Of a stretch of 64,000 nucleotides of DNA, positions 1 through 64,000 are shown one piece after another. Made by a program: the position numbers and the translations under genes. The stretch is from assembly GCF_009914755.1 (NCBI RefSeq), contig NC_060933.1, one strand, 5' to 3'. The stretch is from the human T2T-CHM13v2.0 reference genome, Homo sapiens. The notes beneath the pieces are model-generated. The model worked only from the letters and a program-made list of their open reading frames with translations. It searched no databases and was not told the origin of the DNA. How positions within the stretch are numbered: position 1 is the stretch's first letter; every line of letters starts with the position of its first letter.

Positions 1-1660
1 CTATTCTTAGGAATTTGGCTGCATAAGGGAAGGATGTATGGGACAGTTAGATAGAGGTGGTTGCAGGATCAAGAAATAAGTTTTTGAAGGTAGGAAAGAA
101 TTGAACATGGTAACAGACTGAAGGAAAGGAGAAAGTTTAAAGATAATTGGTAGCAGTGAGGTTAATGCCACAAAAAAGATGGGATCAAGGGTAAATCAGA
201 GTAAGATTGATCTTGAATGAGAGAAGGAATGGCTGTTGAGACTGGAGGGCAGGATGGATGTAGAGAAGTTTATGTGCCCCAAAGGTGATGGAGTTCAAGT
301 TGTAATTTTTTTAAATGAGTCATCTGCTGAGAGTGGCAGGAACAGAGGTTAAATAGAAAAGTAGTTAAGGGTGAGAATCATCAAGTAGAGAAGTATCTTA
401 ACAAGGATAAATCATTTCTGAAATGAGGGTCCAGCTAAGATTTGTGACTATCACTTTGCAGTACCCCAGTCTGTACAGTTGTATGATTTCCATCAGCAAT
501 GTTCAGCACTTCAGATTGGATGTAGAGAAGGGTTTCTGATTTTGCCAGATGGGCTGGAGAATAGTTCAAGGATACAAATTAGTTGATAGTGCTCATGAGA
601 CACTAATTTCTTGAGAGAAGGAGGAGAGTTCTTAAACACCCTTGTCAAGGTATCACTAGTGACTTCTTGAATGGGGACTCCATTGGACATTTCAGTTTTC
701 ATCTTACTTGAATTTCCAACGTAAATGGCATGGCTCAGATTCCTGCCTTCTCTTGGCGTCTCTGACACACACTCCTGGTTTTTTTCTTTGCTTTCTGGGC
801 CTTAATTTTCAGTCTCTCATACTAGATTTTCCTCTTGTGTGTAATCTGTATGTATTGATGTTCCTCAGGACAGAATCTTGGGCACTATTCTCTTTTTCTC
901 CATATTCTTTGTCTAGATAAGTATCTTCATAACTATTTTATATGACCTACAATAGGACATACATTTTTATATTGTAGCCCAGTAAACACATATGTGTAAA
1001 TTTATGTAAATATAGCTGAAACAAAAATTTACTGAAACAATGTTTACCCTTCATATTTTCAGTGAGCTCTTTTTGTTTAAATTTTATTTCACGTTTAAGT
1101 ATCTTGGTCATAACCTACAAAATTGTTTTCAGAACTTACTAACGGATGTGACCAACAATTTGAAAACTACTACTCTAAATTATGAGACAGAATTTTAAAT
1201 AATGTTATATTCTGATGAATAAAGGAGAGGGCTGATAAACTGGGAGAGAATGAGTGAATTAAGGAAATGGTTTAAAGGCAGGTGTAGCAGAATGAAGATG
1301 AGAAAAGGGTAGGAGAGGAGAAGACCAGAGAATAGAGTATTTCAATTAAGATGTTTGAGATGAAGCAATTCCAGATGATGACAAGCTCCATGTCTCGCCA
1401 TGGCTATAAATTACTGAAATGGAGTTAAGATCATTGCTAAAGTTGAGGTCAGGGAACTGTGAAGCTGGAGTGTTAGGTATTGGATCTAGTATCTAGATGG
1501 AAGTCATCCAGGGTGATGGTGAGATTGGAATAGAGAAGCTGTGAACTAGGTACAAAAGACTTTAGTAAAGATAGAGGAGAGATTAGGAAGTCACTAATTA
1601 CCAGCAACCAGGAAAGATCAAGGCAATATTGTTGCATTCCCAGATCCTCAGAAGAAGTGA
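1..1660. mobile_element. Decayed ancient repeats, probably L2 fragments with a hAT-type piece near 920-1175
   Basis: purine-rich L2-like tracts and the L2-like motif gttcctcaggacagaatcttgggc...ttctctttttctc; highly diverged. Confidence 0.4.
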
Positions 1661-1666
1661 ATCTTG

Positions 1667-1972
1667 TTTTTTTTTTTTTTTTTTGGGTGGGGGGATGGAG
1701 TCTCGCTGTGTCGCCCAGGCTGGAGTGCAGTAGCGCAATCTCGGCTCACTGCAAACTCTGCTTCCCAGGTTCATGCCGTTCTCCTGCCTCGGCCTCCTGA
1801 GTAGCTGGTACTACAGGCACCCGCCACCACGCCCAGCTAATTTTTTGTATTTTTAGTAGAGACGGGGTTTCCCTGTGTTAGCCAGGATGGTCTCGATCTG
1901 CTGACCTCATGATCCACCTGCCTTGGCCTCCCAAAGTGCTGGGGTTACACGCGTTTGCCACTGCGCCTGGCC
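1667..1972 (-). mobile_element. AluY-like
   Basis: poly-T, gttagccaggatggtctcgatc diagnostic; tcttgtt flanks. Confidence 0.9.
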
Positions 1973-2538
1973 TCTTGTTAATTTTTTTAAAGGTGTGGAA
2001 GAATGTTTTGAAAGTGACCCTGAGGAGCAAGAAAAGTGCCACCTCCTTTTCTTTAAAATTGTGGGACAGGAAGCTAAAACACTTGGACTACCGAAAGTGT
2101 TACTCTCAGGGGAAATCAAGATTCTGTTAAAGTTAAGAAAATAGAAAGTATTTGTAACAAGATTCAGAATATAAGAGTTAATCATGGACCAGAAAGTGCA
2201 GAGAAAGGATTAGGGGCAAAGAAAGATGTTGGCTATGATGGGAGAGAAAATTTACCAGAGTATGGGATGAGAATACTAAAGAAATAGATAATAGAGGGGC
2301 TTGCATTTTGGTAAGATAATAGAAAGATGAGGAAGGAATGTTGCAAGAAACAATCTCATAGTTGTAAATGGAGCACGATGTCATATTTGAACAAAATTAG
2401 CCTTGTAGTGGTACACAGAACGGCAGTTTGCAAGAACAATTGTTGTGAATTAAATGTAAGGGTATGATGGGTCATTATTGTCTTGCTAGAGAAGACATCA
2501 AAGGATTGAACTATTTATTGTTTCCAAACAGCGATTAA

Positions 2539-2806
<268 letters not shown>

Positions 2807-3514
2807 TCTGTTGAATGCTTGTGCATATATTGTGGTAGAAGTTGGAAATCCCCTCTGTAATAAGAGATTCTACTTTGTTGTTTCTTTATTTCATAAGCAT
2901 ATTATTAAACATGTTTGTTTTGTTTTTTGGAAAGCATCTGGAAATGTAAATGTGGAAGAGTGTTTGAAAGACACTCTGGGAAGAAGATGCCTGCTCCTGC
3001 AGATACTCAATTTAAAGCTGCAATAATTTTAGTTGAATAGTGTATTGGGGCCAGAATAAAATGAAATGGAATAGACCTCAAATAGAATCAAGCATATAAG
3101 AATTTAGTTAATGATTAATGTGTGTTTCAAATTAGTTGGCAAAACATGGAGCATTCAATAGAACATTCCAATAATTGTTAAACCATTTGTTTAAAAGTAT
3201 TTTTAATCCTCTCTTATACCTTTTATCAGAATTCTACATAGCTTAGAAACTTGGTATTTCAAAAATGAAACCATAAATGTAGTAGAGGAAAATGTTGGCA
3301 AGTATTCTGTATAAACTTGATATGGGCTAGGCTTTCTAAACATGACAGAAATAACAAGTACTGAAAAGGAAAATATTTTTATTATATATCTGAATTTACA
3401 AAAAATAAAACACCATAAAAAATTAGAAATGACAACTGGTAAAAACATTTATAATATATATACCATATATAGGATCAGAATCTTAAAATTAAAAGGTAAA
3501 CTTTACTAATTTTT

Positions 3515-5261
<1,747 letters not shown>

Positions 5262-6209
5262 TCAAAATTTCATGACATTTCTTTTGATGCTAGGGGTAAT
5301 ATTATAAAACTATTCTAAAACTCATCTAGAACAATACCACAAAAATAAGAAAAAGTACAGTACTCTAATGTAAAATATGTTATAGACAATGAGTGAAACA
5401 ATATTCTGATTGCCACGGCACCTGGAGGTAAACTCTAGTAAATGTTAAAGAGCTTAATATAAGAGAGTGTGTCATAAATAGTGAATAAGAGAAACACATC
5501 ATATGAGGAAAAGTTAGATGAAGTTTATGAGTTGATATTCTAAGCAGAAGGATATCCTGTAAAGATAATTATTACATTTTCGTTATCATTATAATGTAAA
5601 AATTGGGAAACAACCTAGAAGACTTACAACAGGTGAATCTTAAATAATGATATGTATATCCCTATAAAGGCTGTTAGATAGTCATTACAAACTACTTTCA
5701 AGATATTTCAGAAAATAATATACTTTAACAAAAGTTTAAAAGTGATATCAATTTAACATAGAAAACATAAATTTATAAATACATAGAATTGAAATGGAAA
5801 TAAATGAATAGACAAAAATGTCCATAAATTTATCTGATTTTCACACAGGTGATTTCAACTGAGAAGGTGCAGAGGGCCAATACTCAACCTCCTACAGTAG
5901 GCTAAGTGCAAACTACAGATAATGTTGGGTCCTATGGTTAACTCATAAGAAGAGCAGCATTTTTTGGAGGGAATAATTTTGTTAAAGTCAGATTTTCCTA
6001 AAGTTTTCAGATTTTTTTTCTAGAGTTTCAGGTAATAATATTAGGACATCGTCATCAACTTAGACTGAAATAATTTTTCTGAAGTCTTCATACATAGGAT
6101 AGTAAGGGTATCTTTTTCTTTTATTCCAGTAAAAATTGATAATTAAATATTTATAAAAAGAATCTGACATTTATTGGCCACCTACTATTTGCCAGGCACG
6201 TTATCTGTT

Positions 6210-10770
<4,561 letters not shown>

Positions 10771-11379
10771 TTTTTCTTTGCAGTGACTTCACCTATTTAA
10801 TATTTGCATTTTTGAAAATAGTAGTGCTTGTAGTAAAACATACAAACAATGGAGAAGTATCAGAGTTCCTTCCTATTGTAGGTATAACCACTATCAACTG
10901 TATCTTCTAGACTTTTTAATGTATTTATAAACACACACACATACATACACAGTTTGTATGACTTTGGACTGTTCCAAAATCAAGATAGTACTGTATACAT
11001 TGTTATTTTTCTCATCTATTTCTTTCAGCAATATATTATGAATATGTGGCCAAGTGAATACATATACATCCACTTCATTATTTTTAATGTGTACAGTTTT
11101 AATTTATATGTTCTTCTCTATACTTTGACCTGGTGAATGGAAAACAAAAAGTAGCATAATTAGTTGAGTAGGTCTCACAGTTATGCTTGCATAAAGCCAA
11201 AGAAGAAATTATTCAGAACATTTACCAGGAAGAGATATAACATTGTCTTCTAAAGATCACTCGGGTTAACCCTTAACTCATTTTATTTGAATTTGTAGTT
11301 GACAGTCTTCCTGTGTCCAACACATTCTCTAGAATTAGTACTATTCCTGGCCCCTATGCTCAAAATAATTCCCAAGTAA

Positions 11380-14300
11380 TTCATTAGGGGATAAACTGAC
11401 ATCTTTTCAAGGGGTGGTTGTGATTCTTAACAAGGCAATGGGGAGACATTTAATCCAGGGTAACCGGGTTTCTAGGACTGATTTGGTCAGTTGACTTTTT
11501 AGGGTTTGGTTCATTCTTTCTACTCTTCCTGAAGAGGGTGGATGCCAAGGGATATGGTATTCCCATTTTATGTCTAGCACCTGTGCTAACTCTCTAATGA
11601 CATGTGCCATGAAATGGGTTTCATTGTCTGAATCAATGTTTTCTATTAGTCTAAACCTGGGTATGATGTTTTCAATTAATGCCTTTATAACTGCATTACT
11701 AGCAGTTGCGCTTGAGAAGGAGATAGTCTCTACACAGTGAGTAAAGTGATTCACTATTATCAATAAATACTTCAGGCAACCGATGGGGGGCATTTTAGTG
11801 TAGTTAATTTTAACACTTTGGAATGGTCTTAGCCCTGGATCTCTTCCCCTGAGGAGTGATTTTCTTAGAGCTTGCTTATTAGTTTTTTTTATATATTAAG
11901 CAACTCTCTGTGACCTGTTTGGCTAGGGTGTAAATTCTGATACACCCATAAACTCTGAAAACCACATCGCACATAGCTTGGGGTCTCCAGTGGGCTCCTT
12001 GATGTACTTGAGACAAGACCTCCCTCATGAGAGGTTTGGATAACATCTCTCTTTGATCTGGTAATATCCATTTTCCTTCTGTGTTTTCTTTAGCTCCTAT
12101 TTTTATTAATTTTTCTTTTTCAGTGGAAGAGAAAATGGGGACTGTGGTAGGGGAAGGAAGGCAAGGAGTTAAGTGAAAGACAGGTGTTTCAGAAGAAATG
12201 GCGGCTTGTTTGGCTATTTGATCTGCAAGGTTATTTCCTTGACTTGGGAAGGAAAAGTCATTTTGATGCCCTGGGACATGTACAATAGCTATCTCTTCTG
12301 GCAGCTGGAGATTGTTTAAGACATGGACAATTAGTTCTTTTTGGACCAAGTCTTGGCCTTTACTATTATGACCATTCTCCGTCCAGTTTTTTTTCAATGT
12401 ATGAGCCACTCCAAAGGTGTACTTAGAATCAGTATAGATAGTTCCTTCTTGGTTCTGCAAATGTTTCAAAGCTTGGCTGAGTGCAAACAGTTTACAAGTT
12501 TGGGCAGACCAATTATTGGGCAATCTTTCTGACTCTACTTCTTCAAGAGTTTTTCCATCAGTTACTGAATACCCATTATGTCTTTTCTCTTCAATTACCC
12601 AGGAGGACCCATCTATAAATAAGTGTCACCCTGTCTTGAAGGGAGTTTCTCTTAAGTCTGGCCAGACCTTTGTATGGTAATCAATTAGATCTAAACATGT
12701 GTGCTCCCTTTTTAGGTTTAGATCCCCTGTTAAGAAACTAGCTAGTTTGAGTGAATTATCAGTAGTTAATGTTAAATCATCTTTTTTTTTAACAGAATGG
12801 TCTTATACTTTAAAATTCTTGAGTCAGTGATTCACCTCTCTATTTTTTGGTTTAAGATAGTTCTAACTTGGTGGGGCGTGCTTACTGTCTATTTTCCTCC
12901 GAAGTTTAACTTTTTACTTTCTTCAACCAACACTGCTCTAGCTGCAATGGACTGGATGCATTGAGGCCATCCACAGGTGACTGGGTCTAAAACTTTTGAC
13001 AGGAAGGCCACGGGCTGCCGGTTGCCTCCATGCTTTTGGGTAAGCACTCCTAAAGCTACCCTGTCATTCACATTAACAAAAACGTGAAATGGCTTTTCTA
13101 GGGAAGATAGGGCTAGAACAGGGGCAGTTATGAACATCTGTTTCAGCTCTTCAATCTGATGAATTTTATCGAAGTCCACAAGAGACGGTCAGGCTTCCAC
13201 TGGGTAAGTTTTTCATACAAAAATTTACTTTTTAGTGAGTATGAGTCAATCCATACACAGCAATATCCAATTAATCCTAAAAATTTTTTTGGTTCTTGCT
13301 TAGTTTGAGGCAGGGGTAAGGACACAATTCACTCAATCCATTCGGGCCTTATTCTTTGCTTGCCTGCACTTATTAGGTGGCTTAAATATTTAACTTCGGG
13401 CTCTGTATATTGAAGCTTTCCTTTTGAGACCCATAACCCCTCAAACTGTTGGTGGTTAAGAATATGTATAGAGAAGTCACCCACTTTTTTTATATCTTCA
13501 CCAGATATGAGAATATCATCCACATACTGAAGCAGGCATATTTGCTTTGGGACAAGAACTTTTTCTGATACTCGTTCTAGAATTTGACCAAAGACGTTAG
13601 GGGAGTCTGTAAACCCTTGGGGTAAGACTGTCCATCAATATTGTTGTTTTTGCCCAGAATGGGGATCTTCTCACTCAAAGACAAATATGTCTCGGCTATC
13701 CTCAGCCAAGGGGCATGCGCAGAAAGCATCCTTCAAATCTATTACTGTGAACCACTGATGATCATAAGGAATTTGGCTGAGAATGGTGTAACGGTTGGGG
13801 ACAACAGGTTGAGTGGTCTGGACTATCTGGTTAATAGCTCTGAAGTCTTGTACTAATCAGTATGACCCATCTGATTTCTTGACAGGCAGGATTGGGGTAT
13901 TATAGGGAGACATACAGGGTTTAAGGAGTCCATCTTTAATGAGACTCTCAATTACAGGCTTTAACCCTATCCTGCCTTCGAAGGGAATGGGGTATTGCTT
14001 TCTCCTTACTATGTCCCCAGGAGTTTTTAGTTTGATGTCTATTGGGGGAACTTGAAGTTTTTCTCGATTCCCTTCTCTTGACCAGACATCAGGATGAATG
14101 TATTTTTCGTCCACAGTGGTGAGTAGATTTAATGAGGTGAGGAATCCCTTAGGGCCAGCTTGAAGGCCTATTCCTAATTTTAGCATTAAGTCTTTTTCTA
14201 ATAGATTAGTTCCCACCTCAGGGATCAACAAAAATTGAATGTGAGTTAATAGATCTTGATGTTTGACTTTTGTATTTTCCAAGATTTTTGCCTTAAATCC

Positions 14301-16854
14301 TTCTCCTTCTCCTTTTACCCCAGTTCTTCTGAAGAGCCAGCAAGATTAGATGGAGTGAGACAAACAGAGGAGTGAGACACTCCTGAATCAATTAAAAAGG
14401 TGATAAGTTCACATTTAGGTCCCACCTCCAAATTTATCAAGAGCTCCTGGTGGGACTCAAATTAAAAGAGACAGAGACCCTGACTCCCCTATTCTTCCTT
14501 GAAAGTCATGAGTGGAAGGACTTCTTTTTCCCTTTTTAATTTGGGACATTGTCTCTTGAAGTGGCCTGTTCCACATTTGTAACATTTATCTTGTCCTTCC
14601 TCCCTTTCAATTCTGGGATTCTTTGACTTTGCTCCCCCACACTCTTTAGAGGGCCTAGGAAATGAAGGCCCAGATCCTCTAATTGGAGGCTTGGTTCCTT
14701 TGAACGGGGGTTTTTTGGATCCTTTATAGTTCTTGGCTCCCTGGAAGTCTTGTTGAGAAGCATATGGGTTTGGAGCCACCTGTTGAAAGGTGGATAGCAT
14801 AAGTTTTGCTCTTTGTTTTTGCTTTTCTTCGTCTCTCCTTACATACACTTTTTGAGCTTTCCTGAGAAGTTTACTTAGCGGTCGGTCTTCCCAATTTTCC
14901 AATTTTTGTAACTTTTTTGAAATATCTAGTCAATTCTTAGTGACAAAATGGAGCTTAAACATACCCGGCCCAAGGGGATCTTCCAAATTTAGGCCTGCAT
15001 ACTGTTTCATTTGCTCCTTTAGCCTGTCTAAGAATTTTATAGGCCCCTCATCTTTTTTTGTTGTTGTATATCAAATGCTTTAGAGAGGTTTTGAGTTTGG
15101 GGTATTGATTCCTTAATTCCTTTTATTATCATTTCCCTTAGATCTTCCATGTTTTCCTGGTGAGCTGCATTATTATTGTCCCACCTGAGGTCTTAAGCGG
15201 GAAATTTTTGGTCCGCGGTAGGGACATTCTGACCAGGAGAGTATTCACGTTTCCAAATTGCCATAGCAGCCCTACGGTTATGCTTTTTTTCTCCTCCGAA
15301 AAGAGGATGCCTGGGATGGATATTAACTCGACCCAGGTATATAATTGAGGTCCTAAGAATTGATCAACTTAATCAGCCACCCCATAAGGGTCATCCAACA
15401 GGAGCTGAAGCTCTTTTTTCAAACTTTGCACCTCTGAACTGGTCAAGGGAATATTTACAAAGCCAATGGCTCCCCCTCCTTGTGGAACCTCTTTTAAGGG
15501 GAAGAGAGTCGGGGCTGACTCCTTAGGTGTGGAGGGAAATGGGAAATTTTGGATATCCTTTTTACATTGTTCTATCTCACGTTGAAGTCCTTTCAGGGAG
15601 GGGTACTTAATAGGCTGGGAGGGGACAGGCTCATGGGATGATAATTCCCAAAGTCAGGGTTATAAGGAGGAGGAATAACGTGAGCAGGGAAAGGATCTGG
15701 AATGAGACCTGAGGCGGCAGCAGCTGCCTGAGGGGGAGGGTCAGGGGCACTGAGCAGAGGAAGATGATCCAGAGGATCCCATGTGTTGGTGGGTGTGGGT
15801 TGTTTAGGAACAGGGACTCTTTCTCTTTTAGAGGAGTTGGTTTCTGGCTTGTTCCCTCTGGTTTTTAAAGGGTAAAGGAGGACAGGTTCTTGCCTCCAAA
15901 AAAGAGCATAGTCTGTTTCCTTTTGGGAGACAGGGCTTTTGTCATTAACATGTTCGATTAAGAGCTGACAAATCCACTCTTCATTGGAACCAAATTTTGG
16001 CCGGAAAACTGAGGGTTTGAGGATGGGCCTTCAGTCCAAATAAAACAACAATATTGTATCATTTGCTCTTTTCTTTTATGTTTAGTTCTTTCATTATCTT
16101 TCCAATATTTTAACATAAGTCCCAAGGGACTATCAGGAGGAATTTCATCACGCGCTTGGCTGTTTATTTTTCCTGTCTTACGTGAAACATTTCCCATCTT
16201 GGAGGTTTGGGATGGTGTCTAACTGAAATAGGCCTTTCCCTGGAGCTTCTCAACCTCTCCTACTAGAGATTTCTCGCCCTCCGTCCTTTCAGAAGCTCAC
16301 TGAGGCTCTGAGGCTCAATCCCTCATATTAGAGATTTCTTGCCTATCGATTTCCATAGGCATTGTTAAGGCTCAGTCCCTCGTATTAGAGATTTCTTGCC
16401 TATCCTTTAGCCCCACCTGTTGGAGGCTCCTTGCATCCTTCTTTCGCTTTTTCCACTCTGGCTGCTTCCCTTGTGGGAAATGGCAGGATCTGCCACATGA
16501 GGTGACCACGGGACCGTGCAGATAGGACCCACTCAATCCACACAGCAGTAGTGTTAACATCATCTACATACACTTTTATCCTCCAAGATACCCTGACCAC
16601 CTAGGAAATACTTTGTTGTTCTTGTACCGTTTTTCACCTTGGTCTGTGCACAGAGTTACTTGGTCGCCGCGGTGTTGTAAGCCTCTCCTTTCCCCATTGC
16701 TGAGAGCTTGGATTTGTTTGTCACAATGGGTGGGTCTCAGTCTCCCATCCCTGAGGCCACTGCAATGCGACAGTGGGACACGTCTCCCCCTGGGTGGGGT
16801 GACTGAAGACCTCTTCTTGAAGGAGAATGGGAATCCCCGACAAGCCCCCAGAAT
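11380..16854 (-). mobile_element. ERV1 internal region, HERV-I/HERV-IP10-like: leader, gag, pro, pol (RT, RNase H, IN), broken by stops and frameshifts, truncated in late integrase
   Basis: gag MGNVSRK...IPPDSPLGLMLKYW (ATG 16197), zinc knuckle CYKCGTGHFKRQC, gag TAG at 14489-14491, protease FLIDSG (14381-14389), RT LPQG and YVDD (13515-13526), RNase H IYTDSKY, integrase IDSDN...GRVERMNQTLK. Confidence 0.92.
16833..16850 (-). other. Primer binding site, tRNA-Pro type
   Basis: TGGGGGCTTGTCGGGGAT versus tRNA-Pro PBS TGGGGGCTCGTCCGGGAT (2 mismatches), 4 nt after LTR end TCTAACA. Confidence 0.85.
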
Positions 16855-17342
16855 TGTTAGAAAGAAAGCTTGAAGTCGTAAAGAAAGACGAGTACTCAAA
16901 CAAAGGATTTCTCAGCAAAGCAAATTTACTTTTGCGCAGTAGGGTGCTTCTTACAGGGCTGCTTGTCATGAGAGCACACTGAAGAAAGTAGAGTAGAAGC
17001 TTTTATTCCTAATGTGACTCCTGCCCTCGTGCCCTTTCCCCATTGGCTGGGGTCGGACTGCACAATCTAAACTAGACCCAATTGGCTAAACATTTAAACT
17101 TTCTTAGATAAGGTGGGCGCATGATGGGAGAGAGGGGAGAGGAGGAAGGGGTCATCTACAGAGGACTAGAGAGCCAGTCTTTTCCTAAATAAGGAAAGGA
17201 ATGTGAGCTGGGGCTGTGGCATGCCTGGGCATGTAGTAAAATCAGAAAGAAGAAAAAAGGAGAAGAAAGGCAGGGGGTACCTGGAATTAGAGAATAAGTA
17301 GCTGAGCAGGCTATTTGAAGAGAAACCTTGCCATATCTCACA
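16855..17342 (-). mobile_element. 5' LTR (LTR10-like, ~488 bp)
   Basis: TGTGAGA...TCTAACA termini, CCAAT boxes near 17042-17086, TATA-like AATAAAA 17001-17007, AGTAAA 16925-16930, adjacent PBS. Confidence 0.85.
17217..17236. promoter_or_regulatory. p53-type response element in LTR U3
   Basis: TGGCATGCCT GGGCATGTAG: two abutting decamers with intact CATG cores, 17/20 to RRRCWWGYYY x2. Confidence 0.6.
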
Positions 17343-17730
17343 TCTTTTATATCTTCTCATGCCTGTATGTATTATATGAACTGACATAAAGGGAGTCTTT
17401 TGGCCTTTCCTGAGGTCGTATAGTGTTATGTTGGATTTTGCATACCTGAAGTAGAGAATCTTGTTGAGTAATAATATGAATGCTTGTTTAACAATGTAAG
17501 CCCTTTAGTACTTACATGGTCATCTTAGGATGGATTTATATCCATTTGTTTTTACAAGATTAAAGTTTTCTTATTTTTTCCTGATTTTTAAGGGTAATAG
17601 ATACTCATTGCAATAAGGCGGAAAATACCAAATTGTATAAAGGAGAAAATAAAAATCAACTATAATATCATTATCGATCATCATTACTATTTTTTCACAT
17701 AGTTTTTAAAATTTTTATTTTTGTCTATAT

Positions 17731-17860
17731 TTTTTGTTTTTTTAAAAGACGGTCTCTCTATGTTCTCCAGGCTGGCCTCGAACTCCTGGGTTTTAAATAA
17801 TCTTCTCATCTCAGACTGCCAAGTAGCTGGGCCTGTTGGTGCATGCCACCATGCCCAAAC
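17731..17860 (-). mobile_element. Free Alu monomer (FLAM/FAM-like)
   Basis: caggctggcctcgaactcctggg...tgccaccatgccc, single arm. Confidence 0.75.
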
Positions 17861-17898
17861 TTCCAGCCTTTTTTTGTTTTAAAAAAGTAGAGTTTTGA

Positions 17899-18028
17899 AC
17901 CAGGCACAGTGATTCTCACCTGTAATCCCAGCTACTTGGATAGCTGAGGCAGAAGGATCTCTTCAGGCCAGTAGTTCAAGACCAGCCTGAATAACATAGT
18001 GAGCCCTTGTCTCTAAAACAAACAAAAA
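17899..18028 (+). mobile_element. Free Alu monomer (FLAM-like)
   Basis: ccaggcacagtg...cctgtaatcccagctac...accagcctg...A-rich tail. Confidence 0.8.
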
Positions 18029-18059
18029 CGGAATTATAAATACCATCTTGTAAACTGCC

Positions 18060-18443
<384 letters not shown>

Positions 18444-18709
18444 TGAGGTATTATAAATAATGTCTACATATAGAATTTAAAATTTTCCTGAAATGTATTT
18501 TTAAATAGTCATAGAACATTAAATGTTAAAGAAATATGTTAATAAATTGAACAACAGTATTTAATAATTCAGACATTTAAAAAATAAGGAAATTTTTACA
18601 AATCAAGTAGAATTTTGTTTTTTTAAAAAATTGTCTTTGCAGTTTTACAATAAAAGATGTACAGTGTTTTTTCTGGTTTACTAAAAATGAAATCTTGTTT
18701 GTCATTTAG

Positions 18710-18895
<186 letters not shown>

Positions 18896-20285
18896 TAAAT
18901 AACTGTGAACAATTTAAAAAAGTAAAAGTTGAGTATATTTTGAACAATAAGTATTACAGTACCATTTTTTTAAATCAGGATTATAGCATGTAAGAATTAT
19001 TACATGTAATTATGGCATGTAATCAGAATTATGGCATCTAATCGTTATTCTTTGATTCACAAAATTATTGTGATGGTTAAACAACAGAGTGAATATGAAA
19101 ATACAGTTTGAATTAGAAAGCTATATACAGATATGAGCTATTTCAGTCTTCATTTTTCTGACATGGAGCTGTAGTACAACTTGAAGAACTTTGAAATAGT
19201 CTTGGAGAAAAGTTCAAGATTGAAAATTAGATTTTTGGTACTATATAGAAATACTCTGAAATAGTTTAGATAGTTCCTATATTAAAATGACACTTAAAAT
19301 ACTTGTGTATTTATGAGAAGTGAGTCAAGAAATGTTACTTTTTTTCTGATAATTAGCATCTGTTCTAATACTTATGTAAGGAAATGAGGCTAATTTCCTC
19401 ATTTATATTAATCTAATTTCCTAGATTTATATTAAATCTCTCATTATGCTTCTGCATATGTATTTAGAGAAGCATAAGAATATACTATATATTAGAGTTT
19501 AAAATTTAGATCTGTGGTATATATAAACCAAACTATGGTAAACTCCTTTTTCTTTTCTTTTTATCATAGGCAGTGGTCAGTAGCCTGTGGTGAGCTGTTT
19601 CAGAGTTTTTCGTTTTCTGTATTTTTGACAGATGATCTATCAGGAATGAAGATATACTGCTAGTACAAAATTAATTATATCATACATGCTACTTTCTATA
19701 ATACAGTATATCATCCCTTTCAAGAGACTTAAATTTTTTTTTTTTGAGACTTAAATTTTTTCATCTACATTCTAATAACATCTAAATCACTAAATATTAA
19801 AAATGAATTGATTATTTAGAAATGTTTGCTTAATGATTATCAGTACCATGAAAAAATATTTCAAAATTACATAGTCATTTAACTAGCCTTTTGAAAGTGG
19901 ATGCACAGAAATATTTATATGTTTAATAGTATTTTAAAACATCGAGGGTAAAAACATATTAAAATTCTATAGTAAATTTATCAAATGTTTATTTCTGTAT
20001 TAATTTATCCTTCAAAACAGAACCAATATAATTTAAGATTGTTAGTCTCTACAAGTATACTTCAAAGCCTTTTAAGAGAGAATTCGGAACATTACCACTA
20101 CACAGAACTGTCTACTGTGACTTTCATTCTTACCTTCTCTAGTGCCCCATTTCCCAGTATAATAAGATACTACCTCTACTTCTCAGCATAGACCTTATAG
20201 TTAATACACCTAGTTTTACCTCTCATACTTTGCAGGGCACTTCATCTCTTACAAGGTTTGAGACATTTAACCTAGGAACACTTTC

Positions 20286-20609
<324 letters not shown>

Positions 20610-21152
20610 TAGTTCTACTGAAATGTAAGACCATTTCTTAAAAAGTCTCTGAGACAAATGATAAAAAATCATAGTCACTTTCTCACATTGAGTAATGTCT
20701 GCAGTGTCCAGTATGACAGCCAGTAGTCAGAAATTTAAATTAGTTCCCCAGTAGCACCAGCCAAATTTTAAGTGCTTCTGTAGTCCCTCTGTCCACTTTA
20801 TTGGACAGTGTTAATTTAGAATATTTCTGTCACTGCAGAAAGTTACTCTGGACAGCTCTGTTCCAGATTCCCTTAGACTCAATTTTCATTCCATCGTCCT
20901 GTTCTGTAGAGTCTACTGTCTTTTAACAGCCCCACCTCTAGTCCCATCTTCGTAGTTTTAATTGAAGCTTCCCTTATGTTGTGATTCTAAGGTATTAGTT
21001 CTCTTTTCAGTTTCAGTGATTCTTCTTGATTCATTGGGGCATTCATGAAGACTGTCTTGAGAATTGTGGAGTGTAATTCTGATTGTGCTTTGGATTTGCT
21101 ATTCTGGTGGCATTTCGAACTGAACACTAACACTTAAAACATTTTTTTTTAG

Positions 21153-21201
21153 GTCCCCAGAGGCAAATTTTAGACAAATCTTACTATCTTGGGCTTCTTA
21201 G
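21153..21201 (+). CDS. IFT74: IFT74 exon 4 (49 nt)
   Basis: T-tract ag|GT CCC CAG AGG..., (G)PQRQILDKSYYLGLL(R); donor AG|gtatgt; phase matches exon 3. Confidence 0.95.
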
Positions 21202-21451
21202 GTATGTTAAACATATCTTTTCATCCGTATGTTTTACTCGAAATATTGTGTACCTTCTGTCAAAATAGAGTATATAACTTTAATATGAAGTTTTAGCTAG
21301 GCACTTATTAGGATAATTAGGTATCTATTGATTTCTAAAAATTATTTTGTATTCTAACAATTTCTGGTTAATTTGGCTATGCTGTAAAATAAATGTGATA
21401 GTATAATTAGTCTGAGATTTATAGTTTTATGAATTTGCATGTACATGAGCT

Positions 21452-21819
21452 ATATTTTCCCTTAGTTTGTTTGTGCTGCTATAATAAAATACCTGAGATT
21501 GGGTAACTTATAGGAATTTATTTCTTACTGTTCCGGAGACGCAGAAGTCCAAGATCAAGGTGCCAGCAGCTTCAGTGTCTGGTGGGCACCTGTTTCTCAC
21601 AGATAGTGCCGTCAAGGTGTCCTCATGGCAGAAGAGTGGAAGGGCAAAAGGTGCTGAGCTAGTTTCCTTCAACCCTTTTCTAAGGCACTAATCCCATCCA
21701 TGAGGGCAGAGTCGTCATGTCCTGATTACTTCTTAAAGTCCCTACCTCTTAATACTATTGCATTAGAGATTAAGTTTTGATATGAATTTCAGAGGGACTC
21801 AAACATTCAAACCATAGCA
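21452..21819 (-). mobile_element. MaLR solo LTR (MLT1A-like)
   Basis: gaagtccaagatcaaggtgccagcag, ggcactaatcccatccatgagggc, aacattcaaaccatagca end. Confidence 0.85.
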
Positions 21820-21822
21820 AAC

Positions 21823-22649
<827 letters not shown>

Positions 22650-22846
22650 AAGAATAATCTTCTATGTTTTTTTTCAGTAATTAATCTGAAACGTGTTACT
22701 CATATCATTAAAATGTTACCAGCTACATCTAATAAGAAAGGGAAAATATGTATACTTATTTATGTTATATTAATCAGTAAGTTTTACATAAGTATGTATT
22801 TGGTCAGTTGCTACCAATGTGGCCTAATTTTAATTAATTCATAAGC

Positions 22847-23473
22847 TTTTTTTCTTTTTTTTTGAGACGGAGTTTTGCTTGTCACCCAAGCTGGAGTGCA
22901 ATGATGGGATCTCACGTCACTGCAACTTCCACCGCCTGGATTCAAGTGATTCTCTTGCCTCAGCCTCGTGCCTGTAATCTGCAAGTAGCTGGGATTACGG
23001 GTGCCTGCCACCACACTTGGCTAATTTTTGTATTTTTTTTTTTTTTTTTTTTTTTGAGACAGAGTTTTGCTCTTGTTGCCCAGGCTGGAGTGCAATGGCC
23101 TGATCTCTGGCACCGCAACCTCCGCCTCCCGGGTTCAAGTGATTCTCCTGCCTCAGCCTCCCGAGTAGCTGGGATTACAGGTGTGCACCACCATGCCCAG
23201 CTAATTTTGTATTTTTAGTTCAGACGAGGTTTCTCAATGTTGGTCAGGCTGGTCTCGAACTCCCAACCTCAGGTGATCTGCCCACCTTGGCCTCTTAGAG
23301 TGCTGGGATTACAGGTGTGAGCCACTGCACCTGGCCTAATTTTTGTATTTTTAGTAGAGATGGGGGTTTCACCATTTTGGCCAGGCTAGTCTTGAACTCC
23401 TGACCTCAGGTAATGCACCTGCCTATGCCTTTCAAAGTGCTGGGATTACAGGCGTGAGCTGCCGCACTCGGCC
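22847..23473 (-). mobile_element. AluS with a second Alu (AluSp/Sq-like, ~23038-23336) nested in its A-rich linker
   Basis: linker taatttttgtattttt duplicated at 23022-23037 and 23337-23352. Confidence 0.9.
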
Positions 23474-23967
23474 TCATAAACTTTTGTTATATGTCTCTGG
23501 GGATGCATCTCTAAATCAATGACTTTTTCTTATTCTTACTATTTTCCCACTTACTTGTTCTACTGTCCTATCTCCATCTTCCCATTTTACTTCATTTTCT
23601 TTTTGGCACATTATTTGTATCTTCTTTCTCTTTTATTTCGCTTTTGTTTAATCCACCCTCCCATCATGCCCTGAAAGCCCTGTTTTCTTTTATTTCTCAG
23701 TTACCTGGATCCTATTGAGTCTCAAACTCCTAGAAGGCAATAAAGAAAAGTATGGTTTCCCCCCATCTGTTCTCAAAGCTAAGAGTAGTAAGAAAGATAG
23801 TAAGGCCATCAGTTGTTTAGTATCTCTGACATTCAGCCACTTTTTAATCAAAAGAAGGAAAGGAAATATAGTTATTCCTAATGATTGCATTGCCTTTCTC
23901 CCCCAGGATTTGTGCTTCCACATCAAAGAATAGTTCTAGCTATTTGTGTAATTGTCTGGCTCTAGAG

Positions 23968-24180
23968 CAGTGGTTCTCAACTGGTGGTGATTTTGCCCCC
24001 AGGGAACATTTGGCAATTTCTATACATGTTTCTGGTTGTCACAAGTGAGGTTGGAGGAAGTGCTACTGATACTCAGATCCAGGATGCTGGTAAACATCCT
24101 GCAGTGTACAAGATAGTGCTCAACACGAGGTGCTAATCACTGACCCAAAATGTCATTAGTGCTACTGTTGAGAAACTGTG
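23968..24180 (+). mobile_element. MER20 (hAT-Charlie)
   Basis: cagtggttctcaac...ttgagaaactgtg TIRs, 8-bp TSD ctctagag at 23960-23967 and 24181-24188. Confidence 0.9.
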
Positions 24181-24339
24181 CTCTAGAGGGTAGTAGCAGC
24201 TGTGATGATGACAGTTAAGCACCTACATCTGCCTGTGGCTTGTACTAGTTTGACCAGGCTTTCATTCTGGTTCTATTTCATCTTTCTTCATGAATCTATG
24301 TCAGTTTCTCCTCAGTTTCTCATCAGTTGAGTAGAATAG

Positions 24340-24666
<327 letters not shown>

Positions 24667-24815
24667 GAATATACCTCATTCTTAATGAAATAAGCCACCT
24701 AAACTTTCTGCATTCTTTTAGTGAATTTCACAAAACTATTTATATTATTATTACGTATTAATGGAAAGTTTAAATTTTGCTTAACTAGAGTTTTCTGGAT
24801 TAAAAGTATTGCTGA

Positions 24816-24938
<123 letters not shown>

Positions 24939-25080
24939 TGAGTAATAAGTATTCAGTATTCATTCAGTATTTTGTGCTTATAATACTAACTTTGTAGCTA
25001 TCCATATTGTTTGTAATGTTCATTTTCTTATGTATATTTTTATGTACATATTTATGAATGTATTTATTTTATGCTTTCAG

Positions 25081-25141
25081 GGCTGAGACTTTAGCTGTTG
25101 AGATAAAAGAGCTTCAAGGACAACTAGCAGACTACAACATG
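25081..25141 (+). CDS. IFT74: IFT74 exon 6 (61 nt)
   Basis: ttcag|G GCT GAG..., [20 protein letters not shown]; donor ATG|gtattt; follows a 143-nt intron. Confidence 0.95.
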
Positions 25142-25212
25142 GTATTTTATCTTTTCTAAGAGAATTTACTGTTAATATTTTCATTAGTTTTTACTACTGC
25201 TTTAAAAATACA

Positions 25213-26055
25213 TTAGTAGGCAAAGGACATGCACAGATACTTTTCAAAAGAAGACAAACATGCAGCCAACAAGCATATGAAAAGAAGCTCATCATCACTG
25301 ATGATGATTAGGGAAATGCAAATCAAGAGAATAATGAGATACCATCTCACACCAGTTAGAATGGCTGTTACTAAGAAGTCAAAAATAACAGATGCTGGTG
25401 AAATTGCAGAGAAAAGGGAATGCTTATACACTGTTGGTGAGAGTGTAAATTAGTTCAACCACTGTGAAAGCAGTGTGGCGATTCCTCAAAAAGCTGAAAA
25501 CAGAACTACCATTCAGCCCGTCAATCCCATTACTGGATGTATACCCAAAGGAATATAAATCATTTTACCATAAAGACACATGCACATGTGTGTTCATTGG
25601 AGCACGGTTTACAGTAGCAAAGACATGGAATCAACCTAAATGCCCATCAGTGGCAGATTGGTTAAAGAAAATGTGGTACCTATACCATGAAATACTATGC
25701 AGTCATAAAAAAGAAAAAGATCATGTCCCTTGCAGGAACATGGATGGAGCTGGAGGTCATTATCCTTAGCAAACTAACACAGGAAAAGAAAACCAAATAC
25801 TGCATGTTCTCTCTTACCAGTGGGAGCTAAATGATAACACATAGATGGGAACAACAGATAATGGGATCTACTTGAGTTTGGAGGCTGGAAGGAGGGAAAG
25901 GATCAGAAAAAATAACTAATGGGTATTAGCTTAGTTACCTAGGTGATTAAATAATCTGCACAACAAACCCCCATGACAGTTTATCTGTAAAACAAACCTG
26001 CACATGTACCCCTGAACCTAAAATAAAAATTTCAAAAATTTCAAAAACAATAAAA
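25213..26055 (+). mobile_element. LINE-1 3' end (older L1PA/L1PB), sense to IFT74
   Basis: ORF2 C-terminal remnants ([22 protein letters not shown]), 3' UTR aaacctgcacatgtacccctgaacctaaaataaaa. Confidence 0.9.
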
Positions 26056-26879
26056 CATTTGATGAAAAAATATATTTATTAATTTATTATTTAAAATACC
26101 AAATAGTACATGAATACATACTTATTGGGAAAGATGAAACCATAAAAATTACAACAAATAAAGTATCCCTTTACTTTCTGCTTCATTTCCCTCCCCAGAA
26201 ATAACTTGGCTTAACAGATTAATATATATTCTTCCATTGTTTTTTGTAAAATACGTTTACTGACACATACACAAATGCACACATGCTTTTCTCCCTAAAA
26301 TATGTTAAAATAATAATTTAAATAATTTTAAAAGTGGCTAAAATGTATTGGTCCTATCAGTGATCATTGCTTTAAAAACACATTTTTTATCAAGTGTTGT
26401 CATCTTGAAAATTTTGAAATTTAATTATTAAACATACAGATTTCCACCATCTTGATGTTTTACTCGAAATATTGTGTACATTGTCAAAATAGAGTATATA
26501 ACATGATATAGTTCCACTAAAGATGCTTCTACCTGTGGACTTTCAGAAGAAACAGTCCCCCTGGCAATATTGATAACTGCTCAGTCCTTGGGTGATATTG
26601 GCCCCATGAAAATTTCTAGTGTCAGAATTTTCTTTTTTCTAACTCTTTAGTTGCTTTAGGAGCAGTGATGTCTGGATTTAATGAAAAAGTCAAATTTTTA
26701 TCTCACTACCCTTATTAAGAAATAGTGTTACAAGAAACATTCTATCATAATGGTTAGGATAAGATAAGTTATGATATACCTACTTGATAGTGTTACCTTG
26801 TGCTTATCAAAAATTTTGCTAATTATAGTATAACTTTTTATTTTTGTTTTTGTTGTTGTTACTGGTGGTGGTGGTGGGT

Positions 26880-27500
26880 TTTGTTTTTTGTTTTTTTGTT
26901 GTTTTTTTTTTTCAAGACAGTCTTGCTCTGTTGCCCAAGCTGGAATGCAGTGGCTCAATCATGGCTCGCTGCAGCCTAGACTTTCTGAGCTCAATTGATC
27001 CTCCCACCTAAGCCTCCCAAGCAGCTGGGACTACAGGCACATGCCATCACACCAGGCTAATTTTTTGTATTTTTTGTTGAGATGAGATTTGGCCTTGTTG
27101 CCCATACTGGTCTCAAACTCATGGGCTCAAGTGATCTGCCCACCTTGGTCTCCCAAAGTGCTGGGATTACAGGCTTGAGTCATTGTGCCTGGACTATTTT
27201 TATTTTTTAATTTTTTTAGAGATAGGGTCTTGCTCTGTTGCTCTGGCTGAAGTGCAGTAGCATGATTGTAGTTCACTGCAGCCTCAAACTCCTGGGCACA
27301 AGTGGTCTTCCTGCATCAGCCTCCCAAGTAGCTGGGACTACAGGTGCATGCCAGCATGCCTGGCTAATTTTTAAATTTTTTGGAGAGATGGGGACTTGCT
27401 GTGTTGCCCACAATGGTCTTGAACTCCTGGGCTCAAGTGATCCTCCTGCTTCAGCTTCCCAAAGTGCTGGGATTATAAGCATGAGCCATTGCACCCAGCC
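26880..27500 (-). mobile_element. Two tandem AluJ (~26880-27194, ~27195-27500)
   Basis: ctcctgggctcaagtgatc AluJ features; (GTT/GGT)n tail derivative upstream. Confidence 0.88.
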
Positions 27501-27619
27501 CTCTTATAATTCTTAAATTTCCTGGACTACACAATTCATCACAAACATTTTGTAGAGCCCATTATTCACTGGGATTTTCTTTAGTAAATGATGTTCTGTT
27601 TTAAATGTGAGCAAAATAG

Positions 27620-27967
27620 TTTTTTTTTGTTTTTTTGTTCTTCTTGAGATGGAGTCTCGCTCTGTCATCCAGGCCGGAGTGCAGTGGCGTGATCTTGGCT
27701 CACTGTAACCTCCGCCTCTTGGGTTCAAGTGATTATCCTGCTTCAGCCTCCTGAGTAGCTGGGATTACAGGCGCTTGCCACCAGCTGGGATTACAGGTGC
27801 GGTCCTGAGTAGCTGGGATTACAGGTGCCTGGGTAATATTTGTATTTTTAGTAGAGAAGGGGTTTCACCATGTTGGCCAGGCTGATCTCAAACTCCTGAC
27901 CTCGTGATCCACCCGCCTCAGCCTCCCAAAGTGTGGGGATTGCAGGCATGAGCCACCGCGCCCGGCC
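27620..27967 (-). mobile_element. AluS with internal triplication
   Basis: dimer about 45 nt longer than consensus; agctgggattacagg occurs three times in the right arm. Confidence 0.9.
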
Positions 27968-28513
27968 GAGAAAAGTAGTTTTTAAAGGTATGAAATGACA
28001 TGAGATGAAAGGGAGTTTTAGTTATGCTGGAACAAATTAGGCATATTCATATAAAAATACTACCATATAAAATATGCTATTTATAGATTTAATGAGCTAA
28101 TATCTGATACAGAGCAGTTAGCTGTGTATCTGACATATAGTTAGCACTCAATAAATGTTAGGCCTTATTAGCACTTATTATTTATATCATAAATGAAAAA
28201 TGTGATATACCTTACACCCAAATAGTTTGCTTTTAGTAGACCTTCTGTTCACATTCTGGCTCTATCGCTTGCTAAATTTCTTTTTCTGTAAAATGTGTAC
28301 AATCATATCTACTTCATACAGTAATTGTAAAAATTGAGTTAACACATATGTAATAGTGTTTGACACTAGGTAAATATCCTATGTTGACAACTGATATCCT
28401 TGCCTAACTTTTTGAAGTAGACTTACTACTGTTCCATCTGTGCAAGCCCTGTTGATTTTTTTTTAATTATTAGAAGATAAAGAATATCTTTTTATGTTTT
28501 TACTAGTGTAAAT

Positions 28514-28828
<315 letters not shown>

Positions 28829-29246
28829 TTACTAGTGTAAATTTGTAAATCTACTAACATTCCTCTCTCCTTGGGGATGTTGGCAGGGGAAGAGAGGGTG
28901 ATAGATCTTTCCAAAACTCTCGTCTGTTCCAAACCCTTATTTATAAGCTCAGCCATCTTTTCAGAGCAGGCAAAGCTCCACAAGATATAATATTCAGGAA
29001 GAGTTGTTTATTACTGCTCATTTATCCATGTTAAAAATGTGATTTGTTTATTGGCCAGGTGCATAATATATGCTTACTTAGGTAGCTCAATATTTGTTTT
29101 TATCTTAAAATAGAAAATATTCAAAAGTATTAATACTTAAGTTACTACTCATTATTTGTAAGACTGAATACCTATATTATTAATTATAGAGAACATGTGT
29201 AAAGACTAACAAAATGGTGTTTGTTTGTTTGTATTTTTGTTTTTAG

Positions 29247-29306
29247 TTGGTAGATAAACTTAATACCAACACTGAAATGGAAGAAGTAATGAATGATTAC
29301 AATATG
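29247..29306 (+). CDS. IFT74: IFT74 exon 7 (60 nt)
   Basis: tttag|TTG GTA GAT..., LVDKLNTNTEMEEVMNDYNM; donor ATG|gtaaga. Confidence 0.95.
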
Positions 29307-29765
29307 GTAAGAAAATTTATAAAAGCAAATTGATCTATGTAAGTCATATCCTACAAAACAAAGCATTTATATCTAGAAATAGTTTGATAAAACCTTAAGT
29401 GCTATAGAGGTGAATATTACTCTGATTGTAAATACCACTATTAGGTATTCCTTGAGCTCCCTTAGTTGCTCTTTTAAATTTTCTTCCTGTTGATTGGCTT
29501 TCCTAAGTGGGTGTTTAGTGACTGTCTACTGTGTTTGAACTGGTGTCACGTGCAACATTAGTTAGGGAGTGCCATCTCCATTTCCTTATATATATTAGTT
29601 TACAGTATTTCTGGCTTAGTTTAAGCACAAATGTTGATGAATACTCAATGTGACAAATGATAACTTTACATAGTTTTTGTCACCAGTGGAGAAAAATGAA
29701 TAGATATGACTCCAGACATAAAATATTAATTTTTGATTGGTAAATGAGAATCTGTGTTTAACATG

Positions 29766-29950
29766 GACATAACACTGGGGACTCCAAAAAGGGGGATGGT
29801 AGGAGGGCAATAAGGGTGGAAAAATTACCTAGCAGGTACAGTGTTCATTATTTGGGTGATGGGTTCACTAGAAGCCCAAACCTTACCGTTATACAATATA
29901 TCCATGCAACAAACCTGCACATGTACCTCTGATTCTAAAATAAAAACAAA
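29766..29950 (+). mobile_element. LINE-1 3' UTR fragment (L1PB-like)
   Basis: gggtggaaaaattacct...aacaaacctgcacatgtacc...taaaataaaa. Confidence 0.8.
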
Positions 29951-30250
29951 TTTGTATTCAATGTTCTTAGATTAATTGTTTGGTAGAAAACAATAAAATA
30001 TGTTAATAGCTAGCTTATTTTGATTATAAGCATTTGGATGAAAATAACATACAATTTATAATTTATATAGTTTATAATTTATTTACATGAGTAAAGACTG
30101 TTCTATGAAGACATAGGATTGATAAAATGACTCTTCTAAATTTGGGGTTCTCAAACCATGATAATTTAGTTACTTTTAGCTTTAGAACACAAGAGAATTC
30201 ACTAATTAAGAATCTTATTTCAATGCCAGATATAAAAAGTAAAAACCTTA

Positions 30251-31525
30251 TGTGTTTTGTCAGTTGTTTGGGATGGGGGGTCTGTTTTCTAGGCTGGGTG
30301 TGCACAGGTAGAGTTAATTAGGTGTACTCAGATAATATCCTGAATGGTTCAGGAATAAAACTTGTGGTGGTTCTAAATTTAACATATTACTAATCAAATA
30401 TTTATTGAACACTCAATATATTCTTTGAATGCTGTTTACATAAATTGAATTTACATTGAATTATTTGACAGATCACTGAAGAACAATGAATATTTTTGGT
30501 ATAAGATTACAATGCTTCTTAAAAAGACTTTTTAAAAATCTGATATTGTTTGTTAAATGAGGCAATTACTTTATTTTTCTTCTTAAACTTTGTATGTGGC
30601 ACTAGGATAATTATAGTAATTTCTCATTTAGTTCCTAGCCAAAATAACCTACAAAGAAAAAATTTGGTTTAATATTTATTTCTTACTAACTTATGTGTTA
30701 ACTTTATTCAGCTTAAAGCTCAAAATGATCGAGAAACACAAAGTTTGGATGTCATATTTACTGAAAGACAAGCGTAAGTATAGCTAATTTAAAAATTAGA
30801 TTCATAAGTAAGCTTTATTAGGTAGTTTAAGTTGTGATCCAGTTATTTCCTTGTAAATTTTCTTAACAATTTCCCCATTGCCTTTTTCATTTAAAAATAT
30901 TTACAACACAAATTTTGTTGCTTATACTTGTTATCTTCATTTACCATTAAATACCTAAATTCTGTATAAAGACTATTGCTACATAGCTTATATAAATAGG
31001 ATTTATGCTGCTAGCAGCTGAACACTTATGATGGATAAGAACATCTTTATATCTACTATTTTTGGTTTTAACCTGGGCTTTTAACTAATTTGAATTTTGG
31101 TGTTTCATCCCCAATCTAGTGAAAGACACATTATTCATTAGGAAGCTATTTACATTATTTCATTAGCATTGATATTTAATAGTTATATTAGCAATCTACG
31201 TCATATATAGATTGTATGTGTGTCTTTATATATAACCTATCTAAAGACTAAATACCAACTAACGCTGGAAATAACGTAATTGTGGCAGTGGGAGTAATGC
31301 CTACAAAGATAATAATAGATGTGATGTAGTTAACTTATTTGTGTTTTGTCAGTTGTTTGGGATGGGTCCATATTCTAGGCTGGGTATGCACAGGTTGAGT
31401 TAACTAGGGATACTCAGATAAAATCCTGAATGATTCAAGAATAAAACTTGTGTTGGTTCTAAGGTCAAAAAGTTGATGAAGAATAATTAATTTAGAACCA
31501 ACACAAATTTTATTCCTGAATTATT
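30251..31525. repeat. ~125-bp direct repeat (30251-30376, 31340-31462) plus a 37-bp inverted partial copy (31489-31525) around IFT74 exon 8
   Basis: tgtgttttgtcagttgtttgggatggg...ttctaggctgggt.tgcacaggt.gagttaa.tagg..tactcagataa.atcctgaatg.ttca.gaataaaacttgtg.tggttctaa in both copies. Confidence 0.92.
30712..30773 (+). CDS. IFT74: IFT74 exon 8 (62 nt)
   Basis: perfect branch consensus TACTAAC at 30684-30690, ttcag|CTT AAA GCT CAA..., [20 protein letters not shown](A); donor GC|gtaagt. Confidence 0.95.
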
Positions 31526-31819
31526 TATTCTAAGGCAACACAAACACAATGAGCTATGTTGTGTAAACACACATACAAGCACATTCTCTCCCAGAAATTT
31601 GTTAATATTAGTCTCTTTGAGAGCAAAGACAATAATAAACCCAAATTACCATATTCAATTACCAAAATTCAGTAACAGCAAATACACTCTCTTGTTACCT
31701 CTGCATAAAACAGTAAATATTTGATGATGGATAGATGTTAAAATATACTGATAAAACATTTGAAAGATAAATGTAATTCTTCTATTGATTAAAAACAAGA
31801 ATCTCTTTTCCCCTGCCTT

Positions 31820-32096
31820 TAAGTAGAGTTTTGCTCTGTTGCCCTTGCTGAATTGAAGTGACATGCTCATGGCTCACTGCAGCCTTGAACACCTGGGTTC
31901 AAGCGATGTTGCCTCAGCCCTCCAAGTAGCTGAGACTACAGGTGCATGCCACTATGTCCAGCTAATTTTTTGTTTCTTGGGGAGACAGGGTCTTATTACG
32001 TTGCTCAGGCTAGTCTCAAACTCCTGGTCTCAAGCAGTCCTCCTACCTTGGCCTCCTCAAGTGTTGGGATTACAGGAGTGAACCATTATACCCGGC
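31820..32096 (-). mobile_element. AluJ
   Basis: diverged dimer. Confidence 0.85.
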
Positions 32097-32327
32097 CACC
32101 ATCTATCATTTGCTGCTGCTGTAAAGTGGTATCTTATAAACTCAAAATACTAGCAGTCTTTTTCCTTTTACAAGGAAAATTTTGTTCATGGTAACCACGC
32201 TCTTACTTGAAAACGTTCCTTTTTTTTTTGTTATCCTGGTTTTAATCCATTTAGCAAATATTTATCATTTACTATATATAAGATACTCTCTTAGGTACTT
32301 CAAAGAATAAGAAATATATAAGCTATA

Positions 32328-32625
32328 GGCCAGTGTGGTGGTTCACACATGTAATCCCAGCACTTTGGGAGGCCGAGGCGGGTGGATCATGAGGTCAGGA
32401 GATCAAGACCATCCTGGCCAACACGGTAAAACCATATCTCTACTAAAAATACAAAAATTAGCTGGGCATGGTGGCACGGGCTTGTAGTCCCAGCTACTCG
32501 GGAGACTGAAGCAGGAGAATCACTTGAACCTGGGAGGCAGAGGTTGCAGTTAGCTGAGGTCGCGCCATCGTGCCACTGCACTCCAGCCTGGTGACAGAGC
32601 GAGACTCCGTCTCAAAAAAAAAAAA
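32328..32625 (+). mobile_element. AluSc-like
   Basis: TSD agaaatatataagctata. Confidence 0.92.
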
Positions 32626-32843
32626 TAGAGAAATATATAAGCTATAATCCCCTGAAGGCCTTAAAGAGTTTAGAACATTTAAGTTCTCATTTATTTCATC
32701 ATTTATCTCAAAGTTATATAATACCTAGGTCAGGTTTTAAATATTATATTTACATATTTTACAGATATTTCATCTGAAAACATAATTTCAAGAATAAAAG
32801 TTAAAGAATGTCATAGATTTTTACATCTATTTGGTTTTTTTTA

Positions 32844-33291
<448 letters not shown>

Positions 33292-33739
33292 AGTATTGTT
33301 ACGAAGGTTACTTTTCTATACAGCAGTAGAATAGATTTATTTCTTGTGTTAACCAGATGGCCAACGTCTCAATAACACAAAGATCTATCTTGACTCTACA
33401 CAGAGTGACCAAGAAATGCCATACCTCGAGAAGGCAGGTGTAAAAAGCTTCTGTTTTCATTCTCTTCTCTTTCAATACAACCATTTAGTGTGGTCTGACC
33501 ATCTGGTTTATTATGGAAAACTCATCTATAAAAAGTTGGTTATAATAAACAGCCTCAATATATTACAACAACAATATGTAAGACACCTGGCATTAATTCA
33601 GTTTCACAGTCTTGCTTGAACTAATGATTCTCTTCTAATCCTGCACTTTCTAGTTAATATTAGTCAAGATCAGTTGTCCTGTAAAAATATATGTAATTAT
33701 AATTTTATACCCATTTATTTTTCTTTGTGTAGTCAGATA

Positions 33740-33745
33740 TTTATT
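33740..33745 (-). terminator. LRRC19: Candidate LRRC19 polyadenylation signal AATAAA (3' UTR about 33720-36098)
   Basis: tttatt on + strand; position fits my recollection of the gene end; other AATAAA/ATTAAA hexamers lie closer to the stop. Confidence 0.45.
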
Positions 33746-34652
33746 GAATACCCCATATTCAACAGAGGCCCTTGAATATAAAAGCTTAAGTGTAGTCTTT
33801 GCTCATTTGCAATTATATTTCATTTTGCTACATTTCTCAAATATTAATATTTGCATCTTATAATTAGGAAATAATTTAGCAGAATGATACATTGTTTAGA
33901 AAAAGATATTTTATGTTCCTATAATCATCTCATTCTTATAATTAAGGTTTAAAACAAAGTATAATTGATATATAAAGAAACATTAGCCATAATATACTTA
34001 TATCCTTTGTTGAAAACATGTGTCTGTAAACACAAGCAAATATGTATTATAAATTAGTAAGTTCTTCTATTTTACAGGTATATCATCCTAGTTTTTATTT
34101 TCTCTCAGTAGACATTTGTATTGAATTTACTAATTATGTAACTTTTAAAATGACTATTCTATAGATTATGACATAGATCTATTTTATTTTAGCCTCTTTT
34201 TTCTAAGGAATTGTCAAGTACATACAAATTTTTAAAACTTTATTATATACATAAACAATTTGAACATACACAGAAATAGCATACTATACCATACACAACA
34301 TACACAGAAGTAGCATATTATACCCTTATTTAGCTCCCAGCTCCATCAGCTCATATTTGACCTTGCTCCATCCATACCTCTAGCCACTGTTCCATTCCAC
34401 GTGTTATAATGAAGAAAATACCAGAAATATTATTTCACCCATCAATATATTTCATTATTTCAGAGATATACATATTTGTAAAAGATGTAAATTCTTAATT
34501 TCTCTGCATATGAAGGTAAAAATTATAGATTGTGCTACAGTTTTTAATGTACTGTTTGCATTGATAAATTATTAAATTGTGATTATAGCCAATTGATTAT
34601 GAGGACTCAGCAAATAATTTTCTTTAGACCCTTCCTATTACAGCCGATAGGC

Positions 34653-35276
<624 letters not shown>

Positions 35277-36098
35277 CTCTATCTACTGAATAGATAGAAA
35301 TAGCTGTCCATGGACCACATGAAGATTCCTTAGTGTCAGCACAGACCAATTTGAATAAAAATCTCCCAGAGAGAGGTAGAAATATGTATTTTTAAAACAA
35401 GATTTATAGATAATTGTGATGCCCACTTTGGAAGCCAGTATGACATTAAACTGTAGTGATCCTGCATTATGGTGACAGCCTTTCTTTATAACCAGAATCA
35501 ATAGTGACTTATTAGGGATTATGCCTGAACATTGTGCTTGTGCTTTAAATTGCTATGAAATTTTAAGGAAATTTATTGTGCTATTTCAGGAAGCATTTCA
35601 AAAAAATATTTTCCAACTCTATGATTTTATTCTGGGAGCATAAAATCAATCTTAGTGTATTATTTAAGCTATCTCTGTTCCTCACTTTGACTTCCATATA
35701 TTAATAAATCCTAAACTTTTATTTCTTTACTGATTGAAACATTAGTATAACTTAATACATATTATGTCAAATACCTGTGTTAATATGAGAATCCATTCAT
35801 TTTAATTCATGAATAATTTAGACCTTTTTACTAGTTCGTATGGTCACCCAAGCACTGCTAAGAATAGTAGTGCTAGTATTGTAGACTATGTAACTGTCAA
35901 CTACCGAGGAGTGTCAGTTACTGTATTTGAACCTGCTTGCTCAATATAATGCAAAGAACATAATTTTATGATATTCATGTATGTTGTCATTAATATGAAT
36001 GCCTGCCAGCTGTATTTTGTTATGTCACATAGCAAAATCTCCATATCTAAACTGAGTGAGCTGATAACTTTGCTTTAAAAAGCAAACTTTGAAAGAAA

Positions 36099-36427
36099 TT
36101 AATTTTCTTCACATAATTCATGGATATCTATATATTTGTCTTCAATAAATCCATCATCATCTACCACAAATGAATGTAATTGTTCAAATATTACTGTAGT
36201 TTCTTCAGAGTTTGTTTCTGGTATCTGTGAAAGAGAGCTTGGATTTCCAGTAAAACCATCTTCATAGGTTTCTGCTTCATGCTCTTCCAGGCGATGATGA
36301 TTATAACTAAGCAGAATATTGTACCATATTGGGCATTTGATAGCAATAAAAATGAGAAGTGAAGTCGTCAGTACAGTGACAACAACACCAACAAGAAAAG
36401 CCCAACTTTTTCCAAGAGGTTCATGTT
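36099..36427 (-). CDS. LRRC19: LRRC19 last coding exon: transmembrane helix and acidic cytoplasmic tail
   Basis: taaag|AA CAT GAA..., HEPLGKSWAFLVGVVVTVLTTSLLIFIAIKCPIWYNILLSYNHHRLEEHE...DDDGFIEDKYIDIHELCEEN*; 81+514+189+329=1113 nt = 370 aa + stop. Confidence 0.95.
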
Positions 36428-36888
36428 CTTTAATGGAATACCAAGAGAGGAGAGAGAAAGAAAATTTGTTAAGTTGGCAAAATAATCATAATTATATATC
36501 CTAATTCTCCTCAATATTGGTATTAAAAATAAACATACATTGTAGTTTTCTTTAGATTTTGTTTGGTGGATGAATTCTCTTTGTTCAAAATAGCTGTGTT
36601 TGCAATTTTGTTACCCTTTTACCTAAGACCATTATTGATTTATACTCGTTAAGATTTGTGACTAGACTAGTTAAAACAAAGGCTCAGAGAAGTTAAATAA
36701 TTTGCACGATGGCATTTGGCTTGTAACTAGCAGAGCCTAGTTTGGAAGAGCAATATTTTGTAAATCTTTAGTTGAGATGAGGAATCTTTCTTTTACATTT
36801 TTTATACAAATTTAAAATAAAGATAACTACCTCAGTTTATTTAGTATGATACATTCAGCAGTGTTAATATATAGAACCAGTATATTAC

Positions 36889-37077
36889 CTGAATTTCTTG
36901 TTAAGTTGTTCGAAGAGCTATTAAATATTGAATTGCTGATGGGCTGAAAATGAATATAAAGATCTTCAGTTACTGATGAAGGAAATTTTGAGTGGCATTC
37001 AGCCTTATGAGGTACTGTTTTGATATTGTAGCTCTGCAGGCTGTTGGGGTAGCTACACATGGTGATGTTCTCATTTT
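36889..37077 (-). CDS. LRRC19: LRRC19 exon (189 nt), end of LRRCT and Ser/Asn-rich stalk
   Basis: ctag|AA AAT GAG AAC..., (E)NENITMCSYPNSLQ...NNLTRNS; donor G|gtaata; phase 1-1. Confidence 0.94.
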
Positions 37078-37506
37078 CTAGTAAATCAGAAAGAATAAGA
37101 TTTAGTATAGAGAAAAATAATAGTTAACAACATTTTATAATTGTTTTATCTAGAATTTTTGACATATTTGTCATTCTTAAAGGCATTATAAGAAATTCCT
37201 GTTGTATTTGTCTAGCAACATAATGAAAGAATGATGCACATTTCTGTTTATTATTTTATAAATATGGCTTAAATGCAGTATCTTTGTTATTTAGTTTATC
37301 TGTATTAGTGTAGATTTTATTATTAATATTGTGGTTACATGGTTACAATCTGGATCTCAGGCACAGTATGGTTTGCAGTTAAAATACGTCACTTGTTTTC
37401 ACTTAGTCTAGGAAGCACTTTTAAAAAATTAGTCTGACATATTGACTTTGCTAACAATACATGAAATGACATTATCATCTCACATGTATAGAACATTTAC
37501 ATTTCT

Positions 37507-37804
<298 letters not shown>

Positions 37805-37888
37805 TTTCTTAATTTTTCCCCCTGGTAATGGGGAAGGAGAGCATCTATGCAGCTGTTACTTTTTAGTGTTTCTTCCTGTTTTGCTTAA

Positions 37889-38224
<336 letters not shown>

Positions 38225-38305
38225 TAAAACGTGATATGAGAGATTTTTCTGTGGTGGAACATTGAGTTAATCACATTTTGGTTTTGCTTAATTATGATAG
38301 CTTAC

Positions 38306-38819
38306 CTAATGTCACATTTGATGTGTTCAACCAGTTCTGCAAATTAAATAGACTGCAAGAGCAGTTCCATAGGTTTCCATATAAAGTTATTAATTCCAGA
38401 TGAAATAGTGGTGGTACATCCAAATAGCTAATCAAATTGCCTTGCAGATTCAGAAGTTTTAGGCTTCTTAGAGGCACAAATACATCAGCATTCAGTTGTT
38501 CTATTTTGTTTTGGCAGAGATATAACTGTTTTAGTTTATTTAAGCCTAAAAATGCACCCTGTTGAATTACATAGATGGAGTTTCTACAGATATTTAAAAT
38601 TTCTAGACTGGAGAGGTTACCAAAACCGTTATTATGTAAGATAGTAACCTTGTTCTCAATCAAATAGAGCTCTGTGAGTAAAAAGTATGTCTGTAGAACT
38701 CTTGTGTCTGTACCATTAAGAGTAATTTGGTTATAACTGAGATCAAGTATAGTAACATCTTTCTTGATATCTGCTGGAATCAAGGTATAATTTTTTTCAG
38801 TAAAATTACATTGGACTTC
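38306..38819 (-). CDS. LRRC19: LRRC19 LRR exon (514 nt)
   Basis: ctag|GAA GTC CAA TGT; six LxxLxLxxNxI-type repeats (ILDLSYNQI, ELYLIENKV, ILNICRNSI, QLYLCQNKI, LLNLQGNLI, LITLYGNLW) then LRRCT NLWNCSC; donor G|gtaagc. Confidence 0.96.
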
Positions 38820-39272
38820 CTAGAAAAACAAAAAAAAGAAAGGCATTAATCAGAAAAAAAATTAATAGAATTTCACCAAATTTCATATTTAAGCACTTAG
38901 ACATTAGAAGGATGTTATTTTGGGAAAAAAACCTACTATCTAATATTTTGGTGTTACAGTAGAGCAAATCTTTTTCTTTATTGGGATGAAATACTAAAAA
39001 TTAAGGATATTCTGATACATACAATTGAACAAAGAGATTCCAATTTGTCATACGGGTATTTTCCAACTGTTATTACATGATCATTACAGAAAGTAATGCT
39101 ACTGGAATATTCCCATTTATATATGTGGAAATATATGGTAAATAATAATTCTGTTAACATTTAATATTCCAGTGTGCACAATTGCTTTATAGTGAGGAAA
39201 TTATTTTAAACTATATGTGTTTTTAAAATCAGCAGAGCTAACAACATTATACCTAGGGCTGTTCAATAATTA

Positions 39273-39595
<323 letters not shown>

Positions 39596-40191
39596 TCTGA
39601 ATAAACTCTCTGGTTTAACTCTCTTAAACTCTCTGGGTTTAACAGCTCAAAGTTTGGTGTTTTAAAAGGAAATATTTATCTTTTATCAGAAATGGAGCCA
39701 GGTATTGAATTTAAAGAGCCACACAATCTGAAATTCTTTATGTGGATATAGATGGAAAGAAAGAAATAGTTCTTGTTTTTACTGAACAGTAAACTAAGAA
39801 TAAATAGAACTAAGAATAGTTCTGGTTTATTACTGTTTTTGCAGTTAGATTTTTTCACCAATAATAATTCAATAGCAGTTTCTCTCATAAATATGTGCTT
39901 TTTAAAAAAAAGTTTCCTACATTTTAAACAAGATTTTACTCTTAAAACTAATTTCTGATTTTATAGTGAAAATTTTCAGATCTCTCCCTTTAATCAACTT
40001 TTAAAGAACTCAGTTTTTATAAATGAAGGCTGCTTTTGTCAAATTGGAATTTGGATATACAGAGCTAAATAAACTCTTAATTTTAGTAGGTCAGATTTTC
40101 TTTGCTTTCTTATTGCCCTTTTATATTTTACTAAATATACAGAAAATGTACCTTTGAAAATATTTTTACTATTTTGATTGTAAAAACTTAC

Positions 40192-40272
40192 TCTTTTAGA
40201 AGACTGGATTTTGTCTGATAATAATATCATGGAGAGGGGCCAAAAGAGGATTGTGATGCCTGTGACTTTCAT
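40192..40272 (-). CDS. LRRC19: LRRC19 first coding exon (exon starts 40281), signal peptide
   Basis: ttttctatcag|GTCTGCAAC ATG; MKVTGITILFWPLSMILLSDKIQSSKR; donor AGA|gtaagt; 81 coding nt. Confidence 0.93.
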
Positions 40273-40348
40273 GTTGCAGACCTGATAGAAAAGAGAGTAT
40301 TTTCATTAAGGACATTTTTATTTTTCCCTCTTTTGAATCTGTTTATTC

Positions 40349-40657
40349 TTTTTTTTTTTTTTTTTTTTTGGCTGAGACAGGGTCTCACTCTGTCACACAG
40401 ACCTGGTGGCATGGTCACAGCTCACTGCAGCCTTGATCTCCCAGGCTTAAGCAGTCCTCCCAACTCAGCTTCCTAAGTAGCTGAAACACAAGCATGCACT
40501 ACCATGCCTGGCTAATTTTAAAAATTTTTGTAGAGATGGGGTCACCATGTGTTACTCAGCCTGGTATCAAACTCCTGGGTGCGAGCCATTTCCCCCCAGC
40601 CACTGGCGTGGCCTTGAAAAGTGCTGGGATTATAGATATGAGCCACTTACCCTGGCC
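40349..40657 (-). mobile_element. AluJ
   Basis: poly-T, diverged dimer. Confidence 0.85.
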
Positions 40658-41264
40658 TTTCAAATCTACTTTTTCTTGAAATACATAAAATGTGAAACAA
40701 GTGCATGGCCATTCACCATCCTTGCACTCTGATCTTAATAAACTAGAAAGCCCCTTTGAAGAATGAGACTGATTTCTATTTTTTCTTTTTAGAGAAAATT
40801 AATATTTTTAAGTGTGTCTCATTAGTTTCTAGATCTCATGAAAGGAGCTTTAAAGCAATTTAAGTGGTTGTAAATTTTAAAAATTTAATATAGAAGTGCA
40901 CAAAAGAAATTCAGGAAAACGTATATTTATGCATGTTTAAGTATATGCTTATATTGATGGTCTTGATTTTTTCAATTTTAGGCATTATCTATTGGCATTA
41001 TCTATCTATTATTCTTGACTTAAAACTGTGGGAGATGAGAATCTTTAGCACTCTTTTTCCCCCCATGGTAACTTTTAAAAATTTTATTGAGGCGTGGTAG
41101 ATATACATAGTTTTGGGGTACATGTGATAAAGTAGTGCATTCATATAATTTTTAAAGATCAAATTAATGTACTTGGGATATCCAACACGTTAAATATTTG
41201 TCTTTTCTTTATAATGGAAACATTCAAATTCTCTTCTAGCTGTTTTTAAATGTACAGTAAATTA

Positions 41265-41432
41265 GACGAGAGGGAGAGCATCAGAAAATAGCTAATGGAT
41301 GCTGGGCTTAATACCTAGGTGACGGGTTGATCTGTGCAGCAAACCACCGTGGCACATGTTTACCTATGTAACAAACCTGCATAACCTGCACATGTACCCC
41401 GGAACTTAAAAATAAAAGTTGAAGGAAAAAAA
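41265..41432 (+). mobile_element. Short L1PA/L1PB 3' tail inserted in the L1MA
   Basis: gctgggcttaatacctaggtgacgggttgatctgtgcagcaaaccac...aacttaaaaataaaag; aaatta on both sides. Confidence 0.85.
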
Positions 41433-42512
41433 TTACTGTAAACTATAATTACCCTACTGATCTAACACTAGGCCTTCTTTTTTTAAGCAAACTGTATGTT
41501 TGTATGCATTAATAAACTTTTCTGCATTCCTCCCTCCCTACCACCCTTTCCAGCCTCTGGTAACCACTAGTCTACTCTTAATCTATATGAGGTCCACTTT
41601 TTTAGCTCCCACATGCCGGTGAGAATGTGTGATATTTGTCTTTCTGTGCTTGGCTTATTTCACTTGACATAATGACCTCCGGTTCCGTTTTTGTTGCCGC
41701 AAATGACAGGATTTCATTTGTTTTTATGGCTGAATAATATTCCATTGTATATATATGCTACTTTTTTTTAATCCATTCATCTGTTGATGGGCACTTAGGT
41801 TGATTCCATAGTTTTGCTCTTGTGAATAGTCCTCCAATACACATGGGAGTGCAGCTATCTCTTTAATATATTCATCTCTTTTTTTTAAATGTATACCCAG
41901 TGGAATTACTGGATCAAATGTAAATGTAAGTGTTATATTTTTAGTTTTTTAAGGAACCTTCATACTGCTCTCCAGAGTGGCTATACTAATTTACATTCCC
42001 AAGAGTGTATGAGGGTTCCCCTTTCTCCACATCGTCACCAGCATCCGTTATTGCCTGTCATATTGATAGAAGCTACTTTAATGGGGGTGAGATTATATAT
42101 CATTGTAGTTTTGATTTGCATTTCCCTGAGTGATTACTGATGTTGAGCATTTTTTCCACATACTTGTTTGTCTTTTGTGTGTTTTTTGAGAAATATCTAT
42201 TCAGTTCTTTTGCCATGTTTACTTGGATTATTTGTTTTTTATCGGTTTGTTTTTGGCTAGTGAGCTGTTTGAGCTCTTTATATCTTCTGATTATTAACCC
42301 CTTTTTAGATGGGTAGTTTGCAAATATTTTCTCATTCCGTGGGTTGTCTCTTCACTTTTTTGATCATTTTCTTTGCTGTGCACAAGCTTTTTTGCTTGGC
42401 GAAACCCCATTTGTACATTTTTGCTTTGGTTTCCTGTGCTTTTGAGGTCTTAGAGACACAAAAAAATCTTTGTCCAGGCCAGTGTTCTAGAGCAATTCTC
42501 CAACGTTTTCTT

Positions 42513-42971
42513 TTTTTCTCTTTTTTTTTTTTAAATAAAGAAAAGAGGTTTAATTGACTCAGTTCCACAGGCTGTACAGGAAGCACGTCTGGGGGGTCCT
42601 CAGGAAACTTACAATCATGGTGGAAGGTGAAGGGGAAGCAGGCATGTCTTACATGGCTAGAGAAGGAGGAAGAAAGAGCAGAGGGAGGAGCTACACACTT
42701 TTAAACAACCAGATCTTTTTTTCTTTTGAGACAGAGTCTGGCTCTGTTGCCCAGGCTGGAGTGCAGTGATGCCATTTTGGCTCACTGCAACCTCTGCCTC
42801 CTGGGTTCAAGTGATTCTCATGCCTCAGCCTCCTGAGTAGCTGGGACTACAGGCATGTGCCACTTTCATGCGGGTCCATGTGAAGAGACCACCAAACAGG
42901 CTTTGTGTGAGCAACATGGCTGTTTATTTCACCTGGGTGAAGGTGGGCTGAGTCCGAAAAGAGAGTCAGCC
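42513..42971 (-). mobile_element. Composite retrocopy: LTR7 (HERV-H) R-U5 42864-42970 + Alu right arm 42716-42863 + MST LTR 3' part 42533-42715 + poly(A) 42513-42532
   Basis: GCTGACTCTCTTTTCGGACTCAGCCC...AATAAACAGCCATGTTGCTCACACAAAGCCTGTTTGGTGGTCTCTTCAC...CATGAAA; ATTAAA 16 nt before poly(A); 15-bp TSD (13/15) at 42498-42512 and 42972-42986. Confidence 0.85.
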
Positions 42972-43814
42972 CTCCAGTGTTTTCTTGAAACAGTTTTATA
43001 GTTTGAGGTCTTATTAAAGTCTTTAATCCATTTTTATTCCTGGATATGGCAAGAGATAGGGGTCTGGTTTCATTTTTCCATATATAGTTATGCAGTTTTT
43101 CTAGCACCATTTATTGAAACAACTATTATTTCTCCATTTTATGTTCTTGGCACCTTTGTTGAAGATGAGTTGATGTAAATGTGTGTATTTATATCTGAGT
43201 TCTCTATTCCATTCCATTGGTCTATGGATCTGTCTTGATGCCAGTACCATGCTGATTTGGTTACTATAGCTTTGTAGAAAATTTTGAAGTCAGGTAGTGT
43301 GATGCCTCCAGCTTTGTTCCTTTTTGCTGAGGGTTGTTTTAGCTATTTGGGATCTTTTATGGTTCCATATGAATTTTAGGATTTTTTTTTCTACTTCTAT
43401 GAAGAGCGTCACTGTATTTTGATAGGAATTGCATTGAATCAGTAAATTGCTTTGGTTAGTATTGATATTTTAGCAATGTTCTTCCACTCCATGAACATGG
43501 ATTATATTTCCATTTTTTTTTGTATCCTCTTCAGTTTCTTTCATCAGTGTTTTACAGTTTTTGTTATATAGATATTTCACTTCATTGGTTAAATTGATTC
43601 CAAGGTATTTTATATTCTTTGTAGCTATCGTAAACAGGCTTGCTTTCTTGATTTCTTTTTCAGATTCTTCACTGTTGGCATATCTAAATTCTACCAATTT
43701 TTATATGATGATTTTATATCTTGCAACTTTACTGAATTCAGTTGTCAGTTTTTACAGATTTTTTGTGGAGTATTTAGGGTTTGTTTTTTTTTTAATTTTT
43801 TAAGTGTAAGATCA

Positions 43815-44195
<381 letters not shown>

Positions 44196-45930
44196 TTAGT
44201 GCTAGTCTGTTCTAGTCAACTTCCTCATTGCCTTTGATTTGTTGATCCATTTATGCACATTCCCCTTCTACCTTTTCTCTTTCCATAGTTAAATGAAATT
44301 TGTTAGGAAAAGCTACTCTGCCTCCTATATTTTATAAAATTTGGATGTAGATCATAATAGAATCCCTTTTAGAGCCAGAAGTGCATTTAAACTATCACTT
44401 ATTCAAGATGATTGCCCATAGAAGAGGGATGCCTAAATCATTTACAAAAGGTAGTTTACCTATGTTTAATGATTTATAGGAATAGGTGTTCAGCTCCTTC
44501 AATGGCTTGTTTCAGTATTTCTCAATGATGTGGTGAAATTCTTACTGATGTCTCTAGTAGGCTGCAGAGGTGACTGAGGAGAGGTGGGTAAGGGAAGTGC
44601 TGTTTTTTTTCCAGAAACAAATAGGATGGGGATAGTGAAAGAAAGCAAATAGGCTACAAAGAAAATGAACTAGATTTAAGTTAAAAGTTGATATGAAATA
44701 GAAGCAGGTGAAAAAAGTAATGGAGGCAAGACAGGACTGTGAGCTTATGTGGAAATGGAGACGGAGTATGGTTTTATATTTATTATCTGTATCTGCTATT
44801 TAATGCTAATAATTGTTTTCTCAAGTGCGCTAAAAGAAAAAAATCATAAGGATTAGAAAAGGATTTTTTTTCCTTTCCATTGGATAGATCTTGGAAGCAG
44901 TGTATACTCAGCTCAAGATAGATTCTGTACAAGAAAGCATTCAACAAATCTAAAGCATCGTTAGGTCTGAAGCTGTGAAATACATTGATTGATCCATACT
45001 ATCTGTGAGAGTTTTCACATATTTGTGTGCCTTTTCAGAGGAGAAAGATTGAAAGAGGGGGTGATGTCGATTATCATGACACTGAGTAAGTCCCCAGACA
45101 AAGCATTTGCTAGCATTATTGGGTGTCTTTAAAAAAAGAAAATCAGATACGCAGAATAGCTGGCCAAGTAGATTATGCAGAAATTATCCATCAGTCAGTT
45201 TAGCCTGTTTCAACAGTTGGTTTAAAAGGAAGTCAGTCATTGTTGCTTTCTTTCTCCTTTTGGAATATTTTCTAATTTGGATTTTTTTTGAAATGATAGT
45301 TGAGTTTCATATAGTGATTACTTAGGAGCTAATATAAAATAGAAAACTGGAATAGAAGATGGAATATCAGTTTCTTTTGTTATTTCACAAAATTACGTGC
45401 ATTTTTACCTAGCATATGATCTACGTTACTGAAAAAAAAAGAGCTTTACTCAAAGGAAATGGTAGATACTGAAAAAGAAGCATTGTTCTTAATAAAGTTT
45501 CAAGTACATGTTTCTTAAGTTATTTACTTTATATGATTATTATATGCTATGAAATAAAGAGATGCTGTAATTATTTTGGTTTTGTTAAAATCTAAATGTA
45601 GTTTTTCCATTAAGTATTTTAGATATTTATGCCAGAATTCAATGTATTTAGAGAATGATGTTAATAATACACAATTAACTTTGTTTCCTTATTTAACTAT
45701 TGTGTAGATTTTTTTCAGATTTAAAACCTTTTTGTAATGGAAAATTTCAAGGAAAAAACCTAAGTAAGAAGAATAGTTATCAGCCTGCTTCAATAATCAT
45801 CAACTCATGGCCAGTCTTTTTTTTATCTTGCCAATTGGCTTTTAGATTAGTGTCACTTCAGAATGCTCTGTGATTAACATATTTTAAAATAAAAATTCTT
45901 ATAAATTTGATTGGCTAGATGAAACCATTT

Positions 45931-45946
45931 CCCCCCCCCCCCCCCC
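45931..45946 (+). repeat. C16 homopolymer
   Basis: 16 consecutive C. Confidence 0.95.
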
Positions 45947-46171
45947 GGCAAAACAATTACTTAGTATTGTATTCTAACTTTATTTAGGAAAGACCCTTTG
46001 GCCATGTCTCAGGTATATAGTATTTTTGAGGTAGACCATGTGAAAATATAATCATATTTTCTTATTTTTCATCACTTCTTAAAGGCAAAGATGGTTGTAC
46101 AGACTTAACAAACTTAAATATGATTAAAAAAAATACAACAATAACCAAAGCTATAAATATACATATCTTAC

Positions 46172-46260
46172 CTTTTTTTCTTTTGTCTCTAAGACTTGTG
46201 TGCTAAAGGAAATTAACTCTGTTTCAACGGCATTAAAAAAAGTACATCGTATGATTACAT
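46172..46260 (-). other. LRRC19: Probable non-coding first exon of LRRC19 (5' limit approximate)
   Basis: strong minus-strand donor AAG|gtaaga at 46172/46171 in unique sequence; the ATG exon has its own acceptor, so an upstream exon is required; position fits my recollection of the gene span but the TSS cannot be seen. Confidence 0.6.
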
Positions 46261-46413
46261 TTCACTTTGTTTTAACCTTTGTACCCAGTGAACAGGTGAT
46301 TTAAAAAAAAAAACTAGACTTCCTTAGCAAAAGATTGACTAGAAGAATAATTTCTTAAAGTCATCTTTTCCTTTTTTAGTATAACAAGTAAGGCTGTTTG
46401 CCTAACCTTTGTG

Positions 46414-46723
46414 TTTCTTTCTTTTTTTTCTTTTTTTGAGACGAAGTCTCGCTCTGTCATTCAGGCTGGAGTGCAGTGGCATGATCTCGGCTCAATGCAA
46501 CCTCCACCTCCTGGGTTCAAGCAGTTCTCCTCCCTGCCTCAGCCTCCTGAGTAGCTGGGATTACAGGCTCCCGGCACTGCACCTGGCTAATTTTTGTATT
46601 TTTAGTAGAGATGCGGTTTCACCATGTTGGCCAGGCTGGTCTCAAACTCCTGACCTCAGGTGATACCCCTGCCTCAGCCTCCCAAAGTGCTGGGATTACA
46701 AGTGTGAGCCACTGCACCCAGCC
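46414..46723 (-). mobile_element. AluSx-like
   Basis: TSD acctttgtgtttctt. Confidence 0.92.
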
Positions 46724-46896
46724 TACCTTTGTGTTTCTTAATTACTCTTTGAAAATTTTATTAAAGTATTAACAATTTTACTTACTGATTTAGAGTTTAC
46801 AATATTGAAAATGCATACTTTTGAAAGATATACTGTTGCTAAATTAATTTATGTTTGTCCTGATGGTATTTTGTGCTTAGAAGCATTCAAACTGAG

Positions 46897-47172
46897 GTCA
46901 GGTGCAGAGTCTGACACCTGTAATCCCAGCACTTTGAGAAGCTAAGATGAGAGAATAATTTGAACTCAGGAATTTGAGACCAGCCCGGCCAACTTAGCAA
47001 GACCTTGTCTCTACTCAAAATAAAAAGTAAAAACATTAGCAGGGCATGGTGTTGTGTGCCTTTAGTCCCAGTTACCTGGGTGGCTGAGGTGGGGGGATGG
47101 CTTGAGTTTGAGCATGCAGTGAGCCATGATTGTGCTACCACAGTCTAGTCTGGGTGACAAGTGGTACCTGTC
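46897..47172 (+). mobile_element. AluJ
   Basis: diverged dimer whose tail runs into a GA-rich tract. Confidence 0.85.
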
Positions 47173-47338
47173 AAGAAAGAAAGACAGAAAGAGGGAGAGG
47201 GAAAGAGAGAGAGAGAGAGAAGAGAAGAGAGAGGAGGGGGAGGGGAAGGAGGAGGAGGAGGAAGGGAAGGAGGCAGGGAGGGAGGAAAAGGAAGGAAGGA
47301 AAGGAGAGAGAGAGAAAAGAAAGGAGGTAGGGAGGGAT
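47173..47338 (+). repeat. GA-rich polypurine low-complexity tract
   Basis: (GA)n, (GGA)n, (GGAA)n mosaics, almost no pyrimidines. Confidence 0.92.
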
Positions 47339-47411
47339 TCAAATTGTAAAGATACCACCAAGTTTTGTATTCTATTGAGTTTCAACGTTTTTGTTTACTT
47401 ATTATTGTGTG

Positions 47412-47715
47412 TTTTTTTTTTTTTTTTTTTTTTGAGATGGAGTCTCGCTCTGTCACCCAGGCTGGAGTGTAGTGGCGCAGTCTCGGCTCACTGCAAGCTC
47501 TGCCTCCCGGGTTGACGCCATTCTCCTGCCTCAGCCTCCCAAGTAGCTGGGACTACAGGCGCCCACCATCACGCCCAGCTAATTTTTTTGTATTTTTAGT
47601 AGAGACGGGGTTTCACCATGTTAGCAAGGATGGTCTCGATCTCCTGACCTCGTGATCTGCCCGCCTCGGCCTCCTAAAGTGCTGGGATTACAGGCATGAG
47701 CCACCATGCCCAGCC
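47412..47715 (-). mobile_element. AluY
   Basis: ctgcaagctctgcc, ggatggtctcgatctcc; TSD-like tgtttactta. Confidence 0.92.
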
Positions 47716-48942
47716 TGTTTACTTACTTTTATGACACCATCATCAGTGGTTTTACTGCCAAGTTATAACAGGAGCAAAGTACTCAAAGCATCAAAAAGAC
47801 CTTACACCTGGACATCATATGGCCTTTAGAAAGTCAGTTACTTTTCTTATGCTGTAATTTCTCCTCTGTAAAATGGAATACTTTATAACATTAGTTCTCA
47901 TCTTCCTACATTGAAAGAAGAAACACTGTTGGTAGTCAGTAATCAAATTTAGAATGAATTCCTTCCAAAAGATTAATTCCACTGGGCTTCAGTATCCTTA
48001 ATTTATGAAAATAGATACTTTCCTTTCAATTTCTTTGAGCTCATATACCTATACAAATTGTAGCAGCAGGAAACACATTTGTTTTACTGTTGTAATTGAA
48101 GCTCCAAGTGAAGATACCACTTCTTCTCCAACAGTGAAACAAAAATAAATTGAAATTCCAGGTTGCTTTACTATGTTCATCTTTTATTTGGTTATTTTGA
48201 GATTTTTTTTGGTAGGGAAATTTCTGAGTTTAGGTTGTTTATTCTAGTAGTAGGATATGAATGTGTAGAAGGTGTGTAGGGGATATGTGGATCCACAAGC
48301 TTAGCTGGTGATTGTGAAAACTATAGAAGTTGGTATCTATGAGCGAAAGAGAGTAAATAGTGATAGGTTAATCAGATTTTGAAACTCAAAATAGAAATTA
48401 ATGATCTTGGGAGTGAAAATGTGTGTTCAATCCAGCTTTTTATAAAATGTAAATCTTGAAAGTATTTAGATAAGTGGCATCTTACCTATTCTTTTTTCAG
48501 AGTTTTTCTCTACCCTATCAATAATTGACCTTGCCTAGGCAACAAGTGACATGTCATTGGTATTTCTTTTGATTACGTGATAAAAATGGTTATTGCTTCT
48601 AATTAATTTCACTATTACTACTTTTATAGGATTATGTTTGTAATGTTTATTGTGTTTTTAGAGAAATGAGCTTAATATTTTACAATGCTAAAAAATAGCA
48701 AAAATTTGTGAAATAGCAATGTTAACTAAAGCAGTAAGTAAAAGAGAACTTAAGCAAAGCATATTATTAATCTAAAGCCATAACTAAAAAATCAAATTGC
48801 ACTGCAGGCCTCTCTACTCCCTAGTTCTGTCAGAGCCACACTGGATGATTTACACGGGAAACTTCTATACAGTATTTAATTTAGTCAGAAAAACTTATGG
48901 CTAAAGGATGCTTTAAAACCACAATTCTAAAACTTATTTGTC

Positions 48943-49304
<362 letters not shown>

Positions 49305-49521
49305 TAAGGATTTTTTGGTAATCTTTGTGATTTCTTAGTAAAATAAAATGGAGAGTAAGGAAATAGAGGAATTTAGGGATGGAGAAGAGAAAGATGTAAA
49401 AATAAGTTTGTGCTAATGGGGCCAAATTTTATATAGGTCAAATAGCATTTTTTAGTACAAATATAAAGACTTTTCAGTCACACACTGTGGTTGAATGTCT
49501 TTAAGTATCCTATTAAATTAG

Positions 49522-49912
<391 letters not shown>

Positions 49913-50023
49913 TTTAGAAAACTTCATTTTCATCTGCTGTTTGATGACCTAGCTTTTACTCTTATTATTTTTGGTTTACTTCTATTTATTCATTTTGCAT
50001 TTCATAAAGACATGAAAATACTC

Positions 50024-50116
50024 GCATTTATAAAAATACTTGTCTATAAATATTTGCATTTATAAAAGTACTTTTCTATAAATGTTTGCATTGATAAAAA
50101 TACTTGTCTGTAAATT
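50024..50116 (+). repeat. 32-bp tandem repeat, about 3 copies
   Basis: gcatttataaaaatacttgtctataaatattt starting at 50024, 50056 and 50088. Confidence 0.85.
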
Positions 50117-50176
50117 AAAAAGTCTGTAAATACTTGCAGTTACAGACTTTTAATGCAAACATTAAAAGGCCTCATA

Positions 50177-50261
50177 GGTGGAGGTTGCAGTAGTGAGCTG
50201 AGATTGCACCACTGCATTCCAGCCTGGGCAACAGAGCGAGACTCTGTCTCAAAAAAAAAAA
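50177..50261 (+). mobile_element. Heavily 5'-truncated Alu
   Basis: TSD aaaaggcctcatag. Confidence 0.9.
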
Positions 50262-50394
50262 GGCCTCATAGACCAGATCCATATATATATTTACTTTCCT
50301 TTTCCTTCCTGCTTAATAAACAGCTAACCTTTTTACCTGTTAGCATTATGATTTGAATGGCTATTGTCCTGTAATTATATTGCCTAAATTTCCA

Positions 50395-51395
50395 TTTTTA
50401 AAAATTAATTTTTTTATTGATACACAATTGTACATATTTATGGGGTACATGTGATATTTCCATGCACGTATGCAATGTATAATGATCAAATCGGGATAAT
50501 TAGGATATTCATCACCTCAAACATTTGGCATTTTTTTTGTGCTGGAAACATTTTTTTTTTTTTAATTTAAAAAAAATTTTTTTTTTGAGACGGAGTCTCG
50601 CTCTGTCGCCCAGGCTGGAGTGCAGTGCCCATCTCGGCTCACTGCAAGCTACGCCTCCCGGGTTCATGCCATTCTCCTGCCTCAGCCTCCCAAGTAGTTG
50701 GCACTACAGGCGCCCGCCACCACGCCCGGCTGATTTTTTGTATTTTTTTAGTAGGGACGGGGTTTCACCGTGTTAGTCAGGATGGTCTTGATCGCCTGAC
50801 CTCGTGATCCGCCTGCCTCGGCCTCCCAAAGTGCTGGTATTACAGGCATGAGCCACCGCGCCCGGCCTTATGCTAGAAACATTTTGAATCTCCTTTTCTG
50901 GCTATTTTGAAACATACAATTAATTACTGATAACTATAGCCACCCTAGTGTTCTATCAAACATGAGAATTTATTCCTTCTCTCCCCCACACCACCCCATG
51001 CCCCCAACTGGGCACCACCTTCTCAGCCTCTGGTAACCATCATTCTACTACCCCCTTTTTTTTGTTTTTTTTTTTTTTGTTTTTTTTGAGACGGAGTTTC
51101 GCTCTGTCGCCCGGGCTGGAGTGCAGTGGCGCGATCTCGGCTCACTGGAAGCTCCGCCTCCCAGGTTCATGCCATGCTCCTGCCTCAGCCTCCTGAGTAG
51201 CTGGGACCACAGGTGCCCGCCACCACGCCTGGCCAATTTTTTATGTGTTTTTAGTAGAGACAGTGTTTCACCGTGTTAGCCAGGTGATCCGCCCCCCTCG
51301 GCTTCCCAAAGTGCTGGTATTACAGGCGTGAGCCACTGTGCCCGGCCGAGATCCACTTTTTTAGGCTCCTACAGATGAGTGAGAACATGCAATAT
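50395..51395 (-). mobile_element. L1MA-like 3' end with two AluY insertions (~50577-50867, ~51056-51347)
   Basis: tacatatttatggggtacatgtgatatt...gagtgagaacatgc; second Alu lacks ~30 nt of its left arm (gttagccaggtgatccg). Confidence 0.85.
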
Positions 51396-51637
51396 TAAAT
51401 AAGCAATTTAAGTCCCTGTTGAGGGCATATTGAGAATCCTCTCAATACTCAGTCATGGTGGTTCCCTTTCATGCCCAGATGGCCCTTAACTAAAGATTAA
51501 GCAAAGAATTAGGCCCCATAAATGCCAATAATGATTATAGTTTTAGTTTCTTAGACATTCCTTTGCTGACAATTTAGTAACCTTTTTATTTTAGAGAAGA
51601 TTTCTAAGATACTGTGAAGCGTTGAAGAAAAAGTATG

Positions 51638-51847
51638 GCCTGGCCAAGATGGTGAAACCCTGTCTCTACTAAAAACACAAAAATTAGCCAGGCATGGTAG
51701 CAGGCCCCTGTAATCCCAGCTACTCGGGAGGCTGAGGCAGGTACTTGGTTGATCCCGGGAGGCGGAGGTTGCAGTGAGCCGAGATCATGCCACTGCACTC
51801 CAGCCTGGGCAACAGAGCGAGACTCTGTCTCAAAAAGAAAAAAGAAA
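51638..51847 (+). mobile_element. 5'-truncated Alu
   Basis: TSD-like aagaaa(a/g)agtatg. Confidence 0.88.
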
Positions 51848-51940
51848 GAGTATGATAGAAATGCCAAAATAGTACCAAAATATAGTTAATCTTGTATGGG
51901 ATAATGAATGAGTAAACAGTTTAAGGATCTTATCTTAGGA

Positions 51941-52030
51941 GTGAACCATATTTATATTTACATATACGTGTATGTATGTGTACATGTGAACCATATTTAT
52001 ATTTACATATATGTGTATGTATGTGTGCAT
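51941..52030 (+). repeat. 45-bp tandem duplication
   Basis: gtgaaccatatttatatttacatata(c/t)gtgtatgtatgtgt(a/g)cat twice. Confidence 0.92.
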
Positions 52031-52485
52031 GTGTTATATGTGTGTGTACACAGTATAGAGAAATTAGGCAAAAGATGTGAAAACACGGTTACAAATCAAA
52101 ATTTTAAATAATAATCTTAAACAATGACATAATTTGAAAGCTTCTGATATTTGATGTCTCAGAACATAGTGATGATTCAGTGTGAAAAGGTCTAAGGTCT
52201 AGCTACTTTTGAGAAACTCATGAAGTTTTTTTTTTTTTTTTTTGAAGGCACACAGCAAGTTTTTAAGAATAATGAAAGAAGTTGGGAAAAATAGAAATAA
52301 TGAAGTGTTAATAAATTCTAGTCAAAATGTAAGATGCCAGTGAAGATATTTAGAAAATTTACTTAGTCACTTTGAAATGTTGAGAAACAGAGAAATAAAT
52401 TTTTTTTCCCAGCTCCCTCCCCCCACTACAACAAATTATTCTTAATGTAATTTGGATTTATGTTTGCTTTTTTTTTTCCACTTAG

Positions 52486-52548
52486 GAATTAGATACACTT
52501 CAACAACAATTGGATTCACAGAACATGAAAAAAGAGAGCCTGGAAGCA
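52486..52548 (+). CDS. IFT74: IFT74 exon 10 (63 nt)
   Basis: cttag|GAA TTA GAT..., ELDTLQQQLDSQNMKKESLEA; donor GCA|gtaagt. Confidence 0.95.
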
Positions 52549-52808
52549 GTAAGTATAAAATCAAATAAGGGTTCTCATACTACTCAGCTAAAAAAGTTAA
52601 TTCAGCCAAGTATATTAATATAACTAATTCAACTACATATTGATCTGGCAGCTTACTAATAGGAGTTTAATACTTTTTCTTCCTATTCTGGACCCACAAA
52701 GATCCTAGTATGGTAAGAAATTAGATTCAGTTATTGAGTACCTACTATGTATAAAACAAATCATTCCGCCCTACCTAGGACATGCAAAATCCAATAGCAA
52801 TTAAAAAA

Positions 52809-53097
52809 ATTATTTTTTTAGAGACAGAGTCTTTCTTTGTCACTCAGGCTAGAGTGCGGTGACATGATCGTAGCTCACTGTAAATTCAAGCTCCTGGGCT
52901 CAAGCGATCCTCCCTCCTCAGGTTCCCAAGTAGCTAGGACTTCAGGCAGGAACCACCACACCTGGCTAATTTTTTTTTTACTTTTTGTAAAGACAGGGTC
53001 TCGTTATGGCTGATGTACAGCTCCTGGCCTCAAGCAATGCTCCTGCCTTGGCTTCCCAATGTGCTGGGATTACAGGCATGAGGCATTGTGCTCAGCC
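52809..53097 (-). mobile_element. AluJ
   Basis: ctcctgggctcaagcgatcctcc. Confidence 0.85.
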
Positions 53098-53214
53098 TCT
53101 AATGGCAATTTAAAGACACATACACAAGAGATTATAAAAACAAAGAAAGAGGGAGAGACATGAGTTCATCTCTTTAAGGATGTAAAAACTTACTTTTTTT
53201 ATTCATTTATTTAA

Positions 53215-53597
<383 letters not shown>

Positions 53598-54514
53598 AAA
53601 ATGTCTGTTTTGTGTCCTTCTTTCCAGATAGAACTACTGGAAAGACATTTATCAAGTGCTTACTGTATGCTTTTTTGAGCTGTAAACACATATCAGCATC
53701 ATCTTCATGTAATCCCCACAAGAGTCCTAAATCCCATCTTGGTTTTACAGTTGTGGAAAACCTCAAGTGGGGTTCCTACGTGCTATGCTAGCTGCAGCTT
53801 TCTTTTTTCACCCTAACATTGTATCTACAGTGTCTATTTATATCAGTTCCTAGAGAACCTCCTCATTATTTTAAATTGCTACAATGTATTATGTTGTATA
53901 ATTATAACACAGCCTTGTAAATGAACAGGTTGTTTATAGTTTTCCGGGATTATAAACAATACTCCTGTGAAAGCATACATTTTATGCGAAGTTATATCAT
54001 AAGATTGAATTCTCACAATGGGTCAAAAGGTATACAGTTTAAAAATGTTGTCAGATTGCCAAATTGCCTTCAAAAAGGTTGTTCCAACTTTTACTTCTAG
54101 ATGTAATGTATGTGAATGCTTATTTCCCCTGCATTCACTGACAGCAAATATTATCTGACTTTTCCAGTTTTAGCTATTTTGATAGGTAAAAATTACTACC
54201 TTATTTGAATTTTCATTTATTTATGAATAAAGTTGAGTATCTATTTATATCATTTTTGGCCAATGAATTTCTTTTTCTTTGAACTCCTTTTTCATATTTT
54301 TGGCGTTTCAGTATACTGTCTGTATCTCAAATCTTGCCTCCCTTTCCTGATTTCCTGTGGATTCAGGTAGACATCATGATGACAGTATTAGGAACTGTTG
54401 TAGACTGATAGATTGCTGACACCCTAGCTTGCAAAAGAAATGAGTATTTTGTAATTAATTCTTTTGAGAATTTGCTATTGAAAAAGTTATTTAATTAAAA
54501 ATAGTAAGGTAGTT

Positions 54515-54812
<298 letters not shown>

Positions 54813-55201
54813 GCAGGTAGTTTTCTGTGTCTGGTTGTCCATCTATAAAGACACTTAATTTTTATTTCCTTGGATCTCTGGTGATGGAAATACGCTTAAA
54901 GAAAGAAGGACCACATTTAGTATTAATACAACCAGCTTGCAGAATTCCTCATGGTTCTTTTTTGGAGTGGGTTTGAGAGAGTCAAGTCTTACTTCACTTG
55001 GTGAATTTGGTTTCCATAGGAAAAATCATAAGCTATAACCTTAGATTTACTTTTTGTACTGATGCCGTTCTTCTCTGATGTCAGTACATTTATGCCTAAA
55101 ATAACAAGAGTTTTAAAAATACACAATATGTGCAAATTAAGATAACATGTCACTAATTCTATTTAACTTTTGCCAGATTTCTTTCTTTTTAAAAAAAAAA
55201 A

Positions 55202-55487
55202 TTTTTTTGAGACAGAGTCTTGCTCTGTTGCCCAGGCTAAAGTGCAGTGGCACAGTCTTGGCTCACTGCAACCTCCGCCTTCTGAGTTCAAGCAATTCTC
55301 CTGCCTCAGCCTCCCGAGTAGTGGGATTACAAGCGTGCATCACCATGCCCGGCTAATTTTTGTATTTTTAGTAGAGACAGGGTTTCACTGTGTTGGCCAG
55401 GCTGGTCTTGAACTCCTGACCTTGTGATCCACCCGCCTTGGCCTCCCAAAGTGCTGAGATTACAGGCGTGAGCTATCACGCCCAGCC
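55202..55487 (-). mobile_element. AluS
   Basis: ccagatttcttt repeated on both sides. Confidence 0.9.
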
Positions 55488-55936
55488 CAGATTTCTTTTA
55501 TTTATTTGTTTAGGACTTGTTCTTCAAGAAAATACCTGTCAGATAGTGGTCAATCAACTAGTATTTTTTGAATACTTTATGTTCACTGCTGTACAACGTA
55601 TTAGGTCATGCTTATTCAGTTCACAAGAGTGGAAAAAATCAGGTGAAGGATTAACATGAGCTTAAGTCTTCCAGAACAATTTTATCAAGATGAAATTCAA
55701 ACAAATCTATAGGATTGTTAGGCAAAAAGGAGACGATACTATGAAAAAGGATAGCATAAAATATCTGCATTTCTTCTATGTCTTTTTAGCATGGCTTTTT
55801 TTAATCTTATCTGATGCCTAATCTGTTACTTGAACTGTATATATAATCCATTGCTTATGGACTTTGAAAAATTATCTCGTCTACTCGTTCCTTTTTTGGA
55901 GGTTCCTTCTTTCATACTTTTAGAAGAGAAGAGGTT

Positions 55937-56475
<539 letters not shown>

Positions 56476-56619
56476 GAGTCTCAAATGTCATTTTAATCAT
56501 CACCAACACCATTCCTACCTTTTTTTTGGTGTTGTTAGCTAATAACATTTTTGTCACATCCTTATTTTTTTCTTTGTGAAAGGTGGGATAGTGGTGAGTA
56601 CACAGTAACTGTTATTTCA

Positions 56620-57069
56620 TGTGTTCATTTCCTAGTGCTGCTATAATAGAATATCACAAACTGGGTGGCTTAAAAGAAACACAAATTTTCTCACAGTTCC
56701 AGAGCCTGGAAGTCTGAAATCACGGTGTCAGCAGAGCCATGCTTCCTCTGAGACTCTAGACAGAATCTTGCTCTGCTTCTTCCTAGCTTCTAGTGGTATC
56801 CATTAGCTCTTGATATTGCTTGACTTGCAGCTGCATCACTCCAGTCTTTGCCTGAGTCATAACATGGTATTCTCCCTGTGTGTCTCTGTTGTGTCTGTAC
56901 TCTTCTTATAAAGGGCACCATCATATTGGATTAGGGCCCACCCCTAATGACCATATCTTAACTTGACTAAATATGCAAAGAGCTTATTTCCAAATAAAGG
57001 TCAAATTGACAGGTTTATGATGTTAAGACTCCAGCTTACCTTTTTGAGCAGACACAATTCAACCCACAA
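56620..57069 (-). mobile_element. MaLR solo LTR (MLT1C/B-like)
   Basis: aaactgggtggcttaaaa, gaagtctgaaatcacggtgtcagcag, attggattagggcccaccc, gacacaattcaaccca. Confidence 0.85.
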
Positions 57070-57487
57070 AATTGTGGGAAAATATATGTTATGACCTATT
57101 TAGGGAAAAATATCTTCTCTCCAAAGATCACTTCTATGGACTTTGAATCAGACATTGTGTTTAAAGTTGTACATATGTTTTGACATTGTCTTTATCCTCC
57201 CATTGGTAGAGTTGTCCTATACTTATTCAGGTCTTATATGTAGAAAATAAAATAAACTAAGGCTATCAACTTCTTGTGAATCTTAGACTGAAAATAGCAG
57301 GATTTATTTTTATTCTTCCAATTTAGGAATGTGCTTTGTAGCATTATTGAGTACTAATGATATTTGCTGTCTGTATTTAAAGATGCTAGTAGTTTAAATT
57401 TACCCCCATTCTTATAAACTGAAACCTATTTTAGAATAATTATTGATAAAATACTAATTAAAACTTTCCCTTCTTATTTTCCTTTAG

Positions 57488-57697
<210 letters not shown>

Positions 57698-57793
57698 TAA
57701 AGGGATATTAATGCAAGTAGTAAAGCTAGTAAGTGTATTGTCTAAAAATAGTTTATGTGAAGAAATGACTTTTTAATCTAGATTTTCTTCCTC

Positions 57794-58090
57794 TTTTATT
57801 ATTATTATTATTATTATTTTTGATGTAGGATCTTGCTCTGTAACCCAGGCTGGAGCACAGTGGTGCAATCATAGCTCACTGTAGCCCTGAGCTGCTGGCC
57901 TCAAGTGATCCTCCACCTCAGCCTCCCGAGTAGCTGGGACTGCAGGCATGTGCCAACACACCAATTTTTTATTTTTATTTTTTGTAGAGATAGGGTTTTA
58001 CTGTGTTGCCTGGGCTGGTCTCCAGCTCCTGGCCTCAAGCAGTCCTCCCATTTCAGCCTCTCCAAGTGTTGGGACTATAGGCACCCAGCC
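57794..58090 (-). mobile_element. AluJ with (TTA)n tail
   Basis: ctcctggcctcaagcagtcctccc. Confidence 0.88.
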
Positions 58091-58679
58091 TAGATTTTCT
58101 TAATCAAGTATTTCATAGTAACTTAGGTGAAGCTAACTTTTCCTTATTAGGAATACTTGAAACTCTTCTTTATTGGTCATTAAATATTTAGATAATCTTT
58201 TTGAAGATATGTTTCATTATTGTTTTGGGCCTTGTATTTAGAAAATGGAGTATCCCAAGGCTAATGACTTTTTGTGGTTGTTATTATCAGTGCCTCCATG
58301 AAGAGAATGGAATTAAAATGTCCTGTGAAATTATCGTATGTCCTAAAGTCATGACACATGTAACATGTATTTAGTAGCTTTCTTACTACCCCAGGGGTGG
58401 ATTTAGTTTAGCTCCAAATTATAATTAGCATGTTGTTTATCCTGACACATCCTAACTATAAGGGCCTTAGGAGAACTTCATATGTATATGGGCACAGCTC
58501 CAGTCAGGGACTCCTTTGCCCTTAGACTTAGATCAAGCCCAGTGCATTTAGAAGAAATGTAGGTATCAATTCAGGGACTATTTAATTATTAGAATCATTT
58601 CAAAAAGGTATTAAATCTAGAACCTGTGTAGTTCCTTGGAGAGAAATCATTGAAAGATGGGGAGGAGTGATCTTGAGGT

Positions 58680-58897
58680 ACGCCTACCACATAAAATATA
58701 GAATGGCTGCTTAAATTTGAATTTCAGATAAGCAATAAATAATCTTTCAGATATATATATGTATATGGAAAAATTATTTATTGCTTGTCAATGATATGGA
58801 TATTCCAAATATTACATGGTACATATATCCTCTCAAAGGTATTCACTATTTATCTGAAATTCAGATTTAACTGGGCTTGCTCAATCTAGCAACCCTA
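58680..58897. mobile_element. MER53-like palindromic hAT MITE
   Basis: ttaaatttgaatttcagataa ... ttatctgaaattcagatttaactggg...gcaaccct. Confidence 0.8.
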
Positions 58898-59227
58898 CCT
58901 TGTGGGAAACTGAGGGGAATCTCAGAAATCCTAGATGTTTATATCAACTTATCCAGGCCTGAAGATGAGCTATCCTCATGGTGCCTGGAGGGTAGCTGTG
59001 AGTATATCAGTTACTACCCTTACTTTGAGGAAAAAGGATGGAATCTGTGAATGGTTCCTTGGTGCTGTTCCCTTTAACTTCAAAGGTTGAAATCTAAAAA
59101 ATAGATTTCAAGAAAGAGAGTAGATTTGACACTTTAGTACAATTGTACTCTAGAAGGAAATTATCTTTAAGATAGCCTTACAATGAGTTATTTTTTTAAA
59201 TACTACTTTCTTTTTATGCCTTTGTAG

Positions 59228-59268
59228 ATTAAAGATGATAATCAGGAAATAGCCAGCATGGAAAGACA
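59228..59268 (+). CDS. IFT74: IFT74 exon 12 (41 nt); the gene continues beyond the window
   Basis: tgtag|ATT AAA GAT..., IKDDNQEIASMER(Q); donor CA|gtaagt. Confidence 0.94.
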
Positions 59269-59419
59269 GTAAGTATCTTTATACTAGGACATTTTACATC
59301 CATTTCTCACTTTAAAAATTACATTCTAAAGGTACAGGAGTGGCTTTCATTCTTTCAATTTTACTTATAGCTTTAAATATTTCTTTGAGTGTTTAAGAGC
59401 CATTGCATAGTATAATTTT

Positions 59420-60465
59420 TTTATAAGTATCTTTATTAAGATATACTTTATACCATATAATAGACATATTTAATGTAAACAATTTAAAACATTTTAGTAT
59501 ATTCACAGAAGTGTGCAGCCATCACCTAGATCACCTTTATTTTTCAATTTTTATTTATTTTTATCTTTTTGAGACCAGGTCTCATTCTGCTGCCCAGACT
59601 GGAGTGCAAGTGGCATGATATAGCTCACTGTAACCTCAAACTCCTGGGCTCAAACCTCCCAAGTAGCCAGGACTACAGGCACACACCACCATATCTGGCT
59701 AATTTATTTTTATTTTTAGTAGAGTCGAGATCTTGCTATGTGGCCCAGGCTAGTCTCCAGCTCCTAGCCTCAAGTGATCCTCCCATCTCAGCTTCCCAAA
59801 GAGCTGGGATTAAAGATGTGAGCCAGTATGCCATGCCCCCAGTCAATTTTAGAACTATTCAGTCAGCCCAATAAAACCCTGCACCCTTTAACCATCACCT
59901 CCCTTATCCCTCTCCCAGCTCTAGCCATGCCCATTCTGGACATTTCATATATATGGAATCATTCAATATGTGCTTCTGTGTGTCAGGATGCTTTCACTTA
60001 GCACAGTGAGCCTTGCTTTCTCGAAGATCAGCTGACTATTGGTATTTGGCTTTATTTCTGGGTTCTCTGTTCTGTTCCAAGGCTCATAGGTGAGCCTTGA
60101 AAACTAAGACAAATGGAATATTATTTGGAAATAAAAATTAATAAAATACTAAGCATGTATTAGTTTTTATTAATACTAATACATGCTTAGTATTTTATTA
60201 ATTTTTATTTCCAAATAGTATTCCATTGTATGGATATACCATATTTTATTTATTTATCAATTAATGGATGTATGGGCTGTTACCATTTTTTTATTATCAT
60301 GAGTCATGCTCCTATAAACATCCATGTACAAGTTTTTGTGTGGGCATATGTTTTCACTTCTCTTGTATATATACCTAGGAGTGGAATTGCTGACTCATGA
60401 CTATGTTTAACTTTTTGAAGAACTACCAGACTGTTTTCCAAAACAGCTTTACCATTTTACATTTC
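59420..60465 (-). mobile_element. L1MB-like 3' end with an AluJ (~59540-59843) and a rearranged patch at 60007-60174
   Basis: ttctggacatttcatatatatggaatc, ttccattgtatggatatacc, atatacctaggagtggaattgctg. Confidence 0.82.
60112..60227. repeat. AT-rich inverted repeat, 53-bp arms (52/53), 10-nt spacer
   Basis: 60112-60164 is the reverse complement of 60175-60227 except one position. Confidence 0.95.
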
Positions 60466-60557
60466 ATTTATTTGTATTTGAATACATTTATTTGAAATTT
60501 GTAAAACAATCATTTTACTACCAGTCACCAGAAAGCATACCAATTGTTTTAATTTAA

Positions 60558-60731
<174 letters not shown>

Positions 60732-61011
60732 TAATTTTAATCAACTAAGTTGTAAATTAATAAGTAGTCAACAATGACGAAATTGCCTTTTAATGTCTCT
60801 CATATTCTATTGTAATGTTTTTGTTGCTGATTACAACTTATGAAATTAAATTTTGGAATCACAGTCTCTAGTATCAGCTGAATTGCAGCCCGTGTCAAGT
60901 GTTTTGCAATACTGGCTAAGGTACTAAGAAACTAATTTTTTTTTTCTGTTTTTTGTAACTGTAAGCAAATTTCTATATTCTTATGGCTAAGAGAATATTT
61001 TTTTCTTTTAG

Positions 61012-64000
<2,989 letters not shown>

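What the first reader, a model, noticed from the sequence alone, without database searches (positions are those of the whole stretch)
42498..42986. Full-length composite retroposon: LTR7-initiated, Alu-containing, MST-polyadenylated transcript inserted by L1 machinery
Seen: on the minus strand the insert reads one G, then HERV-H LTR7 from GCTGACTCTC to the U5 end CATGAAA (42970-42864), an Alu right arm with its tail (42863-42716), the 3' part of an MST LTR with ATTAAA (42554-42549), and poly(A) 16 nt later. The whole unit is bracketed by a 15-bp TSD (ctccaacgttttctt / ctccagtgttttctt) at a TC/AAGA L1-endonuclease-type site, and the host L1MA resumes without loss. Established: TSD + poly(A) + endonuclease site mark L1 target-primed reverse transcription, LTR7 is a strong promoter in pluripotent cells, and full-length retrocopies can gain a cap-derived 5' G. 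Inference: a donor locus where a solo LTR7 sits in an Alu that sits in an MST LTR made a ~450-nt capped RNA (LTR7 start, MST poly(A) signal) that was retrotransposed whole. A repeat masker would report three unrelated fragments. If further copies exist this is a small SVA-like composite family. It lies sense to LRRC19 intron 1 and adds two poly(A) signals there.
Basis: partly seen in the sequence, partly recalled or inferred. Interest (0 to 1): 0.82.

Follow-up and report, generated by a model that had tools for sequence, protein, structure and literature searches.

The report
One-off retrocopy of LTR7-started RNA
A short RNA that started in a HERV-H LTR7 promoter, ran through half an Alu and ended at an MST LTR poly(A) signal was copied once into this old L1 by the L1 machinery; it is a neat molecular fossil, not a new repeat family.

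Summary
On the minus strand, window 42498-42986 reads: 15-bp TSD (13/15), one untemplated G, LTR7 R-U5 without U3, an Alu right arm with its tail, the 3' part of an MST-type LTR with ATTAAA, a 20-nt poly(A), and the TSD again. Three other L1 copies in the window carry the duplicated 15 nt only once.

The best reading is an L1-mediated retrocopy of a capped, roughly 440-nt RNA. It started at the LTR7 transcription start and was polyadenylated at the MST signal.

It is a one-off. In T2T-CHM13:
- The LTR7/Alu junction recurs only at an independent solo LTR on chrX.
- The Alu/MST junction recurs only at chr1:180.43 Mb. That locus is 98% identical over the MST part, genomic, rearranged and without LTR7, so it is probably the donor remnant.
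- No SVA-like family exists, and the copy lacks its promoter.

Thirteen other U3-less LTR7 copies start at the same base with the same extra G. Twelve of them are HERV-H retrocopies. Genome-wide, 45 LTR7 R ends carry poly(A). LTR7-started RNAs were therefore repeated L1 substrates.

A published L1 5' transduction from an LTR7Y start site, also with an untemplated G, is a close precedent.

The parts
42972..42986 (-). 5' copy of the 15-bp target-site duplication (AAGAAAACACTGGAG on the minus strand)
   Evidence: 13/15 match to the other copy. Single-copy in three other L1 copies of the window.
42971..42971 (-). Untemplated G. It matches neither LTR7 (C or T at this place) nor the target (A).
   Evidence: The same extra G sits in front of 13 other U3-less LTR7 starts. 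Attribution to the cap is from passages in PMC3287187 and PMC6425141.
42907..42970 (-). LTR7 R region (64 nt), from the transcription start GCTGAC to GCTCAC. It contains the bypassed AATAAA at 42923-42928.
   Evidence: Start: TATAAAA begins 30 nt upstream in the published consensus. End: poly(A) is added after GCTCAC in HERV-H retrocopies.
42864..42906 (-). LTR7 U5 (43 nt), running to the last base of the LTR (CATGAAA)
   Evidence: The chrX solo LTR ends at the same base, next to its 5-bp duplication. Proviral copies continue from there into internal sequence.
42716..42863 (-). Alu right arm starting at GTGGCAC, with its own short A-rich tail (AAAAGAAAAAAA)
   Evidence: Alignment to full Alus. 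Sub-threshold Metazoa_SRP match.
42533..42715 (-). 3' part of an MST-type (MaLR) LTR, from GATCTGGTTG to the cleavage site. ATTAAA lies at 42549-42554.
   Evidence: The chr1 relative continues past this point to the natural LTR end.
42513..42532 (-). Poly(A) tail, 20 nt (18 A, 2 G). The border with the TSD is ambiguous by 2 A.
42498..42512 (-). 3' copy of the target-site duplication (AAGAAAACGTTGGAG on the minus strand)
42200..42497 (-). Host L1 (ORF2-region homology), downstream of the insert and continuous with the upstream part
42987..43300 (-). Host L1, upstream of the insert

Best explanation
This is a processed retrocopy, made by L1 target-primed reverse transcription, of a short non-coding RNA of about 440 nt.

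Inferred donor structure: a solo LTR7 or 3' LTR7 had integrated into an Alu, and that Alu had earlier inserted into an MST-type LTR, all in one orientation.

Inferred steps:
1. Pol II started at the LTR7 start site.
2. It ignored the LTR7's own AATAAA 42 nt downstream, as 5' LTRs do.
3. It read through U5, the Alu right arm and the MST remainder.
4. The RNA was cleaved about 16-20 nt after the MST ATTAAA.
5. L1 ORF2p nicked an old L1 at TCTT/GA and primed on the poly(A).
6. It copied the RNA to its cap, which gave the extra G, and left a 15-bp duplication.

The copy has no U3, so it has no promoter and could not found a family.

Shown directly: the anatomy, the TSD, the single-copy target, the start position, and the genomic existence of the Alu/MST junction.

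Inferred: the donor's LTR7/Alu junction, the cap origin of the G, and a rough age of 10-20 Myr.
For: 1. Insertion hallmarks: 15-bp TSD (13/15), a poly(A) tail, and a target that is single-copy in 3 of 3 other L1 copies examined.
2. The 5' end lies 30 nt downstream of TATAAAA in the published LTR7up consensus.
3. An exact search for G+GCTGACTCTCTTTTCGGACTC with 13 free upstream bases gave 41 places. Of these, 26 have U3 upstream, 1 has an inverted R, and 14 (this one plus 13 others) have unrelated, mostly A-rich upstream sequence.
4. Of the 13 others, 12 continue into shared HERV-H internal sequence and 1 continues into an Alu.
5. Six of those 12 have an LTR7 R end plus poly(A) 2.8-5.9 kb downstream on the same strand. 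The one checked fully, chr5:12427135-12431409, has A30 and a 12/13 TSD.
6. The LTR7 runs to the very last LTR base. It abuts Alu GTGGC, as in a chrX solo LTR that has a 5-bp GTGGC duplication.
7. The 29-nt Alu-tail/MST junction is exact at only one other place in 3.1 Gb, chr1:180429623-651.
8. There the MST part is 98.2% identical (2 mismatches in 111). The best of 45 other loci reached 92.0% and the median was 81%.
9. The MST at chr1 continues beyond the poly(A) site into a flank that is unique in the genome.
10. The poly(A) follows the ATTAAA of the MST, and 6 other MaLR LTRs end in poly(A) at the same place.
11. An untemplated G at full-length L1-mediated insertions is attributed to the cap (passages in PMC3287187). 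The same was reported for an RNA started in LTR7Y (PMC6425141).
Against: - No locus in T2T-CHM13 carries the LTR7/Alu junction together with the MST. At up to 3 mismatches in 25 nt, only this site and the independent chrX site are LTR7/Alu junctions among 22 matches; the others I took from their matched sequence to be ordinary Alus.
- The chr1 relative has no LTR7, no MST 5' part and no Alu left arm within 10 kb on either side. The donor's LTR7/Alu junction is therefore inferred, not seen.
- The target site TCTT/GA departs from the recalled TTTT/AA consensus at two places.
- Two TSD mismatches in 15 nt are more than the roughly 2.3% divergence from chr1 would predict, although one mismatch is at a CpG.
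- No primate genomes were available, so no empty site has been seen.
Confidence: 0.85

Rival explanations
1. Template-switch chimera: L1 reverse transcriptase began on an Alu-MST RNA and jumped to a HERV-H RNA during a single insertion event, so no donor with an LTR7/Alu junction ever existed.
For: The LTR7/Alu junction is absent from the rest of the genome apart from an independent chrX event. HERV-H RNAs were evidently often in L1 complexes, with 45 R-poly(A) ends. Chimeric retrogenes made by template jumps are described (search listing and abstracts only).
Against: The jump would have had to land on the last base of the LTR, in an RNA that normally continues into internal sequence (12 of 12 proviral-type copies do). 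It would also have had to leave the Alu at the position where a bona fide LTR7 integration with a GTGGC duplication exists on chrX. No discrete R-U5 RNA is known (recall). The other junction is proven genomic.
Confidence: 0.05
2. About the chr1 relative only: chr1:180.43 Mb is not the donor remnant. It is a second, 5'-truncated and 5'-inverted (twin-primed) retrocopy of a read-through RNA from a donor that has since been lost.
For: The topology [inverted 383->212][397->end] with a 13-nt gap is what twin priming gives. The inverted piece abuts the (GAAA)n tail of an older Alu with GAAAC microhomology.
Against: The forward piece runs through the poly(A) site to the natural LTR end and on into flank that is unique in the genome. 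No poly(A) plus duplication was found downstream. This reading needs a lost donor as well. A single inversion-plus-deletion at the donor explains the same facts, including the missing duplication of the neighbouring Alu.
Confidence: 0.28
3. Three separate insertions at this site (MST, then Alu, then LTR7), later trimmed by deletions that happen to mimic a retrocopy.
For: Nested repeats are common. A repeat masker would list three fragments.
Against: The LTR7 is cut exactly at its start site and carries an extra G. The MST is cut at its poly(A) site and followed by A20. One 15-bp duplication of L1 sequence brackets the whole unit, and the L1 is otherwise uninterrupted. The same Alu/MST junction exists on chr1 at 97-98% identity.
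Confidence: 0.02

Closest known systems
L1 5' transduction started at an LTR7Y start site (Ref_Chr1_p31.1a; Salvador-Palomeque et al. 2019, PMC6425141, passages read)
   Same: A capped RNA initiated at a HERV-H LTR7-type start site was mobilised by L1 and carries a single untemplated G at its 5' end.
   Different: There the RNA was spliced into, and carried, a full L1, so it was mobilised in cis. Here there is no L1 in the RNA, so mobilisation was in trans. The RNA is unspliced and ends at an MST poly(A) signal.
HERV-W processed pseudogenes (Grandi and Tramontano 2017, PMC5537654, passages; Grandi et al. 2016, PMC5016936, passages)
   Same: 5' end at R-U5 without U3, a poly(A) tail, a TT/AAAA-type site and a 5-15 bp duplication. 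The copy has no promoter.
   Different: Those are copies of proviral RNA ending in U3-R of the 3' LTR. This one leaves the LTR into flanking Alu and MST and uses the MST signal. The LTR family is also different (LTR7, not LTR17).
SVA, LAVA and similar composite retrotransposons (PMC3287187, passages; PMC5174737, abstract only)
   Same: A mosaic of pieces of other repeats, including Alu-derived and LTR-derived parts. Pol II transcript, poly(A), TSD, L1-dependent, sometimes with an extra 5' G.
   Different: SVA has thousands of copies sharing the same junctions and keeps amplifying. Here one full copy exists and none of the tested candidates is a sibling.
Template-jump chimeric retrogenes such as U6/L1 (PMC2104539, PMC4476161, PMC6789731; abstracts only)
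   Same: Several unrelated RNA-derived modules joined head to tail within one TSD-flanked, poly(A)-ended insert.
   Different: In those, the junctions arise during or before reverse transcription and are not genomic. Here one junction is found in genomic DNA on chr1, and the other coincides with an LTR terminus.

Membership tests
L1-mediated processed retrocopy | Target-site duplication of about 5-20 bp flanking the whole insert | tested here: met
   15 bp, 13/15 identical. The duplicated L1 sequence is single-copy in 3 other L1 copies.
L1-mediated processed retrocopy | 3' poly(A) added at a cleavage site downstream of a poly(A) signal | tested here: met
   ATTAAA at 42549-42554, with the A-run starting 16 nt later. 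The chr1 relative has non-A sequence at that point.
L1-mediated processed retrocopy | Endonuclease-type target (TTTT/AA; consensus recalled) | tested here: inconclusive
   The site is TCTT/GA, which matches 4 of 6 positions.
L1-mediated processed retrocopy | Colinear with an RNA: starts at a transcription start, lacks the promoter | tested here: met
   The insert starts 30 nt after TATAAAA, at the same base as 13 other U3-less copies.
L1-mediated processed retrocopy | A donor locus colinear with the insert exists | tested here: inconclusive
   Only chr1:180.43 Mb shares the Alu/MST junction. It is rearranged and has no LTR7 within 10 kb on either side.
SVA-like composite retrotransposon family | Several copies sharing the same internal junctions | tested here: not met
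   LTR7/Alu junction: this site plus one independent chrX event among 22 matches. Alu/MST junction: this site plus chr1. Zero of 6 MST-poly(A) ends are siblings, at 72-83% identity.
SVA-like composite retrotransposon family | Copies can be transcribed again (internal or carried promoter) | tested here: not met
   The U3, which holds the TATA box and upstream elements, is absent from the copy. Expression itself was not testable here.
HERV processed pseudogene (HERV-W type) | 5' R-U5 and 3' U3-R of the same provirus | tested here: not met
   The 5' R-U5 is present, but the 3' end is an MST LTR and there is no HERV-H internal sequence.
Template-jump chimeric retrogene | Junctions not present in any genomic locus | tested here: not met
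   The Alu/MST junction is present in genomic DNA at chr1. The LTR7/Alu junction was not found elsewhere, so that half remains open.
LTR7 (HERV-H LTR) | Sequence match to a published LTR7 consensus | tested here: met
   4 differences in 104 bases from the LTR7up consensus in PMC8912925 (compared by eye with the sequence). The subfamily cannot be assigned from R-U5 alone.

The most novel reading that the evidence does not exclude
The insert is one member of an uncatalogued population of LTR7-initiated RNAs that L1 mobilised in trans. In T2T-CHM13, 45 LTR7 R ends are followed directly by poly(A), against 0 in the reversed-pattern control. At least 12 HERV-H copies start at the R start with a cap-type G. 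If this holds, HERV-H was spread in part by L1, as HERV-W was. That runs against the statement in a review that HERV-W is the sole HERV group mobilised by L1 (PMC5537654). Short read-out chimeras such as this insert, and chr19:42779184, would be the non-proviral tail of the same process in early embryonic or germline cells where LTR7 is active.
Probability: 0.5. Interest if true: 0.5.

Novelty: new member of a known kind. Interest (0 to 1): 0.3.

Why it matters
The insert is a dated snapshot of one ancient transcript. It fixes the LTR7 start site and the MST cleavage site to the nucleotide. It also shows that a solo or 3' LTR7 drove read-out transcription in cells that contribute to the germline.

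It preserves an LTR7/Alu/MST arrangement that no longer exists intact in this assembly.

For annotation, a repeat masker would call three unrelated fragments where there was one insertion event.

It has no sign of function, it is a single copy, and it has no promoter. In its own right it is a tidy example rather than a discovery.

The wider by-product deserves a systematic count: many U3-less, poly(A)-ended HERV-H copies. The review literature I could read treats L1 mobilisation as peculiar to HERV-W.

Tried and rejected
1. The first whole-genome search suggested a family. 23 of its 45 match rows span Alu plus MST, and 7 loci span LTR7 plus Alu.
   - I aligned 6 of the 23. Their Alus are full-length and sit 18 nt further downstream in the MST, at TTTAAAAG, so they are independent insertions at a hot spot.
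   - I aligned 6 of the LTR7+Alu loci. All have full U3, and their junctions differ by 0-14 nt, so they are independent LTR7 integrations into Alus.
2. chr6:77419219 matches the 30-nt junction pattern exactly, but it is an ordinary MST at 78% identity.
3. chrX:108277293 was considered as the donor and rejected. The Alu part is about 86% identical against about 95% for the LTR part, the Alu has a 17-nt deletion, and there is no MST downstream.
4. I looked for LTR7, or the MST 5' part, within 10 kb either side of the chr1 relative and found none.
5. I looked for a duplication of the flank of the Alu next to the chr1 inverted piece and found none within 20 kb.
6. I guessed 16-17-nt duplications for two HERV-H retrocopies (chr1:108.5 Mb, chr3:110.29 Mb). 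No second copy lay nearby at up to 1 mismatch.
7. chr19:42779184 (R-U5 with extra G, then Alu, then A16) showed no duplication within 4 kb, so its nature stays open.
8. Searching with the chr5 U3-R-poly(A) end as DNA gave only one further poly(A)-ended LTR among the 40 scored, at chr1:197.11 Mb. The pattern search was more useful.
9. Splicing as the origin of the LTR7/Alu junction was rejected. There is no GT donor at the U5 end of proviral copies.
10. Rfam gave only sub-threshold Alu-related matches: Metazoa_SRP and mir-3135.
12. Pavlicek et al. 2002 could not be read. It may already mention HERV-H processed pseudogenes.
Full report
**What is there**

Read on the minus strand, window 42498-42986 consists of the following (coordinates checked):
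- AAGAAAACACTGGAG (first TSD copy).
- One G.
- 107 nt of LTR7 from GCTGACTCTC to CATGAAA.
- 148 nt of Alu right arm, beginning GTGGCACATGCC and ending in AAAAGAAAAAAA.
- 183 nt of an MST-type LTR, from GATCTGGTTG through ATTAAA to CTTTATTT.
- 20 nt of A-rich tail.
- AAGAAAACGTTGGAG (second TSD copy).

The two 15-mers match at 13 of 15 positions.

Both flanks are L1. Blasted against the rest of the window, they hit three other L1 copies. In the copy at about 7111-7590, the upstream flank ends and the downstream flank begins on the same 15 nt. The alignment shows the motif once in all three copies. So the 15 nt are a true target-site duplication, and the host L1 lost nothing.

**Identity of the modules**

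- LTR7. The 26-nt start of the first module occurs in one paper of the searchable library. That paper, Carter et al. 2022, prints LTR7 reporter inserts. The LTR7up consensus there matches the insert at all but 4 of 104 comparable bases. It has TATAAAA beginning 30 nt upstream of GCTGAC (passage read; comparison by eye).
- Alu. The second module aligns with the right arm of full Alus. It gives a weak signal-recognition-particle RNA match.
- MST. The third module belongs to a very abundant LTR, with 1037 matches of a 30-mer at up to 3 mismatches. Its consensus continues past the insert's end.
- The names MST and L1MA are recalled. No repeat library was available to test them.

**Is it a family?**

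The window's genome (T2T-CHM13, 3.1 Gb) could be searched.

The first search looked like a family. 23 of its 45 match rows span Alu plus MST at 75-82% identity, and 7 loci span LTR7 plus Alu. Alignments dispose of both groups:
- In the 6 Alu+MST loci I aligned, a full Alu sits 18 nt further 3' in the MST, at TTTAAAAG. That is an L1-endonuclease hot spot hit many times independently.
- In the 6 LTR7+Alu loci I aligned, the LTR has its full U3 and the junctions are scattered over 0-14 nt.

Junction-specific patterns settle the question:
- The LTR7/Alu junction (25 nt, up to 3 mismatches) gave 22 matches. This site and chrX:108277293 are LTR7/Alu junctions; I took the other 20 for ordinary Alus from their matched sequence and did not check them individually.
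- The chrX site is a solo LTR inside an Alu with a 5-bp GTGGC duplication. It has a different Alu (about 86% identity, with a 17-nt deletion) and no MST. It is an independent integration at the same Alu position.
- The Alu-tail/MST junction (29 nt) is exact only here and at chr1:180429623-651. Six further matches at 3 mismatches are unrelated Alu tails.
- An exact 30-mer match on chr6 is an ordinary MST at 78% identity.
- Six other places where an MST-type LTR ends in poly(A) at the same site are 72-83% identical to the insert. They are unrelated MaLR retrocopies, not truncated siblings.

There is therefore one full copy and no family.

**The chr1 relative**

At chr1:180.43 Mb the sequence reads, on the plus strand:
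- An AluS-like element with a (GAAA)n tail.
- The reverse complement of insert positions 383 to 212 (MST part, Alu tail, last 60 nt of the Alu).
- Insert position 397 onward in forward orientation, running through the poly(A) site to the natural end of the LTR and into flanking DNA.

The inverted MST part differs from the insert at 2 of 111 bases (98.2%). The best of 45 other loci reached 92.0%, and the median was 81%. It therefore derives from the same individual MST copy.

The flank beyond the LTR end is unique in the genome. The forward piece is therefore genomic, not copied from the polyadenylated RNA.

Within 10 kb on either side there is no LTR7 and no MST 5' part. The neighbouring Alu has no flanking duplication.

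My preferred reading (about 55%) is that this is the donor locus after a single inversion-plus-deletion. That event would have removed the LTR7, most of the Alu, the MST 5' part and the neighbour's duplication.

The main alternative (about 28%) is a twin-primed retrocopy of a read-through RNA from a donor that is now lost. The topology fits, but no poly(A) or duplication is found. Only outgroup genomes can decide.

Four mismatches in 171 nt (2.3%) suggest the two sequences separated roughly 10-15 Myr ago, with wide error. That estimate is my inference, using a recalled rate of about 0.1% per Myr per lineage. It is compatible with the ages given for the younger LTR7 waves (PMC8912925, passages).

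**The 5' end**

I searched for the R start preceded by G, with 13 free bases upstream. This gave 41 exact matches and none for the reversed pattern:
- 26 have LTR7 U3 upstream (ordinary LTRs with G at -1).
- 1 has an inverted R.
- 14 have unrelated upstream sequence. In most of these, a T-rich to A-rich switch lies 11-17 nt before the G.

I fetched the 13 other than this site. Twelve run from U5 into the same internal HERV-H sequence. One, chr19:42779184, runs from U5 into an Alu right arm and A16.

The chr5 copy (12427135-12431409) ends in U3-R followed by A30. It is flanked by AAAAAGTATTCTT / AAAAACTATTCTT, so it is a textbook processed pseudogene.

A pattern for the R end plus 14 A (up to 3 mismatches) finds 45 places, against 0 for the reversed pattern. 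For 6 of the 12 R-start loci, one of these lies 2.8-5.9 kb downstream on the same strand. For the other 6, none was found.

Two guessed duplications did not recur nearby. The chr19 composite has no detectable duplication within 4 kb.

These copies define R empirically as 64 nt, from GCTGAC to GCTCAC. They also show that the insert starts where LTR7-driven RNAs start. The extra G fits reverse transcription of the cap, as proposed for L1 and SVA insertions (PMC3287187, passages).

**Mechanism**

The two internal junctions are ordinary insertion junctions: an LTR terminus abutting Alu, and an Alu tail abutting MST. One of them is seen in genomic DNA. The RNA was therefore colinear with a donor locus rather than assembled by template jumps (rival at 5%).

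The RNA passed the LTR7's own AATAAA, which lies 42 nt from the cap, and used the MST ATTAAA about 370 nt further on.

L1 nicked TCTT/GA in an old L1, primed on the poly(A), and copied the RNA to the cap.

Because U3 lies upstream of the start site, the copy has no promoter. That alone explains why no family arose.

The insert lies in intron 1 of LRRC19 in sense orientation, and in an IFT74 intron in antisense orientation (supplied gene table). It places AATAAA and ATTAAA on the LRRC19 strand. I have no evidence that either signal is used.

**Comparison with the literature**

The nearest published case I found is an L1 whose 539-nt 5' transduction began at an LTR7Y start site and carries one untemplated G (PMC6425141, passages).

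HERV-W processed pseudogenes share the R-U5 start, the poly(A) and the duplication (PMC5537654; PMC5016936).

The same review calls HERV-W the sole HERV group mobilised by L1. The 45 poly(A)-ended LTR7 R termini argue otherwise.

Six phrase variants for HERV-H processed pseudogenes returned no paper in the searchable library. However, Pavlicek et al. 2002 and other subscription papers could not be read, and all ten paper searches are spent. I therefore do not claim that this is unpublished.

**Verdict**

- The donor is seen only as a rearranged remnant.
- The family idea is rejected.
- The insert is a new member of a known kind and of modest interest. The by-product on HERV-H retrocopies is worth a proper census.

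Noticed in passing
Own genome: chr5:12427135-12431409; also R-start sites at chr4:97614068, chr5:122995723, chr6:103277454, chr8:89870449, chr8:93073400, chr10:110452699, chr11:42267778, chr1:108506656, chr3:110291590, chr16:68772979, chr22:28203609 (L085-L097, except L093): Twelve HERV-H copies lack U3 and begin at the R start with an extra G. Six of them have an R end plus poly(A) 2.8-5.9 kb downstream. One was checked at both ends and has A30 and a 12/13 duplication. Genome-wide, 45 LTR7 R ends are followed by poly(A). These look like HERV-H processed pseudogenes made by L1, although a review states that only HERV-W is mobilised this way.
   Followed up: partly
Own genome chr19:42779184 onward (L093, L099): A second short composite: extra G, LTR7-type R-U5 without U3, then an Alu right arm (starting at a different Alu position) and A16. 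No flanking duplication was found within 4 kb, so its origin is unresolved.
   Followed up: partly
Loci L002-L030 (for example L002:1501-1807): 23 of 45 match rows in the first genome search are full Alus inserted in the same orientation at the TTTAAAAG of MST-type LTRs. That is 18 nt from the junction in this insert, and it is a recurrent L1-endonuclease hot spot inside the LTR. Six of the 23 were checked by alignment.
   Followed up: partly
Own genome chrX:108277293 (L032:1047-1640) and chr19:57438140 (L028): LTR7-type LTRs integrated at the same Alu position (before GTGGC/GTGGT) and in the same orientation as in the inferred donor. chrX shows the 5-bp GTGGC duplication. This is either chance or a mild integration preference. 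A rough estimate from recalled copy numbers suggests it is compatible with chance.
   Followed up: partly
Own genome chr10:15572757, chr13:37802992, chr14:86665849, chr16:62549787, chr21:28004016, chr1:7977765 (L100-L105): Six MaLR-type LTRs end in poly(A) about 16-20 nt after their ATTAAA. The chr10 copy is 5'-truncated and flanked by a duplication of about 14-16 bp (GAAAGGATTTGCAA). RNAs polyadenylated in MaLR LTRs were therefore also retrocopied.
   Followed up: partly
Own genome chr1:180429080-180429900 (L053:1080-1700): An AluS-like element without any flanking duplication abuts an inverted 172-nt piece of an Alu-bearing MST. The rest of the MST follows in forward orientation with 13 nt missing. 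This is either a complex inversion-plus-deletion or a twin-priming product.
   Followed up: partly
Own genome chr3:90149530: An LTR7 R start is preceded by the reverse complement of R (CTGGGTGCAGGCGG before GCTGAC), which is a fold-back arrangement. Only the 35-nt pattern match was seen.
   Followed up: no
window 42748-42807 (+): Sub-threshold Rfam match to mir-3135 (52.1 bits against a gathering score of 80), on the antisense strand of the Alu arm. This is typical of Alu-derived hairpins and probably has no meaning.
   Followed up: no
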